Virus genome (UHGV): UHGV-0200554 | Origin: a virus | Length of the DNA stretch: 64,000 nt | Reading direction: 5' to 3' (one strand) | Shown here: positions 1 to 64,000 of the stretch, piece after piece | Layout of the letters: each line of letters begins with the position of its first letter | Numbering within the stretch: position 1 is the first letter of the stretch | The notes under the pieces: model-generated | Database searches by the model: none | What the model saw: only the letters and a program-made list of their open reading frames with translations | What the model was told of the DNA's origin: nothing | Position numbers and translations under genes: made by a program

Positions 1-113
1 AAGGCGGCGCGGATGATTTTGCAAAAAGGTACGGTTTTAATAATGCCAACGAGATGATCGAGGCGGTTGTACTCCAGGCAGAAGAAGACTACGCAGAAAG
101 GGCGCTTGGTTAA
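1..113 (+). CDS. 3' end of an upstream gene (partial, C-terminal ~36 codons ending ...QAEEDYAERALG)
   Basis: Open frame from window edge to TAA at 111-113; no function assignable. Confidence 0.25.
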   Translation, partial: GGADDFAKRYGFNNANEMIEAVVLQAEEDYAERALG

Positions 114-156
114 TACACGGGCCGAAAGGCCCACCACACAAAGAGGAGTAAAAATT

Positions 157-351
157 ATGGCACTTAAAAAATTAACTGAAAAAACTCGTTGGGATATGAT
201 CGACGGGGAAGTCTATATTTTCGCCCGTAAACCTGGCGATCAAAAATGGGTAAAAGCGTTCACTTGTCACCCTGCTGTTATTGACCTCATTAAAAGTAAA
301 GGCCTACGTGAAGCAGTGGCACGTAGTCTATTAATCCCTTGCAAAGAATAA
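157..351 (+). CDS. small hypothetical protein (64 aa; track ORF 67..351 probably over-extended 5')
   Basis: ATG at 157 preceded by AAAGAGGAG RBS; followed by intrinsic terminator. Confidence 0.5.
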   Translation: MALKKLTEKTRWDMIDGEVYIFARKPGDQKWVKAFTCHPAVIDLIKSKGLREAVARSLLIPCKE

Positions 352-373
352 TATAACTGACGAAATAATAAGA

Positions 374-398
374 GGCCGCAAATAAGCGGCCTTTTTGT
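374..398 (+). terminator. rho-independent terminator (GGCCGC-loop-GCGGCC + T5)
   Basis: GC hairpin followed by TTTTT read directly in sequence. Confidence 0.6.
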
Positions 399-1059
399 TG
401 TCTGTAGTATAGTGAATCCGGTATTCAAAACAGCGGATCATTCCGCGAACGCTATGCGTGATGTGTGCATAAAATAAAATGCCTATAAATTAACCACACC
501 ACAAAAAAGCTGTATGTGCATACATAGTTTTTAAGTTTTTTCAGTTTTCAGCTGTCAAATGTGGGGCATTTTGTGAAGTATCTCACACTTTTCGGCTGAT
601 GCACATTTTATATAGCTATGTCAACAACTATAAATCTTTATAAAACAGTAAGTTACAAAGTCCATTTTTTGAAAAATCGGGTATAACTATAGGCGCGAAA
701 TTCTATTTTTCACGTAGCGTCACGATAAGATGTATCTGATAGGTATGTTTTAATTATGCAATATTAATGCATAACCAACATGTGATAAATATTCTCAACA
801 ACCCGGCAGATGTATTAAATATGGTGACTATTCCACCCCACATTATTTCAGACGGCAACTATTCCGATGTGTGATTAATATACTTTCAGGCGGTGATTAT
901 TCTGTATCTCAATAATCTATATAATATAATATTAGTAATATAATTAGATTATGAGATACAAGAAAACATCTAAAATAGTAAAATTACAATTAATGAAAAT
1001 ATATAAATTGCATAAAATAAAATAAGACAAATAACAATTTGCGAATGCAATGATCACAA

Positions 1060-1481
1060 TATGCAACGATAACATGGCGCGACCGGAGGGAGCGACATAA
1101 TAACGCTGAGTGACAATAACACCCCCGTGTTATTATCCAGCATTATTATCTCGCTAATTTATGATTATCTCATAAATTAACATGTAATAATCCTCAGCGT
1201 TATTATGTCCTCCAATAACAATAAAAATTGTTATGGTAACGCTGAGTTATTACTATGTTAATAAAAGGGCATAAAGCCCGGTACTATGTACCATTAAATA
1301 ATCTAAAACGATTACGTTTTCTCAGCGTTATTGTGTCAAATGTTATGATAACAGTATATAATTATCTTGCTAACTTTCAGTATACATATTCCGCGTAGCG
1401 TCATGTGGAGCGTGTAGTAAACCTGTAGCAAGATAAGAATAACGCTGAGGTATTGTACCGTATGCAACGATAACATGGCGC
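1060..1481. repeat. iteron block: 21-bp direct repeats TATGCAACGATAACATGGCGC at 1060-1080 and 1461-1481 flanking five copies of ATAACGCTGAG in alternating orientation (about 1095-1110, 1193-1209, 1237-1246, 1321-1337, 1438-1449)
   Basis: Exact repeats read in sequence; includes 17-bp inverted pair GACATAATAACGCTGAG / CTCAGCGTTATTATGTC. Confidence 0.6.
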
Positions 1482-1645
1482 AACTATAACAGGCCTAAAG
1501 AGTAAGATAAACAATAGTTTATGTGTATAATCGGCGGGGCCTCCTGGCTGCGCTGTGTGAAACTATCATGTATGGAAACAGTCCAGGATGTTATGATTTC
1601 AGCATGGGATTGTGTGTTTTTGAATTGTGTACGGGTAAACTGTGT

Positions 1646-1701
1646 GGGGTAAGTATAGGGGAAGTATAGGGGAAGTATAGGGGAAGTATAGGGGAAGTAT
1701 G
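1646..1701. repeat. tandem array of ~5 copies of 11-bp unit GGGGAAGTATA
   Basis: Head-to-tail copies with one-helical-turn periodicity; no spacers, so not CRISPR. Confidence 0.7.
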
Positions 1702-2008
1702 CCTAACAAATTTCGTTCTTTTTGTCAACAATTTTTCTATGAAAGTGGTCCGACCAGTTATAAGATGCATCTACGGAGCATGTTATGTAGCTGGTATGGT
1801 AGTGTGCCAGTGCAATATGATGCCCGGTCATAGCTTGTGTGGTGTACCTGTTACACCAGTAAATAGAATTAATAGCAGGCTAACTACTACAATGATTAAT
1901 CTTTTAGTGCTGTAATAAACCGCAATTATTCTCCTTTCGATTGTTTTCGTTTCCTTTCGTTTCTTATCGTTTGAGCTGTGTTTTATTCCGCGTAGCGTCA
2001 TGCTGAGC

Positions 2009-2048
2009 TGTGGATAAGTCTGTGGATAACCCTGCCTCCTGTGGATAA
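2009..2048. promoter_or_regulatory. three perfect DnaA boxes TGTGGATAA (reverse complement TTATCCACA) at 2009-2017, 2021-2029, 2040-2048, same orientation
   Basis: 9-mers match the E. coli DnaA box consensus exactly; clustered within 40 bp. Confidence 0.65.
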
Positions 2049-2911
2049 CTGGCCTGCTATGCCTGCTGTGTGGTACTATTGAACTACTGTACAAATGATC
2101 ATAAGTGCGTATAATCGGTGTTACGTATGATGAACAATACGAAGTAATAATTATTCCCACATGAGAAGGCTTATCATTTACTTAAATGTTGCTGTGGAAA
2201 ACTGTAACGCATGTTATTATTCAACCCCACACAATGAGGGCGTGAACAGTCCCCCCCTATAATCACTGTGTGCAACTATTAATCACTGTGAGTAACTACC
2301 ATGCAATAACTAGGCCAATGGTCGCAAGGCCCCGGCTATCAATTGCGTAAACAGCCTCGATATTTGAGAATCATTCGCATTATGAGAAGGAGTCGCGTTT
2401 CGCCTGCCTAATACCTCAGATGTGAGTCTGGGTGTATCGGCCCCGCACTACCCCTGCTTCAGGACAGGACCTGCGGTCCGGTGACAACAACTTGTTGTGC
2501 ACCATTGAGGATATTTGCCCCGGTTTGTATGAATACCTCTTCAGGCTGTGTACCTCCCCGTAGGGGGGGTATGGTGAGAGGTAGTACGAATAAAAAAAAA
2601 ATGAAGCCCTCTTCAGGCCTGTGATATTTGTGTGGCTGATATTTGTGGGGAATCCAGTATTTACGGGACTCCTGGACAGGGCGGGGAGGTATACACAAAG
2701 GAGGTATTATGTTAAAGATATGTTAAAATATGTGGTGCTCTTTAGGCATTATTCTTCAATGAAATCAAGTGCTTAGGCTATGTGTGGGTATTTTCTGTGA
2801 ATAATTGGCATGTTAATCGGATCAAAGAGGATTAAAGAAGGGAAATGATTTGACTCTTCATGCCACTTGTGGTATATTTTCGATACTGGTAAAGGGGGTT
2901 CGGAGGTCAGG

Positions 2912-3286
2912 ATGTTTGAGTTCAAAGCTGATGCTCAGGAGTTCTACAACAAAGTTGCTAAGCCTGTTGTGGAGTCTGTTCAGGAACACCCTGCAAGCAG
3001 ACCTACTTCTGTGGGGATAAAAGGTGTTAGCAAGTACTACAGAGGTAAACATGTGTATTACAGGGCTTACATCTGGGTAACACGCCACACTGTGAACAAG
3101 CAGTTGATCAAAACGTTTAAAACTCTGGAAGAAGCTGTAGCTCAAAGGCAGGAATGGGAACAGGTGAAGGATATTTTGGACGGGAAAGTAGCGATGGTAT
3201 TACCTTTTGAATGGGATATGGTGTATGCTTCTAAATACTGGGAAGTTTATCATGGAATGGCTCAGGAGCAGGATGAAGATTATTAA
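2912..3286 (+). CDS. stand-alone AP2-domain DNA-binding protein (homing-endonuclease-associated type)
   Basis: GGAGG RBS before ATG 2912; AP2-like signature (KGVSKYYRGK..YRAYI..KTFKTLEEAVAQRQEW); no HNH motif. Confidence 0.5.
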   Translation: MFEFKADAQEFYNKVAKPVVESVQEHPASRPTSVGIKGVSKYYRGKHVYYRAYIWVTRHTVNKQLIKTFKTLEEAVAQRQEWEQVKDILDGKVAMVLPFEWDMVYASKYWEVYHGMAQEQDEDY

Positions 3287-3801
3287 TGGACCGTGAAGGT
3301 CCGGCATGTAATGCCAGTTTATGGAATGTAATTTGTAGGCATGGAAGCTATTATTTTGCTTAGCTCTGTAATGATTAGCAGGCTGTGTGCTACAACCTTG
3401 TTGTACCTGAATCCTTAGGTTTCTAATGATTAGTTTGCTAAGTATTTATATGTGCCTAACCCCCTACCCCCGGTTCTAGTCTCCCCAACAACGCTGGTAC
3501 TTAAACTCTACCGTTATTGTGCCTTACTGCCCATATTACATCGCAGTTGGCTGGTCACTATAACCGCTCCCGCTCTCCAACCTCGACAAGCTCGTGCGAT
3601 ACTCCATTCATTCGGATGTTCACGCTGTTCACTCAGTCGATATTCCCCTATCTCCTTCAATCCGAAGAGAGAGAAACCCAGAATCGTATTCTGGAAAAGA
3701 GAGAGAAGATCTAAATTATAGCAGGAGATGAGAGGAATTGCAATATGGAGGATACCTACCAGAATTGGTAGGCATATGTGGACAGCACTTATTGACAAAA
3801 A

Positions 3802-4029
3802 CTACTCCGTATCGATATCTACCTCTGTGCCTTCCTCAGGTACAGATAACATAGCCATCTGTAGAGCTTCCTCCCAGTTAGTGCGCTCAGCCTGAGCCAC
3901 CAACTCATCCGGGTCTTTACCCAATGCTTCAGCTAACCGAGATACATAGAGTACACCAGGGAGAAGTTCAGGATCAAATTCAAGATAGAGAATCCCATCC
4001 CCATCTTCTGTGAAAAGCTCAAGTCGCAT
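3802..4029 (-). CDS. hypothetical acidic protein (75 aa)
   Basis: ORF in co-directional leftward gene block. Confidence 0.45.
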   Translation of the reverse strand: MRLELFTEDGDGILYLEFDPELLPGVLYVSRLAEALGKDPDELVAQAERTNWEEALQMAMLSVPEEGTEVDIDTE

Positions 4030-4284
4030 ACTGGCTCCTTATGTTGACTTCATACAGGTTGTACGATGCCTAAAGAGTGAAATTACTTTGTCTCTTCAGG
4101 CAACAGAGCTTGCGATTGTTGTGGATGTGTGGGCAGAGAAGCTACATAGTAGTGAATAGCTCCACGACATACTACAACAGTATGCATATCATTGTGACCG
4201 CTCCAGCTACACACAATATAGCACTTATGATTGCTAATGAGAACAGGCAGTAGCTGATAGCTGTGTCTGTAATATCACTTACCC

Positions 4285-4500
4285 TCATACGCTTCTCCTT
4301 GTTGCTCTTGCTACTTCAAAATAGTCTACATATCTTGATTCTTGCAGGATACGATAGCCTTCCCTATCTGCGTCTTCGATTGTGTGGAAGCGATCTCCAA
4401 GCTCCATACGCTCACCAGATTGTAAAACAATTATCAGCTTGTACATAGACCCTCCTTCATAATGCAAACTGATAATAGCACAGACAGGAGAAGGAGTCAA
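4285..4500 (-). CDS. hypothetical protein (71 aa)
   Basis: ORF in leftward block. Confidence 0.4.
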   Translation of the reverse strand: MTPSPVCAIISLHYEGGSMYKLIIVLQSGERMELGDRFHTIEDADREGYRILQESRYVDYFEVARATRRSV

Positions 4501-4742
4501 GCATAAACCGTGAAGAAAATAGATTATTTTCTGAGCAGTGAAGGTAAGGCTGGAAAAATTTTGGACAGCTCGCCGCTGGCGAGGAAATGTACAGACCCCC
4601 CCTAAAACGTAATAAGAGGGCCTGTAATGGGTTTTTAGGTTAGGGTAGGGTGTTTGCTCAAGTTCTTGCGAAAAATGCGTCAGAATTGCATCTAGGCCCC
4701 TTAAATTTGAAATCTGAGGTCTGTTTTTAGTCTTAGGGTCCT

Positions 4743-4958
4743 CTAAAAGTCCTCCCTTTCACGAAGTATTTTAGTGAACCCTTCAAGCCAGGTAGTGTCT
4801 GTGATCATATCAAGATCCTGTGCAAGTGCACGTCTGACGTTCCTTTTATGCACCGCAGTTAGTGTTACCCAAAAGTCCAGAGGCATGTTGGCTAGACAAG
4901 AATTGTCGAAAGGGTAATTATGCACCTTACCTTCAGAGCAGAGCACACTGAAATCCAT
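4743..4958 (-). CDS. hypothetical protein (71 aa)
   Basis: ORF in leftward block. Confidence 0.4.
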   Translation of the reverse strand: MDFSVLCSEGKVHNYPFDNSCLANMPLDFWVTLTAVHKRNVRRALAQDLDMITDTTWLEGFTKILREREDF

Positions 4959-4974
4959 TTGGCATCACCTCCGA

Positions 4975-5265
4975 TCACTTATGATCAGCGTCGTAGTCTT
5001 TCCAGGGGAGAAATTCGCAATCAAGGCCGGGGGCAACAACCTCACCAGTAGTAAGACCTTGCAGGAAGATAGTCTGCCCAGTTTCTGTAACGATGCATTC
5101 AAAATTCCTCTGATGGGCATAAAGCACCGTATAGATCTCGCCGAGGTACAACCCTTTGATACCGCCTGTTTTTACGCACATGACGCTCATAAGAGGGTAT
5201 AAACCTTCTTCACAAGTTAGTTTGCTCAGTTCTCTCATAGTGTATCTCATTGTGTCCTCCATCAT
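4975..5265 (-). CDS. hypothetical protein (96 aa)
   Basis: ORF; 4-nt overlap with next gene suggests coupling. Confidence 0.45.
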   Translation of the reverse strand: MMEDTMRYTMRELSKLTCEEGLYPLMSVMCVKTGGIKGLYLGEIYTVLYAHQRNFECIVTETGQTIFLQGLTTGEVVAPGLDCEFLPWKDYDADHK

Positions 5266-5570
5266 CCAAAAATTGTTTCGAGATAGGCAGCTCTGCGGTT
5301 TTTCGTGAAATCCTGCAAATCATTGAGATCGGCATCAGTCCTGGTACACAAAGACTCCCTGCATGTGTTCAGCCAATGCAGATCTATCATAACCTGACAG
5401 AAGTCCCTGGGTAGCATATTATCCATAACATCCTTCTTGTCAAGGTTTGGGAAGATTTCATCGATAGTGCTATCATCGGGACTAATGATACTGAATGTTC
5501 TGTCAATACCTGTGCAGACAGCTACAAGTGTAGGGCTGTCACCAGGCAACAATTCGTGATCACGAGACAT
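5262..5570 (-). CDS. hypothetical protein (102 aa)
   Basis: ORF in leftward block. Confidence 0.45.
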   Translation of the reverse strand: MSRDHELLPGDSPTLVAVCTGIDRTFSIISPDDSTIDEIFPNLDKKDVMDNMLPRDFCQVMIDLHWLNTCRESLCTRTDADLNDLQDFTKNRRAAYLETIFG

Positions 5571-5579
5571 GTAAACCTC

Positions 5580-5608
5580 AGATAAAGAAAAAGGGAGCCA
5601 AAGCTCCC
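5580..5608 (-). terminator. intrinsic terminator (GGGAGC-loop-GCTCCC + T-run on minus strand)
   Basis: Hairpin followed by TTTTTCTTT on minus strand, just downstream of gene 5615..5920. Confidence 0.5.
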
Positions 5609-5614
5609 TTCAGA

Positions 5615-5920
5615 TTATTCTGCTGAACGCTTGAAGAGGATATCAGTCTCTTCCATTGCGTCAACTTCGGCTTCCAGTTTCGCGCGACGTTTCTCTGATT
5701 CATATCTCTTATCGAATTCAGTAGCCACCAGTGACTTCAGGAATTTAGGAGAAATCAAGTGATCTTCTTTTTCCACCTTGATAATATCCTTCATTGCTTC
5801 CTTCATGTCTTTAATTTTCAACTGGAGATCAACCAGTTCTTCAACTGTTTTACGCAGACGTTCGCGTTCTGCTGGGTCAGCCGGAAGAGAAGTAAACAGT
5901 TCAACTTTAGTACGTGCCAT
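5615..5920 (-). CDS. hypothetical charged helical (coiled-coil-like) protein (101 aa)
   Basis: ORF; KE-rich heptad-like sequence. Confidence 0.5.
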   Translation of the reverse strand: MARTKVELFTSLPADPAERERLRKTVEELVDLQLKIKDMKEAMKDIIKVEKEDHLISPKFLKSLVATEFDKRYESEKRRAKLEAEVDAMEETDILFKRSAE

Positions 5921-5938
5921 CTTTAGAGGTCCCCTTTC

Positions 5939-6151
5939 TTAATCTAAAATGTCTACAATTTTGAAGTACTCTGGGCATTCGATTACATTCAGGCAGATGT
6001 AACGGCTATCACCATCGTCATCAATCGTATAGAAAGCTAACTCACCGTCAACAGCTGGATGGTGGACGACGTAACCATCGTAGATTCCACCTTTAGTGAA
6101 CCCCCAGTAATCACCGAGGCATTTCACTGCAAAGCAATCACCGTTTGTCAT
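5939..6151 (-). CDS. hypothetical protein (70 aa)
   Basis: ORF in leftward block. Confidence 0.45.
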   Translation of the reverse strand: MTNGDCFAVKCLGDYWGFTKGGIYDGYVVHHPAVDGELAFYTIDDDGDSRYICLNVIECPEYFKIVDILD

Positions 6152-6273
6152 TTCTTCAACTCCTCACGAATCCGGTCACAAACCACTTTCAGCAGATACG
6201 ACACCCCAGCAAGTATCCCGCCAAGTACAAGGGATACACCGAAGATCATCAATAGGACATAGATATCTACCAT
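6148..6273 (-). CDS. tiny single-pass membrane peptide (41 aa, MVDIYVLLMIFGVSLVLGGILAGVSYLLKV...)
   Basis: Hand-translated; fills gap between track ORFs; stop overlaps next start (ATGA); below track length cutoff. Confidence 0.3.
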   Translation of the reverse strand: MVDIYVLLMIFGVSLVLGGILAGVSYLLKVVCDRIREELKK

Positions 6274-6297
6274 GGAAACGTCCACAAGCCACCCCCC

Positions 6298-6555
6298 CTA
6301 TCGAATACCTTTCAGGATATCTTCAAGTTTATAGCCTTCGTCAATTGCATGGATAACTTCATCAGCTGTGTAGTAGTATTCTTTACACAAGCGGCAGGCT
6401 ACAAACAGTTCACCACGAAGTTCCAGACGGCTGATATCAAACTCACTGAAACCCTGTTTACGAAGTTCTATCTTACACCATTCTACGGCAACCTTGCAAA
6501 CAATAAACAGGATTAAGATTGCCAGAAGAATGGCGGTCAAAGTACTGACTACCAC
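6298..6555 (-). CDS. small N-terminally membrane-anchored protein (85 aa)
   Basis: ORF; hydrophobic N-terminus. Confidence 0.45.
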   Translation of the reverse strand: MVVSTLTAILLAILILFIVCKVAVEWCKIELRKQGFSEFDISRLELRGELFVACRLCKEYYYTADEVIHAIDEGYKLEDILKGIR

Positions 6556-6564
6556 AGAGTCCCC

Positions 6565-6648
6565 TTAGATTAGAATGATAAGTGCGATGACTGCTGCCGC
6601 TGTAATAGTTATTGTTCCTAAAAACAACTTCAGCATTTCTTTGTTCAT
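6565..6648 (-). CDS. tiny hydrophobic peptide (27 aa)
   Basis: Hand-translated; ATGA overlap with upstream gene stop. Confidence 0.25.
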   Translation of the reverse strand: MNKEMLKLFLGTITITAAAVIALIILI

Positions 6649-6953
6649 GATATAATCTCCAAAATTTCATAACGGTTAGGTTTGAATATGAAGGCTTCTT
6701 CTTTTTGGTATTTGCTTTTTATCTTCTTGCCCCCTTTTTCTTTACGGCAGAAATAACAAATGATAACGTTATCTCTTACCATGTGGAACAGGATATCTTC
6801 TTCTGTCAACCCACAGGTAGAAAGGTCCTCGTAGGAGAGTGCTTTAGCTACAGATTCTTTGGTTGGGGTTTCACCAACAACTTCGTCACCTTCGTGAACC
6901 CCGTACTCTGCCAAAGCATCTCCCACACCAATCAATCTAACTTTAACCAGCAT
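6645..6953 (-). CDS. hypothetical protein (102 aa), possible distant member of the small paralogue family
   Basis: ORF; C-terminus ...YEILEIIS. Confidence 0.45.
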   Translation of the reverse strand: MLVKVRLIGVGDALAEYGVHEGDEVVGETPTKESVAKALSYEDLSTCGLTEEDILFHMVRDNVIICYFCRKEKGGKKIKSKYQKEEAFIFKPNRYEILEIIS

Positions 6954-6967
6954 GGGAGAGTCTCCTG

Positions 6968-7240
6968 CTATTCAACGATTTCGTAGCAATCACTGCAAAC
7001 AATCATCGGGTCTGCTTCGAAGCCAGGGATATTTTCAAGAACGACCGCTTGGTTAAGAGTCAGCATAACCAGGAGAATACCAACATCTTCTTCTGCAACA
7101 CCTAAGCTAAGCAGTTCTTCTTTATTCGGGTAGTGTGCATCAAGCACAGCACCTTCTTTGATCATACCAGACGCTTCAACCATTCCTTTCATGTCACTAG
7201 GCATCATGCAGTCTTCAACTTTAGTCAGGCGAATTTTCAT
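6968..7240 (-). CDS. small acidic protein, paralogue family member (MKIRL...CYEIVE)
   Basis: Shares N-terminal MKI(K/R)L and C-terminal YE(I/V)VE with 7709..7981. Confidence 0.5.
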   Translation of the reverse strand: MKIRLTKVEDCMMPSDMKGMVEASGMIKEGAVLDAHYPNKEELLSLGVAEEDVGILLVMLTLNQAVVLENIPGFEADPMIVCSDCYEIVE

Positions 7241-7533
7241 TATTCGTCCTCCTCTTCTTCAACAACATCCCAGAAATCACCAGGGATAGCCAGACCTTTA
7301 TCTTCATCACCGTTTGGGAAAATGAAAACAACCCCTTCGAGGATCATCATCAGAGTGACCTGCTGTAATGCATCTTCACCAGGATCAGGATCTCCGTGAG
7401 AAGTGATCTCTTTCAACACATCTGCCGGACTTGGGACAAATGCATCATGAATTTCACCATCTTTGATACCGAAGATTTTTGCTGTTTCTTCGTCTACACC
7501 TTTAAGCACTACTTTAAAATCTGGTTGACGCAT
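7240..7533 (-). CDS. small acidic protein (97 aa), C-terminus ...DFWDVVEEEEDE
   Basis: ORF; acidic tail resembles paralogue family. Confidence 0.5.
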   Translation of the reverse strand: MRQPDFKVVLKGVDEETAKIFGIKDGEIHDAFVPSPADVLKEITSHGDPDPGEDALQQVTLMMILEGVVFIFPNGDEDKGLAIPGDFWDVVEEEEDE

Positions 7534-7600
7534 TGTGAGTACCTTTTGTAAAAGGGCACATCCGCTGTGCCGATGAGTTAGGGAGGTAACTGCAAGTTTA

Positions 7601-7705
7601 TCAGAGAAACTCTTTCAAAACTTTAGCTTGGGTGATCATAAAGACACCGTAAGCAAGAACTACAGGTGCTGTTACGACAGTTAAGAGATAAGCTACTGCC
7701 AACAT
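7601..7705 (-). CDS. tiny single-pass membrane peptide (34 aa)
   Basis: Hand-translated; GAGGAG RBS; tightly packed after 7709..7981. Confidence 0.3.
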   Translation of the reverse strand: MLAVAYLLTVVTAPVVLAYGVFMITQAKVLKEFL

Positions 7706-7708
7706 GCT

Positions 7709-7981
7709 TTACTCCTCAACTACCTCGTAGTTTTCAGGTAAAACAATCAGGTTTTCACCACTACCCGGGGCATCAAAAGTAGCCATACCTTCCGGCAGGT
7801 GCAGTTCAACCAAAGTGAGCAGAGCTTCACGTTCAGCTTCGCCCATACCTTCGAAAGTTTCGTCACCTAGGGCATCGCGAGCTACATCTTCCGGTGTAGG
7901 AATTTTAGCTTCTACGATCATACCTTCAGTCAGGCCGTGGATTGGATCAGCGATTTCAGTGTTCAGTAATTTAATTTTCAT
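7709..7981 (-). CDS. small acidic protein, paralogue family member (MKIKL...NYEVVEE)
   Basis: Paralogous to 6968..7240. Confidence 0.5.
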   Translation of the reverse strand: MKIKLLNTEIADPIHGLTEGMIVEAKIPTPEDVARDALGDETFEGMGEAEREALLTLVELHLPEGMATFDAPGSGENLIVLPENYEVVEE

Positions 7982-8107
7982 TAGAAGGTCCTCTTTTTGG
8001 GTAGAATTAATAGCCGTAGCCTAAGAAGTTAACAACAGCTATCAGGAAAATCATAACTAACAGACAAGCTATCTCTAAACGCATTACATGTTCTCTTTAG
8101 TTGGTAG

Positions 8108-8221
8108 TTATTTCTCTTGTTTGTAGTGTTCACGGAGGAGCTGGATTACAAAGTCCAGCCCTCCGATGATACCACAGACAAGGAAAGTATAGATGAGAAA
8201 CATTAAAATCATGTCGTACAT
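8108..8221 (-). CDS. tiny single-pass membrane peptide (37 aa)
   Basis: Hand-translated small ORF in inter-ORF gap. Confidence 0.3.
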   Translation of the reverse strand: MYDMILMFLIYTFLVCGIIGGLDFVIQLLREHYKQEK

Positions 8222-8347
8222 ACTACACCACCTTGCTGCTAGTGTCAAGTGCTTATTTGGAAAATAGGTGAATTATTTTTTACCTTTCCCGCCTTTGCCT
8301 TTGCCACCTTTTTTGCCACATGCCATACACAATCTCCAGTTAGTTAA

Positions 8348-8668
8348 TTAAAAGTGGCCTTGCGCTAGTTTAATGAGCGCATCTGCCATTTGACGAACCG
8401 CTTTGGCGTGTTCCAAAGGCGAAAGTCCGTCTTCAGGATCGAAGCGTAATGCTTCCATTACTGCTTTCAGTTCACCATCTTCCGCATGGATTTCACCACG
8501 TACCGGAAGTGCCCCAGGACACGATTGGTCCATACTTTCTTCAACGTAATCAACACCAGCGATAAGACCAAATGCACCGTTGTTGTCGATAACAAGTTCT
8601 TGTTTCATCTTGGCACCCTCTTTGTTTCGATGTGTGGTAACTATAACAGATTCAAATCGTGTTGTCAA
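8348..8668 (-). CDS. hypothetical protein (106 aa; true start may be the internal Met)
   Basis: ORF in leftward block. Confidence 0.45.
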   Translation of the reverse strand: MTTRFESVIVTTHRNKEGAKMKQELVIDNNGAFGLIAGVDYVEESMDQSCPGALPVRGEIHAEDGELKAVMEALRFDPEDGLSPLEHAKAVRQMADALIKLAQGHF

Positions 8669-9073
8669 CTACTTTTTAATCTCAATTTTGCCGTATGGAG
8701 GCATATCATCAAGATTACTGTTTTTAAGCATTGTAGCACAATTTTTATCTGGTGTCCACTGTTTTTTATCATTGTCCCAATAATAAGGAGATCTGCTATC
8801 AGGATGTTTAATTATAAACACTTCAGGTGCTGTTGTCAAGTCAATTTTTTCAAAATCTACGTGGACTTTACCATTAAACCCGCCACGTTGATATCCACGG
8901 TCGAAATTTGATCTTGCAAATAAATATCCGGCTAACCAGCCAGCAGAGACACCATCCCCCGCGATGGCGTAGCCAATTACACGTTTTCTCTTCTGGTGGT
9001 CATCCTCAACATCCCAGGCATCTTCCACCAGAGTAGTTATTTTATACAGATTCACCTCTGTGGGCCTCCTCAT
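8669..9073 (-). CDS. hypothetical protein (134 aa)
   Basis: ORF. Confidence 0.45.
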   Translation of the reverse strand: MRRPTEVNLYKITTLVEDAWDVEDDHQKRKRVIGYAIAGDGVSAGWLAGYLFARSNFDRGYQRGGFNGKVHVDFEKIDLTTAPEVFIIKHPDSRSPYYWDNDKKQWTPDKNCATMLKNSNLDDMPPYGKIEIKK

Positions 9074-9404
9074 AGTTCAGAATCATGGCATCTACAAACA
9101 ACATCCGCATAACGTTGAGGTGTTTGTTCTTGCGGCTATAATACACGTATGCATCCCCGTTGTCAAACGGAAACTGTGTGTCACCATAAACTTTTTCCAG
9201 AGCATTTTCCAGCTCTTCCTGGAGCTGATAGTACGTCCCTGTATCAAGACCTTGATAAGAGGCATACTCAGCCAGGTTCCCACATAAACCGCGATGATCC
9301 TGGAACACAGGATCAGTGTCTTTAGCACCTCCCCATGCCCAGCTCCTGTACTCCATGTAAAACTGGTACATGAAGTCAGAAGGAATTACTGTCTCAATAA
9401 CCAT
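9042..9404 (-). CDS. hypothetical protein (120 aa)
   Basis: ORF. Confidence 0.45.
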   Translation of the reverse strand: MVIETVIPSDFMYQFYMEYRSWAWGGAKDTDPVFQDHRGLCGNLAEYASYQGLDTGTYYQLQEELENALEKVYGDTQFPFDNGDAYVYYSRKNKHLNVMRMLFVDAMILNYEEAHRGESV

Positions 9405-9413
9405 AACCCACCT

Positions 9414-9713
9414 CTACTCATCTACATATATGAGCAGGATACGAGTATCCGGCACCCCAGTTACTTCCCAGTAGCCACCACCTGGATAAACTTTACCAAG
9501 CAGTACGCCGATATGGCGACGGATTTTCTCAACCATCTCTTCCATACGTTGTGCATCTTTGCGTCGGAACATGCGGAATGTGCCGTTTGACAAACGGTAT
9601 TGGTATTCCATCATCTTATCGACTAATTCAGCTACACGGTTTACTACCGGATCGTCATCGAGGCCATCAAGTAAACGAACATGACGCATAACTCTCTCCT
9701 TACCAGCCTTCAT
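9414..9713 (-). CDS. hypothetical protein (99 aa)
   Basis: ORF. Confidence 0.45.
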   Translation of the reverse strand: MKAGKERVMRHVRLLDGLDDDPVVNRVAELVDKMMEYQYRLSNGTFRMFRRKDAQRMEEMVEKIRRHIGVLLGKVYPGGGYWEVTGVPDTRILLIYVDE

Positions 9714-9761
9714 AGCGGATAATTGGTTGTGGGGGTTCAGGTGGACGTGGTTTATCGTCCT

Positions 9762-10025
9762 TTACAGCTTTTTTGGCGGTGCTGCCTTAGGCATATGAGC
9801 TTTAGTATGGATCTGGTCAGCAGTGTAATACTGTGCACCCTGCTCTGTTAAAGCTCGGTCTTTCACATAGCAATCAGCAGCCCAAACGGCCTGTTCTTCA
9901 CTATGCCATTTACGCTGACCATTTAGCCAAATATCATGCCACATTGGGATAAAGCCAAGGTGAACTTTCTTCACCTGTGCCCTCCACCATACACCATCAA
10001 AGAAGATTTTAAATTCCACTTCCAT
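9762..10025 (-). CDS. hypothetical protein (87 aa)
   Basis: ORF. Confidence 0.45.
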   Translation of the reverse strand: MEVEFKIFFDGVWWRAQVKKVHLGFIPMWHDIWLNGQRKWHSEEQAVWAADCYVKDRALTEQGAQYYTADQIHTKAHMPKAAPPKKL

Positions 10026-10297
10026 CAGTCATCCTCCACCAGCTGTGCACCTGCCGGATAAATACCTGTTTCAACCCAAAGCTCACACTGAGCGTACCCT
10101 GGGATACGAGACAGCGAGCAAGGTTTAGATGTAGTGTAGAAACGGCGTTCACCGTAACCGTTCTCCTGGAGGATCCAGAAACCTACGTCACCATCTCCAG
10201 GTATTTTCATGCCGTTCTCATCGAGCCACTCTATACTCCAGCGGCGATAAGCTACTGTGTGGAATTTACGTTTCTGCCACCAGTTAAAGAGCCACAT
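10025..10297 (-). CDS. hypothetical protein (90 aa)
   Basis: ORF; start/stop overlap with neighbours. Confidence 0.45.
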   Translation of the reverse strand: MWLFNWWQKRKFHTVAYRRWSIEWLDENGMKIPGDGDVGFWILQENGYGERRFYTTSKPCSLSRIPGYAQCELWVETGIYPAGAQLVEDD

Positions 10298-10478
10298 CTG
10301 TAACCTCCTCCAGCTTCACATAACGCCACGTACGGCTGTAGAGGGCACCAGCGTCATCAAGAGTATCACGGATGTACTCAGGAGTCGTGCCTTCTTTAAA
10401 AACGAGAACCCTGACCAGATGCCAGTCTTCGTCAATAGACATACGACCAGATATGATGAAAGTTGTTTCTGTAGGCAT
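10284..10478 (-). CDS. hypothetical protein (64 aa)
   Basis: ORF. Confidence 0.4.
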   Translation of the reverse strand: MPTETTFIISGRMSIDEDWHLVRVLVFKEGTTPEYIRDTLDDAGALYSRTWRYVKLEEVTDVAL

Positions 10479-10675
10479 CAGAAGATCTCCTCTTCAAAAA
10501 TACCTCTCTCAATAGCTTTTATCATAAGCTCTTTAGTGAAAGCAGAACCTTTCCCCTTACTTATATTTTCAGACCTACACACCATTACAATGTTTGGAGT
10601 GTCTGAGTGCACGATGTAATACAAACCATTCTGTTTGTTGAAGTAATAAGTGTCGTATTTAAATTTGTTAGCCAT
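10478..10675 (-). CDS. hypothetical protein (65 aa)
   Basis: ORF. Confidence 0.4.
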   Translation of the reverse strand: MANKFKYDTYYFNKQNGLYYIVHSDTPNIVMVCRSENISKGKGSAFTKELMIKAIERGIFEEEIF

Positions 10676-10983
10676 TAGCGTCTACCTCTACCTTTTCTTT
10701 TTACTGCTTTCTTAGGTTTCTCAGCTTCATCGTCTGCATTAAACATCTGCATGAGATGTGCCTGAGAATTCTTACCAAGGCCGGGTTTCTTCAAAGGATT
10801 ATCATGTTCTTCAATGTCAATCTCTACTGACTCAACCTCTCCGACCTTGTATGGCAATTCTAACAGAAGTTTACCATCCTTGTCAAATGTTTTTATAATA
10901 ATTGTTTTCCCTTTTTCTTCTACCTCATAACGGACACCCGCCGTATAGAAAAGTGTACCGTCATTATGATGGATCCACAGCAT
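10675..10983 (-). CDS. hypothetical protein with basic C-terminal tail (102 aa)
   Basis: ORF. Confidence 0.45.
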   Translation of the reverse strand: MLWIHHNDGTLFYTAGVRYEVEEKGKTIIIKTFDKDGKLLLELPYKVGEVESVEIDIEEHDNPLKKPGLGKNSQAHLMQMFNADDEAEKPKKAVKRKGRGRR

Positions 10984-11167
10984 CGCCTTCCTCCTTCAAC
11001 ATCTGGTGGTAGATATCCATAATGGCATCGTATGCAACATCAAAACCTTGCTGACGCAGCATATCTTCCAGAGGAGACTCCATTGTTGGGTTGTAGTGAC
11101 GAGCTACGATATCCCGATCCAGTTCGTCAAAAATGCGTTGGAATACCTCAAATTGCTCTTTTGTCAT
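10964..11167 (-). CDS. hypothetical protein (67 aa)
   Basis: ORF. Confidence 0.4.
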   Translation of the reverse strand: MTKEQFEVFQRIFDELDRDIVARHYNPTMESPLEDMLRQQGFDVAYDAIMDIYHQMLKEEGDAVDPS

Positions 11168-11553
11168 ATACGAACCCCATCTGCTGGCCCAGAGTATCGC
11201 TCAGGTTCCGTTACCGGATCACTGGCTGCTGGAGCTTCCATTCGCATCTGAGCCTGATCTCCATCCATATAAAGCCAGAACTCTATCTCTTCACCAGAAG
11301 AAAGGATAGCATAACCGTGGAAGAAATCTTTGTTCTTAGTCAACTTTTCGTCAATTGTTGCTTCGACACAAACTTCTTCATAGCCACTTTTTTGTAGCGT
11401 GTACGTTGCAACCTGGCAAGCATAAGCCTCTTGATCTCTGTAATCTTCACCCAGTGAATGAATGATGAAACCCAAGCCTAATCCGCAAAACAGGATAATG
11501 CCTAAAGCAAGCATACACTTGGCGAAAGCAACACTGAACAGAAAATTTTTCAT
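11164..11553 (-). CDS. membrane or secreted protein (129 aa, hydrophobic N-terminus)
   Basis: ORF; N-terminal hydrophobic segment with Cys residues. Confidence 0.45.
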   Translation of the reverse strand: MKNFLFSVAFAKCMLALGIILFCGLGLGFIIHSLGEDYRDQEAYACQVATYTLQKSGYEEVCVEATIDEKLTKNKDFFHGYAILSSGEEIEFWLYMDGDQAQMRMEAPAASDPVTEPERYSGPADGVRI

Positions 11554-11683
11554 ACAATGAACCTCATAGCTTCAACAAACAGAAGACCTAATGCTGCACC
11601 GAACGCAAACCAGCACACCCCATCAATTAACTCCTTAATGAACTTTTTCATGTTGCCCTCTCTTACACATCCTTGTGTAACAT

Positions 11684-12139
11684 TTATTCAAAAAGTAGCT
11701 CTACGTGGTGTAAAATAAGCATTAATTGCATTAACACAATGACAAGAACTACCCAGTTGGCTTTATTATTAACAATTTTACGAATCTTTTCAGAACGTGA
11801 TTCAGGTAGAGATCTCAGGATACGCTCTACTGAACGATTCATATCACGGATAGCCATTTTAAAACTGTCCGATCCTTCATCTTGCTCCGTAACCACGTCG
11901 AAAGCACAGTCTTTAGCGTTACCTCCAGAACCACGAGTCACAATGAGTCGATACATTGACACAGAATAATGTGTATTCGACTCAGCGTCATAGATGCTGA
12001 GAACTTCTTTGGTATGGTCAATTGCTGATGAAAGTTTAATCGCACCAGCTGTCGTCTCAATTTTACCAGCCTCAAGGAGCATTAACCAATGCTTTTTATC
12101 CAGATTCTCAAGACTAGATCTGACGTACTTCACAAACAT
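11684..12139 (-). CDS. hypothetical protein with C-terminal transmembrane segment (151 aa)
   Basis: ORF. Confidence 0.45.
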   Translation of the reverse strand: MFVKYVRSSLENLDKKHWLMLLEAGKIETTAGAIKLSSAIDHTKEVLSIYDAESNTHYSVSMYRLIVTRGSGGNAKDCAFDVVTEQDEGSDSFKMAIRDMNRSVERILRSLPESRSEKIRKIVNNKANWVVLVIVLMQLMLILHHVELLFE

Positions 12140-12352
12140 TTAATCCTCCTTGCCGAAAGTTAAAAAGAAGTTAAAATCATCAATCCAGTCCCAATTAGAG
12201 CGGATCATAGGCCACGATTTATCACCATGCTCAACATTGTGGGCGCGATAGTCCATCTCCCACACATCAATTAGCTGGTGCATATACTCTTTAGCCTGCT
12301 CAAGAGACATGTTGTCAGGATCAATTTTTGTAATGTCAATCATCTTCATCAT
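12140..12352 (-). CDS. hypothetical protein (70 aa)
   Basis: ORF. Confidence 0.4.
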   Translation of the reverse strand: MMKMIDITKIDPDNMSLEQAKEYMHQLIDVWEMDYRAHNVEHGDKSWPMIRSNWDWIDDFNFFLTFGKED

Positions 12353-12583
12353 CCTCTTTTAGTTTGTGATAAAGGATAATTGCACCCGCTAAGATAACAA
12401 AAAACAGGCACACCCCAGTCAACATCTCAACCAACATTGCTTGGCCCATGATCAACCTCTTCAATTAGCTCAACAACTTCATGTAGCAAGTTTTGCAACA
12501 AAATTTGATCAGCCAATGTTTTAGCATTGTTTCTGTGGTCTTTTATGATGTGGAGCACTTGCCACAACAATTGGGCATGAATA

Positions 12584-12802
12584 TCATCTTCCATCACCAC
12601 CTCCTCTCAGCTTACGCATATTCTTAACCCAATCGATTACACCGATCAGCAAGCCCAGGAACAGGAAAGGCCACAATCCTGCCAACCCAAGGATATTATG
12701 AACATCATCACCATCAATCCGACGTTTAGTCTTCATACACAGGATTGCCAGAACAATCATCAACAATCCTGCTACACCGAAATATAGTTCAACAATGCCC
12801 AT
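12584..12802 (-). CDS. small two-helix membrane protein (72 aa)
   Basis: ORF; two hydrophobic segments. Confidence 0.4.
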   Translation of the reverse strand: MGIVELYFGVAGLLMIVLAILCMKTKRRIDGDDVHNILGLAGLWPFLFLGLLIGVIDWVKNMRKLRGGGDGR

Positions 12803-12813
12803 TGTGTCAACTC

Positions 12814-13329
12814 CTATTTAAATTCTGCCATACTGCGGATCATCCGATCACGAGCTTTTCTGTGATGAGTACGCATACATTCTTCAAACACTCCAGAGAT
12901 AAATCTTGAAATGTAATCTCTTTCAGCTTTAGTTAGGAGTTCTTCCTCTTCTATTTCGACAGTTTTGTAAGCATATAGACCACATTCGTTGTAGCCTTCA
13001 TAATAATTCACAGCAATTTTAACAGGAAGATCATGACCTTCAAGGGTGAACGGTGTTAACCGACGCTCTGGGTGGCCTGTTTCCTCACCTTCAACAAAAT
13101 AAAGCGTATTATCATCGAACGCTTTGTCCATGCAAGCCACAAAAGCAGCTACTGCCTCAGAAACACCAGCGATAAAGTAAGCATATTTAGCTTTAGCCAT
13201 CATGATTTGATGACGTTTTACATCTGCTTCAGTGTGCTTTCCTGAAGCATAGTAATAATATGTGTGGATCTTATCCGGCGATACGTAAAAGTCTTCCCAA
13301 GTGTACAGTAGCTTGCTCATAGTGGTCAC
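12814..13329 (-). CDS. hypothetical protein (171 aa)
   Basis: ORF. Confidence 0.45.
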   Translation of the reverse strand: MTTMSKLLYTWEDFYVSPDKIHTYYYYASGKHTEADVKRHQIMMAKAKYAYFIAGVSEAVAAFVACMDKAFDDNTLYFVEGEETGHPERRLTPFTLEGHDLPVKIAVNYYEGYNECGLYAYKTVEIEEEELLTKAERDYISRFISGVFEECMRTHHRKARDRMIRSMAEFK

Positions 13330-13559
13330 TCCTCAACTATTTCGAACCCTAAACCGCCATGCTCTGGGAGCGGCAGAAGGGACATGTAGTAGGTATATCC
13401 GGGGGATATTCTTCCCTCTTTTGCACCTGCCTCTAATAAATCAACACCACGAATTATAACAATTGTCGGATCGGTTGTCAAGCGTTTACAGGGAACAATT
13501 TTGCCAACACAATCACAGAGGGATGGGTAACCGTGGTCGGTAAGGAATTTGACTTTCAT
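13326..13559 (-). CDS. small protein (77 aa), C-terminus ...FEIVEE, probable paralogue family member
   Basis: Shared C-terminal motif. Confidence 0.45.
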   Translation of the reverse strand: MKVKFLTDHGYPSLCDCVGKIVPCKRLTTDPTIVIIRGVDLLEAGAKEGRISPGYTYYMSLLPLPEHGGLGFEIVEE

Positions 13560-13600
13560 TTAAACCTCCTGAAAGGCCATCCCTGGCAGGCTAAAGAAAC

Positions 13601-14011
13601 TTACTGAACTGTTTTTGGAGCTACCATTGACAATTCTTCAATAGCGAAGAGTTCGTTACCCACAATGATATCTTCTTTTTCGCAGTTTTCAGGGTCTTCC
13701 GCGTAAATCAGAGCTACTTCATCAAATTTACAACCGATGCGATTGCCCTTATTGTCTTCCATCTGCATACGAGGATGTTCAGTCATGCAGATGTATCCGT
13801 CTGTACCGACAGTACCTTCCATAGGTTCCTGACCTGCTACTAGGATCAGGATTGTTGCACCTTTAGGTACAAAACCCATCACCTGAACAGTGTCACCAAC
13901 AATACTTTCACCGAAATGAGTTTTCTCAAACATTGTGTCTTTCACCACTGTGGCGAATTCACCGTTCACTTCTTTCTTGCCGCTCTCACCTGTTACGATT
14001 TCGATTTTCAT
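13601..14011 (-). CDS. hypothetical protein (136 aa)
   Basis: ORF. Confidence 0.45.
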   Translation of the reverse strand: MKIEIVTGESGKKEVNGEFATVVKDTMFEKTHFGESIVGDTVQVMGFVPKGATILILVAGQEPMEGTVGTDGYICMTEHPRMQMEDNKGNRIGCKFDEVALIYAEDPENCEKEDIIVGNELFAIEELSMVAPKTVQ

Positions 14012-14023
14012 CGTGGACTCCTG

Positions 14024-14284
14024 TTATTTCCAAGTGTTCATGTATTTTATTAAATCTAACATATCCCTGCCATGATCCAGATCATAAATTTCATCAGCCG
14101 GAATCATGCCAGTCAGTCTTTTGAAGTGCTCATCCTTACGCAGCATCTCACGGCACCACCAACCGCTACCTTCAGGTTTTTCACCTTGTGTGATGAATAG
14201 CTCTGTATAGTGTTTGTTTTTGCGGAACCAGATGTTGAATTTAACGTAAGCCATAAGCACCTCCGATGTTTTGAATAGTAACAC
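14024..14284 (-). CDS. hypothetical protein (86 aa)
   Basis: ORF. Confidence 0.4.
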   Translation of the reverse strand: MLLFKTSEVLMAYVKFNIWFRKNKHYTELFITQGEKPEGSGWWCREMLRKDEHFKRLTGMIPADEIYDLDHGRDMLDLIKYMNTWK

Positions 14285-14291
14285 ACATCTA

Positions 14292-14588
14292 TTACCATGT
14301 CAACATCAAAAACACAAATACAGCATCTTTTTCTGGATTCATCCCGATCACATCCACAGATATACCACCAGATCTTAGGTCAGCTATCATGTGAGGAATG
14401 TAATCTGACAGATGCTCAGGTATTTTCAGCGTGAATGAGCAGCCAAAGAAGCCTGCAACTGCCTTTTCTTTGGCTGTAGCCACAACTGCATCATAAAGCT
14501 CGTTCATCTCTTTAGGAAGCGTTACAGGAGCTTTCATGGCCAGGTTGTGTAGCGTATCTCTTGCGTTCATTATTCTGGTCCTATCCAC
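14292..14588 (-). CDS. hypothetical protein (98 aa)
   Basis: ORF. Confidence 0.4.
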   Translation of the reverse strand: MDRTRIMNARDTLHNLAMKAPVTLPKEMNELYDAVVATAKEKAVAGFFGCSFTLKIPEHLSDYIPHMIADLRSGGISVDVIGMNPEKDAVFVFLMLTW

Positions 14589-15088
14589 ATGAATGGTGGA
14601 AGTTTCAGCAGGTCCTGTTTATCCCACACAAAGAAGGCATACGCCTGACCATCAGTTCTGCCGTTCTCCTGGAAGGATGGACGCTTGGCAATGGTGATTA
14701 TCGTTGTGGGTTGGTGGGTTTGCCACCACTCATAACGTGTCTTTGACTCAAGAAAATTCAGACGAAGTAGCATGATCACCACATCAGCATCACTCAGACC
14801 TTTCTCAATAAACTCTTGAGCTTTAGAGAAGGGCGGGTTGGTCACAATGCAGTTAACATGTGGGTAATCTGTTTTCAGATAGTCCACACCTTCCTGAATT
14901 TCACCCCAGGCTGAACCTAACGGCATATTGCTGTAGAACGGCCCTGTTGCACTGTTTCTGCACGGCTCCATGAACGTGAAGTGGTCAGGGAAGTCAATCA
15001 GTTCGAATAGTGCATCCGCTAAATATTGTGGGGTGACATATTCATCATAGGGTTTACGTTCACTATCTGGCTTGCGAGCACAGGTCAT
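14570..15088 (-). CDS. small protein with NPPF motif (VTNPPF), possible N6-adenine methyltransferase-like
   Basis: Motif-IV-like NPPF in ORF translation; no clear SAM-binding motif found by eye. Confidence 0.35.
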   Translation of the reverse strand: MTCARKPDSERKPYDEYVTPQYLADALFELIDFPDHFTFMEPCRNSATGPFYSNMPLGSAWGEIQEGVDYLKTDYPHVNCIVTNPPFSKAQEFIEKGLSDADVVIMLLRLNFLESKTRYEWWQTHQPTTIITIAKRPSFQENGRTDGQAYAFFVWDKQDLLKLPPFMWIGPE

Positions 15089-15101
15089 AAATAAATCTCC
15101 A

Positions 15102-15126
15102 GATCAAAAAAGCCCTCCGAAGAGGG
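15102..15126 (-). terminator. intrinsic terminator (AGCCCTC-loop-GAGGGCT + T6 on minus strand)
   Basis: Hairpin plus TTTTTT immediately downstream of ClpP-like gene. Confidence 0.6.
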
Positions 15127-15142
15127 CTTAGCGTTATGTTAA

Positions 15143-16156
15143 TCAGCCCAGCAATTTATCATGAAGATCTTTGCCAGCTTTGATGATTTTTTTAACCAGA
15201 CGACCACGGTTGTTGTCTTTAACTTCAATTTCTTCACCAGTTAAAGCACCGTGTAACTGAACCAGAATCTCACGGAGTTCTGCAACAGTGAAGTCTTTCA
15301 GCTCTTCTTCACTTAACGTTGCAACGTTCAGTTTAAAGTTACGACCATCGTCCATCAGCAGATTCAGATAAACATCTTTCGGTTTATCTTCTTCCTTGTC
15401 TTTAGCTTTCGCTTCATGGATAGCTTTTACCAGTTCTTCCATAGAATTGCATTGACGAACTTCCGGTAAACCTTCTTCACCTAACAAGCCACGGTCTTTG
15501 TTGAAAGGCAGAGCCTGCTGACCAGCCTGAATACGTGCAATATTCTCTTCGTCAAGGATGATTGCACCAGTGCGTTCAGCCATGTCTTCTTCGTTCAACC
15601 AGACCTGACCACCACCTTTAATTTTCGCAATCTCTTCTTCAGTCAGAACACCAGTGTACATTTTATCAATCAAGCGATCAAAATGACGTTTGAAGAAAGT
15701 TACCTGATCGTGCATGTTAGCACCGTCACCATAAGTCCCGCCCTGGTAGTTATGGAACATGAATTCACAGTTCGGAGACAAAGTACGTTCTTTTGCACCT
15801 AACCACAGAATAGTACCAGCAGAGCAGACCATACCTTCAGCGTGAGTAACTACATGGCCCTGAGATTCACGCATTGCTTGGAGATAAGCCATAGCAATGT
15901 TAACGCAACCCCCTGGGCTATTGATGATAATTCTAATAGAATCATCAGGTTGCAGCATACGAATCAGTTGTAAACGAGATAGATGGTCCTGAAGGTCTTC
16001 TAAGTCATCAATATAGATGACATGATCCATAACCGGAGCAGGATAGCTGTATGTTTCCATGATGCCACCAGGCATACCGAACATTTTGTTCTGCATCGGT
16101 TCTACTGCTTTCTCGTTGCGTTCAGGCTGACGACGATTGTTATAAAATTTGTTCAT
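15143..16156 (-). CDS. ClpP-family (S14-like) serine protease with ~150-aa C-terminal helical extension
   Basis: INSPGG, GMVCSAG (Ser) and FMFHN (His) motifs; start moved to Met with AAGGA RBS. Confidence 0.6.
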   Translation of the reverse strand: MNKFYNNRRQPERNEKAVEPMQNKMFGMPGGIMETYSYPAPVMDHVIYIDDLEDLQDHLSRLQLIRMLQPDDSIRIIINSPGGCVNIAMAYLQAMRESQGHVVTHAEGMVCSAGTILWLGAKERTLSPNCEFMFHNYQGGTYGDGANMHDQVTFFKRHFDRLIDKMYTGVLTEEEIAKIKGGGQVWLNEEDMAERTGAIILDEENIARIQAGQQALPFNKDRGLLGEEGLPEVRQCNSMEELVKAIHEAKAKDKEEDKPKDVYLNLLMDDGRNFKLNVATLSEEELKDFTVAELREILVQLHGALTGEEIEVKDNNRGRLVKKIIKAGKDLHDKLLG

Positions 16157-16210
16157 GATAGCGATCCTTATGTGAGGGTAGACTTGTTGTAGCGTCACTG
16201 CATCACCACC

Positions 16211-16528
16211 TTATCTTGCTACAACGTATTTGTAAGTGTTGTCGTTCTCTGGAATTCCTGCAATGTCAACAATGTACCAGATTACACCGTCTATGTCAAC
16301 CTTTTCTCCAACAAATTTTACTTCACTTGTGAAATACTCCATAGACTCTGTGAACATCTTGTAAGACGAATTTGTCAAGATTGCCACACTTTCTACAGAA
16401 CCGTCAGGATTCTTAATCCATGCATTACGTGTTCCCTTATTGGCTACGATATAACCTTCACCTTTAGGGACAAGGCAATACACTTTGTTTAGTCTTTCTT
16501 GCAATGATAGGAATCTCTTTTCTGCCAT
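16211..16528 (-). CDS. hypothetical protein (105 aa)
   Basis: ORF. Confidence 0.45.
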   Translation of the reverse strand: MAEKRFLSLQERLNKVYCLVPKGEGYIVANKGTRNAWIKNPDGSVESVAILTNSSYKMFTESMEYFTSEVKFVGEKVDIDGVIWYIVDIAGIPENDNTYKYVVAR

Positions 16529-16617
16529 ACTTCGTTCTCCTCTTTATGGGACTAACTATAACAGAAACGATGAGGGTTGTCAACAGTTTTCTTTCAATAA
16601 ATTTTAAAATACTACCC

Positions 16618-16642
16618 ACAAAGGGGGCCGAAGCCCCCGTGT
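16618..16642 (-). terminator. intrinsic terminator (GGGGGCC-loop-GGCCCCC) downstream of PhoH-like gene
   Basis: Perfect GC hairpin followed by T-rich tract on minus strand. Confidence 0.5.
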
Positions 16643-16651
16643 TGTGAGTGA

Positions 16652-17440
16652 TTATTCAGATACCGGAGTCCAGATTTTATTTTTACGGTCTTCAATAAGG
16701 TTAAGAGCAATCTGGCGACCAATACCAGAACGGACTACATCATCTGGACTATCGAAGTCTACCATACCAACTTCTTCGTCCGGGTGACGAGTGAAGAAGT
16801 CAGTAACCCATGCAAGGCCAGAACGACCTGCAATATCGCGTTGCGAGTTATCACCCATGATTACCAGCGTTGCCTGGTCTGAAACACGAGTGATGATCGA
16901 CAACATTTCTTCCGGTGAAGTTTGCTGTGCTTCGTCAATCAGTACAAAGCAGCGTTCGTCGAAAGAACGACCACGAATTGATTCAACTTCGCAAATCTCA
17001 ATGCGGCTGTTCTGACCATCACCAAGCATAGCTGCAAATGCACCACCACCAACCTGACGGCGAATAGTGTCCATCATGCTACGCAAATAAGGCCAAAGTT
17101 TCTGCATCGCATTACCAGGTTTAAACCCTGAAGTTTTACCAGTCTGAACATATGGACGTGCAACAATGATTTTATCAATCTCATTTTTGCGTAACTGTTG
17201 ACCAGCAAAAGCTGAAGCCATGAACGTTTTACCGCTACCGAACACACCGTTTACGATAACAATCTTCTTAGTTTGTAAGAAGTGCAGATATAACCCTTGT
17301 TTTTTGTTGAGAGGACGGATAGCAGGAGCATTATACTCACGTTCTTCAGCAAATTTTTCCGCTGCGTGTCTCATACGCTCGTTTTTACGAGCTTCTTTAG
17401 CATCTTCACGCATACGACGAGTTTCGCGACTTCTACCCAT
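16652..17440 (-). CDS. phoH: PhoH-like P-loop ATPase
   Basis: Walker A GVFGSGKT and PhoH-like overall pattern in ORF translation. Confidence 0.75.
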   Translation of the reverse strand: MGRSRETRRMREDAKEARKNERMRHAAEKFAEEREYNAPAIRPLNKKQGLYLHFLQTKKIVIVNGVFGSGKTFMASAFAGQQLRKNEIDKIIVARPYVQTGKTSGFKPGNAMQKLWPYLRSMMDTIRRQVGGGAFAAMLGDGQNSRIEICEVESIRGRSFDERCFVLIDEAQQTSPEEMLSIITRVSDQATLVIMGDNSQRDIAGRSGLAWVTDFFTRHPDEEVGMVDFDSPDDVVRSGIGRQIALNLIEDRKNKIWTPVSE

Positions 17441-17534
17441 TTTGGGACTCCTTAGTTGAGGATAATTGGGGAATATTGTTTCAGACCGCTACACTTCAGC
17501 ACCGCACGGCCTAATCAACGGCTGTTTTCTTGAA

Positions 17535-17894
17535 TCATCCCAGGAGTTCAGTTAAAGATTGATCAAGTCCGGCTGCTACGCCTTGTACACGAATGTTGAG
17601 TTTCTCTGTGTGGATCAGTTCCTCCAGCTCTTTCACGGAGAACTCTTTCGCCATTGCATCCACCATAATCTCCCGCACTTTGGCCTGAGTTTTAGCTAAC
17701 AATGCTTTTTCAAGTTGTTTAGCTTTTGCTTCCAGGTCTTTCATTAGGCGAGGATCGGTAGATTTCTGTAGTAACAGGCGAATACCTTCCAATTCAAATT
17801 GAATACTTTCAGCATGGCCTGCCATCATACGTGGAAATACTAAATCCACAAATTCTTGAGCCAAAGCTCTGCGTTTGTCTACATTAATCGGCAT
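17535..17894 (-). CDS. hypothetical helical protein (119 aa)
   Basis: ORF. Confidence 0.45.
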   Translation of the reverse strand: MPINVDKRRALAQEFVDLVFPRMMAGHAESIQFELEGIRLLLQKSTDPRLMKDLEAKAKQLEKALLAKTQAKVREIMVDAMAKEFSVKELEELIHTEKLNIRVQGVAAGLDQSLTELLG

Positions 17895-18114
17895 TATTCT
17901 TCTTCCTCTTCTTTTGCTTTACGTTTTGCCCTTTCCATTTCTTCATGTTTACGCCGACGTTTAAGCTCCAGTGCCATTTCTTTCTTCAGAGCTTTTTTCA
18001 GCATTTTCTTAGCCATCTCAAGGCCCCTCCTCTGTTTTGTTGAGCTAAGTATAACAAAGTTTACTGAGCTTTGTCAACCAATCTTTTAAGTATCATGTAT
18101 TGTTTGCTTGCTTT

Positions 18115-18600
18115 TCAATCAACCTTGTGCCAGATACCATCTTTCTTAACATAAAAGCACTGATTATCAGAGCCACGGAAAGGTTTCTTTGTTGGCAGGT
18201 CTTTCTCATATCTGCCATCGATAAGCATGTCAGCAAGGCATTCTACCTGGGCACGTACCCAAATCGGTAGTTCTTCCAATACGTAGCCAGTATACACTAA
18301 AATGGTCTTCTTGTCACCAAATTTTTTGCGGATTTCTCGCATTACTGAAAGAATGCCTTCCACGTTATAAGGTGCAAGAGGTTCACCACCGAGGAAACTG
18401 ATTCCGTCGATGTAGTTATTATCCAGATCTTGAAGTATTTTGTCAAGATGTTTTTCTGAAAATGGTGTACCTTTATCTGGGTCGAAATAGGAAGCGTTAA
18501 AACACCCCTTGCAGTGATGTATGCAACCAGACACCCACACAGCAACCCTGATACCTGGCCCCTCTGTATAAGAGGCCGAATCATAACCAACTATGTTCAT
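18115..18600 (-). CDS. nrdG: anaerobic ribonucleotide reductase activating protein (radical SAM)
   Basis: CxxxCxxC-type cluster (GCIHHCKGC); GGAGG RBS before internal Met; adjacent to nrdD. Confidence 0.8.
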   Translation of the reverse strand: MNIVGYDSASYTEGPGIRVAVWVSGCIHHCKGCFNASYFDPDKGTPFSEKHLDKILQDLDNNYIDGISFLGGEPLAPYNVEGILSVMREIRKKFGDKKTILVYTGYVLEELPIWVRAQVECLADMLIDGRYEKDLPTKKPFRGSDNQCFYVKKDGIWHKVD

Positions 18601-18658
18601 CTTCCTCCCTCCAAAAAGATGCACATCCTTGTGCATCATTAGTAAATTACTCATCATC

Positions 18659-20794
18659 TCACAACATGCAGTGATCACCGCCTACATGTTTAACCCTCTC
18701 TATAACTTCCTGCTGTTTACCAACGTTGAACGGACGAGCGTTTGGTGCACTCAAGTAACCAGATACACGCCGGATTACAGAGAGTGTTGCAGGATCATGG
18801 TTACCACATTCTGGGCATTCGAAACCTTTTGCTGTTGCCTTAGCTTCGCCTTTAAAGCCACATTTCATACAAAAATCAACAGGTTGGTTTACCCCGTAGT
18901 ACATAATATGCTTGTAACCAAAATCAATAAGGGCTTCTAAAGCACCGAGGTTATTTCTCAGGTTTGGTGTCTCAATGTAACCAATGTTACCTCCGTTGGA
19001 GATCGTGGCAAAACCTTCCTCGTATAACCATTTGTCAAAAGGTGTTGTATATAACCACACAGGTTGGTGGAAGCTGTTAGTCAGGTATTCACGTTCATGT
19101 TCCAGCACCCCAGGATACGCTCTGTCTAAGCAAGTAGCTGATTTATAGCATAAACTTTCGCTCGGCGTGCCGTACAAGCTAAAACCTAATCTGCTGCGTT
19201 CTTTGAACTCAACGCATTTATCCTTCATGTGCTGGAGGATACCCAGAGCAAGGTTTTTGTCGCCTTCCCTACCGAGGATTTGGCATGTTTCATAAACACC
19301 AATGTAGCCGATACTAATCGAAGCATAGCCATCAAAAAACAAACTGTCTATGGTTTCTTCGGGGTCAAGACGGGCAAGAACACCCTCACACCACATGATC
19401 GGGTTCTGCCCCGCTTTTGTCCCTTTCAGGCGGTTGACACGAACCATGTGGGCATCGTATGCCAGTTCAAGATATTCATCAAGAACAGCGTAGAAGTCCG
19501 TACCCTCTGTCTTAGCTTTCGCTGCAATCATAGGCAGGTTAAGGCTAACAACACCTAGATTGAAGCGCCCCAGATATTTCTCTTCACCTGTTTGTTGGTC
19601 GATATATTTAGAGAGGTAGCTTCTACATCCCATGCTTGTAACATCACCAGCAGTAGAACCTGTAACTTTTCTGTTCAAAGGCACAGAAACAAAGTCTGGG
19701 TAAATTCGTTCTGCTGAGCATTCCAAAGCCAGGCGTTTCAGGTCATAATTTGGGTCACCTGGGTTAAGGTTCACACCTTCTTCAAGGAAGAACAAAACTT
19801 TAGGGAATACCGGGGTTATATGATCCTCCCCAATACCACCTTTGTGAACCATAAGATAGTTTTTAGTAATCATCCTCCCAAATTTAGAAGTATCTAGACC
19901 TAAACTGATAGTCAAAAACGGAGTTTGGCCGTTGGTGCTGGTTAATGTGTTGATTTGATAGAGAAAACATTGCATACTATCGTACACATCTTTCTCTGTC
20001 ATTTCATCGGCGACGCTTTCCGGCAAACCGTGTTTTTTACAGAAAGATAAGTTTTTATTATGTGTTTTTTCTACATAAGGTACAAGATAGCGGTCTATGT
20101 GGCTGTACGTCTGCCCACCATATTGCCCACCAGAAACAGCAGCTGAAATTTGTGAAAGAACTGTTGCAGCTACATTAATAGAATTGGGTGTTCCTATAGT
20201 TGCGTTACCTATTGTAAATCCATGCTCCAGCATGTCTGGGTAATTTACAAGACAACAGTTTGTTAATGAACTGATAATATAGTCAAGATCGTGCACATGT
20301 ATAAAACCATCGGTATGTGCCTTCGAAATATGTTCCGGTAGGATCTGTGTCACAGCTAAGTGCTTGCTTAGAATCCCAGCCAGTAAATCACGATGAGTGT
20401 GCACATGCTTGGTGGGTTTGTTAGCATTCTCCTTGGTGAATTCATCACAGGATTGGTCAAGGAAACCATTAACATCTGCCAGTAGTTTACCACCAGCTTC
20501 ACGATTGTTGTCACGGGTTTTACGGTACTCAATGTAAGCACGGGCAGCATCCAGATAACCATAGCGCATCAAAGCGTTTTCCACCATTGTGTGGATTTCA
20601 GGTACTGTAATCTCCTCTTCATGCTGAGCATAACTTTCCAGCTCAGAAACAATCTCGTCAGCAACAAAGTGTGCTGCATGGAACGCTCTTACCACATCAG
20701 CCCCAGATGCCTCCAGGGCTTTTTGTGCAGCTACCACTATTTTACGAGCATCAAAAGGTTCTGTTGTCAGATCTCTCTTGATTACGTTTAACAC
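18659..20794 (-). CDS. nrdD: anaerobic ribonucleoside-triphosphate reductase (glycyl radical enzyme)
   Basis: 711 aa; C-terminal glycyl-radical motif RVSGYLS and CxxC...CxxC zinc ribbon; GTG start with GAGGAG RBS. Confidence 0.85.
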   Translation of the reverse strand: MLNVIKRDLTTEPFDARKIVVAAQKALEASGADVVRAFHAAHFVADEIVSELESYAQHEEEITVPEIHTMVENALMRYGYLDAARAYIEYRKTRDNNREAGGKLLADVNGFLDQSCDEFTKENANKPTKHVHTHRDLLAGILSKHLAVTQILPEHISKAHTDGFIHVHDLDYIISSLTNCCLVNYPDMLEHGFTIGNATIGTPNSINVAATVLSQISAAVSGGQYGGQTYSHIDRYLVPYVEKTHNKNLSFCKKHGLPESVADEMTEKDVYDSMQCFLYQINTLTSTNGQTPFLTISLGLDTSKFGRMITKNYLMVHKGGIGEDHITPVFPKVLFFLEEGVNLNPGDPNYDLKRLALECSAERIYPDFVSVPLNRKVTGSTAGDVTSMGCRSYLSKYIDQQTGEEKYLGRFNLGVVSLNLPMIAAKAKTEGTDFYAVLDEYLELAYDAHMVRVNRLKGTKAGQNPIMWCEGVLARLDPEETIDSLFFDGYASISIGYIGVYETCQILGREGDKNLALGILQHMKDKCVEFKERSRLGFSLYGTPSESLCYKSATCLDRAYPGVLEHEREYLTNSFHQPVWLYTTPFDKWLYEEGFATISNGGNIGYIETPNLRNNLGALEALIDFGYKHIMYYGVNQPVDFCMKCGFKGEAKATAKGFECPECGNHDPATLSVIRRVSGYLSAPNARPFNVGKQQEVIERVKHVGGDHCML

Positions 20795-20816
20795 AGCAAA
20801 ACTCCTCTAATTTTTA

Positions 20817-21137
20817 TCATTGATAATCTTTTGGATCACCAATGCCGAACTCTTTTTCAGCAATATCTACATCGGTGTCCCGTATTTGAGCTTCCATCTC
20901 TTGTCTGTCAAGTTCTTCCATTATGTTGATGACTTTTCCTTTAAATTCATCAAAATAAACATCATCGCGTAGTCGGTTATCATCTGTGAGGCCATTGAAC
21001 CACAACCATCCAACATATTCTGCACGACTACCAAAACCTCTTTCTTCCCATTTTTTACTCATTTTGCCCTCTGTATTATGCTTCAAGTCCAAACAATTTT
21101 TCAAGACGTTTGAAATCGTCAATGTCGAAAGGTTCAT
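20817..21137 (-). CDS. hypothetical protein (106 aa)
   Basis: ORF. Confidence 0.4.
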   Translation of the reverse strand: MNLSTLTISNVLKNCLDLKHNTEGKMSKKWEERGFGSRAEYVGWLWFNGLTDDNRLRDDVYFDEFKGKVINIMEELDRQEMEAQIRDTDVDIAEKEFGIGDPKDYQ

Positions 21138-21540
21138 CTTCGCCTATAGACATTTGTTGCTCTTTGTCCTGGCGTTTTGTGTACTTACGAACGTTCACGC
21201 GGTCTTCAACCGGAATATCATACGGCAGATCAGAAACCAGTAATGCATCTTCCGGTACTTCTTCTACGTCAAGAATATCCACACCATGATAAATTTCTGG
21301 ATACAGGAAATCTTTCCGCATTGTGCCAGCGAAGATATCTGCTTTACGATAATGTGTGGTTTTGTTTTTACAACGGACGTTCTTGCCTTTCATCACATCT
21401 ATGTTCTTGAGGTCAAAACCTACAGCATAGAGTGCAGCCCGTAGCCCGTTTCTTGTCTTAAGATTAACACCTGGCAACTGTGCCAGAAAATCAAGGGTCA
21501 CAGAGATAAATACTTTCTTAGGTGTCATCATATCGCTCAT
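21076..21540 (-). CDS. hypothetical protein (154 aa)
   Basis: ORF. Confidence 0.45.
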   Translation of the reverse strand: MSDMMTPKKVFISVTLDFLAQLPGVNLKTRNGLRAALYAVGFDLKNIDVMKGKNVRCKNKTTHYRKADIFAGTMRKDFLYPEIYHGVDILDVEEVPEDALLVSDLPYDIPVEDRVNVRKYTKRQDKEQQMSIGEDEPFDIDDFKRLEKLFGLEA

Positions 21541-21646
21541 TTCTGTCTCTCCTTGAAGCCGTCCTTTGGGCGAGACGAACTTCTATTTTACACTATATCT
21601 TGCGGTTGATCAATTACAAATTATCTATCGTTGGGCAAGGTTTTGC

Positions 21647-21853
21647 CTATCGGCACCTCCTTACCCTAAGATGATACTCTTTCTCTTTTGCTATGTCAAT
21701 GTCTGCTTTAAACACCAAGTAACGATTGAGCATTTCTTGACACATATCGTGATTGATCCTGTTGGCAAAGACCAACTTTCCGTCCTTATCCTGCACTTCC
21801 AGCCAGTCACCTTCATGCACTACAGGATCACCACCTTTAGCACACCGACTCAT
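21647..21853 (-). CDS. hypothetical protein (68 aa)
   Basis: ORF. Confidence 0.35.
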   Translation of the reverse strand: MSRCAKGGDPVVHEGDWLEVQDKDGKLVFANRINHDMCQEMLNRYLVFKADIDIAKEKEYHLRVRRCR

Positions 21854-21855
21854 GG

Positions 21856-22458
21856 CTACTCCAGAATAGTATCCATGAAGTCTTCGATATCATACCAGTC
21901 ATCTGCCAAGCAGTCAACCGGATTAGTCAGCTCATAGAACTGTTCGTACGGAGTTTTCATTTTAATCAGGATCGTTTTAGCTGGATCAAACTGATTAAAG
22001 AACTCATTACGGTCGTCTATCATCACATCACAATTGATGTTACCTTTGAAATGTGTAGCATAGAAACCGTGGCCCTGTGAGTGATCATCAAGGTCCATGA
22101 AATCTTGAGTCCAACGCTTCAGGAAGCGAACTTTTGAAGCCTGATGGCCTTTGTGGCACATTGAGATAAACGCAATCTGATGACCCTGTTTAACCCATTT
22201 CTTAAGAACATCCATTGCATGACCATACGGACGAAGACGATCATACAAGTATGGATCCTCCCAGAAATCTTTAGGTTTCAGCATATGCTTACTCGGTTCA
22301 GGGAAGTATTTACCCAGGTCGTAGAACAATCTACCATTCTTAGGATGCTCTTCTGGCAGAGTGAAATCACCATTCACTCTGTACATCGCTTCCATCCAGT
22401 TCCACCATGCACTATCTGTAGGAACAAGTGTGAGATCAACATCAACGCCGATTAACAT
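21856..22458 (-). CDS. HAD-superfamily phosphatase, possibly 5'(3')-deoxyribonucleotidase-like
   Basis: N-terminal DVDLT (DxDxT) and later IDD motif. Confidence 0.5.
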   Translation of the reverse strand: MLIGVDVDLTLVPTDSAWWNWMEAMYRVNGDFTLPEEHPKNGRLFYDLGKYFPEPSKHMLKPKDFWEDPYLYDRLRPYGHAMDVLKKWVKQGHQIAFISMCHKGHQASKVRFLKRWTQDFMDLDDHSQGHGFYATHFKGNINCDVMIDDRNEFFNQFDPAKTILIKMKTPYEQFYELTNPVDCLADDWYDIEDFMDTILE

Positions 22459-22462
22459 ACTG

Positions 22463-23521
22463 CTACTCCTTTAAACTGTACACCCAGGGTTTAAGTATCG
22501 TTTTTTCTATCTCTTTTACAGCTTCCTTGACACTACCGTTGTTACTTACAGTATAGTGCTCGGCACAGGTATTTGTCAAGGGTTTTCGTGAATCGTTTTC
22601 CCAGGTACAACCTTGTCTTTCGAGATGTATAACAATAACTCTGAACCCCGCGTCTATAAGGACCTGCGCCTCTTCTTCAAAACCTGAATCAGAGCACAAC
22701 ACCAGGTTGCACTTATCTAAACGTATAGAGTTAAGGGTAAACCTACCGAACCAATCTTTTCCGTATTTTGGTTTAACATACTCCTCACTTAAGAACTTGA
22801 ACCACTCCCTGTTGGTATATAATTTACCACAAAACTCTATGTGTGGGATCCTCTCTTTGAAATCCCTGTTGTCATAAAAAGTTTCAAGCCTTTTATACAT
22901 TTCCTTAGACAACAGTTTGCGGCTCCAGTACCATAAACCTGATTTAAAACTGGCCTTGAAATGGTGCAGCCTGAATGCGTTACATATAAAATCCTTGCCA
23001 GAGCCTGGAGGTCCATTTAGCAATACGACGGTTTTTATCTTAAGAGCATCCTCTGCAAAATCTCTAGCAAAAGCGGCTTCCTCAAAAGTATCATAGTTCC
23101 CTAGAAATATAGACCTGTTGCTGCCGTCACCTATTCTAGCACACCATTTGCTATTATGTTTGCTAAAAGTTACTCCAGTTTTACCGCTTGTGTTGTTCGA
23201 ATACTTATTGCACCGTTTAGCAGCGCTGTTGTTAAATGTTTTACTCGTGCATTCAAGATTCCACACATAGTCCCCTACGTGGACTCCGTGCTTGTGGTTT
23301 ATTACCATATCTTCTGACAAGGGATAGTAAAACATTTCCCAGATAATCCTATGCCTTTTATATCTTTTACCATTGTACCAAATTCTCCAGTAACCCTTTT
23401 TTCCCTCTGGGCCTCCTGCAAGATCACCTGCGTTATGACTAAACCTCCCTTTTTTTCCTTCAGTTGCCTCTTTCCAGTACAGCTTGCCTTTATCATATGT
23501 GAAAATATTATTCCAATCCAT
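22463..23521 (-). CDS. in-frame fusion: N-terminal HNH-AP2 homing-endonuclease-like domain + C-terminal T4 gp1-like deoxynucleoside monophosphate kinase
   Basis: N-terminal HNH-type His/Asn pattern and AP2 motif (YDTFEEAAFARDF); C-terminal P-loop LLNGPPGSGKD and gp1-like VIVIHLERQG...NNGSVKEA; no ATG/RBS at junction. Confidence 0.6.
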   Translation of the reverse strand: MDWNNIFTYDKGKLYWKEATEGKKGRFSHNAGDLAGGPEGKKGYWRIWYNGKRYKRHRIIWEMFYYPLSEDMVINHKHGVHVGDYVWNLECTSKTFNNSAAKRCNKYSNNTSGKTGVTFSKHNSKWCARIGDGSNRSIFLGNYDTFEEAAFARDFAEDALKIKTVVLLNGPPGSGKDFICNAFRLHHFKASFKSGLWYWSRKLLSKEMYKRLETFYDNRDFKERIPHIEFCGKLYTNREWFKFLSEEYVKPKYGKDWFGRFTLNSIRLDKCNLVLCSDSGFEEEAQVLIDAGFRVIVIHLERQGCTWENDSRKPLTNTCAEHYTVSNNGSVKEAVKEIEKTILKPWVYSLKE

Positions 23522-23704
23522 AATAATCTCCTACTGTTGAACAACACCAAACCACGATGCTGGAAACATACCGAGGTATCTGTTCATACCGTGTGGGAGA
23601 TATACCAGCACATCGCAACCGACCTGCTCAACCAGGTAGACACAACCGATCTGCAAAGTTTTATCAGCATCTTCTTTGAGGCATTTTGCTTTTAACATTA
23701 TCCA

Positions 23705-23730
23705 CTCCTGAGGGGCCGAAGCCCCTCCAG
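23705..23730 (-). terminator. GC hairpin (GGGGCC-loop-GGCCCC), possible terminator
   Basis: Perfect hairpin; weak T-tract. Confidence 0.35.
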
Positions 23731-23736
23731 CTTCTG

Positions 23737-24720
23737 TTAGATGATCTGAATTAATGTTTCTTTCATTTCTTCGCGTGTACGGATGTTGCGACGATCACGA
23801 GCGATTGAACCACAGTCATCACAGCGATACACCTCGAACTTACTTACCTGGGTGTAAGCATGAACACCATCTTGCTTGGTCAGGTGTACACCACCACAGC
23901 GTGGGCAACGCAGAACAGGTTCTTCGTCCTGATAATACAGCGACATGTTCGGATGCTGTTTTGCAAACGGACGTGCAAGCAGGTATAAACCTTCCAAAGA
24001 GAGGATATCTCCTACATTATATTCACGCATTTTAGCAAATGCATTCAAGTCCCCATGCACACAGGATACCCACATTTGGAACGTGTGGTCCATAAGTTTT
24101 TGATTTTCAAGTTGAAAATACTTACAGGCATACTCCAACGTATTCGCATTTAAGTGGAATGCTTTCTTAATCATCTTCAAAGTATCCACTTCTTTATACG
24201 GAGATACTGGTGGCATATTGTGAAACGCGAACCGCATGTTGCTCCAGTTATCATCAAAAGGGGCGTTATGGGCTATTGCTATATCGCAAGTATCCAAGTA
24301 ATACCACAAATCTTCAATCAAATCATGGTCGTTGTGGATATCCTGTTGCCACATAGGGTAGTCAGGTAGACCACAGTCAACAACGGTTGGGCTATCGAGC
24401 CATTTACCAGCAAACGTCAGCATGTATGGGAAAATTTCAATCCCAGCAGGTTGGATGTTGGTTTTATAATGACCAAAAAACCACCCACAGGTTGGAGAGG
24501 TTTCTGTATCATATATCCAGATTTTAGCACCACGGTTCTCTTCCATGAAACGCTCAGCAGCTTCGCCAGCAATCTCATTGAAGTTAGCCTGGGCTTTTTT
24601 CAGCTGTAGACGAACCCAACTTTCACGGGATTCTTTACCTAATAACTCACGAGCTATCTGCCTATTGGTCCAACCCTGAGTCTTAAGCTCTACGATTTTT
24701 TCTACTGTTAAATCAGCCAT
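23737..24720 (-). CDS. DnaQ-like (DEDDy) 3'-5' exonuclease with N-terminal HTH and C-terminal zinc ribbon
   Basis: Exo I IYDTETS, Exo II IAHNAPFD, Exo III YNVGD; CPRCG...CDDCG. Confidence 0.6.
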   Translation of the reverse strand: MADLTVEKIVELKTQGWTNRQIARELLGKESRESWVRLQLKKAQANFNEIAGEAAERFMEENRGAKIWIYDTETSPTCGWFFGHYKTNIQPAGIEIFPYMLTFAGKWLDSPTVVDCGLPDYPMWQQDIHNDHDLIEDLWYYLDTCDIAIAHNAPFDDNWSNMRFAFHNMPPVSPYKEVDTLKMIKKAFHLNANTLEYACKYFQLENQKLMDHTFQMWVSCVHGDLNAFAKMREYNVGDILSLEGLYLLARPFAKQHPNMSLYYQDEEPVLRCPRCGGVHLTKQDGVHAYTQVSKFEVYRCDDCGSIARDRRNIRTREEMKETLIQII

Positions 24721-24730
24721 TTCATTATCC

Positions 24731-24961
24731 TTAGTAGAATCGTACGATATCCTGAACTTTGAAGTCTCGATACTCGCCTTTCTCTATGTCAAAAGCGTGC
24801 ATCAGATAACAATCTTCAGGATGCCATTCTGTATGTCCGAACCAGATCTGTGGCTCTGTGACTATCCGATCAGAGTATTTACCTTTGTAGTTACGATAAA
24901 GAAATCTTAGTACAACTGCTTCACATGGTTTAAACACGGGTTTCTCTCTGATCTCCGACAT
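24731..24961 (-). CDS. hypothetical protein (76 aa)
   Basis: ORF. Confidence 0.4.
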   Translation of the reverse strand: MSEIREKPVFKPCEAVVLRFLYRNYKGKYSDRIVTEPQIWFGHTEWHPEDCYLMHAFDIEKGEYRDFKVQDIVRFY

Positions 24962-25511
24962 AAAAGTCTCTCTCCTCTGTGTACTTAATAAATTCCTGCA
25001 TGTAAGCCTCTATGGCTTCATGTTTGGTTAAGCCTTCAGGTATGTCCAGATTAAGGTCTTTCTTCGCTCTGGCGATGATTGTGGCCTTAGAACAGCGCCT
25101 TAGGAACTTAGTCATGTCATCTCTGTAATTTTTGTGGAACGGGAGATCACTATAGTCATTTTCAAGATAGTCAGCCATCCGGCGCAACGCCTCTGATAGA
25201 CTGCAATCTGTGTACTCTGCAACGTATTTCATCCAGTATTTCGTGATATACCCCTCCCAGGTATTCACACACTGTGATAAAACACCTCTACAGTGTCCGT
25301 CTGCATGGTCATGGTCGAGTACTGGTTTGCGAAGTGGCTCGCCAAGTACAGGATCCAGACCACCCTGTTCCTCAGACATTTCTTCACGTAAAGCTGCAAT
25401 TTCTTTTGAATCCTTTAACCACTTGCGCGTTACAGGTGCTTTCACAGCCTTGCGTCTCGCTTTTACCTTGCGCTTCCTGATATCCCCTCCCACCAACAAT
25501 AACCTATCCAC
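24930..25511 (-). CDS. endonuclease VII-like HNH nuclease (junction-resolving or homing type)
   Basis: DHDHADGHCRGVLSQCVN matches endo VII signature. Confidence 0.6.
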   Translation of the reverse strand: MDRLLLVGGDIRKRKVKARRKAVKAPVTRKWLKDSKEIAALREEMSEEQGGLDPVLGEPLRKPVLDHDHADGHCRGVLSQCVNTWEGYITKYWMKYVAEYTDCSLSEALRRMADYLENDYSDLPFHKNYRDDMTKFLRRCSKATIIARAKKDLNLDIPEGLTKHEAIEAYMQEFIKYTEERDFYVGDQRETRV

Positions 25512-26080
25512 AAAGCATCTGCTACGTCAGCCTTACCCATAGTCAAGTTCATACCGTCAAGAAACCCAGGCCACTTCCTTTCAGCAGCAGCGATCATAAG
25601 TTTCTTGTCCATTTTCACTTGCTTCGTAATAGTATGCTCCTTGCCGGAACGTTTGTCAACCTTTATTTCTTCATAAAAGGCAAGTTCTGGTGGTAAAAAG
25701 CTATGAGCCTGCTTTTTAGCAGCCGTTACGTTCACTGTGTGGATTTTCGATATGTCTCCGAGCGTCTTCAACATGGTAAGCTCAATAGCATAGAACAGAC
25801 CTGCCAAATCCTTGCCAGCGTTACCACGGGCAAGGTTGAAAGGCAAGTCTTCCATCACAAAGTGGTCTATCTTCCACTCTTCAGCGAGTGAGGCTATTTG
25901 TTCGCATAACCACTGTATACGTTCAACGGTAAAATGGGCTTGATAAGCCCCCTTTTTCACCTCTTTGGCACAACTGTCTGCTGTCTTAAAGACGGCTTTG
26001 TGTACCGGAACACCGTCCTGCCATATGCAACAGGCCGAATGTGTTAATGATTGGTCAACAGAAAGTAAAATCACTGTCAA
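25463..26080 (-). CDS. RuvC-like Holliday junction resolvase (putative)
   Basis: RNase-H-fold-like acidic residues (LSVDQS, FVMEDL, ADALWIG). Confidence 0.45.
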   Translation of the reverse strand: MTVILLSVDQSLTHSACCIWQDGVPVHKAVFKTADSCAKEVKKGAYQAHFTVERIQWLCEQIASLAEEWKIDHFVMEDLPFNLARGNAGKDLAGLFYAIELTMLKTLGDISKIHTVNVTAAKKQAHSFLPPELAFYEEIKVDKRSGKEHTITKQVKMDKKLMIAAAERKWPGFLDGMNLTMGKADVADALWIGYCWWEGISGSAR

Positions 26081-26084
26081 CTCC

Positions 26085-26522
26085 TTATACCACAGGATCG
26101 AAATCCCTCAGCAAATTGATAATTATTTTCATCTGATCTTCGTAGAATCGAGGGTGTACGGCCCCGTCATCATACAAATTCTTTCCCAGACCAATCTCAG
26201 ATTCTTCTGTGAGACAGAAGCCTTGTTGTGTAAGCACCATAGCACCTTTATTCACCAGGTGCTGAAAGGCCAGCACAATGTTGTTGGCAATCTTTGAACG
26301 ACTCCAACCCATCCGGTGGAGGATCGTCTCCAGAGGAATAAGTTGTGGATCTGGTTCTTTATATAGCTCCTCCTCCCGAAGCAGGATTTGAGGAAGATTG
26401 TAAGCCTGCTGCACTCTACACAGCAGGTCTACCCTCTGCTCTTCATCAAGTTCGAGGATATCAGAAGCCCCCTTCACAAATAGCAAAGCATCCTCAAGGC
26501 TCGCCATATCTTGTGGGTTCAT
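26085..26522 (-). CDS. hypothetical protein (145 aa)
   Basis: ORF. Confidence 0.45.
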   Translation of the reverse strand: MNPQDMASLEDALLFVKGASDILELDEEQRVDLLCRVQQAYNLPQILLREEELYKEPDPQLIPLETILHRMGWSRSKIANNIVLAFQHLVNKGAMVLTQQGFCLTEESEIGLGKNLYDDGAVHPRFYEDQMKIIINLLRDFDPVV

Positions 26523-26573
26523 ATCCCGCTCCTGTTTATTAGCCAGAGTGATGTATACGTGACTGACCGTCTT

Positions 26574-26846
26574 CTACTGGTCAACCAGCTTAACCATGCA
26601 GTGGCCTTCTTTCCACTTAGAAATCGACTTCTCACCGTTAGAATAGTAGACTTCCAGTTTAGCACGGTTATTTTTGATCTGTATGACTTTTGCTGTCTCC
26701 AGAGCACCATAACCGTAATACACTGCAACAGTATCACCTACGTACACTGCACTGCCACGGTAGTCATGGATGTAATCAGTACCTTCTGAAACCATACTAT
26801 CCACCTTATTCGAAGAAGTGAGTTCGAGGACAAGATCCTGCCTCAC
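26574..26846 (-). CDS. hypothetical protein (90 aa)
   Basis: ORF. Confidence 0.4.
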   Translation of the reverse strand: MRQDLVLELTSSNKVDSMVSEGTDYIHDYRGSAVYVGDTVAVYYGYGALETAKVIQIKNNRAKLEVYYSNGEKSISKWKEGHCMVKLVDQ

Positions 26847-27009
26847 CTTGTTTCACCAGCTCGTACACTTCGCCTTGGCTCGTTTCATAGATACAAACTT
26901 TCTGCCCGTTGCCACGATAAGTGTCCACAAGGTAAGCTGTGTCACCTGCCAATGCAAAACCTGAAGCAAACACCACAGCAGAAATAAAGACAGCCCACAG
27001 TGTTTTCAT
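26806..27009 (-). CDS. small secreted/periplasmic protein with signal peptide (67 aa)
   Basis: N-terminal MKTLWAVFISAVVFASGFALA; next to endolysin. Confidence 0.4.
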   Translation of the reverse strand: MKTLWAVFISAVVFASGFALAGDTAYLVDTYRGNGQKVCIYETSQGEVYELVKQGEAGSCPRTHFFE

Positions 27010-27071
27010 AGTGCCCTCCTCCTTATCAACAAGTGAAGTATACCAGAAACAAAGCAGGCTGTCAAATAAAC

Positions 27072-27551
27072 TTAATCTGTAACCACACCTCCAGCATTAC
27101 GGAAAACCCTCAGCATTTTTTCAATATCCTCAACCCGCTGATCATAAAGTTTACCAGAACCTGGAGGTGGTGGGAAACTCGCCCAGCGGCTACGGCATTT
27201 ATAGATAGCTGAACGGATCCTCCCTTCATAAATGTCATCAAGGGCTTTACATTCACGGATCAGTTGTTTTGCTATAGCATCCTGACTTGCTGGGCCGAAA
27301 TCTCTTAAGCCGAGCTGTTTCATATAATGTTTGGCATATTTCTCCAAGATCTGATATCTGCCGAATGCTGATGACGTTAAGCCCGGACGTAGTTTGACAT
27401 AAATACCTGGGTGTTTACTAAGATCTTCTATATACCTCCCGCCACACAAGATGTGATACGAAGCAGCTTCGCTACCGTAACGGTCAGTTCCTTCACTGAA
27501 CGAAATCAACGAAAAAAATGCTCTCAATTGCTTATCCTTATTTAATTTCAT
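27072..27551 (-). CDS. endolysin, lambda R-family lytic transglycosylase
   Basis: Strong resemblance to lambda R: AFFSLISFSEGTD, GRYQILEKY, KQLGLRDFGPASQDA, WASFP. Confidence 0.85.
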   Translation of the reverse strand: MKLNKDKQLRAFFSLISFSEGTDRYGSEAASYHILCGGRYIEDLSKHPGIYVKLRPGLTSSAFGRYQILEKYAKHYMKQLGLRDFGPASQDAIAKQLIRECKALDDIYEGRIRSAIYKCRSRWASFPPPPGSGKLYDQRVEDIEKMLRVFRNAGGVVTD

Positions 27552-28273
27552 TTGAACCTCCGATTAAACCACTCTTCCAACAAACCGTTATGCTTTGCAT
27601 ACTCTGCGGATTTTCTGACACATACAGCATCCCACCACTCTGCATATTGCCCTAGGTGATACCTTTTACTATTTTCAGAAATCTGAACTTGCCACTTTTC
27701 AGCATCATGTCTCCATTTAACACCTGTGCACCCCGACGTGTTATTAAGTTTAAGTGTTCTGCCTTTGTAAGTACCTAAAATTAGCTGTTTTCTTGCCTCT
27801 ACAGCCTCGTCTTTGGTTCTAAAGTACCCAGCAAAAAGCGCCCCGCCTGTGATAGTGTTATATTCTGCATACCATAAACCGTTCTCACGTTTCTTATGAA
27901 CGCCTGCGTGACCGTGTAAATTATTTTTCTGTAGTAAATTATTTCTTATACGATCCTTGTTATTCTCACTATATGTTCCCATAGCAAGATTTTCTATATT
28001 ATCCTGACCTTTTATGTCATTTAAATGCCTGACAAGAAAGTTTTTTGTTAGGGAGTTATAAAACATATCATAAACTATTCTATGACGTTTCCTCTCACGA
28101 ACCTCCGAGGATTTAATACCGATGTACCCTTGCCTATCTTTACAACCCGCTTTTGTGCCAGCCTTTATAAAGAGTTGACTTTTGCCTCTACCTCTGTAAT
28201 GATTCTTTGTCCAAATTAGCTCCCCATCTTTGTACCAGAATGGGAAATTATCATTAAAGAAGAAATTAATCAT
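27548..28273 (-). CDS. HNH homing endonuclease with AP2 DNA-binding domain
   Basis: HNH core plus AP2 motif (YFRTKDEAVEARKQ). Confidence 0.65.
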   Translation of the reverse strand: MINFFFNDNFPFWYKDGELIWTKNHYRGRGKSQLFIKAGTKAGCKDRQGYIGIKSSEVRERKRHRIVYDMFYNSLTKNFLVRHLNDIKGQDNIENLAMGTYSENNKDRIRNNLLQKNNLHGHAGVHKKRENGLWYAEYNTITGGALFAGYFRTKDEAVEARKQLILGTYKGRTLKLNNTSGCTGVKWRHDAEKWQVQISENSKRYHLGQYAEWWDAVCVRKSAEYAKHNGLLEEWFNRRFK

Positions 28274-28282
28274 TTGTTCTCC

Positions 28283-28864
28283 TTAACAATGTTTATTCCA
28301 TACCGGAAGTGCGCCTGTCATATTGTAGGCCTCCTCCAGCGTTAACAATCTGCCCCACAGATCCCAACCGCAATCCATCTGCCTGCCGTAGCACTCTGTC
28401 CCAGTACCGTGATCATGCCCATACAGCTGCCTTGCACCGTAGCGTTTCTTGTTCCACGTAGCAAACTGGTAGTGGCTCATGCAGATTAGATCTTCAAAGT
28501 CTCGACATTCGTAGTAGTCAACCACTTCATGACCAAACTCTTTCATGATTCGCACTGTGGTTTCAGTATCGTGATTCCCTCGGACAAGAATAATATGACC
28601 GTTCATAATATCCAAAAAGTATTGCAGATCATGTGCAATATCTTTGTCCTTAGCACAACAAATGTCTCCCAGAAGGAACACAGTATCATCTGGAGACACT
28701 TGATCATTCCACGCAGTGATAATCCCCCTGTGCATGGAGTCCAGATTACCTTTGTACAAACCTCTGTGTTTTTGAGATGAATCAAATTTCAGGATGTTTT
28801 TATGCAATAAGTGCAGGTCTGCTGTTACGAATTTCATTCTTCGGGAACCTCCTCCCCATCCCAC
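28283..28864 (-). CDS. calcineurin-like metallophosphoesterase (Ser/Thr protein phosphatase family)
   Basis: Motifs GDICC, VRGNHDTE, GHDHG. Confidence 0.7.
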   Translation of the reverse strand: MGWGGGSRRMKFVTADLHLLHKNILKFDSSQKHRGLYKGNLDSMHRGIITAWNDQVSPDDTVFLLGDICCAKDKDIAHDLQYFLDIMNGHIILVRGNHDTETTVRIMKEFGHEVVDYYECRDFEDLICMSHYQFATWNKKRYGARQLYGHDHGTGTECYGRQMDCGWDLWGRLLTLEEAYNMTGALPVWNKHC

Positions 28865-29166
28865 GCTTTATTTTTGAAAAGTACCAGAGAGTATGCCGGA
28901 CCAGTCGCATCTTCCTGCACACTGGTGAACACACATAGTTTTTCACCCTCAATTATCTCACAATCTCTGTTCAGAGTCAATGCGAAAACACGATCACTTG
29001 CAAAATCATCTGTGCAAAGAATGAAAGCATAATCATTTTCATCGTACAAGCGCCACATCCCTGTGGCTACGATGAACGTCGGCTTAAGCTGTGTTACACC
29101 AACTTTATGCTCGTCTTTGAACACTGCTGCCATGATTGCTAAATCACCGCCATCGATTTTATTCAT
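28834..29166 (-). CDS. hypothetical protein (110 aa)
   Basis: ORF. Confidence 0.4.
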   Translation of the reverse strand: MNKIDGGDLAIMAAVFKDEHKVGVTQLKPTFIVATGMWRLYDENDYAFILCTDDFASDRVFALTLNRDCEIIEGEKLCVFTSVQEDATGPAYSLVLFKNKAWDGEEVPEE

Positions 29167-30302
29167 TTTATAATCCCCACCCTACGTAAAGTAGAAGATA
29201 AAGAAGTTTTGTCATTGAAAACACGCTTCATGTAAACAGCATCGAAAATAACGCCCATCCACTGACCAACCGAAATGTCCCGATCAATGCCGTTGAAGTC
29301 GGTGTATTTCACCCGCCCATCTGGGAACCACTCTTTGTACTGCTGGATCGTTGCTTCCCACAGCTCCAGCTCACTCTCGCATACAGACAACAACTGGAAT
29401 GCAGAAGCATCACCGAAGCGGCCTTTAGCAATCAACCCCTGATAAGGTTTGATGTTATCAGCAGTATCCCCACACAACATTTGGTAGTGGAAGAACATCT
29501 GGCCCCAGCCACCAACATCTCCATTCGGCTTCATGAAAATGTGGCCTATAGAGTCATCGATCAGCATCGGTGTTTCACGAACAAAATCGCCTTTGTCGTT
29601 ACGCATCGGATCGAACAGCAGACCAGGGGTCTGGCGTTGATCTTTATCAATACTGATCACCAGTTTGTCGAATTTACCTGTCTGTTGGTAATGTAGCCAA
29701 CCGGAGTATTGCTGGATTGCCAACCAATCATCAGCTTCCATACCATCGATCACCTGTGCGTTGAAGTGTTCCCGCAGGTATCTACGTGCATCCGGTAACA
29801 TCAGGGGTCGCAACATGTCAGCCCTGTTGGCCTTGTACTGTTCAGGCATAGGGAGATCCAGACGGAAGTTACCTTCCCCACCGAGCACGCCAATGCATCT
29901 TTCAACCGGGATACCCAAGTGGTTGAGCACAGCGTTAGCCTTGCATTTCAGTGTGTGGAGGCAATTCTCAACAGGCTCCGGTGTCTGTATATCCAGCACA
30001 TCAAAATCGTCACGGGTCCAGGGTGTAAACTCTTTACCAGCTTTTTTGCAACGTGCTTCACGGTTAGCATTCTCGGCTTTCAGCCAACCACCTACAGCTT
30101 TTTTCTGTCTTCCCCAAAACTCTGTTCTAGTTTTGAACTCTTTCTTGCGGCCTGACGCTTTGTGAGTGACCTCAATGGTTCGTTTCTCACAGCTTGCAGC
30201 AGCTTGATAAGCTACCTGATCAAAGTCGTAGTAGACCTTAGCATCAGGTTCAAGAAGATCTTTTAACTCCTCAATGGAGGTAAGTAATGGGTAGTCTCTC
30301 AA
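29163..30302 (-). CDS. 5'-3' exonuclease / flap endonuclease (RNase H, T4 rnh / T5 D15 type)
   Basis: 5'-nuclease motifs GEGNFRLDL, YKANR, GMEADD. Confidence 0.7.
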   Translation of the reverse strand: MRDYPLLTSIEELKDLLEPDAKVYYDFDQVAYQAAASCEKRTIEVTHKASGRKKEFKTRTEFWGRQKKAVGGWLKAENANREARCKKAGKEFTPWTRDDFDVLDIQTPEPVENCLHTLKCKANAVLNHLGIPVERCIGVLGGEGNFRLDLPMPEQYKANRADMLRPLMLPDARRYLREHFNAQVIDGMEADDWLAIQQYSGWLHYQQTGKFDKLVISIDKDQRQTPGLLFDPMRNDKGDFVRETPMLIDDSIGHIFMKPNGDVGGWGQMFFHYQMLCGDTADNIKPYQGLIAKGRFGDASAFQLLSVCESELELWEATIQQYKEWFPDGRVKYTDFNGIDRDISVGQWMGVIFDAVYMKRVFNDKTSLSSTLRRVGIIK

Positions 30303-30314
30303 AGTATCCTCCTG

Positions 30315-30902
30315 TTATTTGCCGCTATAAATTTTATTGAACAGCACATCATCCCCGTTACCGAGCATTTCACCGTAAGCATCACCAAACCTTCCAGCAA
30401 TAGCTTCAAGCGGGTACAGTATTGTTTTATCCAGTTCAACCAAAGCCATACCGTAGCGCTCTGCGTAATGTTTTAGTGCACGGTGCAATGAGTCATCATC
30501 GTATTGAGATTTCTTAACATCACAAACTTTTCTGATGGCCTGCATATCAAAGAAACCTTTCTGATACCATTGTAGCATCAGTTGTCTGCGCTCATCAACA
30601 ATAGTTTCTACCTCATGCAACACCTCATCAAGAGCATAGCCCTCTTTATGTGTGGAGGATTTACCACATTTAATGTAGTTACCATCTTTGCGTGGGGAAA
30701 TTGTTTCGTGTTTCTTCTCCTCCTCCTGTGCAGGGGGTTTCAACCACAGGTCGGGGTGTTTACGGTCCTTAATATCAGAGTGATTTCTCTGATAACCATG
30801 TGTCCATGTGAACGTTTTACCAGGAATTTCGTATTTTTTGGCAAGTTCTTCACGATCTTTATCGTCTGTCACTTTCATAGTAGTCTCCATGTGCAATTTC
30901 AA
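30315..30902 (-). CDS. hypothetical protein (195 aa)
   Basis: ORF. Confidence 0.45.
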   Translation of the reverse strand: MKLHMETTMKVTDDKDREELAKKYEIPGKTFTWTHGYQRNHSDIKDRKHPDLWLKPPAQEEEKKHETISPRKDGNYIKCGKSSTHKEGYALDEVLHEVETIVDERRQLMLQWYQKGFFDMQAIRKVCDVKKSQYDDDSLHRALKHYAERYGMALVELDKTILYPLEAIAGRFGDAYGEMLGNGDDVLFNKIYSGK

Positions 30903-30937
30903 CGATCAAAGCCAGGGACTAGCCCTGGCGATTGTTG

Positions 30938-31642
30938 TTACAGTTCGTCAACATCTACAAAGCTCGAAGGCTTCATGATCTTTCCTTTTCCATCAAGGAA
31001 GATGAAGCGTTTTTCACCTCTGTAGTATATTTCTGAGCAAGTGAAACCAGTATAACGCCCTTCGAATCGGTTTGTCAACTCTTTTAGCTCCAAACCTACC
31101 AGTGACGGAATATCTACCTGCACAGCAGGGACACCGTGTGCTGCACGAAGGTTCTGCAATGTGGCAAATTTACTGTCGTTTGATTCCAGAACTTTTTTCA
31201 TCATACCTTCAGTATCGCCACGGAGCTGGAACAGCAGAGCAGTTGACATACGGCAAAGTTTAGCAACGTTCATCGACTGATGATCACCAACCATCGCACG
31301 ACTTAGGAGATGCATAAACGTTCCAATTTCAAACTTACTTTCTGTGTCACGCTCGAATAATTCCTTCCAGACTAGTGTCTCACGGAGCAAGTATCCGGCG
31401 TAGCTTGTCACTACGAAGAGATCACAAGCCTCTTTCATCAAATGATCAATATCACCTTTGTCAATTGCTTCCAGTACCTCATTGAACTCTTCTTCTACAA
31501 AATTTAGTTGCAGATCCAGAGGTGTAAACTTACCGCCTTTGGCTTGTGTGGCAGCAAGGTTCCATTCCCGTACATGATCAGCGGCCCATGTGAAATTATC
31601 GCTAAGTGAAAGTTCTTCCAGTTTACGGTACAGTTTAATCAT
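30938..31642 (-). CDS. putative all-alpha NTP pyrophosphohydrolase (MazG-like), low confidence
   Basis: EExxEVLEAI..D-type motif (VEEEFNEVLEAIDKGD). Confidence 0.35.
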   Translation of the reverse strand: MIKLYRKLEELSLSDNFTWAADHVREWNLAATQAKGGKFTPLDLQLNFVEEEFNEVLEAIDKGDIDHLMKEACDLFVVTSYAGYLLRETLVWKELFERDTESKFEIGTFMHLLSRAMVGDHQSMNVAKLCRMSTALLFQLRGDTEGMMKKVLESNDSKFATLQNLRAAHGVPAVQVDIPSLVGLELKELTNRFEGRYTGFTCSEIYYRGEKRFIFLDGKGKIMKPSSFVDVDEL

Positions 31643-32136
31643 TGTTGTGAAGCCCCTTTTCGTTCAAGTTTAGCAATCAATATCCCCACCAACACAACCG
31701 CAATGCATTTTACCCCAAACTGCATAGCCATAACACCTGGCATAATCTCAAGGAATGCAACCGGACTGAATATTAATGCATCCACAGCAGCAGTGCAGAT
31801 ATTTACAACCACTATGTTATCTGTGAATCTATAAAGTATGTTGGCAGCACCGCAGCTTGCTACAACAGCTACAAAGCAACCTATCGCGGCCTGTGTGGCA
31901 ACAGGAGATACAGCAGCTGTAACCATACCAGCTATTGCCACCATGCTTATAGACCAGAATGCTCCATACTGGTGGATCACGTTGTCACGCAGAAACATGT
32001 TTGCAGCAACACAACAAGAAGTCGTGATCGGGATAACCATCCATCCCCAAACACCAACTGCAATGTTACACAGTGTGAAGATCAGTATGTATAGTAATGC
32101 TTTTTGCAGCATTGGCATCCGATCTATGATCGCCAT
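31639..32136 (-). CDS. multi-pass integral membrane protein (possible small-molecule transporter)
   Basis: Four to five hydrophobic helices. Confidence 0.5.
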   Translation of the reverse strand: MAIIDRMPMLQKALLYILIFTLCNIAVGVWGWMVIPITTSCCVAANMFLRDNVIHQYGAFWSISMVAIAGMVTAAVSPVATQAAIGCFVAVVASCGAANILYRFTDNIVVVNICTAAVDALIFSPVAFLEIMPGVMAMQFGVKCIAVVLVGILIAKLERKGASQQ

Positions 32137-32140
32137 TTGA

Positions 32141-32785
32141 CTACCCCCTTATAAGATCTTCAGCTATCTCTACCCGTCGTGAGACTATCCTTTGATCATA
32201 GTCGAGATAACCATCCTTCACTTTACTCAAGATTCTTTCAGCTTTTAATTTATTTTTAACAGCTATGGCTTCCTCCAATGTGTTACAGCTTTTGCTTTTA
32301 CCACGACCATCACGAACTTCATATTTTTTACAAGGAGTTATACGTATACCTGGTGGATAGTCTGAAGCCTTTTTACCTCTCCTGGTCAACAACATATTAT
32401 TTACATCCAAAGGAACAAAACAGCAGGTGTCTCTACTATACTCCTTTCTACCACTCTTATTAAGAATGTCTTTATCTAAAGCATAGTTTCTACCATACTT
32501 ATCCTTCATGTGATACCCCGGGGCTGTTTGGCAAAAATCACAAAAATCTTGAAAATCCTTAAAACAATTTTTTACTCCAGCATAAGTGGGCTTATTTTTC
32601 TGGTAAGCCGACCCCAACCTTGTTCTCTGTTTAATATTAAACCATATCATACCTGCTTTTGTTACAACTTTGTAAGATTTATCACCTACAACAACTTCAA
32701 CACAGTGGCACCATGTACCGTCTCTAAATTTAAAGTCAAAATCTAACAAATACCACTCTACAGGTTTTCTATTTCTCTTTTTCAT
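32141..32785 (-). CDS. putative free-standing homing endonuclease-like protein with C-terminal AP2-like motif
   Basis: Basic Cys/His-rich protein between ligase and membrane gene; TLEEAIAVKNKL; weak. Confidence 0.4.
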   Translation of the reverse strand: MKKRNRKPVEWYLLDFDFKFRDGTWCHCVEVVVGDKSYKVVTKAGMIWFNIKQRTRLGSAYQKNKPTYAGVKNCFKDFQDFCDFCQTAPGYHMKDKYGRNYALDKDILNKSGRKEYSRDTCCFVPLDVNNMLLTRRGKKASDYPPGIRITPCKKYEVRDGRGKSKSCNTLEEAIAVKNKLKAERILSKVKDGYLDYDQRIVSRRVEIAEDLIRG

Positions 32786-34059
32786 TCTAAAACCCCCCAG
32801 GTAATTGGGTCTACATCCCGTGTTGCTATACCTGTAGGGAAACTGGGTATACCATCTTCTGTGAGAGCCTGGTACTTAAACGTAATAAATTTTCCTTTCA
32901 GGTTAGCCATCCTCCAGTACAACCGTTCACCATGTGTGCCTTTCATTTTACACTTAAATACTTTACCATTTTTTAGCTGGCAAATCAAGACACCTTCACC
33001 GTTTTTATCCTCTTCAGCACCGATGACTTTGGCCTCATCTGTGTTAAATTTCTTCCATTTCAAAGCGTTACATGAACGTTGACCGTATTCATATTCACCG
33101 CAGAAATTACGCAGTACTGTACCTTCATAACCTTCAGCCATGTAACGGCCTACAGATTCTTCACATTCTTCAACTGTGTGGAACAGTTCCGGTTCAGCAG
33201 TGAAGATGTGGTCAAGATCTTCAATGAAATCTTTGATGCCGAGAAGATCTGCACAACGTCCATGCTCTGTTTCAGGATCCCACCACACTTTGTTACTTGG
33301 AATATCAAAAATGTGGTATTGCAGATCGTAGCTTGAGTAACCACCGTAACGCATGTCATCACGCACAGGTTCGACTTCAACAGGAAACTCTTCTTTGTTG
33401 AAGTTCAGATATGTCTGTTTTCCTGCCTTAATCGCAGCCTGACGACGTTTTATGTCGGCAGCATAGTCTTTATCGATCTCGGCTTGAATCTCTTCCTGTG
33501 TGCGCCAGCGTTTCGCCAGAGACACTATTTTCTGCAACGGCAGACCATGAATGTAAATCTCACCATCAAAACGGCTGAAGCCTGTGCGGATACGGAGCTG
33601 TTTCAGCTGTTTGATAATGTCACCTTCGATAGGGTACGATTTGTTACCGCGTGAGATAAACACTGGAGTATCCCCTTCGAAGTTTACCAGCAGTCGCAGA
33701 CCATCCAGTTTGTGCGATCCCCAGCACGGTAGAATAAGCGATTTACCACGTTTCAGGTAGTCATGTACCAGCATAGGAATCAGGTTTTCTTCCACCACAA
33801 GGCTGCTTTCGTCTTCAACGTATCCCAGGCGAACTTGCTTCTCCCACTTGCTGGTTGCTTCCAGAACGGCCTGTTGTTCTGGGGTAGTCTCGTTGGCACG
33901 ACCTACGTTTTTAGCTTTGCAGATCGTCTCTTTGTACTGCATTTTACCATCTTTCTTGCCGAACTCAACTATTACTTTTTCACCCTCTGTAAACACTTTC
34001 CACTGCTGTACGCTTCCGTCGCGGTTAAGTGCATAGAGGGTTGTTTTTACTTGATTCAT
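32782..34059 (-). CDS. ATP-dependent DNA ligase
   Basis: Adenylation motif I KLDG (SHKLDGLRLL); start set at Met 9. Confidence 0.75.
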   Translation of the reverse strand: MNQVKTTLYALNRDGSVQQWKVFTEGEKVIVEFGKKDGKMQYKETICKAKNVGRANETTPEQQAVLEATSKWEKQVRLGYVEDESSLVVEENLIPMLVHDYLKRGKSLILPCWGSHKLDGLRLLVNFEGDTPVFISRGNKSYPIEGDIIKQLKQLRIRTGFSRFDGEIYIHGLPLQKIVSLAKRWRTQEEIQAEIDKDYAADIKRRQAAIKAGKQTYLNFNKEEFPVEVEPVRDDMRYGGYSSYDLQYHIFDIPSNKVWWDPETEHGRCADLLGIKDFIEDLDHIFTAEPELFHTVEECEESVGRYMAEGYEGTVLRNFCGEYEYGQRSCNALKWKKFNTDEAKVIGAEEDKNGEGVLICQLKNGKVFKCKMKGTHGERLYWRMANLKGKFITFKYQALTEDGIPSFPTGIATRDVDPITWGVLE

Positions 34060-34073
34060 GTATGGTGCTCCTG

Positions 34074-34388
34074 TTAATACCAAAATTCTGTCACTGTGTA
34101 GTACAACGCATCTTCACTTGTTGCACACAAGAAAACTACGTTCCATTTACTTCCTTTTACAAATCTTTTCTGATCCACACCTACTACCTGGTTCACCTTC
34201 ACCCCTTCCATATCACCCAGCTGGAGAACATCGTTCGGCTGGATGTAAACCTCATGCAGACCTTTCTTGCGCTTCAAAGCTATTACCATAGTGTTTAGGC
34301 CATGAGAAATCTCTTTAATATCATCAGGTTCAAGGTGGTGAACTCTATACGTGTACATACTACTCTCCTTATTCTGTGTGATTATCAA
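34074..34388 (-). CDS. hypothetical protein (104 aa)
   Basis: ORF. Confidence 0.4.
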   Translation of the reverse strand: MIITQNKESSMYTYRVHHLEPDDIKEISHGLNTMVIALKRKKGLHEVYIQPNDVLQLGDMEGVKVNQVVGVDQKRFVKGSKWNVVFLCATSEDALYYTVTEFWY

Positions 34389-34436
34389 TTATACCCAAAA
34401 CACCAACGTATTGTCAAGTAGAAATAGCCCAGAGGA

Positions 34437-34634
34437 TTACTCCTCCAGGCAAGCTGCACCGTTTTCTTCCTCGAACTCATATCCGGCGACCACAAGATCT
34501 ATCAGCCGGATCGCCAGACCACCATTAGGTGAATCCACCATTAAGTCCCAACCTTCAAGGTAGGCGTAGTAAACACCACCTGTTGAGAACAGGTAATCAC
34601 CTATTGCTGGTGTTTTCGTACATTTTACAAACAT
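34437..34634 (-). CDS. hypothetical protein (65 aa)
   Basis: ORF. Confidence 0.35.
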   Translation of the reverse strand: MFVKCTKTPAIGDYLFSTGGVYYAYLEGWDLMVDSPNGGLAIRLIDLVVAGYEFEEENGAACLEE

Positions 34635-34738
34635 CTCTACACCTTTTATTCGCCTTCAAAAGATTTCTTTTGCAATTCATCAATAGCGTAGCTAACGATG
34701 AGATCTATCTGTTTTTAAGTAATTTCATCTTAAGCCCT

Positions 34739-35071
34739 CTATTTTGCAGATTTCCTTGCTACTTTCTTCGTAGCTCTGCGGCGTTTGTGGTAGATATCAA
34801 GAACAGCGTTCTCCTGGGCACATGTTTTGACTGTTTTCAGGTTGTAGGCTTGCGCTATCGGAAGATTCAGTTCCCACCAGCCAAGCCAGTATAGCTCACT
34901 CTCTGTGAGCTTCTCCTCCTTTGCTTTTCGGTACAGCTTCTGCATACCCGCGATAATATCATCGAGCGGGGTATCAAACACAAAAGCTGTTTTATCAAAA
35001 GGTGCTTTCTTCGGCTGTTTTGCCTTAGGCATCTTCCACCTCCTTAAATATCTGGTGCATCGATTCATCAC
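34739..35071 (-). CDS. hypothetical basic protein (110 aa)
   Basis: ORF. Confidence 0.4.
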   Translation of the reverse strand: MMNRCTRYLRRWKMPKAKQPKKAPFDKTAFVFDTPLDDIIAGMQKLYRKAKEEKLTESELYWLGWWELNLPIAQAYNLKTVKTCAQENAVLDIYHKRRRATKKVARKSAK

Positions 35072-35294
35072 TCATCACCAGAAAATCCCCAAAGAAGTCC
35101 ACCAGCCAATCACCACGATGGAGAACATACCCACCAAAATCATCATCGATGAGGGCTTGTGGTCGGAAATCTCTCGTCCGTACAGCATGACGAACAAACA
35201 CCCCAGTATCGTGCCAGTGTTGCAATTCAGACACGCTTGTGCTTGAGCCATCAAACTGGTGTGCTTCAATCGGTTTAATCAGTTCAAATTTCAT
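35025..35294 (-). CDS. hypothetical protein (89 aa)
   Basis: ORF. Confidence 0.4.
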   Translation of the reverse strand: MKFELIKPIEAHQFDGSSTSVSELQHWHDTGVFVRHAVRTRDFRPQALIDDDFGGYVLHRGDWLVDFFGDFLVMSDESMHQIFKEVEDA

Positions 35295-35569
35295 TCCGGT
35301 AACTCCTCAACAGGGTAAACTAACAGGTGGCAATCATCATAACGCACATTCATATGTTGCCAGCAGATAAATCGGATCGCTACAAGGTTGATCAAGTTAC
35401 GATCACCGTGCAGGCCGACACAGACATTACGCCAGTTACTACCATTCACCACACAGGTGTCAAAGTACAATTTTTCATCAAACTTGTGTTCAATATCCTG
35501 AACAATACCTTTCAGAGCGGCAAATTGTCCACCGAACACGAAGTCTCCTTCGAGATCTTTCAGTTTCAT
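35291..35569 (-). CDS. hypothetical protein (92 aa)
   Basis: ORF. Confidence 0.4.
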   Translation of the reverse strand: MKLKDLEGDFVFGGQFAALKGIVQDIEHKFDEKLYFDTCVVNGSNWRNVCVGLHGDRNLINLVAIRFICWQHMNVRYDDCHLLVYPVEELPE

Positions 35570-35570
35570 C

Positions 35571-36044
35571 TTAGTTACCTTTTGCGTAATTCTCCAACCA
35601 CGAAAAATCAGTTTCCCAGACCTTGATCTTGCTTAGTTCTCTCCACTCTTCGAAGCACGCTTCATAATACTCCTGTGCCTGCTGTTCTGTCAACCAGTTT
35701 ACGTCAGCAAAATGTTTTCTTGCACGGAGATAAACATCCCTGCCGAGGCAATTGCAGCGGCCAGGATGCACACTCATATGGCAGTCTGGGCACAATGCGA
35801 TCAGACCCACACAGGTGATCTTGTGATCTTCGAACAGGTACAACTCGTGGGCTTCCACAGGATGTTTAGGTCCTTTACCACCACAGACTTCGCATCTGTA
35901 CTCTGCTTCTTTGTAACAGCGTTTACGGGCTTTATCCCACAAGCCACGACCGATAGCTTCACGTCCTGCTACCCCCCACAGCGGTTTAGGGATAAGCTGA
36001 ACGATCAGCATTTTCTCTTCACGCATTTTACGACCGTCTTGCAT
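35571..36044 (-). CDS. Cys/His-rich putative zinc-binding protein; first gene of leftward block
   Basis: CEVCGG...CPDCH; promoter-proximal position. Confidence 0.45.
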   Translation of the reverse strand: MQDGRKMREEKMLIVQLIPKPLWGVAGREAIGRGLWDKARKRCYKEAEYRCEVCGGKGPKHPVEAHELYLFEDHKITCVGLIALCPDCHMSVHPGRCNCLGRDVYLRARKHFADVNWLTEQQAQEYYEACFEEWRELSKIKVWETDFSWLENYAKGN

Positions 36045-36087
36045 GTAGCACCTCTCTTCTTATGCATACTCTTACCAGTAGGCGAAC

Positions 36088-36122
36088 CATAACATAATTT
36101 TCATTTGCTGTCAATACTGATT
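36088..36122 (-). promoter_or_regulatory. candidate leftward sigma70-like promoter (TTGACA-17-TATGGT on minus strand)
   Basis: Read from reverse complement upstream of 35571..36044. Confidence 0.4.
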
Positions 36123-36717
36123 TAAACGCTCTCAAACGCTCTGTAACGCTGTTGGTAGTTTAGTAATGCAACTGTAGCACTTAGTCACTATTAGCTCACC
36201 ACAGAAGCTACCAGAGGCCTCAAAGCCGATTTCTGGTGTTGGGATAAGGTTGAAGCGGCGGCGCAGACTTTCGACGGCTCCTCCCGGCAGCTTCGCTTTT
36301 CGCCGTCATCCCACATTAGCACCTCCCTCACGGTCGGTGATCTTCCCACACAACTCAGGCAGCTCTGTTGTCACAGACCTGCTATGTACCCACATACATC
36401 TTCTGGATTGTTGATAATATAATATAAAATTTATTAAAACAATCCAGAAAAATAACCACCCACAGCCTGATCATCTGCTACAAAGCACTGCTTTGTCACT
36501 CCAGTGCTGTTGTCAGTGGATCATGATAATAATTATCATTAAGAAAGAGATCATTGATCAATTTGTAACATGCATAAAAAGTATGTTGAAGAGAGATCAT
36601 GGAGGTGGTGGTAAATACCACAGAACTACCATCAAACAGACAGCGGAGGGTGTGCTTGGTATTAGCACCCACCTCCTAGTCTATTTTCTTTCTTTAGAAA
36701 GAAGAAAATAGTTAGGT

Positions 36718-36832
36718 GGGCCATTATTTGGCCCTTAGAATTCAGTTTAAGGGCCATTATTTGGCCCTTGGAAGCGTTTTAAGGGCCATTATTTGGCCCT
36801 TGGATTGACTTTTATGGGCCATTATTTGGCCC
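36718..36832. repeat. four tandem 17-bp palindromes GGGCCATTATTTGGCCC (36718-34, 36751-67, 36783-99, 36816-32), 32-33 bp apart
   Basis: Exact copies; each can form a 6-bp stem hairpin or a dyad-symmetric protein site. Confidence 0.7.
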
Positions 36833-37024
36833 TTAGAATCACTCATATTGGTGGGATTTATGGTATTTTCTGTTTATTGTCAAACAGTTATAACAGTATT
36901 TCATTCTGTTGGTATCTTTATATAGACCGATCAGTCTATTACAACTATTTAACAAATGCCGACACTGTACAAAATTTCTGAGTTTTCATGTTTGACATTT
37001 CGTTAACAAATCACCAATACAGTA

Positions 37025-37699
37025 TTATTTTCTTCTTTGAGGGAAGGGTATGTGGTCATATCCTTTCCCTGCATTATCATTCACCCATTTCAGGAAGTCT
37101 ATTCTGTCTTCGAACACGTATTTCAGGTCACAACCCTCTGTACGGTACAGCATCAGGTAGTTCACCTGATTGGCATCTGGTAATTCATTCACCATTGCCA
37201 GGCGACGTGCTGGTACTCTCGTGCACAGATTTTTACCATCTTGTGGTTGCCTGCTGATCACAAGGCCAATTGACTCCAGGAACTTGATACTTTCTGCTAC
37301 CTTCCGGTTCCTGTTGTGGTTCTTGTCATATGGCAATCCTGCTTCCATAGCGATTACATGTGTGGAATCCCCGCACCAGTTGTTCCTGTGCATATCTTCA
37401 TAGCTTGTCTGCTTACGAATCTGGTAGCATTTGAACTGGATTCTGTTCTGATCAGCAAGATGACTCAACACTGCCTTGTCAATATTGGTCAGAAACAGGC
37501 AGCTTTTCTCTGCCCACACACTACCAGCCTCAGGGATTCTTCGCTTATCGAAATCTTTCCTGTTGGTCACATCTGCCGGATTTTTCACCCACACAGCAAA
37601 CAGGTTGTCAACCTTCCGATGACAATCGTCGTTGCCAAAGCAGATGTTTTTGTTGAACCAGTTCTCCAGTACGCTTGATTTGATCTCTTGTTCTGCCAT
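37025..37699 (-). CDS. hypothetical protein (224 aa), isolated leftward gene
   Basis: Complete ORF; no motif recognised. Confidence 0.5.
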   Translation of the reverse strand: MAEQEIKSSVLENWFNKNICFGNDDCHRKVDNLFAVWVKNPADVTNRKDFDKRRIPEAGSVWAEKSCLFLTNIDKAVLSHLADQNRIQFKCYQIRKQTSYEDMHRNNWCGDSTHVIAMEAGLPYDKNHNRNRKVAESIKFLESIGLVISRQPQDGKNLCTRVPARRLAMVNELPDANQVNYLMLYRTEGCDLKYVFEDRIDFLKWVNDNAGKGYDHIPFPQRRK

Positions 37700-38175
37700 C
37701 TCTGTTACCTTCTTCTGTTTTTAACAGAGTATAGCAGGCACAAGGCCTGCTGTCAATGTTCACTCGTCACGTAATGCTTTGATCATCTGTTCGAAGAATC
37801 TCCTTGCATCGTCGTAGTGCTTGTTCAGGAGTGCTTCTTTATAGTAGTAACGATAAACAACGTATTCAACGCCACGCATATGCCACCTCACTTGTTGTCA
37901 GCTTCAATCATCAGGAGTAATGCATCTTTGAACCCCATAAAAAGAACGCCACAGCGAATTTGCGGGTACGCCCTCAGGATTGGGAGCATGTACACCTTCT
38001 CTTCGTCACAGAACGTTTGAACGCTGTAGAATACGATTCTTCTCATGGTGGTTTCCTCCTATGTGTGCAAAACATATCACACCTTGTTGTGGAAGTCAAG
38101 AATAAAATCATGTTGACAACGAGATCAGGATGTGTTATCGTTCGCCAACAAGCGGATAAATGGAGGACTCATAAC

Positions 38176-38475
38176 ATGATTAGTCAAGAAACAGTACACG
38201 ATATGGCACTGGCATTCATCCGTGAGGGGTGTGATGTGTGTTACATACCAAACCCTCGCCATCAGAATGACCCTGAAGACCCATCTATTTATCTTTCTGT
38301 ATCTGGCAGAGGAATGGACCATCTTATCTATCTCGGACTGAGTAGTAAGAGAAGGGATGAATATATTGAAAAATACCAGCAGGCAATTGATCAGGCAAAA
38401 GAAGACGCACATGGTGAACAGATGTACAATTTTATTCCTGGTTTGGACGATTGTAAGGATGGAGGTGCTTTATGA
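38176..38475 (+). CDS. hypothetical protein (99 aa; track ORF 37960..38475 trimmed to RBS-linked ATG)
   Basis: GGAGG RBS before ATG 38176; stop overlaps next start. Confidence 0.45.
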   Translation: MISQETVHDMALAFIREGCDVCYIPNPRHQNDPEDPSIYLSVSGRGMDHLIYLGLSSKRRDEYIEKYQQAIDQAKEDAHGEQMYNFIPGLDDCKDGGAL

Positions 38476-39197
38476 AGAAGGTTTTAGAGTTTCAATTTGA
38501 AATTGCTGAAATAGGTGGAGAAAGACGGAGGCTTGTTAATGCAAGAGATTTGCATAAACAGTTAGGCATTCGTACACGCTTTAGTGACTGGATTAAAAGG
38601 TCATTAATTAATCAAAATTTCTTGCAAGATGTTGATTTTATCGTGGTTCTCAAAAATGAGTATGACGCAAGTAAGTTTGGTGGCATACGTAAGCAAGAGG
38701 AATATTTATGCACTGTTGAGACAGCTAAACACCTTGCTATGATGGCGAAGACACCGAAAGGTAAAGAGGTTCGTAATTACTTTATCGAAATTGAAAGAAA
38801 GTACCGCGAGTACATGATTGAGCAACGGAGGTTGGCAAGGAAGATGCTTAACATGGAAAGCTCAACAGATATGGTCTGCATAACTGTTTCGGCGAAGAAA
38901 ATCGCTAAAGTGCTTGGGATAACCATGTCTGTGTTTGACCTGAATGGATTCTTGAGGACGGATGGTTACAAGCATAAACATTGGTATAACGCAACTCTTG
39001 CTGGTCAGGAGGTGTGGAATGATTGGGTTATGAAAAGCAAATATGGGGGTCATAGGTTTACAAGCCAGAACAGTATTAACATTGTGCAATGCCTGCTTTA
39101 TGAAAAAGGTATTAGTAAGCTGGAGGATGACATTTGGCAAGAACTTGTTTGGATTGTGTTCATGAAGAATTGGGTTGATTATCTTGCCAACAGATGA
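38472..39197 (+). CDS. Rha/Ant-like phage regulatory (antirepressor-type) DNA-binding protein
   Basis: N-terminal RLVNARDLHKQLGIRTRFSDWIKRS resembles Rha/Ant-type domains; assignment approximate. Confidence 0.45.
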   Translation: MKKVLEFQFEIAEIGGERRRLVNARDLHKQLGIRTRFSDWIKRSLINQNFLQDVDFIVVLKNEYDASKFGGIRKQEEYLCTVETAKHLAMMAKTPKGKEVRNYFIEIERKYREYMIEQRRLARKMLNMESSTDMVCITVSAKKIAKVLGITMSVFDLNGFLRTDGYKHKHWYNATLAGQEVWNDWVMKSKYGGHRFTSQNSINIVQCLLYEKGISKLEDDIWQELVWIVFMKNWVDYLANR

Positions 39198-39251
39198 TTG
39201 ACAAACACAACCAAACATGCTAAGATTCTTCTTATCGAAAGGAGGTACACC

Positions 39252-39452
39252 ATGGATAATCCTGTTGCTAAAAACTGCAACAAGTTTAACAAAGCTGCAA
39301 CTCATGCTGATCGGAAGAAAGGTTGGTGTCCAGATTTAGACGAAGGACTTGAAGAGTACTTCGAAGATGAACTGGAAGACCTAGCAGACAATGCTCAAGA
39401 GATTGCAATCAGGGAATATGCAGAAAGAGCGAAAGCTGCAAGAATTTGTTGA
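39252..39452 (+). CDS. small acidic protein (66 aa; internal ATG with GGAGG RBS)
   Basis: RBS-linked start within track ORF 39198..39452. Confidence 0.4.
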   Translation: MDNPVAKNCNKFNKAATHADRKKGWCPDLDEGLEEYFEDELEDLADNAQEIAIREYAERAKAARIC

Positions 39453-39531
39453 CAATACCCTGTTTGTTTGGTAATATTAAAGCATGAGGTGAGGTAAACG
39501 ATTTTAGTTTGAGAGGTCTACAGGAAATGCT

Positions 39532-39774
39532 ATGTTTAAGGTTAAGCTCGTTTTCAGATCCTTAGAAGGAGACTATTTAGAACACGAATCTGAACACAGA
39601 TTCTTTGATGATGCTTTTGAAGTTGCAAACGATATTGCCTGCGAGAACACAGGTTACGGACTGGAGTTCTGGGAAGGAGGTGCACAAATAGATAAAAGCA
39701 AAATCTTCTATTTTTACCCGGATCCAGAATGCAGACATGTGAAATATGTGTTGTTCTTCTGTGTATTGCAATAA
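39532..39774 (+). CDS. hypothetical protein (80 aa)
   Basis: ORF. Confidence 0.4.
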   Translation: MFKVKLVFRSLEGDYLEHESEHRFFDDAFEVANDIACENTGYGLEFWEGGAQIDKSKIFYFYPDPECRHVKYVLFFCVLQ

Positions 39775-39810
39775 GGAGAGACATGAAAGACGAATTTGAT
39801 GGCTTTTAGC

Positions 39811-39839
39811 TTGACAATGTTGAGTTAAAACGCTATACT
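39811..39839 (+). promoter_or_regulatory. sigma70-like promoter TTGACA-17-TATACT
   Basis: Consensus -35 and near-consensus -10 with 17-bp spacer. Confidence 0.55.
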
Positions 39840-40071
39840 TACAGTGTTCCCCATAGAGGGCTTGATAGTGCACCACACTGAAAAATGGTAGGAACGTAGA
39901 GGGCTACGGACGCGTAGGGTTCCAGCAACCTGTAATAAGGTCGAGTCCAAGTACGGTAATGGCTTCCCCTTTCCCTTCGAGGGCTTGAAAATGCCAGAGA
40001 CGGACTGGCAATCTATTGACAATCTCCAGAGTACGTGATAAACTCAGCTTATTAACTATTCTGGAGGTTAT

Positions 40072-40419
40072 ATGGTGGACAAAAAAGAGAAAGCGAAAAA
40101 ACGTCGTCGCAGGGGCAGACCCCTGAAAGAGGAATCAAACGCTATTCAACTTGATAAAAATCTTATTGAGATGAAAGAAGCGTTCATTGCAATGGTTCCA
40201 GAGGCACACAAAGTTCTCCGCGATATGATGAATAACCCCAAAACGAAAGAAAACATTCGTCAGGGCATAGCAACATACGTTCTGGAGAAAGCTGCTGCCA
40301 TGCAGGAAGAGTACGACGAAATGTTCGGGGAAGAGGAAGAAGAATCTACTGTTGTAGATGCGACCCCAACACCGTTCTCTCCGTTTACTACAGAGATTAT
40401 CCCGATCAACGATCAGTAA
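40072..40419 (+). CDS. basic N-terminal DNA-binding protein, candidate small terminase subunit
   Basis: KKRRRRGRPLK N-terminus; position upstream of large terminase; inference only. Confidence 0.35.
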   Translation: MVDKKEKAKKRRRRGRPLKEESNAIQLDKNLIEMKEAFIAMVPEAHKVLRDMMNNPKTKENIRQGIATYVLEKAAAMQEEYDEMFGEEEEESTVVDATPTPFSPFTTEIIPINDQ

Positions 40420-40488
40420 TCATTGTTGTGTAGCCTTGGAGAGAGAAGAGTGCTTGGGCGGTAAGCACTGGAAACACCGCTCAGTAGT

Positions 40489-40564
40489 GCCCCGTTAGTT
40501 CAAATGGAAGAACAGTGGCCTTCTAAGCCATAGGTTACAGGTTCGAGTCCTGTACGGGGTGCCA
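40489..40564 (+). tRNA. tRNA-Arg (anticodon UCU, reads AGA/AGG), CCA encoded
   Basis: Hand-folded cloverleaf: 7-bp acceptor, 4-bp D stem, 5-bp anticodon stem with loop CTTCTAA, 5-bp T stem with TTCGAGT, GCCA 3' end. Confidence 0.85.
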
Positions 40565-40608
40565 ACACTTTTAACCAAAACACTAATCATTTAAAGGAAC
40601 TTAGTAAT

Positions 40609-40875
40609 ATGTATACATTAAAAATCGTAGAACGTGTAATGCCAGAAGGTGAACCGGAAGATACCAACATTCCATCTAAACCGTATCTTCGTGAGTCATA
40701 CTATGACATGAATAAAAACACAGATGTTATCTTCTATGAACCAAATCAGGAAGGTATCATCGCTGTGGTAATGGATGGTGAACAGAAGGTCTACATTTAT
40801 GATGACACTTCTGCTTACCTGATGAATGAAAACGCTGTTACAGTACGTATCATTCATCGTGTTCAGTTCAACTAA
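40609..40875 (+). CDS. hypothetical protein (88 aa)
   Basis: ORF with AT-rich RBS region; followed by terminator. Confidence 0.45.
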   Translation: MYTLKIVERVMPEGEPEDTNIPSKPYLRESYYDMNKNTDVIFYEPNQEGIIAVVMDGEQKVYIYDDTSAYLMNENAVTVRIIHRVQFN

Positions 40876-40942
40876 GGTGGTTTCAGTTCATAATCAGTTT
40901 CATTGATACATCTCCTTTCATTGGTTTATAAGTTTTAACCCG

Positions 40943-40978
40943 CCCCGTTGACTGAAATGGTCACGGGGTTTTTTATTT
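40943..40978 (+). terminator. intrinsic terminator (CCCCGT...ACGGGG + T6)
   Basis: Hairpin followed by TTTTTTATTT. Confidence 0.6.
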
Positions 40979-40996
40979 GTATGTTCTGGAGGTTTC

Positions 40997-41398
40997 GTGC
41001 CAGCAGTACTTGCATTCCTGATAAAATATAAGCGCGTGATAAAATGGACTATCGCGGCTGTCTTACTGGTTGTAGCCTGCGCTGGAGTGCACAGTTGGTA
41101 CAACACCCAGATACAAAATGCCTACAACGAAGGGGTCGCTGTAACAGAGCAGAAATGGGATAAACTGATGATGCAGCAGAAGCTACAGGCCAACCAGACG
41201 AAGTTGGAACACGCTTACGAAGTCAGAGAGCTTGAGCAAAAGCTGGCTAACATGCAGAACGCCATGAACGCTCCTGGAGCTTTTGGTGGGGCTACACAAC
41301 AGCAGTTCCAGTCATCTCCAGAAGGGCAACAGAACCGGATCCCAGATAAAGTGATCGATATCTACAACGAAAGTATTAACTCGGAGGTGCAGCAATGA
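40997..41398 (+). CDS. i-spanin (Rz-like: N-terminal TM anchor, periplasmic coiled coil)
   Basis: TM helix IAAVLLVVACAGV then Q/E-rich helical region; followed by lipoprotein ORF overlapping by 4 nt. Confidence 0.55.
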   Translation: MPAVLAFLIKYKRVIKWTIAAVLLVVACAGVHSWYNTQIQNAYNEGVAVTEQKWDKLMMQQKLQANQTKLEHAYEVRELEQKLANMQNAMNAPGAFGGATQQQFQSSPEGQQNRIPDKVIDIYNESINSEVQQ

Positions 41399-41691
41399 GG
41401 TGGTTACTTGCATTAGCGATTGCACTCACGTTTTCTATGGCCCTGGTAGGTTGTAGCTCACCTAAAAGTACGCCAGTTACAGTTGCACCGCAGAAAGTTG
41501 AACAACTTGCTGTAGAGCCTCCTGCGGCAGCTATGATCCCACCAGCAATAGCTATCCCCTTGGTGAAAGGTGCACCAGATGCGGATAACTCTGCAATTAT
41601 GAGGCAGAACAATCTCTCCTGTAGCAATGATCGTGCCAAATTAATCATCTTGCAGGATTATGTAAAATCTTTATTCAATAAGGAGAATTAA
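41395..41691 (+). CDS. o-spanin (Rz1-like outer-membrane lipoprotein)
   Basis: Signal peptide with lipobox LVGC, Pro-rich mature part. Confidence 0.55.
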   Translation: MRWLLALAIALTFSMALVGCSSPKSTPVTVAPQKVEQLAVEPPAAAMIPPAIAIPLVKGAPDADNSAIMRQNNLSCSNDRAKLIILQDYVKSLFNKEN

Positions 41692-42806
41692 TGGCTAAAA
41701 TGTATGGCCCATGCTCCCGTAAACAACAAATGATTCTGGAAAATGATGCCGACTTCCTGATCATTGGTGGGGCAGCGGGTTGTTTGTCAATGCGACATGA
41801 GGTGATGACACCTAACGGGTGGATCAGAATATCGGAATGGGATGGTCAAGATATCCTCCAGTTTGATAAAGAAACTGGTAAGGCCATGTTTATCCAGCCT
41901 GAAGAGTTTGTTAAGCTGGAATGCGACAAACTAACCAGGATTGTGCAGGATGGTATTTGTCAGGAATTATCCGACGAGCACACAGTTCTGTACGTCCCAG
42001 AAGACGGAACAGCTTACGGTACACTTAATTTCGGAGAAGTGGCTGAACAGTATGCTAACGGTGAGTTGGCAATGCGTATGCAGACCACGTTTGTGAACAT
42101 GGGTGGTACTGGCCTTGGCATTTCTGACGAAGAGCTGAAAGAAAGGGCAAGATATTACAAATTCACAGATGAGTGGTATAATTGTGATCGTCGTCAGTTG
42201 TTGCAGATCTGGTATGAGATTTACCTGAACGGTAATGATCCCCATGCCTACGTTGTTCCAACGAAAGAACAGGCTGATTTCTTGCAATACCTCGGATCAT
42301 CTTTAGGTTTCAACGCACAGATCTTCTTCGAAGAAGGTTACAAAGTTGTGTTCTCTAATGAACGTGCAGGTACGATTGCTCTTAATAACGATGCAACGTT
42401 CGAAGAGTTTGAGCCGGAAGATGGTTACAAATATTGTTTTGCTACCACAACAGGCTATTTTATCACCAGACTGGAAAACTGCATTGCAGTGACTGGTAAC
42501 AGTGGTAAATCCTTTCTTCTACAGCTTCTCCCACTAAAGATGATAGATGACCCCAACACTTCTGTGGTGATGTTCCGTAGGACAACTCCACAACTGGAAG
42601 GTGAAGGTGGTCTGTGGCCTAAAGCACTGAGTGTGTATCTGGATCTTCCTGAGTACATGAGGCCGAAATTCAGAGAGAAAGACCATAAGTTTACTTTTCC
42701 ATATTATGATGCAAAGACGGGCAAATGGAATAAGAAAAGAGACGGAGCAGTAATCAAATACTGCCATATGGAATACGTCCAAGATAAGCTGAATCATCAA
42801 GGGTAA
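41691..42806 (+). CDS. terL: terminase large subunit, exon 1 (ATPase N-terminal part; contains intein; ORF runs into intron to first stop)
   Basis: P-loop split as IIGGAAG / SGKSFLLQ around a 240-aa insert; true 3' exon boundary undetermined. Confidence 0.7.
   Translation: MAKMYGPCSRKQQMILENDADFLIIGGAAGCLSMRHEVMTPNGWIRISEWDGQDILQFDKETGKAMFIQPEEFVKLECDKLTRIVQDGICQELSDEHTVLYVPEDGTAYGTLNFGEVAEQYANGELAMRMQTTFVNMGGTGLGISDEELKERARYYKFTDEWYNCDRRQLLQIWYEIYLNGNDPHAYVVPTKEQADFLQYLGSSLGFNAQIFFEEGYKVVFSNERAGTIALNNDATFEEFEPEDGYKYCFATTTGYFITRLENCIAVTGNSGKSFLLQLLPLKMIDDPNTSVVMFRRTTPQLEGEGGLWPKALSVYLDLPEYMRPKFREKDHKFTFPYYDAKTGKWNKKRDGAVIKYCHMEYVQDKLNHQG
41781..42500 (+). mobile_element. intein (~240 aa) inserted in the terminase Walker A motif
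   Basis: Insert begins Cys (CLSMRHEVMTPNGWIRISEW, block-A-like), ends ...CIAVTGN followed by Ser; excision predicts GGAAGSGKS. Confidence 0.55.
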
Positions 42807-43331
42807 ACAAACCTGCCCTTCGTGCCTAATTCGGTGAAACTCCTTGACAAAAGGACAATACCGAGCTACGGTTAAAGGATTAGTTGAAACCGAGTGTAAC
42901 GACTATCCCCGATGAGTGTAGGGGAGTAGAATCACAAGCGATTGGTGATCCAAACGGCACGCCAAGGAGGGAAGAGCTAGTCTGTTCCACATGGTAACAT
43001 GTGGCGGGTGTCTTAGCACACCGCGTCGGAGTAGCGATCCGGCGGGACAAAAGTGGAATATACTTTAATATGTTTTGATGAGGGTTAACTGGTAGCTCTC
43101 GTAAAACCTCCCTAATTGCGGGGAAATCTTTACTATTGACACCACCAACCTATTATGGTAACATAATATTGGCTTCGGAGAAATACCGAAGGTATGGTAA
43201 TAGCGTGTTGATTTAGATAATCCGCAGCGAAGCATCCTGATAGGATGTGTGCTCAACGACTATCGCTTACGGGCGTTAGGGCCAAGCGGCTGGGGAAACC
43301 CACAGTCTTTTAAGACTGCCGAAACGGGAGG

Positions 43332-43625
43332 ATGGGAATGTGTAAAACTAAAAAATGTGTAGATTGCCAGAGAGTCCTACCTCTTGAGGATTTCTTTTTA
43401 TCTTCTAAGAGTAATGATGGGTACTCTGGTACATGCAAGGAATGCTATATGTACTACAGAAAGAATGGATCTCGTAGAAACAAGGATATGGTTAAGAGAG
43501 ATGATGCAGCAGCGTTTATTCAAGATTTGCTAGAGAAAGGTGAGCTTTTTGAATGCAAATCTTGTCATAAAAGTATGCTCGCTGACAATTTTACACAAAA
43601 CGTGATTATGGTAGGGTATATCTAG
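43332..43625 (+). CDS. intron-encoded Cys-rich zinc-binding ORF (possible N-terminal part of the homing endonuclease)
   Basis: CxxC pairs; directly upstream of HNH ORF in another frame. Confidence 0.35.
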   Translation: MGMCKTKKCVDCQRVLPLEDFFLSSKSNDGYSGTCKECYMYYRKNGSRRNKDMVKRDDAAAFIQDLLEKGELFECKSCHKSMLADNFTQNVIMVGYI

Positions 43626-43642
43626 TCACGGGCAGGTGTAAA

Positions 43643-43927
43643 ATGTGTGAGAAGTTCTATCAGCTTGAGAAGAAATTTCACATAACAAAAGACGAATATT
43701 TTCGTCTACTCTCAGATCAAGATTATAAATGTGCCATTTGCGGGATATCACTTGATGAGTATAGGTCGCAAGGGTACAGAGATTTCTTTAGTGTTGATCA
43801 TGACCATAAGACTGGCGCTGTAAGAGGTTTGCTTTGTGATAAGTGTAACAGAGCTTTAGGTTTTTTCCAGGAGGATGAGGAAACTCTTCTTAAAGCGGCA
43901 GAGTATTTACACACTCATAAGATATAG
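43643..43927 (+). CDS. intron-encoded endonuclease VII-type HNH endonuclease
   Basis: DHDHKTGAVRGLLCDKCNRALG signature; stop codon overlaps intron S element. Confidence 0.6.
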   Translation: MCEKFYQLEKKFHITKDEYFRLLSDQDYKCAICGISLDEYRSQGYRDFFSVDHDHKTGAVRGLLCDKCNRALGFFQEDEETLLKAAEYLHTHKI

Positions 43928-44043
43928 TCTGGTCTGCATGGAGACATGCAGCTGCCACATGGTGGCGGGGCAAGAGTAGCGACCTTGCCCGAACACAAAC
44001 GACACAGTTCGATTGGGAGCAAATCGACTACCTGATTTCTCGT

Positions 44044-45123
44044 ATGAGGTCGAAATCGAAATACTCTTCACGGATGGTGATCAGCTGTAACCCGGATTCT
44101 GAACACTATTTAGCCAAACTGGTTCGTTGGTGGCTTGACGACGAGGGCTACCCAGATGAAAGCAAGTGTGGCGTTAAGCGCTATTTCATCCGTAGGGATG
44201 GGGAATTTATCTTCGGCGATACGCCAGAAGAGTTGATCGAGAAGTATACCTATGTTAACGGCAAAGGTGTTGAGATAATCCCAAAACCACTCTCTATCGC
44301 TTTTATCGGTGCAACAATCCACGATAACCCCATCTGCTTGCGTGATAACCCAGAATATCTTGCATTCCTGGAAGGTCTGCCAGAGCTGGAAAAAGCACAA
44401 CTCCTCTACGGTAACTGGTTCGCTAAGCCTGAAGGTGCAAACTATTTCAGTCGCACATTCTTGAAAGATGCGGATCATGTCCCCCTCGGAGCAGTTTCTG
44501 TAAGAGCATGGGATAAAGCTGGTACAGAACGTACCTCTGGCAACAAATTCCCCGACTATACAGCCAGTATCAAGGTCAGTAAGGATAGTGATGGTTACTA
44601 CTACATCTCCGGTGACTATTGCCCTGAAAACGTAGATGATGGCAGATATTCTACGGGCTTGCACGGTAAGTTCTGCAAGAAAGCTGGGGAACGTGATGTT
44701 ATTATCAAGAAACAGGCAGAGTTTGATGGTGAGGACTGCGTAATTGTCTTCTCTGTGGACCCCGGTCAGGCAGGTAAGAGTGAGTTTCTTACTTCATCTC
44801 GTAAACTTCTTGCCGGAGGGTTCAGGGTAGAAGAAGACCCAATGCCGTCTAACAAATCAAAACTCACCCGTTTCTCCCCGTTTGCCAACCTTGCCCAACA
44901 AGGGATGGTGCGGCTTGTCCGGTCAAGTTTCGACCCGGATACACTGGAAGCATTTTTGACAGAGCTGGAGAAATTTAACGGCGAACGGTCAACCTTTAGC
45001 CGTAAAGATGATTGGGCTGACTCCATTGCTTCTGCAATTAACTACCTTGAAAAAGAGGAAGTTGCTATGCCATGTGTTATTCCGAAGATTGTTTCACCCT
45101 CTATGTATAAGAGGATGATTTAA
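44044..45123 (+). CDS. terL: terminase large subunit, exon 2 (ATPase end and nuclease domain; true 5' exon boundary is upstream of this ATG)
   Basis: YLISRMRS...VISCNP and acidic nuclease-like C-terminal region; frame open upstream to ~43921. Confidence 0.7.
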   Translation: MRSKSKYSSRMVISCNPDSEHYLAKLVRWWLDDEGYPDESKCGVKRYFIRRDGEFIFGDTPEELIEKYTYVNGKGVEIIPKPLSIAFIGATIHDNPICLRDNPEYLAFLEGLPELEKAQLLYGNWFAKPEGANYFSRTFLKDADHVPLGAVSVRAWDKAGTERTSGNKFPDYTASIKVSKDSDGYYYISGDYCPENVDDGRYSTGLHGKFCKKAGERDVIIKKQAEFDGEDCVIVFSVDPGQAGKSEFLTSSRKLLAGGFRVEEDPMPSNKSKLTRFSPFANLAQQGMVRLVRSSFDPDTLEAFLTELEKFNGERSTFSRKDDWADSIASAINYLEKEEVAMPCVIPKIVSPSMYKRMI

Positions 45124-45175
45124 GTAGTTGCCAATCTTAGATGAATGTGTTACAATAATCTATAGAGCATAACTA

Positions 45176-45200
45176 AGCCCTCTTCGGAGGGCTATTTCTT
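45176..45200 (+). terminator. hairpin + T-run (AGCCCTC-loop-GAGGGCT, ATTTCTTTT) between terminase and portal
   Basis: Read directly. Confidence 0.5.
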
Positions 45201-45223
45201 TTGTCTAACTTGAGGGTAATCTT

Positions 45224-46783
45224 GTGTCCAAGAAAAGCCGTAGGAAAAACAACGCAGCAGCCAAAGCGAGGGCTGTGAAAAAAGCTGGAAATCAAGATGC
45301 CCAGGTGCACAATGTTCGTCTGGGAGAGATTGGTTCCGGTGCACTGGCTCAGATCCAATTTGAATCTCAGCAGATGATGGTTGAGGAGTTGCGTTGGCCC
45401 AACCTTATCGCTACCGTAGAGACGATGAAATGCGACTCAACAGTAGCTACCGCTCTGGATTCTAAATATGTACTGATCACCAAAGCCTTCAACGATTTCA
45501 AAATTCTCTGTAATGAAGAGAGTGAAGAATCTAAGAAAGCAGCAGCATTTATCGACTATGCCCTGCGTAATCTCTCTAATCAGCAAACACTTCGTGATAT
45601 TGCAAGAAGTGCAGCCACCTTTAATGAATACGGCTTCTCAATATTTGAGAAAGTTTACCGTCGTGAACAGGAAGGGGAGTACGCTGGTAAATTAGTTATT
45701 GACAAGTTTGCATTCAGACCTCAAGCGAGCCTGTCCCGCAGTAACCCGTTCCAGTTTGATAAAAATAGTCGTAAACTTGAAGGTATATGGCAGTCACCGA
45801 ATGCGTTTGTTAATTTCAAACGTAATTCATACGCTGGCCCACTACTTTCTGCTCCGGCAAACTTCAACGGTGAGGAGATTTTCATTCCGGCTAAGAAAAT
45901 CATGATCATGACTCTTTCCGGTACAGAGTCCAATCCGGCAGGTGTTTCACCTATGATTGGTTGTTACAGATCCTTCCGTGAGAAAGTGCTGATCGAAAAC
46001 CTGGAAGTGGTTGGTTGCTCCAAAGATCTTGGTGGTGTGCTTGAGCTGAAAATACCGTCCAACATTCTGAATAAAGCAAGTATCGACCCCACCTCAATGG
46101 AAGGTCAGATGGTTGCTAACCTGATGGCAGATGCTGCAAATGCCCACTCCGGTGAACAGAGTTTCTTTATTCTCCCATCGGATCGTGATAAATCAGGTAA
46201 AGAACAGTATTCCATGGACCTGAAAGGGATCAATGGTGCTGGTAAACAATACTCCACCAAAGATCTTGTTGATGCACGTAAGAAAGCTATCCTTGATAGA
46301 TTTGGTGCTGGTTTTATTAACTTAGGTAACGACAACGTTGGTTCTTACTCGTTGTCCGAGTCCAAACAGTCTTTACATGGTCACTTCGTTAACCGTGATA
46401 TTGACATTATTGTTGAGGCTTTCAACAAAGACTTCATTCCCCAGATGCTGGCGCTGAACGGTATCTACCTCTCCAATGAGGATATGCCGAAACTCAAACC
46501 AGGGTTGACTGAAAAAGTTGACATGGAAGAGTTCTCCAAATTCGTACAGCGTATTGGTGCAGTTGGTTATCTGCCTAAAACTCCGGGTGTTATCAATAAA
46601 ATCCTTGAAGTTGGTGGTTTTGACTACCGCGTTGATGAGGATATTGACACTGAAGAGTTAATGCAAATACTGGGTCAGGATGTAAGTCGGTCAGGTGACG
46701 GTATGGCGGCGGGGACCAACGGTAATGGCACGTCCAGAATGTCATCCACACGCGATAATTCTGTATCAAATATGGAAAATTAA
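45224..46783 (+). CDS. portal protein (putative)
   Basis: 519-aa ORF immediately after terminase; assignment by size and position. Confidence 0.5.
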   Translation: MSKKSRRKNNAAAKARAVKKAGNQDAQVHNVRLGEIGSGALAQIQFESQQMMVEELRWPNLIATVETMKCDSTVATALDSKYVLITKAFNDFKILCNEESEESKKAAAFIDYALRNLSNQQTLRDIARSAATFNEYGFSIFEKVYRREQEGEYAGKLVIDKFAFRPQASLSRSNPFQFDKNSRKLEGIWQSPNAFVNFKRNSYAGPLLSAPANFNGEEIFIPAKKIMIMTLSGTESNPAGVSPMIGCYRSFREKVLIENLEVVGCSKDLGGVLELKIPSNILNKASIDPTSMEGQMVANLMADAANAHSGEQSFFILPSDRDKSGKEQYSMDLKGINGAGKQYSTKDLVDARKKAILDRFGAGFINLGNDNVGSYSLSESKQSLHGHFVNRDIDIIVEAFNKDFIPQMLALNGIYLSNEDMPKLKPGLTEKVDMEEFSKFVQRIGAVGYLPKTPGVINKILEVGGFDYRVDEDIDTEELMQILGQDVSRSGDGMAAGTNGNGTSRMSSTRDNSVSNMEN

Positions 46784-46803
46784 AAAAATTTTCATAAACA
46801 GGG

Positions 46804-46833
46804 TTGCATTTTAATTTGCAGTGTGGTAGAATA
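46804..46833 (+). promoter_or_regulatory. sigma70-like promoter TTGCAT-17-TAGAAT
   Basis: Read directly. Confidence 0.4.
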
Positions 46834-46850
46834 GTTTACATGAGGTAAAA

Positions 46851-47279
46851 ATGTCTACAACTGAAGAGATGATTTCATACGAGATCATCTACGAACCAAA
46901 CACTAAAGATGCTCACGGCGAGTGGATGTCCGAAGAAACTCTTCGCAAAGCGAAAGAAAGCTGGGACATGGCATACGCCGCTGGCATCGCCAGAGAAAAC
47001 CTTTTCCATCTCACCTCCACTGAAGCATTCACTATCGAAAAAACCTGGATTCAGGAAGAACTTGATGTGGTTGTTGCAGAAACCGGACAACCTATCAAGG
47101 CTGGATCATGGGTAGCTAAAGTGAAATACAATAACGAAGCCTTGTGGGAAGCTAAGAAAGCTGGCATTGTCGGTGGACTAAGCATCCAGTGCACAGGCCA
47201 TGTTAACGAAGAGACAGGTGAGATTACAGATATCAATTTCGGGGCCACAATCGTGGAAAATGAAGAGGGCGATGAATAA
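46851..47279 (+). CDS. head morphogenesis protein (142 aa), possibly a short prohead protease
   Basis: Position between portal and scaffold; no convincing catalytic motif. Confidence 0.3.
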   Translation: MSTTEEMISYEIIYEPNTKDAHGEWMSEETLRKAKESWDMAYAAGIARENLFHLTSTEAFTIEKTWIQEELDVVVAETGQPIKAGSWVAKVKYNNEALWEAKKAGIVGGLSIQCTGHVNEETGEITDINFGATIVENEEGDE

Positions 47280-48334
47280 TGGCAGACACCATCAAAATTC
47301 AAGAGAAGGGCATTGCACTGTGCCATGAAGCACAAGGTTTCAGTGCCAATAACCGTCCGATCTCTTTGCTGATGAAAAGTGATCTTGAACCAGAACAGTT
47401 GACAGCTGATATTGTCAAAGCTCTGCGTCAGGTCACGGTGGATCTTAGTTTTGAAGAATACCTCATGAGATTCTTCGGTTTGTGGGCCTATGATGCTAAA
47501 AAATTAGCCGCACTTCTGGGGTTTGAAATCGAAGAGGAAGCCTTCGCTAGAGAACACCCAGACAATGATTGGGCGCAAGCCGACGCTGAAATGGTTCGTG
47601 AATGGCTGGAAGAAGTAAACTCCACAGTAACGATCCACAAAGCTGCTCAGGAAGGTAAAGACCTTTCTTTAGTCGAACAATATGAACTTCTGAAAGCACA
47701 GCAGAAGTTCGAGGAAGTAACCGCTGATCTCTTCGATGCAGAAGGGAACCTTATTAAAGCGGTCGAAGACCCAGTAGAACCTGAGGTGAAACATGAACCT
47801 CAACCGGAGCCGAAACCGGAACCTGTACCTGAAGAAGTAGTTCCAGTTAAGCCTGTGAAAGAAGTTCCTGAAAAAACCCCAGCTAATACTGATAACAATG
47901 AACCCGCAAATATCGAGGGGAATACGGTGGAAGATGTAACCAAATCTCAAGAGTACATTGACCTGTTGAAACAGTTTGAAGCATTGCAGGCTAAACAAGC
48001 AGAAGCCGATGCAATCATCAAAGCTCAGGTTGAACTCAAAAAAGCAGAAATGCTTGAAAAAGCTAAAGCTCTTAGCTTCGTAACTGAAGAAGATCATGAA
48101 ATGCTGGTTGACTTCATGTTAGAAAAAGCTAATGAAGCAGTTGTCGCACTTCTTGAAAAAGCTCAGGCACGTATTGCTGAACTTGAAGCGGAAGTTAAAA
48201 AAACCAAAGAAGAATTCGCAACCGCCGAACACGGTAAAGACGGCGAACCTATTGTGGATGATGTTCAAAAATCCGCAGAAGAAATCCTTGCAGAAAACGT
48301 AGCGAAAGCTCTCGCTGCAAAAGCTAACAAATAA
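47279..48334 (+). CDS. scaffolding protein (putative)
   Basis: Acidic, Pro/Glu-rich linker and long coiled coil; precedes capsid gene. Confidence 0.5.
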   Translation: MADTIKIQEKGIALCHEAQGFSANNRPISLLMKSDLEPEQLTADIVKALRQVTVDLSFEEYLMRFFGLWAYDAKKLAALLGFEIEEEAFAREHPDNDWAQADAEMVREWLEEVNSTVTIHKAAQEGKDLSLVEQYELLKAQQKFEEVTADLFDAEGNLIKAVEDPVEPEVKHEPQPEPKPEPVPEEVVPVKPVKEVPEKTPANTDNNEPANIEGNTVEDVTKSQEYIDLLKQFEALQAKQAEADAIIKAQVELKKAEMLEKAKALSFVTEEDHEMLVDFMLEKANEAVVALLEKAQARIAELEAEVKKTKEEFATAEHGKDGEPIVDDVQKSAEEILAENVAKALAAKANK

Positions 48335-48346
48335 TTCAAGGGGAAA

Positions 48347-48724
48347 ATGATGATCACCACTCAATATTCTGATATCGTGCTCGGCAAAGTAGACGCAAGC
48401 GATGCTGGCTTCAACTTTAAAGAGATCGAAATCACTCTGACTGATGACCATGTAGCAGGTGCTGTAGTTACCGCTACTGGTACTCTGGCTAACGCAGATG
48501 GTTCTGATACATTCGGTGTTCTGGTAGACCGTGCCTTACTGCCTGATTCTGCTGGTCGTGTAAACCTGGCTGAACCGCTGACTATTGGTCAGACCTATAA
48601 ACTGGTTGTTGCTGTTCGCGGCGTTACCTTTGCAAAAGAACATCTGGTTATCGCTGACGGTGCAGAAGCTCCTGAAGCTGTTCTGAAAGCTCTGGAAGCT
48701 CGTGGTAACAAAGTTCAAGAATAA
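48347..48724 (+). CDS. small head protein (possible decoration protein)
   Basis: 125-aa ORF directly upstream of capsid gene. Confidence 0.4.
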   Translation: MMITTQYSDIVLGKVDASDAGFNFKEIEITLTDDHVAGAVVTATGTLANADGSDTFGVLVDRALLPDSAGRVNLAEPLTIGQTYKLVVAVRGVTFAKEHLVIADGAEAPEAVLKALEARGNKVQE

Positions 48725-48747
48725 TTGATTGATAACTGGAGAAAATA

Positions 48748-49752
48748 ATGATCACTCGTAAAGATGATTTTGGTATTGTTGACCTGGGTGCAACTCTTGA
48801 GCTGGTTCCACGCCAATTCCGTCTGATCACTGGCATGAACCTTTTTGAAACCCACCTGGGTACTTCTACCATCGCACAAATCGAACGTGTTGACGAAATC
48901 GTAGCAGATATCCCTGCTCGTCGTCGTGGTGGTGAACGTAACTACGTAGGTAGCGAACGTGCTCAGATCAAAAACCTGAACATCCCGTTCTTCCCATTGG
49001 ATAAAGGGATTACAGCAGCTGACGTTCAAAACTTCCGTCGCTACTTTACTCCTGATGCTCCGAAAACTGTGGAAGATGTTGTAACTCGTGTAGTTCGCCG
49101 CATCCGTATCTCCCATGAAGCTCTGCGTGAAAAAGCACTGTTTGCTGCTGTCATGGGTAAATCCTATGCTCCTGGTGATGCAACCTGCAAATATGACTAT
49201 TACACCCTGTGGGGCGTAACTCAGAAATCCATCGAAATCGATCCGGCTGATGCTGCTCAGGACCCGATGGAAGTTATCGAAGAAGGTCGTCTGCACATTG
49301 CTCTGCAAGCTGGTGACAATGCTGGTGCATACCGCATTATTTGCCTGTGCTCTCCTGAATTCTTCAGTGCACTGGTTCATCATCCGCTGGTAGAACTGGC
49401 TTACACCTACTACAGCTCACAACAGGAACCTCTGCGTCGTCGTCTGGGTGCTGGCGGTGAAAATTCAGTCTATCGCGTATTTGAACACAAAGGCATGACC
49501 TTCATCGAAGATATCTCCGGCAACATCCCGGCAAAAGAAGCACGTTTAGTACCGATGGGTATTGATGCTATGTTCCAGCTGCACTTTGCTCCGGCAGATG
49601 ACCTGGCAGAAGCAAATACTCCGGCACAAGAACTGTACATGTGGTACAAACACTCAGCTTATCTGCGTGAAGAAAAAGTTGAGTCTGAAACCTCTATGCT
49701 GGCTGTTAACACCCGTCCTGAACTGGTTGTTAAAGTCACTCTTCATGAATAA
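48748..49752 (+). CDS. major capsid protein (putative)
   Basis: 334 aa; after scaffold, before strong terminator; E. coli-like high-expression codons. Confidence 0.55.
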   Translation: MITRKDDFGIVDLGATLELVPRQFRLITGMNLFETHLGTSTIAQIERVDEIVADIPARRRGGERNYVGSERAQIKNLNIPFFPLDKGITAADVQNFRRYFTPDAPKTVEDVVTRVVRRIRISHEALREKALFAAVMGKSYAPGDATCKYDYYTLWGVTQKSIEIDPADAAQDPMEVIEEGRLHIALQAGDNAGAYRIICLCSPEFFSALVHHPLVELAYTYYSSQQEPLRRRLGAGGENSVYRVFEHKGMTFIEDISGNIPAKEARLVPMGIDAMFQLHFAPADDLAEANTPAQELYMWYKHSAYLREEKVESETSMLAVNTRPELVVKVTLHE

Positions 49753-49780
49753 TCGTCACCTCGGTGACTAACCTCGAAGG

Positions 49781-49812
49781 GGGGAGGGGGAACCCTCTCC
49801 CCTTTCTTGTTT
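49781..49812 (+). terminator. strong intrinsic terminator (GGGGGAGGGGG-AACC-CTCTCCCC + TTTCTTGTTTT)
   Basis: Read directly after capsid gene. Confidence 0.7.
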
Positions 49813-49834
49813 TAGGGCTGTAAAGGAGACTCTT

Positions 49835-51259
49835 GTGTTCTATCCAGTTGAATATGATCCGAAATTACGGATTTTCAATAACCAGGTAGACTTCTACGAA
49901 TTTCTGGCAGAAGCTAATCCAGAAATCAACGTAGGTCTGTCTGCGTTATTACCACCAACCGAATTTGTTGTTGGTGAAAAACACTTCCCATGCAGAACGA
50001 TTGTGGATTTCTTCGAACAGATTGCAGAACAGACTGGATTGCCAATCGACACGGAAGCCTCCACTATCCGTATGGGTGTAATTCTTTTGTTCTTCACAGA
50101 AGACTTGGGTGAGAGCATCTTAACACTTCAAAGCGGTGATGCTCATATTACGCTTACCCCTTCCGTGTTTAAAGAGGTAGATGCTGCTTCCAAGGTTTCA
50201 GTGGCAAAAGGTCATCTGTGGTATCCTGAAGAAATGCCCAGCAAGGTTACCATAAATGATGAGCAATGTGATGTTGTTTATGCAGAGGGTACTCAAACTT
50301 TCACCATTGGGTGGCCTAAGAAACGTTCTCAGGTTGTAAATCCAGGTCTGACTTCCGAACCGATTGTAAGAGAAGAGTGGGAAGAGAGTCCTAATACGCT
50401 ACCAAATGAAAGAGCACTTAAAGAAGACGGTACTTTAAAAATGGGAACGGGTGTAAAAGGCACTTATGCTACAGTTACCAGTGATGGGGTAATTGAATTA
50501 GCACTCATTCCAATGATACCTGGTCGTAAAGTATTAGGTCCTGCTGGCGATGATGGTATTTTTACTAAAACAGAAAAAGGCGACGTTTCTTGTTTCTTTG
50601 GTGTGACTAGTTTGAAATATCCGTTAAAAGATGTAATTGGTTTATATGATTCCATTACTTTAGATGTAATTAGTGATGGTACACCTATACAAAAAATGGA
50701 CTTACAATTACATAATGGCGGTTGGTATGACAAAAACGGAGAAATGTTAGAGGGTACTTACCTTGACGAATATACTATTCAAGAAGCCACTCGTGTATCA
50801 TTCTATGCAGAAAGGGGTAGAGAACATAAGTTTGTTTTAAGTGCTACCTCTGGAGAAAACACGGAGAGCATAGAAGTTACCGTTATTGATGAGTACGTAG
50901 AACCGGATCCTGAACCAGAGCTGGAACCAGAGCCGGACCCGGATACAGGAGTTGACCCAGGACCTGATCCAGAATCATTACCTGAGCCAGGACCCACTGT
51001 GGGAGACAACGGTGAAACTACAGGGCCTGCTGAATCACAGGGTGCGGAGCCAGCTATAATGACAATGAGTATGGAAGAAGCTGCTCCCGATAGCGTCGAT
51101 GCCATCCTACAGCAGGCTGCTGTTTTAGAAGACGAAGCAGACAAGAGTGGCTCTAAAGTGGCTCTTGAAGCATTCGCCAAACAATACGGTGTGAGCTTAG
51201 CTCGAAATAAAACTTTCGCCAATATGATGAAAGATTTCGAAGCAGCTCTTAGAGCATAA
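49835..51259 (+). CDS. virion structural protein (474 aa) with acidic Pro-rich linker
   Basis: Large ORF after capsid gene; PDPEPELEPEPDPD linker; function unknown. Confidence 0.45.
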   Translation: MFYPVEYDPKLRIFNNQVDFYEFLAEANPEINVGLSALLPPTEFVVGEKHFPCRTIVDFFEQIAEQTGLPIDTEASTIRMGVILLFFTEDLGESILTLQSGDAHITLTPSVFKEVDAASKVSVAKGHLWYPEEMPSKVTINDEQCDVVYAEGTQTFTIGWPKKRSQVVNPGLTSEPIVREEWEESPNTLPNERALKEDGTLKMGTGVKGTYATVTSDGVIELALIPMIPGRKVLGPAGDDGIFTKTEKGDVSCFFGVTSLKYPLKDVIGLYDSITLDVISDGTPIQKMDLQLHNGGWYDKNGEMLEGTYLDEYTIQEATRVSFYAERGREHKFVLSATSGENTESIEVTVIDEYVEPDPEPELEPEPDPDTGVDPGPDPESLPEPGPTVGDNGETTGPAESQGAEPAIMTMSMEEAAPDSVDAILQQAAVLEDEADKSGSKVALEAFAKQYGVSLARNKTFANMMKDFEAALRA

Positions 51260-51282
51260 AATTAAAAATTACACCACTACTG

Positions 51283-51317
51283 GCCCCACACCATTCCCGG
51301 TCTGGGGCTTTATTTTT
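51283..51317 (+). terminator. intrinsic terminator (GCCCCA-loop-TGGGGC + TTTATTTTT)
   Basis: Read directly. Confidence 0.6.
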
Positions 51318-51370
51318 ATCAGCTTACATGTTATAATAATTAAGTGTTCATAATCCTCAAAGGAGATAGA

Positions 51371-52045
51371 ATGGCGTGGTATGAAGAAGAAGAGGTAGTC
51401 CCTACTCCTGGTGGGGGAGAGCCTGAAAATCCAGATCCTGTAGGGCCAGATGTTGGTGAAGGCGAGGAACCCACAGATCCTGTGCCTGAGGAACCGGAAC
51501 TGCCGACTGTACCAGATGAAGATATTGATCCAGATTTTAGTCAAGAAGATTCATTGTCAGCATTCGTTCGTATTCTGCTTGGTAATGTATCACCTGAAGT
51601 ACTTCCACCGGAAACACTGGCTCTGTTTGTAGAAATGGCAGTAATGAAATACGATCTGGAAAACCATCCAGAAAGGTTGCCGAATGTCAAATATGATGCA
51701 ATGGTCCAGGCTGTACGCTGGCTGATGGTTCAGGAAGTTGCGAGCGGTGAGTCCAGCATCAGTTCTCGTCTGGAAAAAGTTGGTGATGAAACTATCGAAG
51801 TCCGTATAGGTCAGACTACATGGCAAGGCTGGAAAGACTTCCTTGACTGGCTGGTTGCCAATCCAGATTATGTTGACTCTGAACTGGATTCCTGTGGCAG
51901 ACTGGTTATCATCGGTGGTGTGCGTGAAGATGAGTTCCAGAGAGTCAAACGTAATAGAAACAGTGTTTGTGGCTTTGATGTTTCTGGTATCACACCTATG
52001 AGTGGTTTACATGGACAACCAAAAAGATACCCATCTCGCAGGTAA
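51371..52045 (+). CDS. structural protein with acidic Pro-rich N-terminus (start at RBS-linked ATG)
   Basis: AAAGGAG RBS before ATG 51371. Confidence 0.45.
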   Translation: MAWYEEEEVVPTPGGGEPENPDPVGPDVGEGEEPTDPVPEEPELPTVPDEDIDPDFSQEDSLSAFVRILLGNVSPEVLPPETLALFVEMAVMKYDLENHPERLPNVKYDAMVQAVRWLMVQEVASGESSISSRLEKVGDETIEVRIGQTTWQGWKDFLDWLVANPDYVDSELDSCGRLVIIGGVREDEFQRVKRNRNSVCGFDVSGITPMSGLHGQPKRYPSRR

Positions 52046-52060
52046 TTTGCTAAATTAGTA

Positions 52061-52089
52061 TTGAAAATTGTTGCAGCCTGTGGTATAAT
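52061..52089 (+). promoter_or_regulatory. sigma70-like promoter TTGAAA-17-TATAAT
   Basis: Read directly. Confidence 0.5.
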
Positions 52090-52107
52090 TTATCTATTGG
52101 GGGCAAA

Positions 52108-52575
52108 GTGCTTAGAGTAAAATGCACTTCTAAAACCAATTTTAAGCCGCTTGAAAGGTTCCACAGGGAACTTATTAAGTTGGAAAGTAAAACAATCTCC
52201 TATGGATTCTACGACGAAGAACATTACTCCGGCCTGAATATGGCAACACTGGCTGCAATTCATAACTTTGGCTGGAATGGTCTTCCGGTTCGTAACTTCA
52301 TGGAAACTGCTTTCGTATTTTATAATGCGGAACTCTCCAAGCAGATGGAACGACTGCTCCGCGCGATGGCGCGTGGGGCAAGTCCAGATACTATCCTGAA
52401 GCAAATCGGTAAAGGCGGGGCTGAGGCCATTAAGTTTGTTATCGAGGCGGGGATGTTCAGCAATCCAAAGGTTAGCGAACAGTGGGCGCAAGAAAAAGGC
52501 TTTAACGAAGCTATGCGTCATTATGATGTGTTGCTTGAGTCAGCAACCTTCAAAATCGGACAATTAAAAGACTAA
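52108..52575 (+). CDS. head-tail joining/neck protein (putative), GTG start
   Basis: ORF position between head and tail genes. Confidence 0.4.
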   Translation: MLRVKCTSKTNFKPLERFHRELIKLESKTISYGFYDEEHYSGLNMATLAAIHNFGWNGLPVRNFMETAFVFYNAELSKQMERLLRAMARGASPDTILKQIGKGGAEAIKFVIEAGMFSNPKVSEQWAQEKGFNEAMRHYDVLLESATFKIGQLKD

Positions 52576-52585
52576 TGGAGGTTGA

Positions 52586-53023
52586 ATGGCTGTAGGCTAC
52601 AGATTGATTGGTAAAAATAAATTAATTCCGAGAAAGACTTTTAAAGGTCGTCACAGAACGCTTAAACGCATTGATAACAGCCCTTTTGCTAACAAAGGTG
52701 TTGAGCTTGAGATAGAAGAGTTCGATGTTTTAGAATGCGTTATGCAGCCTTTAACAGGCCGTGCGGCTAAAGACTACTCCTCGCAAATTAACCCCGAAGG
52801 TGGCAGACAATACGAAGCGTATACAGTTTACTCTTCTGTACGTCTACGTAACCCCGACGAAGGGGAATATCAACTTGCAGATCAGATCCAGTTGCCAAAC
52901 CTGCATGGTGAGTTAACATGGTTCACTGTTCTGAAATGCGATCAATATCATACATCAGGTGTGGAAAGATACCGCTCCTATGTTGTGGAAGAACCCGCAA
53001 ATAACGAAGGAGACACAATCTGA
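52586..53023 (+). CDS. neck/tail completion protein (putative)
   Basis: ORF position. Confidence 0.4.
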   Translation: MAVGYRLIGKNKLIPRKTFKGRHRTLKRIDNSPFANKGVELEIEEFDVLECVMQPLTGRAAKDYSSQINPEGGRQYEAYTVYSSVRLRNPDEGEYQLADQIQLPNLHGELTWFTVLKCDQYHTSGVERYRSYVVEEPANNEGDTI

Positions 53024-53571
53024 TGGAAGAGTTTGAAAAAGTTTTTAGCGATCTGGAGGAAATTGTTGCTAAGATGGCAAGAGTTGCCACAGGCAGACGT
53101 GTCATCATGGGTGATCAGGAGATCATTCCGAAACCAGATGGTGAGTTTATCCTTCTTGAAACGATGGGTATTCAGCCACACATCTGGGAAGACAATGAAT
53201 TCCAGACCGAAGAGGGTGTTGCTTACGTTACCCACAACTACACAGTTACCTATATGTTAACTGCCTATCGTGGTAAAGCGTATGCAGCATTGTCCAGATT
53301 ATTGCAAGCAATAAACCTTCCGATGTTTTACGATAAATTCTTTCCTGATGGTTCTATGTACGCCTATTCTTCGGCCTCTACAATCTCACCTCTGCGAGTA
53401 CCGATGAATAAGCAAGCATATGAGGTAAGAGCCACGGTAATGATGACGTTTAACGTCAGGTTTATTGAGACTGACATGGCAGCGTTCGAAGATCTTCAGG
53501 GCATCGAAGCTGAGCTTCATGTTCTCCACCCTGCTGATGACAGTCAAGCGGTTATCGACCCTGGTCAGTAA
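53023..53571 (+). CDS. neck/tail completion protein (putative)
   Basis: ORF; start overlaps previous stop. Confidence 0.4.
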   Translation: MEEFEKVFSDLEEIVAKMARVATGRRVIMGDQEIIPKPDGEFILLETMGIQPHIWEDNEFQTEEGVAYVTHNYTVTYMLTAYRGKAYAALSRLLQAINLPMFYDKFFPDGSMYAYSSASTISPLRVPMNKQAYEVRATVMMTFNVRFIETDMAAFEDLQGIEAELHVLHPADDSQAVIDPGQ

Positions 53572-53643
53572 TCGTTCTCCATGTAGCGTAATGATTATGC
53601 TACTTGTTAATATCCTGTGCACAAGATATTGAAGAGGAAACAA

Positions 53644-55032
53644 ATGCCTTACAATGATAAAGTTGTCGATGTGCAAGTAAACCTGGGTACACAGCCGATT
53701 GACACAGTAGGCTTCGAAACTCCCCTGTTTATTGCCATCCACAATAATTTTACTGAACGCGCTCGCGTTTACGCTGAACTCGATCAGTTAGTTGACGATG
53801 GTTTTGCACCAGGTAGTGCTGCTCACACCTTCGCTTCTAACGCTTTCGGTGGTGAGTTTCCGCCACAATACATTGTCATTGGTCGTCAGGCTGCAACAGA
53901 AACTGTTGTTGACTTTGTTGGTGGTGTATTCCCAGCTGAATCTGAAGTTATCGTAAACGTAGCAATCCCTAATTATGATCGTGCCGTAGTCATCCAAGTT
54001 GGTGGTGGTACTGCTGCTACAGCAATTGCTGAGGCTCTGGCTACAGCGATCACTGAAGATGAAACCTTGTCAGGTGCTGGCGTAACTGCTACCGCTGGGG
54101 AAGGTAAAGTTACCGTTACAGGGGCTACCGTAGGCTACAGTGCTGGCGATTTCAAAATCGAAAATAAATCTGATGAAACTCCGCAGACGATTATCGATGA
54201 AATCAATGACGCGAACAACAACTGGTATTTCCTGTGTGCCGAAGATCACAGCACTACTGCTATCACAGCTCTTGCAAAATGGGCACAAGCTAACTACAAA
54301 CTCCATGTTTACTCCACTGCTGATGAAGATGCAATGGGCGTAGAAGGGGGTATCGGTTACGCTCTCAAACTGCTCCAGATTGATAATACCATAGGTATGT
54401 GGGATCCGCGTGCTAACATGGACTTCCCAGAAGGTGGTATCATCGGTGCAATGGCATCCAATGACCCGTCATATGGTGATAGCTTACACCTGAAAAAAAT
54501 GCCAGGCATTACTCCTCCGAACATGAGTATCGGACAGAGAATGGCATTGTGGGATAATAACCTGAACTTCTACAGAATGATCAATGGTGTTGGTTGCTTC
54601 TGGGAAGGTAAATGCGCTTCAGGCCAATATGCTGACGTAATCAGATTCTCCCACTGGATCAAATTCCGTTCCGAAGAATCTATGTTTGGCTACATGCATC
54701 GCAGATCCAATATAGGCATGAGCATGAAAATGTCTGATGATGACCTGCCTGTTATTAAATCTGTTCTGATGAACGACCCGATCAACGTTGGTATCACCAA
54801 CGGTGCTATCCTGACCGGATATGACGAAGAAAATAGTGTGTTCTATGATCCGATTATCACTGTTCCGAAACGTGCTAACATCCCTACCAATCAGCTGGCT
54901 GCTCGCACTTTGGAAGGTGTTAAAGTAGAACTGGTCTATAACAACGCTCTGCACTTTGTTAAAATCCGTATCAATGTCCTGCTGGACAAAACGGGTACTA
55001 CCGGCACAAGTGCTCAGGCAATGACTGCATAA
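53644..55032 (+). CDS. tail sheath protein (putative)
   Basis: ~460 aa ORF followed by small tube-sized ORF, chaperone pair and tape measure; order-based. Confidence 0.45.
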   Translation: MPYNDKVVDVQVNLGTQPIDTVGFETPLFIAIHNNFTERARVYAELDQLVDDGFAPGSAAHTFASNAFGGEFPPQYIVIGRQAATETVVDFVGGVFPAESEVIVNVAIPNYDRAVVIQVGGGTAATAIAEALATAITEDETLSGAGVTATAGEGKVTVTGATVGYSAGDFKIENKSDETPQTIIDEINDANNNWYFLCAEDHSTTAITALAKWAQANYKLHVYSTADEDAMGVEGGIGYALKLLQIDNTIGMWDPRANMDFPEGGIIGAMASNDPSYGDSLHLKKMPGITPPNMSIGQRMALWDNNLNFYRMINGVGCFWEGKCASGQYADVIRFSHWIKFRSEESMFGYMHRRSNIGMSMKMSDDDLPVIKSVLMNDPINVGITNGAILTGYDEENSVFYDPIITVPKRANIPTNQLAARTLEGVKVELVYNNALHFVKIRINVLLDKTGTTGTSAQAMTA

Positions 55033-55043
55033 CAGGAGGGTAA

Positions 55044-55517
55044 ATGGTCACAGATATTTTAACACCTTATGCATATGACCCGAAAAAGGTTCGTCTCTAC
55101 TTGATGACTCAGAGAGTATTCGGTTTTGCAGCGGATACAAAAATTGTTGTTTCTCGTAACGAGGACAATATTTACCCGCATATGGGCGTGGATGGTGAAC
55201 TAAGTGCAGCTTTATCCCGTAACCAATCTGGTGTAATGACTGTATCTTTACAGAACACCTCCGCATGGAACGCCTACCTGTCAGACTGGCAGAAACAAGC
55301 ATCTATCACAGGTCTTGTATTCTTCCCAGTGCTGCTGGAAGGTAGCCAGGGGCCAGGCATCAGCACTATTGGCTGGATTCAGAAACAACCTGATCTGACT
55401 TATGGTACTGAAGTTGCCCAACTTGACTGGGAAATCGGCGTACTGGATTGCTGGTTAAACAAAGACAACATCGAATCTGCAATGATGGGACTTGCAGGTT
55501 TAACTGGTATCATTTAA
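55044..55517 (+). CDS. tail tube protein (putative)
   Basis: 157-aa ORF after sheath candidate. Confidence 0.45.
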   Translation: MVTDILTPYAYDPKKVRLYLMTQRVFGFAADTKIVVSRNEDNIYPHMGVDGELSAALSRNQSGVMTVSLQNTSAWNAYLSDWQKQASITGLVFFPVLLEGSQGPGISTIGWIQKQPDLTYGTEVAQLDWEIGVLDCWLNKDNIESAMMGLAGLTGII

Positions 55518-55524
55518 TGCTACA

Positions 55525-55551
55525 GGCCACCTTCGGGTGGCCTTTCTTGTT
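55525..55551 (+). terminator. intrinsic terminator (GGCCACC-TTCG-GGTGGCC + TTTCTTGTTT)
   Basis: Read directly. Confidence 0.7.
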
Positions 55552-55559
55552 TATAAGGT

Positions 55560-55589
55560 TTGACAAAAGTTGGTGTTTTGTGGTATAGT
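55560..55589 (+). promoter_or_regulatory. sigma70-like promoter TTGACA-18-TATAGT
   Basis: Read directly upstream of nuclease gene. Confidence 0.55.
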
Positions 55590-55622
55590 TCCTTTGTGTT
55601 TAAAATTACTAGGAGTTTACAG

Positions 55623-57149
55623 ATGGCTGGAAAATGTTACACTAAAAAAGAATGGCTAACAGCTGTCTTCAAAGAAAACCCTGAGTTTGAAGAAATGTAC
55701 GATTACAGTCAAACTGAGTACAAAGGCAGTAGAGAAAAAGTGAGCATTATTTGCAAAAAACATGGTGCGTTTTCTGTAGAAGCAAATGCTCATAGAAAAG
55801 GAGAGGGATGCAAAGAATGCTACCTTGAGCGTAAACGTGGAAACAAGGAAGAATTCGTTGAAAAAGCTAAAGAAGTGCATGGGGTGCGTTACAACTACTC
55901 TAAGGTTGTGTATAAAGACAGAGTGACAAAAGTAGATATCATCTGCCCTGATCACGGAGTGTTCTCACAAAAACCTAGCAAACATTTGAGAGGACAGGGC
56001 TGCCCCCATTGTGCTAACATGGCTCGTGGTAGAAAAAGAAGAAACTCTTTTGAGGAAGTAGTGGAACAGGCCAAAGAGGTCCACAAAGATAAATACGTTT
56101 ACAAAGGTATGTTTTACGATGAAAGGAAGAAAGGTATTCTTAATATTAAATGTTCAAGGTGTGGATCAGAGTTCCAACAACCTGTGAAAGACCATGTACA
56201 CCAAAATCATGGGTGTAGACATTGTGCAAAACTAACCTCAAGAGTGGAAGAATCTGTCTTTGACTTCATAAAAACTATCTGCCCAGACGCGGAGCAGTCT
56301 GATCGCACTATCCTGGATGATGGCAAAGAGTTAGATATCTATGTCCCATCAAAGCGTGTGGCGATTGAAGTCAATGGTATCTTCTGGCATGGAGACAATC
56401 ATAAGCCTAGGGATTATCATTACAAAAAATGGTTAGCCTGTAAAGAGAAAGGTATTCGTCTGATCCAGATCACAGATTATGATTGGAATAACAACCAAAA
56501 AGTGTTTAGCCAGTTGCTGGCTCATGCCTTGGGGTGCAATAGTGAGCGTAAAGTGAATGCTAGGGAATGCGAAGTGGTGCATCTCAAATCAACAGAGTGC
56601 AAAGAGTTTTACAACGCTTACCACCCACAAGGCCATTCTCCTAACCCAATTAATCTGGCCTTGAAAACGAAAGAAGGGGAAATTGTAGCGATCATGAGCT
56701 TTGGTTATGGTAAAACTACAAGGGGTCAGGCCAGAGCTAACGGTACGACTAAAGCAACATGGGAGTTATCAAGATTTGCATCAAGCTGCTCTGTTCGTGG
56801 TGGGGCATCTCGACTGTTTAAAACGTTCATCAGAGAGAACAATCCAGAAGAGGTTAGCTCATTCAGCATGAATGACTACTTCGCTGGTGGGGTTTACGAA
56901 GTGTTAGGATTTGTTGCGGAGACGTATGGCAAACCAGACTACAGAGTGTTCCATCCGTTCAGCGGGTTACGCCACAAATCATACTGGCAACGCCGTAATA
57001 TCCCGAAACGTTTGAAAGAACTGGGTAAAGAAGAATTAAACTTTGACCCAGAAATTGATCAGCGTACAGAGCGGGAGATAGAGGATTTGGTTGGTGCTAT
57101 CCGGTTGTGGGACAGCGGCAAGATCAAATGGGTATGGAAAGCTGAGTAA
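55623..57149 (+). CDS. free-standing nuclease: three zinc-ribbon repeats (HGxF...H..GxGC..C) + PD-(D/E)xK-like (DUF559/Vsr-like) core + C-terminal unknown domain
   Basis: Three repeats of KHGAFS...GEGCKEC type; VAIEVNGIFWHGDNHK...IRLIQITDYDW; own promoter and flanking terminators. Confidence 0.5.
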   Translation: MAGKCYTKKEWLTAVFKENPEFEEMYDYSQTEYKGSREKVSIICKKHGAFSVEANAHRKGEGCKECYLERKRGNKEEFVEKAKEVHGVRYNYSKVVYKDRVTKVDIICPDHGVFSQKPSKHLRGQGCPHCANMARGRKRRNSFEEVVEQAKEVHKDKYVYKGMFYDERKKGILNIKCSRCGSEFQQPVKDHVHQNHGCRHCAKLTSRVEESVFDFIKTICPDAEQSDRTILDDGKELDIYVPSKRVAIEVNGIFWHGDNHKPRDYHYKKWLACKEKGIRLIQITDYDWNNNQKVFSQLLAHALGCNSERKVNARECEVVHLKSTECKEFYNAYHPQGHSPNPINLALKTKEGEIVAIMSFGYGKTTRGQARANGTTKATWELSRFASSCSVRGGASRLFKTFIRENNPEEVSSFSMNDYFAGGVYEVLGFVAETYGKPDYRVFHPFSGLRHKSYWQRRNIPKRLKELGKEELNFDPEIDQRTEREIEDLVGAIRLWDSGKIKWVWKAE

Positions 57150-57154
57150 TCATA

Positions 57155-57179
57155 AGCCTCTTCGGAGGCTTTTCTGTCT
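57155..57179 (+). terminator. intrinsic terminator (AGCCTC-TTCG-GAGGCT + TTTCTGTCT)
   Basis: Read directly. Confidence 0.65.
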
Positions 57180-57183
57180 ACAT

Positions 57184-57211
57184 TGACAAAAAGTGAGTAC
57201 AATGTTATAAT
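57184..57211 (+). promoter_or_regulatory. consensus sigma70 promoter TTGACA-16/17-TATAAT
   Basis: Perfect hexamers read directly. Confidence 0.65.
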
Positions 57212-57290
57212 AAATCTATATAATAACGTGGTGGTGACAGTTGTCTAAAATCGCATATCTGAATGCTTTTCATAAGAGGATAATAAAGAA

Positions 57291-58433
57291 ATGACAGATA
57301 TCTACAACGATAAAGTTGTACACGCCGAGGTGGCTCTTGGTAAAGACGCTGCATCGGGTGGCAACAGGACTTCTCTGGATAAAGAGGCTTTACGAAGTTA
57401 TGTTCTTGCTGCTAGAGAGGCGGCTAACAAAGCTAAAGTGGCTTCAGAAGAGGCAGCTTTATCACGAGACGCTTCCCAAGCAAACGCTAACAATGCATCG
57501 ATTTCCGCAACCAATGCACAAGATAGTGCAGATCGTGCAGAATCAGCAGCTAACGCAGCCGAATTATCTTCCTCTTCTGCTGAGGGCAGTGCAACTGCCG
57601 CTGCCTTATCTGCAACGCAAGCATCCGCTGATGCATCTACAGCAACACAAGCAAAAGATGACGCTGTTGCAGCCTCTGGTGTGGCAACCCAACAAGCAGC
57701 AAATGCTGAATCATCTGCCGATACATCCGCTGAAAGTGCAGATGCAGCAGCAGCAAGTGCCGCTTCTGCTCAAGGATCTGCAACTTCTGCTTCCGGTTCT
57801 GCCACGACTGCAACAGAGAAAGCAACAGCAGCGAACAAATCTGCCACCGCAGCAAAAACGTCAGAGACTAATGCCAAAACCTCTGAAACCAACGCCGCAA
57901 GCTCAGCTAGTGCAGCATCCGTTTCAGAAAGCAATGCTTCTGATTCTGCAACAGCAGCAGAGTCTTCAGCGACTTCTGCAAGATCGAGTGCTTCAAGTGC
58001 ATCGACAAGCGCCAGCACAGCCACTACTAAAGCGAACGAAGCTGCAACCAGCGCCACTGATGCTGCTAACAGTGCCAAATCCGCTTCTAATAGTGCATCA
58101 ACTGCGACAACAAAAGCAGGTGAAGCAAGTAAGTCAGCAACAGATGCTGCAAATTCAGCAAGCTCTGCTTCAGCAAGCAAAGATGCTGCTGCTGCCTCAG
58201 CCAGCGCCGCAGCTACCAGCGAAACCAAAGCAAAAGCCAGTGAAACTGCTGCTGCAAGCTCTGCTTCTTCGGCAGCCACCAAAGCATCCGAGGCTGCAAC
58301 ATCTGCCACTAACGCAGCAAAAAGTGCATCAGACGCTGCAAATAGTGTGGAGGAGGTAAAAGCACAGTTCGAACAGCGCCTTACTGAACTTGAGGCAAGA
58401 ATTGCTGCTCTTGAGGGTGCTAAAAATAATTGA
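57291..58433 (+). CDS. Ala/Ser-rich repetitive fibrous protein with C-terminal coiled coil (fibre/whisker-like)
   Basis: Long degenerate repeats (SATxAAxSAxxAAxS), C-terminal EEVKAQFEQRLTELEARIAALE. Confidence 0.5.
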   Translation: MTDIYNDKVVHAEVALGKDAASGGNRTSLDKEALRSYVLAAREAANKAKVASEEAALSRDASQANANNASISATNAQDSADRAESAANAAELSSSSAEGSATAAALSATQASADASTATQAKDDAVAASGVATQQAANAESSADTSAESADAAAASAASAQGSATSASGSATTATEKATAANKSATAAKTSETNAKTSETNAASSASAASVSESNASDSATAAESSATSARSSASSASTSASTATTKANEAATSATDAANSAKSASNSASTATTKAGEASKSATDAANSASSASASKDAAAASASAAATSETKAKASETAAASSASSAATKASEAATSATNAAKSASDAANSVEEVKAQFEQRLTELEARIAALEGAKNN

Positions 58434-58600
58434 CACAAAAACCGCTTGATGTATTATGCCTCCAACAAACAAGTTGGGGGCTTTTGCTATGAAACACTTT
58501 GAAGAGACTTAGGGTTGCATCTTTTGGATTATTGCAACACTGATGATCGGTCTGTTCTTTGTTGTACCTGGTGTGGAGGCTGCACGGACTATGCACCTTG

Positions 58601-58629
58601 TTGACAAAAAGAAAGTACAATGCTATAAT
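58601..58629 (+). promoter_or_regulatory. consensus sigma70 promoter TTGACA-17-TATAAT
   Basis: Perfect hexamers read directly. Confidence 0.65.
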
Positions 58630-58675
58630 AAACCTATGCGATAACGCATAACAACTAACTTAAGGGTAACGAGAA

Positions 58676-59140
58676 ATGCCAAACTTTAGACCTACTACAG
58701 AAATAGATTTAGTCGGACATAACTTCATCATAACCCATTGGTCCCCGATGGTGTGTATGCATAACCTGCCAAAGATTGGTAGGATTATCGCTGTGCCGAT
58801 GGGAGCTATTGGTGGTGAATTACTTAATGGTGGGAGAAATTTAGCAGAAGTGCTCCCAACAGCCTTAGTCTATCTGTTCGAACAACTTGATGACCAATCT
58901 ATTGACGAACTGTTTAAAATCCTCTTCAGCGATGTTACAGTAGACGGTGTGGACAAGGTGGATCCTGATAAACTCTTTACTGGCAATCTGTTTGCAATGC
59001 TTAAACTGGCTGGTAAGGTGCTGGAGGTAAATTACGGATCTTTTTTCACGCAAGAAGGTTTAGACGGCCTGATGTCGATGTTGCAGGGACTGCAAATGGC
59101 GAATCAGATCAACAGTCTGGACCAGGAAACTCAGGAATAA
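58676..59140 (+). CDS. tail assembly chaperone (G-like)
   Basis: Position immediately upstream of tape measure; followed by -1-frame ORF. Confidence 0.5.
   Translation: MPNFRPTTEIDLVGHNFIITHWSPMVCMHNLPKIGRIIAVPMGAIGGELLNGGRNLAEVLPTALVYLFEQLDDQSIDELFKILFSDVTVDGVDKVDPDKLFTGNLFAMLKLAGKVLEVNYGSFFTQEGLDGLMSMLQGLQMANQINSLDQETQE
59041..59047 (+). other. candidate -1 programmed ribosomal frameshift slippery heptamer T_TTT_TTC
   Basis: In 58676 frame codons are TTT TTC (SFF); -1 frame appears open from ~59017 through 59397. Confidence 0.4.
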
Positions 59141-59151
59141 GCAAAGTCGTA

Positions 59152-59397
59152 TTGCAGGCCAGCGAGTGGGCAAGGAAACATAGCTCACTCAGCTGGTTCG
59201 ATTTCCTGTGGTGTAAAGTGTTGAAAGGGTTTCGTGGTGAGAACTATGAATCTCTCAATAGCGCCGACATGGACTACTTCTTGATGTTGTGTGAGTATCT
59301 TGACATAGAAGAGTTCCTTGACGGTGTTCAGAACAAAGAGTTTGAGAGAGAGCAAGAAGCCAGGATAGCCCAGGCAAAAGCGAAACGTAGACGTTAA
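59152..59397 (+). CDS. tail assembly chaperone C-terminal extension ORF (T-like), probably expressed by -1 frameshift
   Basis: ORF in -1 frame relative to 58676..59140; TTG start in track. Confidence 0.45.
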   Translation: MQASEWARKHSSLSWFDFLWCKVLKGFRGENYESLNSADMDYFLMLCEYLDIEEFLDGVQNKEFEREQEARIAQAKAKRRR

Positions 59398-59402
59398 AGC
59401 AG

Positions 59403-59437
59403 AGGGCTGGTTCCGAAAGGATCCGGCCCTTTTTATT
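59403..59437 (+). terminator. hairpin + T-run (GGGCTGG...CCGGCCC + TTTTT)
   Basis: Read directly. Confidence 0.5.
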
Positions 59438-59454
59438 ACTAACCAGGAGAGAAT

Positions 59455-61809
59455 ATGGCTGGTAACAAAGTGGTTGCCACAACCACAAACCGAATTACAT
59501 TTGAGATTGACAACAATAGCTACAAAAAAGCTATTGAAAGAATTAAAGGATTAGGCAGAGAGTTTACAAAGCTGGGCGATTCTTTGGGAAAGGGGAATCC
59601 TCTGAAAGCCTGGCAAGCATCAATGGAGAAGACTGGTCAGATTGTTCAGAGGGTACAGAATAAACAGTTGCAACAGCAACGCCGTATGCATCAGGAAGCT
59701 GTATCCCAGGCCAAACGTGAAGCTGCTGTACGATCTGCGATAGAAAAACGTGAGAATGCCAGAAGGAAACAGGTTGTCGGTCAGATGACTGCCAAAGATC
59801 CTGAATTGGTGAGAATGCGTAAATTCTATCAGGAGCAATCTAAGTTGGCTAAGAAAAGTGGTGGCTTAGGTGGTTCCTACTTCTCCAACAAACCAGTCTC
59901 ACCTCGTGCTCTGTCCAGAGCAAATACCTTCAGATATATCCCAGGTAACCCCAACATGGGGGGTGTAGCTTCCAACCCTGCACTTGTTCGTGCCCAGACT
60001 GCCGCTATGAATAGATGGCATAAGCAGAATGGTGGTACAGGAGGCTCAGGAACGCCAAGGCGCAACAATGTAGGCATGGATAGGCTAACACACCTTACCA
60101 ATATGTCAACGCGTCTGACAGCTCGTTATGGGGCTAATTTCAGGGATATGCTTGGCGGCTACCGTCAGGTTGAACAGCAATACGCAAAAGGGTTGATAGG
60201 TAAGTCAACTTTCAACGCCCAGATCGCTGCAATGCAGAAGGGGTTTGCTAATGCTGCTGCCGGAACCATGTCTTTGAGCACTGCCTTCAATAAACTAAGA
60301 ACAACAGTCATGGATCTGACCAAAGCATACACTGCATTCTCTGCAATTGTTAGTGTTAACAGGTCTGGTCACATGATGGAAGGTGCGAGTGCTGCTCTCA
60401 CTAACGTTATGGGTGATCCTACGAAAGCTAACGCGGAAGTTGCATTCGTGCAAAGTGAGGCTATGAGATTAGGCTTCGACCTGAAATCAGGTCTGCAAGG
60501 TTACGCTCAAATGGCAGTAAACGCCAAAAACCAAATGACAGGGCAGGAAGTCCGTGATCTGTTCTCTGCTTATTCGCAATATGCTGCGTCTTATGGTGCT
60601 GATGAAGTGAAATACCAACGTGGTATTATGGCAATCCAGCAAATGCTCGGCAAAGGGCAGGTAATGTCGGAGGAACTAAAACAACAATTGGCAGAGGCAA
60701 TGCCGGGTGCTTACGAGCCGTTCATTAAAGCAACAAAAGAGGCTTTCAACCTGTCCGAGCTGACTATGGAACAGTTCATGGACATGATGCAGAAAGGCCA
60801 GGTCAAAACAGCCAAAGTAATGAAATATGTTGCTAAGTACATGAACGAAGCATCTGCTGCTGGTTATGAACGTATGCAGAAATCTAACGTTCTGGCTGAA
60901 AACCGTTTGAAAACTTTCATCGAATTAACCAAACAGAAACTGTTCACTACATGGTCAGATGAACTTACCGAGTTCTATTACACCCTGATCCGTACAGGTG
61001 AAACATTCACCCCTATGATTATGCAAGCTGGTGAGTTTGTATCTGGCTTTATCCAAGGTCTGAACGACATTGTTGGTGAATTGAATAATACAATTGTTAG
61101 TATTCGTATCTGGTGGTTGCAAGTCAGAGATCACTTTGGTCTGCTGAAAAAAGAAGTCAAAGATACAAGCAACACTGTTGATGAAACCTTCAGCAAAGCT
61201 AAGTGGGTGGGCTATGCATTCTCCATCTTAGTTGTTGTTAGCGCTGTTGGTAGATTGTTAAAAATCATCAAAGCTGTTGCCGCAACCTTAGGTATGATTA
61301 AAGCTGCGGGTGGTATAGCAGGTGCTATAGGTGGTGCCGCAGGTGGCGCAGCTGCCGGAGGAGCAGCGGCAGGAGGTGCAGCAGCCATGGCTAAGAAAGG
61401 ATTGTTTGCAAGGATACTTGGTGGCCTGTGGAAATACAAAGGACCATTAGCTATTGGCTACATGGGGTATGAAGGTGCCAACCTGATTGACGAATGGATG
61501 CAAAACTACCATCAGGAAACTGACGTGACTAAGCATCCGCAGTGGCTTGTTGATGGTGTTAATGGTATTTCATCTTTCTTTGGCTTGGACTACCGCATGG
61601 ATAATCCAATTACCTACAGAGCTAATCCAACCCCAAGTACACCTTTGGATCCGTTCCAATCTTTCAACGTTCCTCCGATTCCTCTGGAAATTGGTGAGGG
61701 TAAAATTACAATTGAGTTTGACGCTGCTCAGTTCGAAGAAATGCTGGATGCAAGGTTTGAATGGGAAAACTGGAAAGATATTAACTTGTTTGCAAGTCCT
61801 AATAACTAA
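59455..61809 (+). CDS. tail tape measure protein
   Basis: 784 aa; long helical regions plus Gly/Ala-rich hydrophobic segment; position after chaperone pair. Confidence 0.75.
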   Translation: MAGNKVVATTTNRITFEIDNNSYKKAIERIKGLGREFTKLGDSLGKGNPLKAWQASMEKTGQIVQRVQNKQLQQQRRMHQEAVSQAKREAAVRSAIEKRENARRKQVVGQMTAKDPELVRMRKFYQEQSKLAKKSGGLGGSYFSNKPVSPRALSRANTFRYIPGNPNMGGVASNPALVRAQTAAMNRWHKQNGGTGGSGTPRRNNVGMDRLTHLTNMSTRLTARYGANFRDMLGGYRQVEQQYAKGLIGKSTFNAQIAAMQKGFANAAAGTMSLSTAFNKLRTTVMDLTKAYTAFSAIVSVNRSGHMMEGASAALTNVMGDPTKANAEVAFVQSEAMRLGFDLKSGLQGYAQMAVNAKNQMTGQEVRDLFSAYSQYAASYGADEVKYQRGIMAIQQMLGKGQVMSEELKQQLAEAMPGAYEPFIKATKEAFNLSELTMEQFMDMMQKGQVKTAKVMKYVAKYMNEASAAGYERMQKSNVLAENRLKTFIELTKQKLFTTWSDELTEFYYTLIRTGETFTPMIMQAGEFVSGFIQGLNDIVGELNNTIVSIRIWWLQVRDHFGLLKKEVKDTSNTVDETFSKAKWVGYAFSILVVVSAVGRLLKIIKAVAATLGMIKAAGGIAGAIGGAAGGAAAGGAAAGGAAAMAKKGLFARILGGLWKYKGPLAIGYMGYEGANLIDEWMQNYHQETDVTKHPQWLVDGVNGISSFFGLDYRMDNPITYRANPTPSTPLDPFQSFNVPPIPLEIGEGKITIEFDAAQFEEMLDARFEWENWKDINLFASPNN

Positions 61810-61816
61810 CTTTTCA

Positions 61817-61843
61817 GGGGCCTTTATGGCCCCTTTTCTTTTA
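61817..61843 (+). terminator. intrinsic terminator (GGGGCC-loop-GGCCCC + TTTTCTTTT)
   Basis: Read directly. Confidence 0.65.
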
Positions 61844-61849
61844 TGTAAC

Positions 61850-61878
61850 TTGTAAAAACCACATTTCTATGGTATAAT
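61850..61878 (+). promoter_or_regulatory. sigma70-like promoter TTGTAA-17-TATAAT
   Basis: Read directly. Confidence 0.5.
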
Positions 61879-61912
61879 TATGAAATGGTGACTACTAGCA
61901 ACTGGAGAGGTT

Positions 61913-62794
61913 ATGCCCTATACACCTGGTGTATCAACAGTGGTTGATGAGAAAGACCTGAATAAACCTCATCTGGTCAGGTCAGAAAAGGCAAAAGAAG
62001 CTGAGAAACAAACAGAGGACGTGCAGTTCACACTGTTTATCAGTGGGCTTAATTATGGTGGTCGTAACATTGAGCTGAAAGGTAAAAACTTCACCAACGA
62101 TATCGCTATCATATTTGACCAGATTGAGAATTACACTTTTGACAGAAGTATTGATAAATCCCAATTTGCAGTAGAAGATCGTGTTACAATTTCGGATCAC
62201 GCAGTGATCAAAGATGCAGTGTTCTCCTTCACAGGTAGGGTGAATACTTCCCCACACATCATCTACGAACAAAACTATATTGACAGAAACACTGACCCAG
62301 AAAGACCAGCAGACTCTGCAAGACCTGAGGCTGCATTGCAGGCAATGGGTGAAGTCATCAAGAGAAGACAACTGGTTACATTGGTAACTGAGGAAGCTGT
62401 CCTTGAAAACTACATCGTTACCAAGTGCAGTGCGAAGAAAAGCACAGGTGAGGGAGCTGCTCTGGTGTTTGATGTTGAGCTGACAGAGTTCAGAACTTTT
62501 GTCCTCAACAAAATGGTTAATGCGACTGTCTACACCAATCCTAAAAAAATTGATAAATCAAAACAGAAAGGTGCGGTTAACGATTGCACGAAGGATAGTA
62601 ATGTTGGTAACTCAAATAATGGTCCGTATGCAGATACGACCTATACCAATGCTGCTGAGAAGTGGAACAGCCAGAAAAATATCCAGCTCAAAAATTCCGG
62701 TATGACTGTTCAGGAAGCCTATCGTCAAGAGTACGGTGGTAACTCTACAATAGTCCCCTCTGAGCAAGGTAACTACATGCATGACAACAAATAA
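61913..62794 (+). CDS. tail/baseplate-proximal structural protein (293 aa)
   Basis: ORF after tape measure. Confidence 0.45.
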   Translation: MPYTPGVSTVVDEKDLNKPHLVRSEKAKEAEKQTEDVQFTLFISGLNYGGRNIELKGKNFTNDIAIIFDQIENYTFDRSIDKSQFAVEDRVTISDHAVIKDAVFSFTGRVNTSPHIIYEQNYIDRNTDPERPADSARPEAALQAMGEVIKRRQLVTLVTEEAVLENYIVTKCSAKKSTGEGAALVFDVELTEFRTFVLNKMVNATVYTNPKKIDKSKQKGAVNDCTKDSNVGNSNNGPYADTTYTNAAEKWNSQKNIQLKNSGMTVQEAYRQEYGGNSTIVPSEQGNYMHDNK

Positions 62795-62802
62795 GGTGGC
62801 GT

Positions 62803-63180
62803 ATGGAAATCAAAGAAATGTGTGTCATCACGTTTACATGGGACATTGATGGCTATGCAGACCAAACCATGCGTGTTGTGCTTGACAATGAAACCTACGA
62901 AATGCGACTGCAATGGAATGAGAGAGATGAGTCCTGGTGGTTATCCCTTGGGGCATTAGGTGATGATCCTTTGGTATGCAGAAAAGTTTGCAACTGCCAG
63001 GACATTCTTGATGGCCTCCATTACAGAGACGATTTGCCGAAAGGTAAGCTGATAGTTCTGTGCTTTAAAGATCAGCTCTACTGGGGCCGCTGCGGTCGCT
63101 ACAATATGGGTGCACGTTCTGAGCTGCAACTGGTGTATGGTACACCTGCAAGCCTCTACGATGAAATCTACATGGAGTGA
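62803..63180 (+). CDS. small tail/baseplate protein (125 aa)
   Basis: ORF position. Confidence 0.45.
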   Translation: MEIKEMCVITFTWDIDGYADQTMRVVLDNETYEMRLQWNERDESWWLSLGALGDDPLVCRKVCNCQDILDGLHYRDDLPKGKLIVLCFKDQLYWGRCGRYNMGARSELQLVYGTPASLYDEIYME

Positions 63181-63183
63181 TTT

Positions 63184-64000
63184 ATGGCTGAGTACAGACA
63201 CAGAACTTGGCGATTACTCTTTGGCAGATGTATTGACGCTAAAAGTAAATCCAAAATAGATATCCCGAAAGCAGTTCAAAAGCGTAATGAATCAGATTCC
63301 GGTGTCTATGAGATCAGCTCCGATACCGGATTCGCCAACATTGAGTTTGATTTGCAGAAAGATAATTCCAAAGAGCCAAACAAAGGCTATGTGGTTGTCT
63401 ACAACTTGTCAGATGATACAGTGAACTATCTTGATGCCCATCAAGCAGATGCTGTTGCTGTTCTGCTTGAAGCAGGCTATGATAACGATAACCAGGTTAT
63501 CTTCTCTGGTACAGTTGAGTTTGTGGAAGATACATGGGATGGGCCAACCCGTAAGACTAAACTGATCTTCGGCGATGGTACAGAGAACATCATCAAATGC
63601 CAGACAACAAGATCATATGCCAAAGGTACTCCGATGGATACGGTGTTGAATGATCTTTTAAACGATATGAATCTACCCCGTGGACGTGTGGTTAAGTTCG
63701 GCAATCAGACTTTGCAATATTCTATGGCTTTCTCCGGCAACACGGCTGAGAACCTTCGGAAGTTTGCACGTCTCACCAACTCTAATTTCAGCGTTCAAGA
63801 TGGCGCAGTTTATTGGACTAAGACGGGTAAACGGTTTAAAGATTCAGTCTATGAGATCAGCGCCGAGACTGGTATGCATGGTTCTCCTACACCTAAGAAC
63901 CCAGAACCTGCTAAAAAACGCAAAACAAAAGCTGCTGCTAAAAGTGGTGGCAAAAGCCCTATCACCGATGAGCAAGCTGGTGTAACTGGTAAGAAAAAGA
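63184..64000 (+). CDS. tail/baseplate protein, 5' portion (ORF continues beyond window; absent from track)
   Basis: Hand-translated from ATG 63184 with no stop to window end. Confidence 0.45.
   Translation, partial: MAEYRHRTWRLLFGRCIDAKSKSKIDIPKAVQKRNESDSGVYEISSDTGFANIEFDLQKDNSKEPNKGYVVVYNLSDDTVNYLDAHQADAVAVLLEAGYDNDNQVIFSGTVEFVEDTWDGPTRKTKLIFGDGTENIIKCQTTRSYAKGTPMDTVLNDLLNDMNLPRGRVVKFGNQTLQYSMAFSGNTAENLRKFARLTNSNFSVQDGAVYWTKTGKRFKDSVYEISAETGMHGSPTPKNPEPAKKRKTKAAAKSGGKSPITDEQAGVTGKKK

Follow-up and report, generated by a model that had tools for sequence, protein, structure and literature searches.

The window analysed here is a stretch of 64 kb from an uncultured rV5-like myophage (Vequintavirinae), with an overall GC content of 0.434, and the cassette that we describe lies in an ORF-poor region of about 2.5 kb within it. 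The region is situated 3′ of a terminator (370-395), between convergent operons. One of the two flanking genes encodes a 64-aa protein of unknown function (phrog_20168), and the other (2912-3286) encodes a protein of 124 aa with a weak HNH-like PHROG match that lacks Pfam support; these were the two genes checked for a cognate initiator beside the cassette, and neither is one. We considered the second gene as a terminase accessory nuclease and rejected this assignment, given the weakness of the PHROG match, the lack of a Pfam match and the absence of the gene from rV5-type genomes. By the gene positions in the window, the cassette is also not in or beside the terminase genes, which lie about 42 kb away (TerL fragment at 44044-45123, portal gene at 45224-46783). 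A megablast search of positions 300-3000 found no match among GenBank phages, and distant blastn searches found just two short conserved blocks, in rV5-like phages. The 2013 genome paper on rV5 draws the sole large non-coding region as an empty box, and its authors report no predicted promoter or terminator anywhere in it; phages of this type use the sigma-70 promoters of the host. Our own promoter and terminator scan likewise found no enrichment of sigma-70-like sites (13 versus 11.7 expected). In a 2025 transposon screen of Bas54, the homologous intergenic region of about 2 kb had no insertions and was reported to be essential.

The initial annotation of this locus described two identical 21-mers bracketing five short motifs of alternating orientation, next to an AT-rich stretch, and most of that description stands (Table 1). 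The 21-mer TATGCAACGATAACATGGCGC, a direct repeat (DR), occurs exactly twice in the 64 kb, at 1060-1080 and 1461-1481, and no further copy with up to three mismatches was found in the same 64 kb (0.01 expected by chance). The motif ATAACGCTGAG has 8 matches with at most one mismatch, versus 0.66 expected, a number that none of 100 shuffles reached, and (A/G)TAACGCTGAG has five copies, found only between the two 21-mers. The motif sites within the cassette, at 1100-1110 (+), 1193-1203 (-), 1236-1246 (+), 1321-1331 (-) and 1439-1449 (+), do alternate strictly in orientation, but only four of the five are exact, copy 3 (GTAACGCTGAG) having one mismatch. Their start-to-start spacings of 93, 43, 85 and 118 bp are irregular and not helically phased. 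The 17-bp inverted pair that had been pointed out (1094-1110 and 1193-1209, here called P1) is 100% complementary, with a spacer of 82 nt whose GC content is 0.29. The adjoining DNA is indeed AT-rich (GC 0.255-0.28 at 801-1100 and 0.21 at 876-1065), but it is not a plain unwinding element, since it contains a covarying hairpin of its own at 902-962, which occurs in two haplotypes with compensated arms (GTATCTCAATAATCTA/TAGATTATGAGATAC versus GTCTATCAATAATTTA/TAAATTATGATAGAC).

Further repeats are found in the vicinity. The CGCGTAGCGTCATG element occurs three times, at 711, 1392 and 1989. Direct arrays of the GTAAACAGT type (1574-1643) and 10-bp phased TTTCGTT repeats (1932-1971) lie outside the segment initially annotated and are more iteron-like. 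Three DnaA boxes (2009-2048), which are kept in 7 of 7 members of the lineage of the window, fall within the predicted terminal repeat; they and the phased repeats are about 500 bp from the cassette. The 11-bp tandem array has between two and five units in relatives, and one unit fewer in a scaffold that is 99.7% identical.

Table 1. Positions of the cassette elements and neighbouring features in the window
Feature	Position	Strand	Remark
AT-rich hairpin	902-919 / 946-962 (arms)		one bulge; ssDNA folding of 876-1065, five lineage members
DR-L, left 21-bp direct repeat TATGCAACGATAACATGGCGC	1060-1080	+	shares its final 5 bases with the conserved core
Conserved GC-rich core GGCGCGA-N9-GCGACATAATA	1076-1102	+	pattern common to 28 homologues
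Possible mini-hairpin CC-GGA-GG	1083-1089		within the core spacer
P1 left arm GACATAATAACGCTGAG, motif copy 1	1094-1110	+	perfect 17-nt inverted repeat with 1193-1209
Hairpin H1 AATAACAC-CCCC-GTGTTATT	1115-1134		inside the P1 spacer
Hairpin H2 TTTATGA-TTATC-TCATAAA	1158-1176		inside the P1 spacer
P1 right arm CTCAGCGTTATTATGTC, motif copy 2	1193-1209	-	
Hairpin ATAACAAT-AAAA-ATTGTTAT	1215-1234		part of the 128-bp module
Motif copy 3 GTAACGCTGAG	1236-1246	+	pairs over 10 bp with copy 4
Window-specific 37-nt insertion with GGGC-ATAAA-GCCC	1262-1298		loop between copies 3 and 4
Motif copy 4 arm CTCAGCGTTATTGTGTC	1321-1337	-	alternative pairing partners: copy 3 (10 bp), copy 5 (12 bp)
Inverted repeat P3	1357-1372 / 1426-1441		arms 88% complementary
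Window-specific 32-nt insertion with CGCGTAGCGTCATG element	1379-1410		in the P3 loop
Motif copy 5 ATAACGCTGAG	1439-1449	+	invariant in the lineage; 11 nt upstream of DR-R
DR-R, right 21-bp direct repeat	1461-1481	+	
11-bp tandem array GGGGAAGTATA, 4-5 units	1642-1700	+	abuts the predicted terminal-repeat edge
Predicted direct terminal repeat, ~704 bp	~1705-2408		predicted by homology

Related phages, to which the initial annotation had pointed, do conserve the arrangement. A search with the core pattern recovered every one of the 28 true homologues, which belong to four lineages and share the unit GGCGCGA-N7-9-GCGACAYAATA, followed by one perfect inverted repeat of 16-21 nt. The core spacer always has the form C-[G(G/T)A]-G, in which the second pair is C:G, A:T or G:C. 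All 28 homologues have a perfect equivalent of P1, and their arms represent at least seven different sequences. Nine of 21 P1 pairs are changed on both sides, which none of 500 shuffles reached, and the signal collapses in slid controls; G-U wobbles are found in none of 144 cells (18 core pairs × 8 arm types). The tips of the arms differ between lineages, always with complementarity kept, and have no other occurrence in the terminus region. As the tips vary and are absent elsewhere in that region, what is conserved is complementarity, and not a word to be recognised. A bridging motif was rejected, because no lineage has a further copy of the arm tip by the opposite edge of the repeat.

The spacer of P1 varies between 47 and 211 nt among the homologues, which argues for pairing within a single strand rather than for cruciform extrusion, and the cassette as single-stranded DNA has a folding z-score of -9.7. 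Four lineages whose flanking DNA can no longer be aligned all retain the core and P1 at one place and to the same side of the terminal repeat. Within the lineage of the window, the left half of the cassette is identical in seven members except for one DR base and one loop base, and the flanks vary. In the rV5 lineage, ATCAC-CCCC-GTGAT stands at the place of H1. The universal unit consists of a GC-rich core and a long perfect inverted repeat, P1, which encloses small hairpins, usually with a flanking DR.

Comparison of close relatives shows how the remainder of the cassette varies. The motif is present in three to five copies in these genomes, and other lineages have one full-length pair. A module of 128 bp, which includes the hairpin at 1215-1234, is present or absent as a unit. 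In one relative (L017) only pair 2, formed by copies 3 and 4, is changed, and the change is compensated (GCTGGG in copy 3, CCCAGC in copy 4), with copies 1, 2 and 5 unchanged; in another (L093), pair 2 is changed on one side only. The loops accept insertions of 32-84 nt without loss of the stems, and this holds for H1 and H2, whose loops measure 4-5 nt, as well as for P2 and P3: 84 nt are inserted exactly within the CCCC loop of H1 in L025, and a GC-rich insertion of 47 nt occupies the H2 loop in L017, L025 and L074. Of the insertions listed in Table 1, the one of 37 nt is missing in L017, L039 and L093 (lineage alignment) and the one of 32 nt is missing in 6 of 6 relatives. The DRs are spaced by 243-401 bp in the lineage and by about 230-260 bp in the rV5 lineage; the D lineage lacks a flanking DR, and Mydo-like phages have the second copy inside the P1 loop. 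L017 (T>C) and L037 (G>T) each carry one substitution in both DR copies, and L093 has a change in one copy only. Base pairing cannot account for such concerted change, so that at least there gene conversion, or a protein that binds both copies, has to be invoked.

The locus had been interpreted either as initiator-binding iterons or as a packaging recognition site. As stated, the iteron interpretation is not supported. The copies are paired stem arms that covary pair by pair, they number three, four or five among close relatives, and they are irregularly spaced and alternate in orientation. Moreover, lineages with different arms have a single pair, to which the D lineage adds a shorter inner copy. 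The five motifs of the window are extra copies of the P1 arms that arose by lineage-specific amplification, and hence are not equivalent iterons. The packaging interpretation, on the other hand, gains support from position, as relatives with annotated or measured direct terminal repeats (DTRs) carry the homologous cassette close to one genome end, 130-240 bp inward. We thus consider it more likely that the cassette helps in chromosome-end processing or packaging than that it consists of classic replication iterons.

The position relative to the genome end was established from several relatives. Gotham has identical 459-bp repeats at both ends of its record; the records of HdK5, ECP2303 and EcoIv14a_Aya end at the same base as the Gotham repeat edge, and those of bov11CS3 and bov25_3 end at the other repeat edge. 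DP has 514-bp repeats at both ends, the KP12 record starts at the same base, and the 514-bp terminal repeat of KPP-1 was measured by doubled coverage and PhageTerm. The DTRs of these relatives begin downstream of the cassette homologue, always on the same side; the distance to the repeat edge is 133 bp from DR-R in the rV5 lineage and 238 bp from P1 in DP. We rejected the 21-bp DRs as terminal-repeat boundaries, since in Gotham and DP another 130-240 bp separate the cassette from the start of the annotated repeats.

For the window itself, homology to these phages predicts a repeat edge 223 bp from the cassette. The right edge of the predicted repeat aligns with the edge of the Gotham DTR (score 72), and blast gives a match there too. 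The left edge in Gotham and DP has a signature in which RACA directly follows the edge, with a pyrimidine run and, 17-18 nt inside the edge, TTGTCAA; in most lineages this edge motif lies 380-611 bp after the core. Local alignment of the Gotham and DP left edges to the window is spurious and of low score, so the predicted left edge is placed by the motif signature only. At 704 bp, the predicted repeat is longer than the 459-514 bp of the relatives. Contig ends in the lineage were uninformative as end anchors: Logan contigs break at about 870-990, in the AT-rich hairpin, L003 ends at the equivalent of about 2546, and L097 is internal. Some reports describe Vequintavirus genomes as circularly permuted or headful.

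We tentatively favour the interpretation that the cassette acts in cis, through its stem-loops, in the maturation or packaging of the chromosome end, similar to the pacB/hairpin region of T7. The position by the terminal repeats of relatives, the covarying stems, the loop insertions that leave stems intact and the lack of transposon insertions in the homologous Bas54 region speak for it. The cassette would be situated in unique DNA just inside one copy of a short direct terminal repeat, so that in a concatemer the left cut site of the repeat would follow 223 bp downstream. It could fold once it becomes single-stranded, for example when strands are displaced or ends resected where concatemer units join, and the folded form, with the conserved core and the outer arms, might then mark the junction for end maturation, meaning terminal-repeat duplication and/or the start of terminase action. 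Several points count against this interpretation: the predicted repeat is longer than those of the relatives, some reports describe permuted or headful Vequintavirus genomes, terminase is about 42 kb away, unlike the situation at many pac sites, and the process behind the concerted changes of the DRs could also yield perfect inverted repeats.

In T7 and T3, pacB and a hairpin site reportedly lie just inside the right terminal repeat, as Chung and Hinkle, and Chung, Nardone and Hinkle, are said to have described in 1990, and the T7 hairpin is said to have been proposed to allow duplication of the terminal repeat during concatemer processing. Both systems have a cis-acting sequence that lies in unique DNA, a few hundred bp in from a single end, and includes an inverted repeat able to form a hairpin. 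The short exact direct terminal repeat of T7 has counterparts in the relatives Gotham, DP and KPP-1 and a predicted one in the window. However, there is no sequence similarity between the two elements. That of the rV5-like phages, which are myoviruses of 137-148 kb, contains no phage RNA polymerase promoter (phiOR). It is also far longer, and it combines several nested hairpins with a conserved GC core and with 21-bp DRs at its flanks.

A further parallel concerns single-stranded DNA hairpins with GNA triloops, which are found in the complementary-strand origins of G4 and phiX174, in the promoters for the N4 virion RNA polymerase and in mini-hairpins of the d(GCGAAGC) type. By inspection, the core spacer has such a form in every lineage, and the GC-rich mini-elements inserted in loops carry C-GTA-G hairpins (CGCGTAGCG, GGCGTAGCC and GACGTAGTC). 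In contrast to those systems, rV5-like phages are double-stranded and have no known virion RNA polymerase. A more specific version of the end-maturation interpretation, which we regard as rather doubtful, is that the cassette represents a previously unrecognised telomere-proximal, multi-hairpin maturation signal of phages with short direct terminal repeats that is read in single-stranded form, with stems that prime or direct repeat duplication before the end is passed to terminase. The 21-bp DRs would then need to stay identical owing to their part in a strand-exchange or template-switch step.

It is possible, though somewhat unlikely, that P1 is instead a palindromic origin. Its outer arms GCGACAYAATAAC (5′-TATTRTGTC-3′ on each strand) would then be symmetric sites at which an unknown initiator, or the T7-gp4-like primase-helicase of the phage, recognises DNA or primes, and melting of the AT-rich P1 spacer would lead to bidirectional or rolling-circle initiation beside the genome end. 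Iteron-based and palindromic origins are known from lambda (ori), P1 (oriR), P4 (ori/crr) and HSV (oriS), and the T7 primase recognises 5′-GTC-3′, with GTGTC as a strong site. The arms do end in TGTC or GTGTC, but GTC is too short to be evidence. The genome of rV5 has genes for a primase-helicase of the gp4 type and for a family A polymerase, and GC content is low both in the spacer and in the upstream flank (0.21), so that AT-rich DNA lies by the repeats and inverted sites surround an AT-rich spacer, as in oriS, with DnaA boxes nearby. The deep conservation of core and outer-arm sequence in otherwise dissimilar lineages suggests recognition by a protein, and the essentiality of the whole homologous region in Bas54 would also fit. 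However, no initiator gene is adjacent to the cassette and it has no helically phased direct iterons, whereas more classical origin features (1932-1971 and 2009-2048) are found about 500 bp away, in the predicted terminal repeat. Furthermore, recognition of double-stranded DNA does not need arm tips that are variable and strictly complementary.

A parallel for such an origin comes from ICP1, whose polymerase and helicase are homologues of those of rV5. Its physical terminus also lies in a large ORF-less gap, of 1.3 kb, which holds a PhageTerm ‘pac’ site and an inferred late, rolling-circle-like origin adjoining the terminus (PMC7145576). PhageTerm gives positions 431 (+) and 891 (-), and the 460 bp between them agree with the length of the Vequintavirus repeat, 459 bp, although ICP1 is interpreted as a headful packager (PMC7145576). 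Against the parallel, the early theta origin of ICP1 is far from its terminus (PMC7145576), and the ORF-less gap lacks a homologous cassette: in positions 1-1700 of ICP1 we found no homologous core, P1 or DR.

Known terminase sites built from repeats include lambda cosB (R1-R3), P1 pac (hexamer clusters on both sides of the cut) and SPP1 pacL/pacR. The DRs and the ATAACGCTGAG copies could similarly form an array in double-stranded DNA that binds one phage protein, such as the terminase small subunit, an initiator or a repressor, which bends or loops the DNA; we consider this unlikely. The repeats are clustered and highly non-random, their position by the cut sites suits recognition by terminase, and, as in the known sites, short repeats are clustered a few hundred bp from the cleavage site and direct repeats bracket a segment. 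The changes shared by both DRs in each of two independent genomes, L017 and L037, would fit co-evolution with a protein and do not fit pairing. However, the known sites are beside or inside terminase genes, unlike here, and their repeats are equivalent protein sites, whereas in the cassette complementary pairs covary and copy number is not conserved: L017 changed copies 3 and 4 only, on both sides, and the three to five copies of close relatives correspond to one full-length pair in other lineages. Spacing is irregular for the copies (44-128 bp) and ranges over 229-401 bp for the DRs; a flanking DR is absent in the D lineage, and the second DR copy lies within the P1 loop in Mydo-like phages. 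Finally, the arm tips diverge fast and are nonetheless perfectly complementary, which independent sites would not require.

That the palindromes are neutral or selfish, with template switching and gene conversion keeping functionless repeats in a recombination-prone spacer, seems to us improbable. Direct and inverted repeats do both evolve in concert, small GC-rich insertions and a duplicated module accumulate, and tandem copy number varies between genomes that are 99.7% identical. However, such a process would not account for a core and P1 kept in place, on the same side, in four lineages with unalignable flanks, for a left half that is nearly identical in seven lineage members with varying flanks, or for the essentiality of the homologous Bas54 region.

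We consider it more improbable still that the cassette encodes a structured non-coding RNA of about 400 nt by the genome end, which might conceivably act in packaging or regulation like phi29 pRNA. The predicted RNA folds are strong on both strands (z = -9.6 for the plus and -7.4 for the minus strand), the stems covary with freely varying loops, and the one-sided change of pair 2 in L093 would give a G-U pair in a minus-strand transcript. However, no Rfam family reached threshold (the best match had 30.8 bits against a gathering threshold of 55.2), and permissive E-values gave chance sub-threshold Rfam matches only. The lack of G-U cells in the core P1 pairs is unusual for RNA stems, the region lies 3′ of a terminator between convergent operons, sigma-70-like sites are not enriched, and the rV5 non-coding box has no predicted promoter or terminator. 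A MITE or insertion sequence was rejected, as the P1 arms lie 13 nt inside DR-L and 251 nt from DR-R and so do not abut both, the DR measures 21 bp, and every lineage has a single conserved locus.

These results show that the constraint on the cassette is on complementarity rather than on sequence. The empty box of the rV5-like phages is now divided into a covarying stem-loop cassette, DR arrays, a predicted terminal repeat with its pair of cut sites and, beyond it, a conserved block. Phages of this group are in wide use as candidates for therapy and biocontrol, and knowledge of physical ends and cis signals is needed for engineering their genomes and rebooting them from synthetic DNA; end positions would also help to orient and annotate many records that now start at arbitrary positions. 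If the cassette were such a multi-hairpin maturation signal, the intergenic region of about 2 kb in all Vequintavirinae would be a compact chromosome-end organiser, combining an origin, repeat duplication and packaging signals.

The window belongs to an uncultured myophage akin to the rV5 group (Vequintavirinae), with structural genes at ~75% nucleotide identity to those of rV5-group phages. No close relative of its non-coding region was found in GenBank; a 139.6-kb metagenome scaffold (L097) is 99.7% identical to the window over this region. The cassette (the repeat region at 1060-1481) lies in an ORF-poor region of ~2.5 kb (~400-2900), with convergent gene blocks on either side. In the rV5 genome paper the equivalent region is an unexplained 'non-coding' box with no predicted promoters or terminators, and a 2025 transposon-sequencing preprint reports zero insertions for the ~2 kb of Bas54 that correspond to it, concluding that this stretch has an important role of unexplained nature. 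One upstream stretch, which includes TGTCAACAACTATAAATCTTTATAA and GAAAAATCGGGTATAACTATAGG, is among the few non-coding segments alignable to rV5-type phages (67% identity, 194 nt, E = 2e-16). In the gene block upstream of the non-coding region, pre-computed annotation of relatives gives a small gene (L097 1714-1980) with a ParE_like Pfam match (PF24732).

The repeat architecture claimed in the initial annotation is present as described. Two 21-bp direct repeats, TATGCAACGATAACATGGCGC (DR-L and DR-R), enclose five copies of ATAACGCTGAG in strictly alternating orientation and a perfect 17-nt inverted repeat (P1) with an 82-nt spacer, and the stretch upstream is AT-rich (21-28% GC vs 43.4% window-wide). 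TATGCAACGATAACATGGCGC has no third copy in 64 kb with up to three mismatches (0.01 matches expected by chance), and ATAACGCTGAG with at most one mismatch has 8 matches in the window vs 0.66 expected.

Features of the cassette and its surroundings, in window coordinates
Feature	Position	Detail
Stretch alignable to rV5-type phages	536-716	
GC-rich elements	706-724, 1387-1411, 1984-2008	all + strand
AT-rich hairpin	902-962	
DR-L, DR-R	1060-1080, 1461-1481	TATGCAACGATAACATGGCGC
P1 arms	1094-1110, 1193-1209	
Motif copies 1-5 (starts)	1100, 1193, 1236, 1321, 1439	+, -, + (one mismatch), -, +
P3 inverted repeat (pair 3)	1357-1441	
Same-orientation repeats	1574-1643	GTAAACAGT/GGAAACAGT
11-bp tandem array	1642-1700	GGGGAAGTATA, 4-5 units
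Left-edge signature	from 1705	AACAAATTTCGTTCTTTTTGTCAAC
Predicted terminal repeat	~1705-2408	
10-bp phased repeats	1932-1971	four, TCCTTTCGTT-type
DnaA boxes	2009, 2021, 2040	TGTGGATAA, exact
Conserved block	2537-2647	CTCTTCAGG at 2537, 2609; GATATTTGTG at 2623, 2638
~10-A run	2580-2591	
Promoter-like site	2850-2878	
124-aa gene	2912-3286	+

The rV5-type phage magaca has the same layout as the window's cassette with different repeat sequences, and a core, GGCGCGA-N7-9-GCGACAYAATA, is common to the window, magaca and Klebsiella phage DP. A scan of viral and metagenome collections with the core pattern, together with GenBank loci, yielded 28 true homologues in four lineages (the window's, rV5, Mydo-like and D). 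In all 28 the core leads into P1, a perfect inverted repeat whose arms are 16-21 nt long and whose spacer is 47-211 nt. The arms come in at least seven sequences: the outer part, GCGACAYAATAAC, is conserved, the inner tip varies even among close relatives (ACGAGAG, ACGGGAG, ACTAGGG, ACGAGGG, GCTGAG, GCAGTAG, AAAAGCAG), and the arms are exactly complementary in every homologue. In a trimmed alignment of eight arm types, 9 of 21 pairs had both-side changes (22 cells), which none of 500 shuffles reached, and the signal collapses when the partner is slid by 1-3 columns. None of the 18 core pairs contains a wobble or unpaired cell in these arm types, and in no lineage do the tips recur in the rest of the terminus region. 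Complementarity, rather than a recognised word, is therefore what is conserved. The core's variable spacer is always C-[G(G/T)A]-G, its second pair being C:G, A:T or G:C.

Seven genomes of the window's lineage were aligned (the window and its relatives L003, L017, L025, L039, L074 and L093). DR-L, the core, P1 and H1, a small hairpin in the P1 spacer, are identical in all seven except for one direct-repeat base (L017) and one H1-loop base (L074). Motif copies number three in L025 and L074, four in L003 and five in the window, L017, L039 and L093, and a 128-bp module bounded by two direct copies of CTCAGCGTTATT is present or missing as one unit. L017 has co-changed copies 3 and 4 (GCTGAG/CTCAGC to GCTGGG/CCCAGC), with copies 1, 2 and 5 unchanged. 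The five copies are therefore not interchangeable binding sites of a single protein, and this compensated, pair-limited change counts against the earlier suggestion of initiator-binding iterons. Insertions occupy loops: L025 has 84 nt placed exactly in the H1 CCCC loop; L017, L025 and L074 have 47 nt in that of H2, the second small hairpin; and the window alone has 37 nt in the loop of pair 2 (copies 3 and 4) and 32 nt in that of pair 3. The stems are kept in every case. Compared with shuffled sequence, the cassette folds much more stably: z is -9.7 for ssDNA, and for RNA -9.6 on one strand and -7.4 on the other. The long hairpin in the AT-rich stretch occurs as two compensated haplotypes. Since stems of 17-21 bp span spacers of up to 211 nt and loops carry insertions of 47-84 nt, these data point to a fold that forms in single strands (ssDNA or RNA) rather than by cruciform extrusion. 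Judged from these sequence comparisons, selection acts on intra-strand pairing in the cassette, which is a conserved cis element.

Small GC-rich elements with C-GTA-G mini-hairpins (CGCGTAGCG, GGCGTAGCC, GACGTAGTC, CTGGCGTAGCCAG) are confined to the non-coding region; two of the three window copies are window-specific, and others lie in insertions of L017, L025, L074 and the relative L002. Those in the cassette occupy hairpin loops, the relatives' versions being 47 and 84 nt long, and the family may consist of very small mobile elements with extruded hairpins as their targets. Among close relatives, three independent assemblies from short reads (Logan contigs L098, L099 and L100) are all broken in the AT-rich hairpin region just upstream of the cassette, equivalent to window ~870-990, and L002 is broken inside the cassette. 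Assemblies of these phages, whether published or metagenomic, may often be fragmented or mis-joined here.

The most informative result is where the cassette lies with respect to the genome ends. In Klebsiella phage KPP-1, whose direct terminal repeat was measured at 514 bp from doubled coverage and with PhageTerm, this repeat falls in the ORF-poor region homologous to that of the window. Identical 514-bp repeats are annotated at both record ends of phage DP, and KP12 starts at the same base. Gotham, of the rV5 lineage, has the same 459-bp repeat at either end; one of its edges is, to the base, where HdK5, ECP2303 and EcoIv14a_Aya end, and the other is where bov11CS3 and bov25_3 end. In a common orientation the order is invariant: gene block, AT-rich DNA, cassette, 130-240 bp with short direct arrays, terminal repeat, conserved GC-richer block, other gene block. 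The cassette is placed to one side of the terminal repeat, in a region that is essential by equivalence with Bas54. Short terminal repeats are already on record for some Vequintavirinae, and two papers that used PhageTerm described Vequintavirus genomes as permuted or headful. For ICP1 (L096, HQ641347), the PhageTerm 'pac' positions in the literature, 431 (+) and 891 (-), lie 460 bp apart, matching the 459-bp Vequintavirus repeat, and ICP1 may carry a short direct terminal repeat rather than use headful packaging.

Both anchored genomes share a left-edge signature: RACA starting at the edge, a pyrimidine run, and TTGTCAA 17-18 nt inside. The edge motif is invariant in relatives covering the locus and lies 380-611 bp after the core in most lineages. 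Since the window has a counterpart of this signature and the right repeat edge aligns well to its position 2408, its terminal repeat is predicted to begin 223 bp after the end of DR-R. The 11-bp array abuts the predicted left cut site; relatives have 2-5 units of AAGTATGCCTA type, and L097 differs from the window by exactly one. The GTAAACAGT/GGAAACAGT repeats between cassette and repeat edge (also in relatives L001, at ~870-960, L011 and L017) give 3-7 regex matches in rV5-type genomes, mostly spaced 15-16 bp, 2-4 in most window relatives and 2 in the window. By sequence they are the region's most iteron-like elements, and could be terminase or initiator sites. On the far side of the predicted repeat, the conserved block may be a partner signal on the other genome end; 2601-2697 has 76% identity to rV5-type phages, with unalignable flanks. 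The IMG/VR contig behind L003 ends exactly at a CCTCTTCAGG, and the A run differs in length between the window and L097. The 124-aa gene is preceded by a good ribosome-binding site, and its similarity to HNH endonucleases is weak (PHROG, E = 6e-5; no Pfam support). It is present in L002; because rV5-type genomes lack the entire segment ~2820-3494, the gene was probably inserted next to the genome end in this lineage only.

We tentatively favour a role for the cassette in chromosome-end maturation or packaging. It would act as a junction-proximal signal that folds once the DNA is unwound or resected, and the folded form would help to duplicate the single repeat copy in concatemers and/or to start terminase action. 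In T7, pacB and a hairpin site inside the right end are maturation and packaging signals, to which the proposed role would be analogous.

The main rival, which we consider rather unlikely, is a palindromic origin, in which the conserved outer arms are symmetric recognition or priming sites and the AT-rich spacer melts. The late origin-like signal of ICP1, whose polymerase and helicase are homologous to those of rV5, does adjoin the terminus. However, the features typical of a classical origin are located within the predicted repeat and not in the cassette: the phased repeats are closely followed by three DnaA boxes, the only ones in 64 kb, and 2-3 boxes are kept in 7/7 lineage members, with variable inter-box spacers. 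By its sequence, 1932-2048 is closer to a classical origin than is the cassette. The rV5, Mydo-like and D lineages have no DnaA boxes; TTTCGTT arrays are found in the D lineage as well.

A double-stranded protein-binding array, a less probable explanation, is kept alive by the direct repeats, which change in concert (T>C in both copies in L017; G>T in both in L037, of the rV5 lineage), with a one-copy change in L093. Pairing cannot explain such concerted change, which implies either gene conversion or a protein reading both copies; conversion could also be part of why the inverted repeats are perfect. The direct repeat is not universal, being missing in the D lineage and having its second copy inside the P1 loop in Mydo-like phages. 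Neutral palindromes, an improbable reading, fit poorly with the deep positional conservation and the essential region, and a non-coding RNA, the least probable, lacks Rfam, promoter, terminator or G-U support.

Our literature search found no published account of the cassette, of its covariation or of its constant location next to the repeat. The cassette is best grouped with the cis signals near the termini of phages that have direct terminal repeats, and its analysis makes an essential region, so far unexplained, open to specific experiments.

Follow-up and report, generated by a model that had tools for sequence, protein, structure and literature searches.

The closest known architecture to the repeat array described in this study is that of the arrays beside the terminal repeat of coliphage T7. 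These arrays, which flank the terminal repeat, are said to have been named SRL and SRR by Dunn and Studier in 1983, and we know of no settled function for them. In the T7 genome (NC_001604, read directly), we found about twelve copies of CCTAAAG with a period of 12-13 bp, beginning 15 bp beyond the 160-bp terminal repeat, and more CCTAAAG copies ahead of the right-hand repeat. Two other phages provide what are, by analogy, the closest mechanistic models. At the pac site of phage P1, a 6-bp element is clustered to either side of the position cleaved for packaging; P1 packages by the headful mechanism, and its cleavage is controlled by methylation. In phage lambda, the small terminase binds several short elements (cosB) cooperatively beside cosN and positions the nuclease (PMC13595911).

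The DNA analysed here is a viral stretch of 64,000 nucleotides, hereafter the window. Tandem Repeats Finder detected an 11-bp tandem array at 1647-1700 with 4.9 copies, 97% matches and a score of 101, the second-highest among the tandem repeats of the 64-kb window. The letters from 1640 to 1710 read CTGTGT GGGGT AAGTATA GGGG AAGTATA GGGG AAGTATA GGGG AAGTATA GGGG AAGTAT GCCTAACAA. As a feature, the array spans 1647..1701 (no strand assigned) and consists of five head-to-tail 11-bp units of GGGGAAGTATA, three of which are perfect (1658-1668, 1669-1679 and 1680-1690), with one mismatch each in the first (1647-1657, GGGTAAGTATA) and the last (1691-1701, GGGGAAGTATG). It can equally be described as five AAGTAT hexamers at 1651, 1662, 1673, 1684 and 1695, spaced by 11 bp. 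The internal units lack the GCC that follows AAGTAT in the copy at the boundary discussed below. Five tandem copies at 1646-1701 had been reported in the initial annotation and were confirmed, the coordinates being good to 1 base, since base 1646 is an extra G ahead of unit 1. Its statement that the array is not CRISPR-like also holds, because the units are contiguous and 11 bp long, whereas CRISPR repeats are ~24-48 bp with unique spacers. The array is beyond chance: GGGGAAGTATA with at most one mismatch had 8 matches in the window against 0.63 expected, five of the 8 lie head to tail, and none of 100 shuffles had 8 matches. The highest-scoring tandem repeat of the window is a different one, at 36718-36839, with 3.7 copies of the 33-bp unit GGGCCATTATTTGGCCCTTAGAATTCATTTTAA; each unit holds a GGGCC...GGCCC hairpin, and the repeat lies near a divergent-transcription switch at ~38 kb.

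Since the 11-bp period is near the helical repeat, the array could be an intrinsic bend, in which a slightly bent unit is iterated once per helical turn, and a DNA-bending array had indeed been proposed. Curvature was computed with a dinucleotide wedge model, and the figures are indicative only. The T-rich tract that follows the array was predicted to be curved (1710-1734, 17 degrees per turn, top 5%). The array itself, however, had 4.9 degrees per turn (regional median, 5.9) and was less curved than 78% of arrays made of shuffled units. In addition, the unit contains no A-tracts. The bending proposal was not borne out, and we regard it as extremely improbable.

By sequence similarity, the window is assigned to an rV5-like (Vequintavirinae-related) myophage. 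Its structural genes at 44-60 kb showed ~75% nucleotide identity to Vequintavirus (rV5-like) phages, and its first 4 kb shared only short matching pieces with them. The array sits inside a large ORF-free region typical of rV5-like phages. Genes converge on this region, with a strong bidirectional terminator at 370-395 and minus-strand genes starting near 3800, and the ORF-poor stretch is syntenic with an unannotated 2.4-kb gap in phage EmilHeitz. Positions 1-2000 are AT-rich (37% GC) and repeat-dense, and the strand bias switches there. The drawing of the rV5 genome has a box "labeled non-coding", without ORFs, at the corresponding region, and a skew change was seen at this box, where an origin could not be defined (PMC3606486). 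Two ORFs overlap the array (1523-1669 on the plus strand and 1591-1770 on the minus strand). Because neither had Pfam hits and the lengths of the homologous segment differ among relatives by non-multiples of three, the array is considered non-coding. An Rfam search of 1-5000 at E-values up to 1 gave only sub-threshold chance hits, none of them at the array, and a structured single strand at the array was rejected with a DNA fold z-score of 0.21.

The homologous segment of EmilHeitz, when searched against phage records, was found at the very start of several Vequintavirus records and was present twice. The Gotham record has a repeat_region annotated at 1-459 and 136567-137025, and exact repeats of 459, 459 and 458 bp with identical boundaries form both ends of the GenBank records of Gotham, HdK5 and YN3, respectively. 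Terminal redundancies of 458 bp have been described for EdH4 and HdK5 (PMC6563267). Furthermore, KPP-1, which belongs to another genus of the subfamily, has a 514-bp direct terminal repeat (DTR) at 116,316-116,829, supported by twofold coverage and PhageTerm, and its packaging is T7-type (PMC9862379). Taken together, these records and papers show that the non-coding box of the rV5-like group contains the physical genome ends. It should be noted that the rV5 genome was earlier described as circularly permuted (PMC3606486) and that PhageTerm made a headful call in one recent Vequintavirus paper. In the record of Shigella phage CM1 (L017; MK962749.1, 105876-107348, reverse complement), there are two copies of the boundary: one copy of the terminal repeat ends (...CCGTCCGCC) and passes directly into 64 bp of repeat array, after which another copy of the terminal repeat follows. 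Either array and DTR are truly duplicated in tandem, or the doubled coverage of the region led to an assembly artefact.

The ends of these relatives were mapped onto the window with a MAFFT alignment of eleven boundary contexts (below, a slash marks a cut). The left boundaries of the Gotham-type phages (Gotham, HdK5, YN3) and of KPP-1 shared one column, 17-18 nt upstream of an invariant TTGTCAA. This column corresponds to 1704/1705 of the window, ±1 nt, and the array ends at 1700 or 1701, i.e., 3-4 bp before it. In window orientation, the left contexts read ...ATTATGTCA/GACAAGTTTTTCTCCTCTTTGTCAAG in Gotham, ...GTATTGCTA/AACACAATTCTCTCTCCTTGTCAAG in KPP-1 and ...AAGTATGCCT/AACAAATTTCGTTCTTTTTGTCAAC in the window, where homology places the predicted boundary, and with it the terminus-generating cut, at 1703..1705 (no strand assigned). 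The right contexts read ...CGCCTGCC/TAATACCTCAGATGTGAG in the window, ...GTCCGTC/TAGCACCGCAGATGGTGAG in KPP-1 and ...CCGTCCGCC/TGGCAGC in Gotham. Aligned to the KPP-1 and Gotham contexts, the right boundary of the window is predicted at 2408/2409; the window's TAATACCTCAGATGTGAG matches the TAGCACCGCAGATGGTGAG of KPP-1, which lies immediately outside the published KPP-1 DTR. From this homology across a genus-level distance, we infer that the window phage has a DTR of ~704 bp at 1705-2408 (no strand assigned). The heptamer TGCCTAA, which occurs 12 times on both strands of the 64 kb, lies on the plus strand across both predicted boundaries, at 1700..1706 (kept in all six sequences of the lineage) and at 2405..2411 (conserved in relatives), and this is a good internal consistency check. 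Within the predicted DTR, the conserved block at 1705-1770 contains TTGTCAAC (1722-1729), the palindrome TGGTCCGACCA (1746-1756) and GACCAGTTATAAGATGCAT (1752-1770).

Close relatives of the window were found by pattern scans on the conserved flanking blocks and not on the repeat itself. The scans gave three IMG/VR contigs and three true metagenome contigs, which represent five distinct sequences (L004 and L007 are identical across the array region and were counted once), or six including the window. A further metagenome match (L006) was a chance match in unrelated coding DNA. No match was obtained by megablast of 1200-2400 against phages, by an exact two-unit search in IMG/VR or by a boundary-block scan of genome contigs; a distant blastn search with 700-2350 returned nothing beyond one 32-bp piece at chance level, and a second anchor in IMG/VR gave no additional loci. 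The flanks of the relatives were 77-87% identical to the window, and the array lies in a segment that is hypervariable, with a strongly conserved block on either side.

Immediately ahead of the invariant GCCTAACAAATT, the window carries four copies of AAGTATAGGGG followed by AAGTAT. At the same place, L002 has AAGTATGGGGT AAGTAT, L003 has GGTATGCCTGG GGATTGTGGT AAGTATGCCTA AAGTAT, L004/L007 has GAGTATGCCTA AAGTAT, L005 has ...AAGTATGCCCC GAGTAT, and L008 has a degenerate AAGKAT/GGAT/TATA expansion of ~95-120 bp. RAGTAT thus recurs at 11-bp spacing directly ahead of GCCT/AAC in five of the six lineage sequences, with spacers of GGGG, GGGGT, GCCTA or GCCCC and with 2 to 5 or more copies; none of the six has fewer than two. 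The last repeat copy and the boundary-proximal bases (1695..1704, no strand assigned; AAGTATGCCT) have counterparts in Vequintavirus (AGTATGTCA) and KPP-1 (GTATTGCTA). In the window's own lineage, RAGTATGCCT is kept right before the conserved block in the same proportion (5/6), L008 retaining only ...TATGCCT.

Similar repeats were found at this boundary across the group. Every relative examined except KPP-1 has short direct repeats that end at the boundary, in 2-7 or more copies with a period of 8-11 bp, and their core is kept (AAGTAT in the window lineage, TGTCA in Vequintavirus), whereas they vary in spacer and in copy number. The 40-70 bp ahead of the boundary in 11 Vequintavirus genomes consist of 3-7 copies of RTTRTGTCA at a spacing of 8-11 bp, the last of which ends exactly at the cut. 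For example, the repeats read ATTATGTCA ATCGTGTCA GTTATGTCA CAGTATGTCA ... CAGTGTGTCA/GACAAG in YN3 and AGTGTGTCAC TATTATGTCA TATTATGTCA CAGTATGTCA/ in CM1. KPP-1, a more distant relative, has no more than one or two copies of the motif before its boundary, so an array is not obligatory in the subfamily. The array of the window is a local, recently expanded form of this group-wide feature, of which we found no description for Vequintavirinae in the literature searched.

A second, distal class of repeats (GTGRAAACAGT-like) lies 60-150 bp outside the predicted boundary, with variable copy number in both lineages. The window has two or three copies on the plus strand outside the DTR (1557..1643), namely GTGAAACTAT at 1557-1566, ATGGAAACAGT at 1572-1582 and GGGTAAACTGT at 1633-1643. 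L002 (reverse complement, about 120-170) has at least three copies of TGTGGAAACAGTTG, and at the corresponding place in Vequintavirus, GTGTAAACA or GTGAAyAGT is repeated 3-6 times, with five or six copies in Gotham. The distal repeats are better conserved across genera than the proximal ones and may be the true recognition element. In L009 (reverse complement), the class lies upstream of the boundary.

Judged from sequence comparison, the array most likely helps, or at least marks, the cutting and packaging of DNA. Its position relative to the boundary, the conservation of its core, the variability of its spacer and copy number, and its match to the boundaries measured in relatives are direct observations. 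The explanation that we favour, tentatively and with somewhat less than even confidence, is that the array is the boundary-proximal repeat block of the concatemer junction and a landing pad with several sites for the machinery that generates the termini or packages the DNA. Replicating DNA would then run from the unique right arm through the distal GTGRAAACAGT repeats and the five AAGTAT repeats to the cut at 1704/1705, and from there through the ~704-bp DTR and the cut at 2408/2409 into the unique left arm. The AAGTAT copies, about one helical turn apart, would offer several contacts on the same face of the DNA to an oligomeric DNA-binding component of this machinery, a putative small-terminase-like protein. 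Docking of this component would place the nuclease at the last copy, where GCC(T)/AA replaces the G-run spacer. Copy number would be non-critical, and replication slippage could let it drift at little cost, which would account for both the near-identical copies here and the 2-7 or more copies in relatives. We identified no gene for a small terminase or another protein that might bind the array.

The initial annotation had read the 11-bp period as one helical turn in a phased array for protein binding. Such binding is plausible, as AAGTAT at 11-bp spacing precedes the same conserved block in five of six sequences and the site aligns with the terminal-repeat boundary of relatives. However, strict phasing by one helical turn is weakened by the 8-11 bp periods of Vequintavirus and by the irregular expansion of L008.

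A large terminase is present at 41691-45123. It consists of two separate ORFs (41691-42806 and 44044-45123), over which PHROG terminase profiles cover the N-terminal and C-terminal parts, respectively, with ~1.2 kb between them; the first ORF starts with a weak PhoH-like match. The split suggests an intron, an intein or a homing-endonuclease insertion.

The array resembles those of T7 in several respects. Both lie beside a short exact DTR, predicted in the case of the window, and they agree in position relative to the repeat boundary, in unit size and in being non-coding. Like T7-type arrays, in which a motif of 6-13 bp is repeated within a few to tens of bp of a boundary, the window's repeats are short, direct and non-coding and lie just outside a boundary derived from homology, and repeats occur at the same position in six lineage sequences and eleven Vequintavirus genomes. 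However, the two differ in motif, in period (13 bp in T7 versus 11 bp here) and in phage family (podovirus versus rV5-like myovirus). T7 also has clear arrays on both sides, with motif copies inside the repeat as well, whereas the array of the window was found on one side only.

Like a terminase site, the repeats of the window lie beside a cleavage site, as judged by homology to the measured termini of relatives. The role proposed for them resembles that of lambda cosB, where several short recognition copies lie beside, and not at, the cleavage site. Lambda, however, has 12-nt cohesive ends and no terminal repeat, its longer sites do not follow one another in strict tandem, and protein binding, which we infer for the array, has been demonstrated there. 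The 6-bp element of P1 pac recalls the 6-bp core AAGTAT kept in the array, but P1 packages by headful and the array is one-sided.

Variation in copy number bears on a different explanation, in which the array is a slippage repeat in length-tolerant non-coding DNA, neutral and without function, and its place at the boundary is incidental or reflects a spot that tolerates insertions. The initial annotation had named freely varying copy number with no phenotype as the sign of neutral slippage. Copy number indeed varied from 2 to 5 or more, up to the ~95-120 bp expansion of L008, but it never fell below two in the window's lineage; in the more distant KPP-1 it is about one. Three to four of the window's copies are identical, which implies a recent expansion; recent local duplication is the obvious reason for such near-identity, and the near-perfect copies point to recent slippage rather than to maintained sites. 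Spacers also vary freely among close relatives, the messy expansion of low complexity in L008 is at the same place, KPP-1 copes with about one copy, and the alignment of the window with L008 breaks exactly at the array, which is hypervariable between conserved blocks. On the other hand, two diverged lineages have repeats of different units at the same position, always ending at the boundary, the core hexamer persists despite changes in the spacers, and a second class of repeats lies just upstream in both lineages. We consider neutral slippage doubtful, and it stays a serious rival because copy number varies freely and KPP-1 is nearly without an array.

Two further explanations tie the copies to the end-forming reaction itself. 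In the first, the copies are ruler or decoy sites within the cutting mechanism, which would be read together with the distal GTGRAAACAGT repeats and TGCCTAA, and new copies would be made by the end-forming reaction; this seems unlikely to us. In the second, which we regard as very unlikely, the array is a by-product: its units would be cut-proximal copies left by errors in generating termini or duplicating the DTR, and thus a scar and possibly a set of alternative cut sites. The unit always includes the sequence preceding the cut, and the arrays end exactly at the boundary. Moreover, the duplicated 11-mer AAGTATGCCTA of L003 and L004 contains the putative cut heptamer, resulting in two TGCCTAA copies 11 bp apart. 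However, DTR formation is not known to involve any duplication of sequence outside the repeat, the same pattern is explained by simple slippage, and the internal units of the window lack the TGCC part.

The predicted DTR also contains three perfect DnaA boxes (TTATCCACA) on the minus strand at 2009..2048 (2009-2017, 2021-2029 and 2040-2048), which raises the question of whether the array could be a set of origin iterons. In this case, a phage or host initiator would bind the repeats and open the DNA together with the boxes ~310 bp away. In the PLE satellite, the repeats of a large non-coding region act as origin iterons (PMC7145576). The array shares with such iterons, for example those bound by PLE RepA, the direct repeats, the large non-coding region and the nearby DnaA boxes. 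The boxes lie within 40 bp, and the 64-kb window has no other perfect copy; L002, L003, L004 and L007 have all three, L008 has two perfect ones, and the L005 contig stops after the second. The region, moreover, is ORF-free, AT-rich and repeat-dense and lies at the switch in strand bias. Typical iterons are 17-22 bp long, however, and the 11-bp unit with its 6-bp conserved core is much shorter. There is no adjacent initiator-like gene: Pfam searches of six flanking or overlapping ORFs gave nothing significant (many small ORFs lack an assigned function), and a PHROGs search of the single ORF tested, at 2867-3286, gave no match. In addition, the array follows the DTR boundary, with single-base precision, and not the DnaA boxes. 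The gap in EmilHeitz has no DnaA boxes even though Vequintavirus has repeats at the boundary, and thus repeats and boxes do not seem to be coupled. Origin iterons fit the array less well than the packaging models, and we consider them quite unlikely; the DnaA-box cluster at 2009-2048 may itself be a host-DnaA-dependent origin or a regulatory site.

With five G4 runs separated by 7-nt loops, the array could also serve as a structural signal by folding into a G-quadruplex in RNA or single-stranded DNA. Positions 1658-1694 are the sole canonical quadruplex motif in the 64-kb window (at least four runs of at least three G, loops of 1-7 nt), and the array has the highest G4Hunter score of the window, 1.84. 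Herpesvirus packaging signals can form quadruplexes, pac1 being a T-rich element flanked by G-rich sequence (PMC13595911). The array is like pac1 in its quadruplex potential and in that G-rich sequence adjoins a T-rich tract at the cleavage site of a terminal repeat, but its G-richness is limited to the window phage and absent from relatives. The G runs are not conserved: spacers are GCCTA or GCCCC in L003, L004 and L005, only two G runs are present in L002, and the Vequintavirus arrays are not G-rich. Because relatives lack the G runs, the quadruplex motif is probably incidental, and a quadruplex as the reason for the array is highly improbable.

The array is a familiar kind of feature and not a new kind of system. 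Our analysis suggests a concrete anatomy for the rV5-like "non-coding" box, which has been unexplained since 2013: a short DTR, conserved cut contexts, and variable arrays of short repeats just outside one boundary. If correct, this anatomy would fix the genome ends of an uncultured lineage to exact coordinates and identify candidate packaging signals in a phage group with wide use in typing and therapy, and the repeat copy number would provide a simple test bed for the generation of terminal repeats. The array also explains the assembly and alignment breaks at its site.

Several other elements were observed in the same region. Just upstream of the array, 1060-1484 is dense in further repeats: the 12-mer AATAACGCTGAG is found at least five times within 1094-1450, in both orientations, among them an inverted pair at 1094/1193 that is perfect over 17 bp, and the 24-nt direct repeat TATGCAACGATAACATGGCGC occurs at 1060 and 1461, its homologue being present twice in EmilHeitz and Gotham as well. 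Two promoter-like sites of the extended -10 type, nearly identical to each other, were found at 1522-1534 and 2106-2118 (TGTGTATAATCGG and TGCGTATAATCGG). The second is inside the predicted DTR and directed into the unique left arm. A sigma-70 promoter at the array was rejected: the extended -10 at 1522 falls in a ~32-bp insertion that is absent from L002, L005 and L008, and at the correct spacing from the TTGACA conserved on the minus strand (1728-1723), only TAGGCA is present. Further along, a plus-strand ORF of 139 aa (2867-3286), with a good promoter-like site upstream (2850-2878), interrupts the otherwise ORF-free region; it is missing from the EmilHeitz gap and partially conserved in L004 and L008. 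A by-eye guess that it encodes an AP2-type DNA-binding protein was supported by neither Pfam nor PHROGs, which gave no match. Finally, the ORF-less stretch at 3440-3726 is conserved, with identities of 78% to EmilHeitz and 95% to L008. It begins with the C-rich run CCCCCTACCCCC (absolute G4Hunter score of 1.8 at 3446-3463), terminates at a minus-strand terminator-like hairpin (3695-3677), and may be a non-coding RNA or a regulatory element.

Follow-up and report, generated by a model that had tools for sequence, protein, structure and literature searches.

Pairs of DnaA boxes in the terminal repeat of phage T5 go back to Heusterspreute (1987), as cited by Davison (2020; bioRxiv 10.1101/866236). 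According to the latter work, T5-like phages carry approximately eight boxes, 'always in pairs separated by 3 bp', variants of the form TTATTAACA included, and this DnaA* variant was reported to be common in the T5-like group. Membrane-bound DnaA was proposed to stop T5 injection, and the T5 origins were mapped near the centre of the genome (10.1101/866236). More recent papers describe the T5 boxes as having a role that was never put to the test (PMC10644984, PMC13250531).

Arrays of DnaA boxes are also found in bacterial and plasmid loci, including the left half of E. coli oriC, which has the order DUE-R1-IHF site-R5M…, and the E. coli datA locus. Iteron-type origins such as P1 oriR and RK2 oriV have tandem DnaA boxes edging short tandem repeats and AT-rich DNA. 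The rV5-like phages have found wide use in E. coli O157 typing and in phage therapy. To our knowledge, neither an origin nor a cis-acting control site has so far been described for these phages, and skew changes are reportedly all that the rV5 genome paper could report. Here we describe a cluster of DnaA boxes in a relative of these phages. The window analysed, that is, the whole stretch of DNA, covers 64 kb of an approximately 140-kb genome.

A new relative of the rV5-like myoviruses

Judged from its alignments, the window is from a new relative of the rV5-like (Vequintavirinae) myoviruses. Its first 8 kb gave a patchy 75-78% alignment to Vequintavirus (rV5-like) E. coli myoviruses, and the tape-measure protein was just ~57% identical to its Vequintavirus counterpart. 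The genes found in the window include those for NrdD, ligase, portal, tape-measure, and a T4-type large terminase. The latter appears split into two parts (41691-42806 and 44044-45123; Terminase_6N/6C) with an Endonuclease_7-type ORF between them (43643-43927), and the sole tRNA gene of the window, tRNA-Arg (TCT), lies at 40489-40564. Five relatives, L123 and L125 from IMG/VR and L135, L136, and L137 from metagenomes, showed 75-88% identity to the window and were compared with it in a six-way alignment. Five GenBank records labeled 'Campylobacter phage' (MG065653, MG065658, MG065661, MG065666, and MG065674; phages C14, C7, C9, A12a, and A140) match the Vequintavirus-type region as well as E. 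coli phages do, and their host labels look doubtful.

All the elements discussed below lie in a gene-free block at 352-2911 (2.56 kb), which is syntenic with a gene-free gap of ~2.4 kb at the equivalent place in Vequintavirus naswa and EmilHeitz. Megablast of this block against GenBank phages found no near-identical match. The preliminary description had assigned the boxes to a long non-coding region, and this setting was borne out: the block holds only short ORFs, and a coding reading of the longest one over the boxes (1828-2160, minus strand, 110 aa) was rejected, as it is broken by a 32-bp indel in the five relatives. A scan of 1-5000 against Rfam gave only sub-threshold chance matches. The edges of the block are collinear with Vequintavirus (579-789, 2314-2409, 2601-2697, 2746-2820, and 3494-3743), and its centre, boxes included, has diverged. 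Of the flanking genes, one encodes a 64-aa product without assigned function and the other an AP2-like DNA-binding protein, with no Rep-family initiator found. The AP2-like gene (2912-3286, plus strand), the first past the block, is absent at the equivalent place in Vequintavirus; its 124-aa product matches phrog_99 (E = 6e-5), and the similarity to phage HNH endonucleases is confined to their DNA-binding (AP2-like) part.

Four DnaA boxes and their conservation

Three exact 9-mers in the same orientation within 40 bp had been reported in the preliminary description, and all three were confirmed on the plus strand. Box 1 (2009-2017) reads TGTGGATAA, or CTGTGGATAAG with its flanks, whereas box 2 (2021-2029) and box 3 (2040-2048) both read CTGTGGATAAC with flanks. 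The gap between boxes 1 and 2 is 3 bp (GTC), and that between boxes 2 and 3 is 10 bp (2030-2039), the latter two starting 19 bp apart. A search of both strands of the window identified only these three copies of TGTGGATAA, all on the plus strand (three copies of the exact high-affinity 9-mer TTATCCACA), compared to 0.79 copies expected in a shuffled window; a same-strand triplet within 40 bp is expected ~2e-9 times per window from base composition. The relaxed consensus TTWTNCACA yielded one further site by the triplet, box 4 (2193-2201, plus strand; TGTGGAAAA), located 184 bp from box 1, and the four conserved boxes are clustered within 193 bp. Seven consensus boxes (TGTGNAWAA) occur in 400-2900, all on the plus strand (~0.36 expected), and six occur in the other 61 kb of the window. 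Box 4, the plus-strand bias of the seven boxes, and the predicted terminal-repeat location considered below had been missed before.

Boxes 2, 3, and 4 with their immediate flanks are invariant in all six genomes. Of the ten spacer columns that separate boxes 2 and 3, just two are invariant, and the length of this spacer is fixed in all six. Box 1 matches perfectly in four of the genomes and reads TGTTAATAA (equivalent to TTATTAACA) in L135 and L137, and conservation in the relatives does not extend to the outlying boxes at 1522 and 2796. The background invariance of the alignment is high (73%), and 27 of 27 invariant columns were also obtained in 12 of 584 circular shifts, suggesting that the whole segment is densely constrained and that the boxes are one of several conserved elements in it. 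Based on these counts and alignments, we concluded that the array is genuine, well in excess of chance, and maintained by purifying selection.

The homologue of box 4 in Vequintavirus is a one-mismatch box, TGTGCGTAA, and the Vequintavirus terminal repeats contain no consensus box, just two to four one-mismatch sites. Likewise, no consensus boxes were detected at 112-121 kb of Mydovirus KB57, a stretch that covers the reported repeat coordinates of its close relative KPP-1; this stretch was fetched directly, since gene order differs and the regulator gene at 5615-5920 is no guide to the block in other genera. The segment at ~1895-2155, which holds AT-rich DNA, the TCG(A/T)TT repeats, the triplet, and a promoter-like element, has no counterpart in Vequintavirus. 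The absence of the triplet from both Vequintavirus and Mydovirus marks it as a clade-specific addition, and the lack of consensus boxes at the homologous place in the sister genera shows that the array is dispensable for the basic replication of the subfamily.

Sequence elements around the boxes

Within 200 bp on the 5' side of the boxes, duplex stability is lowest in a highly conserved AT-rich segment (1861-1930), which includes invariant runs at 1896-1910 and 1914-1931 and is among the least stable 1-3% of the genome. The least stable 60-mer 5' of the boxes has a dG of -66 to -71 in the six genomes, compared to a phage mean of -78.8. This segment is followed by a T-rich tract (1931-1975, plus strand) with four TCG(A/T)TT repeats at exact 10-bp phase, which contains TCGTTTCCTTTC and which in the relatives abuts box 1; the excess of T over A in the upstream T-rich DNA (T minus A) is 0.33-0.48. 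A 32-bp insertion beside box 1 (…TTATTCCGCGTAGCGTCATGC…; 1972-2007, plus strand), its placement ambiguous from the flanking TGAGCTGTG duplication, occurs in the window only and is missing from all five relatives; a second copy of the element is found at 1387. The repeated element, TATTCCGCGTAGCGTCATG, spans 1387-1411 and 1984-2008, with a diverged copy at 706-730, and an exact search of IMG/VR for this window-specific sequence gave no matches. L123 has GC-rich insertions (CCACCTGGCGTAGCCAG[CT]GAAAGT) at three places. Both the TATTCCGCGTAGCGTCATG copies and these insertions are reminiscent of miniature mobile repeats.

Between the triplet and box 4, a weak promoter-like candidate, TGTACA-16-TATAAT, was found at 2088-2115 (plus strand); its -10 element is TATAAT in the window and L137 only and TATAAC in the four other relatives. 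The IHF-like site TATCATTTACTTA (2172-2184, plus strand) lies 21 bp upstream of box 4 and has one mismatch to the consensus WATCAANNNNTTR; the perfect consensus is present at the same place in all five relatives, with the NNNN positions varying. The background density of IHF-like sites is 0.14 per kb. On the other side of the boxes, an 11-bp tandem array of four to five GGGGAAGTATA copies (1642-1704, plus strand) reaches precisely to the left edge predicted for the terminal repeat, and the six genomes vary in both the number and the sequence of its units.

Several further features of the block were observed at a greater distance from the boxes. The tetramer TGTG is approximately 4-fold more frequent on the plus than on the minus strand of 400-2900 (17.2 vs 4.0 per kb) and at parity in the rest of the window (4.6 vs 4.7 per kb), and many of its copies in the block resemble TGn-extended -10 elements or TGTG[GT]AAAC repeats. 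The least stable duplex of the whole 64 kb (871-1060; 60-bp dG of -57.2 vs a mean of -78.8) lies 1 kb from the boxes, and 6 of the 29 least stable window segments fall within 600-1920. At 1060-1484, 24-bp direct repeats (TATGCAACGATAACATGGCGC) flank a zone of GACATAATAACGCTGAG inverted repeats, with a corresponding site at 5377-5632 of L001, and Vequintavirus naswa has the same architecture in other sequence. This zone would lie immediately within the right-end copy of the predicted repeat and might serve in packaging or recognition. The motif ATGAAnnCCTCTTCAGGC occurs three times (2529, 2601, and 2845), the third copy overlapping a near-consensus promoter (TTGACT-17-TGgTATATT), and 2600-2900 is almost invariant in the relatives, exceeding the neighbouring genes in conservation.

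Placement in a predicted terminal repeat

The Vequintavirus records of HdK5 (Germany) and YN3 (China) carry exact copies of their start (459 and 458 bp) at their end with the same boundaries, and both of these independent records end at the same base in the homologous non-coding block. For EdH4 and HdK5, 'short terminal redundancies of 458 bp' were reported (Korf 2019, PMC6563267). Alignment of the HdK5 and YN3 repeat boundaries to the window placed them at 1705 and 2408, giving a direct terminal repeat of 704 bp (1705-2408) predicted by homology only. The predicted right boundary matches the point at which the naswa homology block ends (2409). Among other members of the Vequintavirinae, a 514-bp repeat was reported for KPP-1 (PMC9862379), and one Vequintavirus report infers headful packaging (PMC13211470). 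The IMG/VR contigs end at window equivalents 939, 1388, and 2506, away from both predicted boundaries, and lend the prediction no support. By homology to HdK5 and YN3, all four boxes probably lie inside the terminal repeat, approximately 300 bp from one edge. An array in a direct terminal repeat would be present at both ends of the virion DNA and once per concatemer junction.

Recurrence of the module and probable docking of DnaA

For comparison with the host, E. coli oriC was taken from the mnmG-mioC interval. Its R1 (CCCTGTGGATAACAA) and R4 (TACTGTGGATAACTC) both contain the 11-mer CTGTGGATAAC of boxes 2 and 3. The exact 23-mer that spans the box pair, CTGTGGATAAGTCTGTGGATAAC, was found at no fewer than 120 IMG/VR loci (at least 120), which by their flanks represent at least 60 unrelated sequence contexts, and the box pair with any 3-nt spacer occurs in at least 120 independent IMG/VR contexts in all. 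Among the matches listed, all boxes are co-oriented at 109 of 120 23-mer loci, usually with three boxes per array. The neighbours of the module in IMG/VR are mixed and include a primase-helicase, an HTH_36 protein, a YqaJ exonuclease with ArdC, and DUF932, as well as the large terminase in two families, L013 (16 loci) and L060 (4 loci), suggesting that such arrays occur in replication modules and near genome ends alike. A search of GenBank phages for the module returned 859 records, mostly of T5-like phages, where it lies in the left terminal repeat wherever features are annotated. In Microbacterium phage Squash, the box pair lies 140 bp inside the 204-bp repeat. A 136.9-kb contig of unrelated sequence (IMGVR_UViG_3300045988_131953; L193) has almost the same layout as the window on its reverse strand (688-729), with a T-rich tract followed by three TGTGGATAA copies at 12 and 21 bp, and the box pair was also seen in several Microviridae records.

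Recruitment of host DnaA, proposed in the preliminary description with a replication origin or DnaA titration as its use, is well supported by the identity to R1 and R4, the invariance of boxes 2, 3, and 4, and the recurrence of the module in unrelated phages. Since host DnaA is the only plausible factor common to these phages, the boxes very probably dock host DnaA.

Comparison with known DnaA-box systems

With the boxes inside a predicted terminal repeat, their closest known analogue, as judged from layout and location, is the set of DnaA-box pairs in the T5 terminal repeat. T5-type arrays consist of perfect TTATCCACA boxes in same-orientation pairs with a 3-bp gap, as do boxes 1 and 2 here (GTC). 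BF23 carries CTGTGGATAAGTCTGTGGATAAG with a third box 61 bp on, plus a TGTTAATAA-3 bp-TGTGGATAA pair, and these boxes lie between predicted divergent pre-early promoters; its CTGTGGATAAGTCTGTGGATAA is identical to the box pair of the window and is likewise accompanied by a third box. The T5-type mix of consensus and DnaA* boxes (TTATCAACA, TTATTAACA) has a parallel in the TGTTAATAA boxes of L135 and L137, and both groups combine the weak variant TTATTAACA with a perfect box in one pair. Both T5 and the phage studied here are virulent, with their own replisome and a large repeat-rich untranslated region, and in both the boxes are conserved among relatives. In contrast, T5 has approximately eight boxes in four pairs within the inverted repeats IRC and IRD, whereas one direct triplet and a distal box are present here; the inverted repeats around these boxes are only short and non-nested, with none of the IRC/IRD type. 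The T5 repeat is 10 kb long and contains the pre-early genes, whereas the repeat predicted here is 0.7 kb long and gene-free. T5 injects its DNA in two steps (A1/A2-dependent), and no A1-sized ORF of the T5 kind was detected among the large ORFs scanned in the window, which comes from an unrelated family, a Vequintavirinae-like myovirus.

The locus also resembles the left half of oriC, with boxes 2 and 3 matching R1 and R4 over 11 bp, T-rich and AT-rich DNA located 5' of the box on the TGTGGATAA-reading strand, as with the DUE and then R1, and, with the perfect consensus in the relatives and one mismatch in the window, an IHF-like site followed by another same-orientation box. Unlike oriC, it has no 13-mers, DnaA-trios, or GATC cluster and no opposed right-half array, and it has three tandem high-affinity boxes instead of one strong box nucleating weak ones. 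The E. coli DUE (dG of -63.0) ends ~10 bp from R1, whereas the AT-rich DNA here is less unstable and ends 60-90 bp from box 1.

Co-oriented tandem boxes beside short tandem repeats and AT-rich DNA are shared with P1 oriR and RK2 oriV, and the 11-bp array at 1642-1704 and the TGTG[GT]AAAC repeats are candidate counterparts of iterons. Unlike these plasmid origins, the locus has no adjacent Rep-type initiator gene, and nothing points to plasmid maintenance in this virulent phage. Non-coding high-affinity boxes with an IHF-like site are reminiscent of datA, whereas the spacing here looks like that of a compact structural array.

Possible functions of the array

We rank an end-proximal replication start ahead of a T5-like genome-end role, promoter control, titration, and packaging. 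Tentatively, the array could serve as an auxiliary replication start that is specific to this clade and is not the ancestral rV5-like origin. The pair spaced by 12 bp and box 3 would seat a head-to-tail DnaA oligomer, and bending at the IHF-type site before box 4 could allow box 4 to join the complex. Such a DnaA-IHF complex might help to open the AT- and T-rich DNA just 5' of box 1, or to load the replisome on it, and DNA synthesis would then start from, or pass through, the terminal repeat. The polarity of unstable DNA followed by boxes would be that of the DUE and R1 in oriC, and replication and recombination genes (primase-helicase, HTH_36 protein, and YqaJ exonuclease) adjoin the module in several IMG/VR contexts. 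A replication start is disfavoured by the primase-helicase that rV5-like phages themselves encode (PMC3606486) and by the presence of the same module in T5, where the origins are central.

Three features that might have accompanied an origin were considered and rejected. No DnaA-trios (5'-TAG/TAA-3') were detected 5' of box 1, where TCG(A/T)TT recurs at a 10-bp phase with no 3-nt TA(G/A) periodicity, and a DnaA-trio/basal-unwinding architecture was rejected on reading this sequence. GATC is depleted in the block and not clustered there (four sites in 400-2900 vs 4.5 per kb elsewhere). A general rule of T-rich DNA 5' of such arrays was not upheld in 120 independent IMG/VR contexts (mean T minus A of 0.008, p ~0.5).

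A T5-type function at the genome ends, in which DnaA, a large share of which is membrane-bound, captures the terminal repeat during or after entry and pauses entry, or tethers or shields the ends, as proposed for the T5 boxes, is rather unlikely. T5-like phages, BF23 and Kenya-K36 among them, carry the 23-mer pair with its 3-bp gap in their terminal repeats, the TGTTAATAA-3 bp-TGTGGATAA pair is common to BF23, L135, and L137, and the T5-like and rV5-like groups are both large and virulent phages with their own replisome. The location of the boxes in a predicted terminal repeat, the Squash pair in its repeat, and the two IMG/VR families with the module next to the large terminase point in the same direction. 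However, the T5 role is itself only a proposal (PMC10644984, PMC13250531), two-step injection is not known for rV5-like phages, and there are four boxes instead of eight with no IRC/IRD-type inverted repeats around them. Moreover, the repeat predicted here is short and gene-free, so that entry halted at 300 bp would make no gene available for expression.

Alternatively, DnaA bound upstream at boxes 1-3 and downstream at box 4 might regulate the early promoters furthest to the left, tuning or timing rightward transcription from the genome end, in line with the position of the 2088-2115 candidate between the triplet and box 4, the BF23 boxes between two divergent predicted pre-early promoters, and the strong, invariant promoter-like sites that follow at 2620-2880. 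DnaA is able to activate, repress, or block transcription (PMC8203912). We nevertheless regard promoter control as improbable, as the -10 element is TATAAC in four of the six genomes, with the key T at -7 lost, the promoter scan was not enriched over shuffles (18 found vs 14.1 expected), and the triplet, at approximately -75 to -115, is far for direct control.

The E. coli datA locus, where DnaA boxes and an IHF site inactivate DnaA-ATP (PMC5010248), suggests another role, a DnaA sink in which boxes and IHF sites on hundreds of phage genomes titrate or inactivate DnaA and stop host initiation. Each repeat would contribute four conserved boxes with an adjacent IHF-like site, and a high phage copy number would presumably outnumber the chromosomal sites. 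This role is quite improbable: just four sites are constrained, with the boxes at 1522 and 2796 not conserved, the precise fixed spacing points to a structured complex and not to bulk titration, and the sister genera manage without the array.

Initiation of packaging, with the phased T-rich repeats as small-terminase sites and DnaA and IHF as architectural host factors, is slightly less probable still. IHF has such an architectural role at lambda cosB, and TCGTTTCCTTTC (1947-1958) is identical at 12 of 12 positions to the R1/R2 12-mer of cosB, a single copy noticed post hoc; the repeats are 10-bp-phased, conserved, and located in a predicted terminal repeat. This post hoc resemblance, however, was found in low-complexity DNA, the large terminase is T4-type and no Nu1-like small terminase was detected in the window (no Pfam Nu1 match), and Vequintavirus packages its DNA with repeats that have neither the tract nor the boxes. 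Finally, the ~4-fold plus-strand enrichment of TGTG across 400-2900 (43 vs 10) and the TGTG[GT]AAAC repeats nearby and in Vequintavirus might suggest that the boxes are sites for a phage protein or products of strand bias with a coincidental likeness to DnaA sites, but this is very unlikely indeed given the 11-mer identical to R1 and R4, the recurrence of the exact module across unrelated phage lineages and hosts, and the invariance of the exact consensus positions alone.

Implications

The best-supported reading of the locus is a putative DnaA(-IHF) docking array that was added to the predicted terminal repeat of one rV5-like clade. Phage-borne DnaA-box arrays are already known, and the clade adds an example, not a new kind of element. 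It is unlikely, though conceivable, that helically phased DnaA arrays in terminal repeats reflect a convergent DnaA-dependent function at the genome ends of T5-like phages, this clade, and perhaps Squash. Such a function might take the form of DnaA capturing entering or newly replicated ends, or of weak-strong pairs (TTATTAACA-3 bp-TTATCCACA) sensing the DnaA-ATP state of the host and timing early events. If it were true, the clade would offer a minimal, gene-free repeat of 0.7 kb in which to test the injection-stop boxes of T5. Work on the T5 terminal-repeat boxes dates back to 1987, and a repeat that is short and gene-free would be an easier system than T5 for testing their role.

For the rV5-like phages, the predicted repeat would place their large non-coding block at the physical ends of the genome. 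The presence of the module in many unrelated viral contigs suggests that the use of host DnaA by phages is wider than generally recognised.

Follow-up and report, generated by a model that had tools for sequence, protein, structure and literature searches.

Do the gaps between the genes of a large lytic phage hold genes of their own, and if so, what might their products do? The question is raised by the region between 6.1 and 8.3 kb of the window, by which we mean the whole 64,000-nucleotide stretch of DNA that was analysed, and which comes from a lytic myophage related to rV5 (subfamily Vequintavirinae). On the minus strand, which is the coding strand, each inter-gene gap of this region contains a short ORF with a single strongly hydrophobic helix. 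Five such ORFs of 25 to 45 codons, with one predicted membrane-spanning helix apiece, are interspersed with small genes:

6148..6285, minus strand: pep1, 45 aa, GTG start read as Met, MDVSMVDIYVLLMIFGVSLVLGGILAGVSYLLKVVCDRIREELKK
6565..6648, minus strand: pep2, 27 aa, MNKEMLKLFLGTITITAAAVIALIILI
7601..7705, minus strand: pep3, 34 aa, MLAVAYLLTVVTAPVVLAYGVFMITQAKVLKEFL
8007..8084, minus strand: pep5, 25 aa, MRLEIACLLVMIFLIAVVNFLGYGY
8108..8221, minus strand: pep4, 37 aa, MYDMILMFLIYTFLVCGIIGGLDFVIQLLREHYKQEK

The original prediction had listed four of these ORFs. All four are present on the minus strand with the positions and translations described (for instance MLAVAYLL...KEFL for pep3 and MYDMILMF...YKQEK for pep4), and each has its single hydrophobic helix, with a 17-residue Kyte-Doolittle mean of at least 2.3. 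The tally itself fell short, as the 25-aa ORF at 8007..8084 had been left out and the total is five. The frame of the first peptide is real, but its start had probably been placed too far downstream: rather than the ATG at 6273, which gives a 41-aa version (6148..6273, MVDIYVLL...REELKK), the most likely start is the GTG at 6285, because five of six relatives have ATG at this codon and the strongest Shine-Dalgarno (SD) site, at -14.8 kcal/mol, lies just upstream of it. The same site alternates between GTG and ATG both among the relatives and in the rV5 clade.

The hydrophobicity of these ORFs exceeds what chance would produce. Among the 697 six-frame ORFs of 20 to 50 aa in the window, 12 (1.7%) reach the same Kyte-Doolittle cut-off, and 5 of these 12 are the peptides described here, every one of them encoded on the coding strand in an intergenic gap that it fills. 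The probability of such clustering by chance is about 1e-6, a conservative estimate. Two architectures can be distinguished. In pep1 an acidic N-terminal end precedes the helix, which is followed by a net-basic C-terminal tail (net charge about +2); in pep3 the helix leads and a short basic tail follows (about +1); and in pep4 the helix is followed by an amphipathic tail of mixed charge (about 0). According to the positive-inside rule, these three would have the N-terminus outside and the short charged tail in the cytoplasm. For pep2 and pep5, in which a short charged N-terminal end is followed by a helix extending to the C-terminus, the same rule predicts a cytoplasmic N-terminus and a protein that ends with its helix.

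Each peptide would be translated within a tightly packed operon, either from its own SD or by ATGA coupling to a neighbour. For four of the five, SD strength ranges from -6.4 to -14.8 kcal/mol, which is comparable to long genes (median -7.0, against -2.8 for random start-like triplets). Both stop/start overlaps that had been pointed out are indeed there: the stop of pep1 overlaps the ATG of a 70-aa gene as ATGA (6148-6151), and the ATG of pep2, which has a GGAG as its SD (-6.4 kcal/mol), overlaps the stop of the upstream 102-aa gene in the same way (6645-6648). The GAGGAG ribosome-binding site was likewise found, at 7712-7717, 6 nt ahead of the ATG of pep3 at 7705 and within the 3' end of the upstream 90-aa gene; a second GAGGAG (6160-6165) lies inside pep1 and serves the following gene. 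At the transcriptional level, the gene strand carries more host-type promoters than expected, 15 against 6.6 +/- 3.0. Two elements bear directly on the peptides:

8220..8248, minus strand: sigma-70-like promoter, TTGACA-17 nt-TAGTAT, 10 of 12 consensus matches
7548..7571, minus strand: hairpin GGCACAGCGGATGTGCC followed by CTTTTAC, directly after pep3, stem conserved and loop variable

All seven sequences share the same two promoter hexamers, but differ in the spacer. Transcripts starting from this promoter would cover pep5, the 90-aa gene and pep3, and the hairpin is possibly a weak terminator or an RNA-stability element ending this unit; it was absent from the output of the terminator scan because its T run is short.

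Conservation in related phages had been named beforehand as a check, and all five ORFs proved intact in almost all of the five distinct metagenome relatives available (about 86 to 89% nucleotide identity). Variable sites pooled over pep1, pep3, pep4 and pep5 were distributed 24/9/54 over the three codon positions (p=1.4e-8), and the corresponding proportions (0.28/0.10/0.62) are like those of long genes (0.24/0.18/0.58). Four peptides, all but pep2, had dN/dS values of 0.05 to 0.24, against 0.85 and 1.43 in shifted frames; the relatives are few and close, and the pairwise counts behind these values are not independent. The ORFs are under in-frame purifying selection. At pep1, pep3 and pep5, the peptide frame is open in all six genomes and none of the other five frames is; antisense ORFs were ruled out as the true genes at these three loci since their frames are closed in relatives; for pep2 and pep4, this antisense-frame test is not decisive by itself. 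We conclude that the five ORFs are very probably real protein-coding genes for membrane peptides, with a somewhat lower, still good probability for pep4.

For pep3, the variable sites are 6/1/24 (p=7e-7) and dN/dS is 0.05 at a pS of 0.53. The frame of pep1 is open in six of six distinct genomes, with variable sites of 14/7/19 and a pairwise dN/dS of 0.19. For pep5 the sites are 2/0/8, and a signature EIAC...AVVN.LGYGY is conserved; in the window its SD is weak (-2.9), two relatives (L010 and L016) have lost the SD by deletion, and its start codon is ATA in another (L015). This peptide matches the phrog_15151 profile (E=5.8e-6, 27.2 bits, positions 11-33 of 33) and is 57% identical to a 33-aa annotated protein of the rV5 clade (tblastn, slur16). 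The cysteine at position 7 of pep5 led us to consider a lipoprotein, which was rejected by eye: no signal-peptide core lies ahead of the Cys, and a Glu stands at -3.

The most doubtful of the five is pep4. It is intact in five of six distinct genomes, the exception being L015, where a 1-nt deletion within a T run shifts the frame. An SD-like AAGGTG (-10.8 kcal/mol) is retained amid changed surroundings. With just six variable sites (2/1/3), however, the codon test has no power. The -10 element of the promoter at 8220..8248 overlaps the start codon of pep4, and this overlap could account for the conservation of the ORF.

The locus of pep2 is hypervariable. Allele A is found in the window and in L004, and allele B, MKENLDLVLAFVILVVLVTIAGIAVL, in the remaining relatives. 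Divergence between the two begins right past the start codon and stops at the stop codon, which makes pep2 the divergence peak of a 2.8-kb block (0.52, compared to a median of 0.05-0.08). A third form, of 27 aa, is present in rV5 phages. The three forms share no sequence, and yet all are hydrophobic, 26 to 27 aa long, and overlapped as ATGA with the upstream stop. Variable sites (16/13/21) show no codon-position bias, and two further frames are open across the 81 nt. As length and hydrophobicity are kept without any likeness in sequence, the constraint points to the peptide and not to the DNA. Between pep2 and pep1 lies a gene for an 85-aa protein (6298..6555, minus strand) with an N-terminal membrane helix and a match to phrog_13956 (E=3.6e-9). 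A single readthrough gene made of pep2 and this neighbour was considered and rejected, as genomes differ in the length of the spacer (9, 10 or 11 nt), so that no common frame is maintained and the two are separate cistrons. The 27-aa hypervariable cassette offers a concrete candidate locus for evolution driven by conflict. One may imagine pep2 as a fast-evolving membrane micro-gene that determines specificity in a conflict taking place at the inner membrane, and the whole array as a toolkit of helix-to-helix effectors; we regard this as rather unlikely. If true, the conflict would oppose phage to phage (exclusion) or phage to a membrane-associated host defence, and the array would retarget host membrane proteins.

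How widely is this arrangement shared? In E. coli rV5-like phages, equivalents of pep1, pep2 and pep5 occur at matching positions, and two of the three are annotated in some records as hypothetical proteins, such as bas50_0142 (46 aa) and bas50_0152 (33 aa, phrog_15151) of DrSchubert, which agree with the peptides in position, size, helix, strand and operon layout. The 27-aa equivalent of pep2 is unannotated throughout the rV5-like records sampled. Sequence homology is seen for pep5, whereas neither pep1 nor pep2 has detectable similarity to the ORF at the corresponding position; for pep1, an hhalign probability of 6% leaves homology unsupported. No equivalent of pep3 or pep4 was found in these phages: the rV5 clade keeps a homologue of the 90-aa gene without a pep3 counterpart, and has a RaiA-like gene at the position corresponding to pep4. 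Beyond this clade, a megablast of positions 5500-9000 against GenBank phages gave no match, and a distant search matched only the 101-aa anchor gene. In 4MG, Seu621, PVP-SE1 and phiTE, which belong to other Vequintavirinae genera, this anchor gene stands in another neighbourhood and the block is absent. A protein database search with pep1 returned six clusters, exclusively from close relatives. In a public record its 41-aa version carries the name LapA_dom (PF06305), which it resembles in having a charged segment behind its helix; the alignment to profile positions 22-50 is weak (E=0.035), and since its 14.5 bits are below the curated gathering threshold of 28, the name is not justified. Across Pfam, PHROGs, NCBIfam and PADLOC, the only matches were phrog_15151 for pep5 and this sub-threshold one for pep1; no PADLOC defence-system protein model was matched at E<=1, and no Imm-type family in Pfam. 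Our literature search turned up neither work on these peptides nor a transcriptome covering the early region of rV5.

Because no characterised family was matched, any function assigned to the peptides rests on analogy. It is likely that the five ORFs are translated into single-pass inner-membrane proteins of an early, host-directed accessory region. More tentatively, we propose a membrane mode of action in which each helix would insert in the host inner membrane and bind or perturb host membrane components; the host targets are a matter of speculation. Such an action would serve to take over the host, to exclude competing phages (exclusion had also been suggested at first) or to evade membrane-associated defence, and not to time lysis. 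Two kinds of known proteins serve as models. Bacterial small membrane regulators such as MgrB, AcrZ, MgtS, SgrT and PmrR (29 to 49 aa) act by binding larger membrane proteins; they are comparable to the peptides in size range, single helix and proposed mechanism, but are host-encoded and have no homology to them. In phage T4, Imm (about 83 aa, two helices) and Sp are membrane proteins of the early region that exclude superinfecting phage. They have no sequence relation to the peptides either; the likeness lies in the small early genes of T4, which are likewise closely packed, non-essential-looking and served by host-type promoters, with products predicted to reside in the inner membrane. Nothing in these findings is surprising for a large lytic phage. 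Small membrane proteins offer lytic phages a plausible means of manipulating the host envelope, one that has barely been studied. As the BASEL collection includes cultured rV5-like phages with three of the equivalents, the question is testable in E. coli.

Another possibility is that the peptides are membrane-depolarising toxins of type I-like character, used for an early shutdown of host energy or for killing the cell upon interrupted infection. TisB, Ibs, Ldr and Hok are themselves short and hydrophobic and become inserted in the inner membrane; the phage peptides, for which the same insertion is predicted, resemble them in size and hydrophobicity, and the region that encodes them is presumptively early. 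We nevertheless consider a toxic role improbable. The strong SD sites and co-translation within operons set the peptides apart from type I toxins, whose translation is tightly repressed, and neither NCBIfam (E<=5) nor Pfam (E<=10) gave a match to a toxin model. Moreover, one blunt function common to five peptides of two architectures is unlikely, and the conserved polar and Cys/Asn positions of pep5 suggest specific contacts.

The close association with soluble neighbours could also mean that the peptides are membrane anchors or partners of the adjacent acidic paralogues of about 90 aa, each pair forming a two-gene module in which the neighbour is tethered or regulated. Synteny agrees with such modules: the ATGA overlap of the 102-aa gene with pep2 and the position of pep5 directly ahead of the 90-aa gene are found in both clades, and 3 nt separate the 90-aa gene from pep3. 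However, rV5 phages retain the 90-aa homologue without pep3, and the paralogy of the neighbours is weak (about 25% identity), which makes this reading quite improbable.

It could further be argued that the gaps are conserved for regulation, as promoters, ribosome-binding sites, terminators or coupling devices, the ORFs being by-products whose peptide sequence is irrelevant. The lack of codon-position bias in pep2, the ATGA overlaps and pep4, which overlaps a conserved promoter and has 5% variable sites compared to about 20% in neighbouring spacers, are all compatible with this. Regulatory DNA would not, however, be expected to encode hydrophobic helices of a kind found in so few ORFs of the window, to be under protein-level purifying selection as in pep3, pep5 and pep1, or to keep peptide length and hydrophobicity through three unrelated pep2 alleles. 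We hold this explanation to be highly improbable.

A role as holin or antiholin components timing lysis, which had been suggested at first, is not supported and is the least probable of all: the likeness is confined to the single membrane helix and, in three of the five (pep1, pep3 and pep4, but not pep2 and pep5), a short charged C-terminal tail, whereas peptides of 25 to 45 aa are far shorter than typical holins (roughly 60 to 150 aa), match no holin family in Pfam (E<=10) or PHROGs (E<=1), and are encoded in presumptive early operons, among small genes flanked by sigma-70-like promoters, about 19 kb from the endolysin homologue at 27072..27551. Another ORF, of 165 aa (31639..32136), was considered as the endolysin and rejected. 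The absence of pep3 and pep4 from the rV5 clade indicates that they are dispensable for lysis there. Holins usually have two or three helices, and the membrane part is followed by a C-terminal domain of high and mostly basic charge; that of rV5 is not firmly identified, which leaves some room for a lysis role, and gp129 has been proposed for it, apart from the lysin gp89 (PMC3606486). The equivalent of our block in rV5 lies upstream of gp153.

Returning to the reading of the ORFs as genes for small inner-membrane proteins, the comparative evidence shows that the majority of these tiny genes are in all likelihood real. As had been anticipated, they fall below usual annotation cut-offs. Annotation often skips genes this short, which leads to wrong gene counts for phages and to a false picture of their 'intergenic' regions. 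The present region has at least five of these short genes within 2 kb, and at least nine are found within the first 12.5 kb of the window.

The four tiny ORFs of the original prediction exist as described on the minus strand, including the ATGA overlaps at 6148-6151 and 6645-6648 and the GAGGAG ahead of the 7705 start (pep3). A fifth ORF of the same type, pep5, was found in addition. All four gaps between the longer genes are filled by such a coding-strand ORF, and gap 7982-8347 holds two.

Tiny ORFs with one predicted membrane helix each: variable sites by codon position, pairwise dN/dS, and strength of the Shine-Dalgarno (SD) site, calculated as predicted pairing with the 16S rRNA tail
pep1, 6148..6285 (-), read from GTG 6285: sites 14/7/19, dN/dS 0.19, SD -14.8 kcal/mol
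pep2, 6565..6648 (-), the variable 27-aa peptide: SD -6.4 kcal/mol
pep3, 7601..7705 (-): sites 6/1/24, dN/dS 0.05, SD -8.8 kcal/mol
pep5, 8007..8084 (-): sites 2/0/8, dN/dS 0.12, SD -2.9 kcal/mol
pep4, 8108..8221 (-): sites 2/1/3, dN/dS 0.24, SD -10.8 kcal/mol

Among the 697 ORFs of 20-50 aa in the six frames of the window, only 12 (1.7%) reach a 17-residue hydrophobicity of at least 2.3; five of these are pep1-pep5, and three more lie in other same-strand gaps. A chance origin of the five is excluded (~1e-6, on a conservative count). Four further tiny single-helix ORFs occupy same-strand gaps, at 4172..4288 (38 aa), 11550..11651 (33 aa), 12336..12464 (42 aa) and 970..1050 (26 aa), all (-). 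They are conserved at 82-97% in relatives, and one has 49% identity to bas50_0167, an annotated 35-aa protein of the rV5-like phage DrSchubert. The phenomenon therefore spans the whole early region.

The minus strand carries closely packed genes from ~3.5 to 37.8 kb, and the structural genes further on share ~76% DNA identity with the E. coli rV5-like phages (Vequintavirus). Among GenBank phages no close match to the peptide region was found; the only gene of the region recognisably shared with them, a 101-aa gene at 5615..5920, served as anchor for comparison. Metagenomic contigs were scanned with this gene and the 90-aa gene, which yielded five distinct same-clade sequences, 86-89% identical to the window, and several rV5-clade contigs. 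In other genera of the subfamily, the block is absent beside the anchor. One protein-database relative of pep1 is labelled as a protein of a metagenome-assembled Caudoviricetes genome. In two relatives, L002 and L003, the anchor is separated from the 70-aa gene by a ~330 nt insertion at the same site (L003 5645..5998), which is absent from the window. The L003 insertion codes for a protein of 117 aa whose N-terminus resembles a zinc ribbon and which also has a TM2-like membrane segment.

Conservation of the frames in related phages, the check proposed with the original prediction, was borne out: the five ORFs are intact in same-clade relatives, with three exceptions. In L015, a T run of pep4 is shortened by 1 nt and pep5 has ATA in place of its start codon; in L010 and L016, the pep5 SD is lost. 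Pooled over pep1, pep3, pep4 and pep5, variable sites are distributed 24/9/54 over the codon positions (p=1.4e-8), in the same proportions as in the block's seven long genes. With the frame moved by one or two bases, dN/dS rose to 0.85 and 1.43. In the case of pep1, pep3 and pep5, none of the six frames except the proposed one is open across all genomes. The clearest case is pep3, whose protein is nearly unchanged at a synonymous divergence of 0.53.

Median SD pairing is -7.0 kcal/mol for 49 long genes, against -2.8 kcal/mol for all start-like triplets. The pep5 site is weak in the window and a good GGGAG in relatives. For pep1, the window and L003 have GTG at 6285 where the other relatives have ATG, a strong SD precedes this codon, and the rV5 equivalent of pep1 shows the same GTG/ATG alternation; pep1 is thus most likely 45 codons long, rather than 41. 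The 85-aa membrane protein start (6553..6555, -) is GTG in the window and ATG in all relatives.

The weakest case of the five is pep4. Its DNA is nearly invariant among relatives, and two substitutions were observed in the peptide, Ile to Leu and Arg to Cys. It overlaps a conserved predicted promoter, TTGACA-17-TAGTAT, the -10 element of which takes in the first two bases of the pep4 ATG. Transcripts from this promoter would lack the pep4 start, so that pep4 would need upstream transcripts. What speaks for pep4 is an SD-like AAGGTG that has been kept while the surrounding spacer has changed.

Near pep4 lies a 17-codon ORF (8273..8326, -; MACGKKGGKGKGGKGKK) with its own GGAG site. Its protein is identical in all relatives having it, the only two variable sites being third codon positions; it is deleted in L004, where the adjacent homologue of the 86-aa gene (8348..8608, ATG 8608; given as 106 aa when started at TTG 8668) appears to contain a frameshift. 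In rV5 phages this position is the site of a 105-aa RaiA-like ribosome hibernation factor ending ...KCGGKKGKGKGKVKIDFGE, with whose gene tail the ORF has ~30 nt in common. It may be either a relic of the RaiA-like gene or a free-standing Lys/Gly-rich micro-gene.

A different pattern was observed for pep2, the divergence maximum of the whole 2.8-kb block. Allele A (the window and L004) and allele B (the remaining same-clade relatives) differ at about half of their bases, compared to 5-8% in the flanks; the divergence starts just past the start codon and stops at the stop codon. Since allele A, allele B and the unrelated rV5 version all have a length of 26-27 aa, strong hydrophobicity and an ATGA overlap with the upstream stop, the comparison suggests that the kind of peptide is constrained, and not its sequence or the DNA. 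That pep2 forms the N-terminus of the 85-aa gene after it was ruled out, because the spacer measures 9, 10 or 11 nt among genomes.

In rV5-like phages the neighbouring genes are homologous (~30-55% protein identity), and three peptide positions are common to them and the window: a 46-aa peptide ahead of the 70-aa gene homologue (pep1), a 27-aa peptide overlapping the stop of a 95-aa gene (pep2) and a 33-aa peptide ahead of an 89-aa gene (pep5). Sequence similarity was found only between the 33-aa peptide and pep5. No equivalents of pep3 or pep4 were found in rV5-like phages, which have a hairpin alone after the 89-aa gene at the place of pep3, and the RaiA-like gene at that of pep4. A conserved hairpin also follows pep3 (7548..7571, -), and the rV5 one (L013 ~4290..4330) is different; their equivalent places suggest a conserved transcript boundary.

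As a kind, small membrane ORFs are already familiar from the accessory regions of large lytic phages, and some relatives had two of the three shared positions annotated before: DrSchubert lists both the 46-aa and the 33-aa gene as hypothetical proteins. The 27-aa gene is annotated in 0 of 40 sampled records. What is new here is the comparative proof of these peptide genes for the window's clade, the two members specific to that clade (pep3 and pep4), and the 27-aa family without prior annotation, shown to be a hypervariable cassette.

The suggestion of a holin or antiholin role did not hold up, and such an identity is unlikely: the endolysin homologue is remote (27072..27551, -), the peptides are very short, two are tailless, and no holin model matched. 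For rV5, gp89 is the lysin and gp129 has been proposed as the holin (PMC3606486), whereas the peptide block adjoins gp153 in that numbering. The endolysin homologue is 44% identical to that of DrSchubert and has no Pfam match at E<=0.001. Toxin, defence or other curated family models did not match the peptides either, and the public name 'LapA domain' for pep1 was rejected, as it rests on a sub-threshold match (14.5 vs 28 bits).

On the gene strand, predicted host-type promoters exceed expectation (15 vs 6.6), and the peptides are most likely small inner-membrane proteins made from early operons. The predicted topology is of two kinds: an outside N-terminus with a short charged tail on the inner side for pep1, pep3 and pep4, and anchoring with an inside N-terminus for pep2 and pep5. 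Polar and small residues of pep5 (E, C, N, GYGY) are conserved across two clades, which suggests a specific helix contact and not bulk membrane damage. By analogy with bacterial membrane regulators of 30-50 aa and phage exclusion proteins, the peptides probably bind host membrane proteins.

The interleaved genes had been called small paralogues. Paralogy was detected, but it is distant only (~25% identity, E 2e-4 to 0.03 in a tiny database). The ~90-aa acidic genes at 6968..7981 and 6645..6953 (-) belong to different PHROG families, between which cross-hits are weak.
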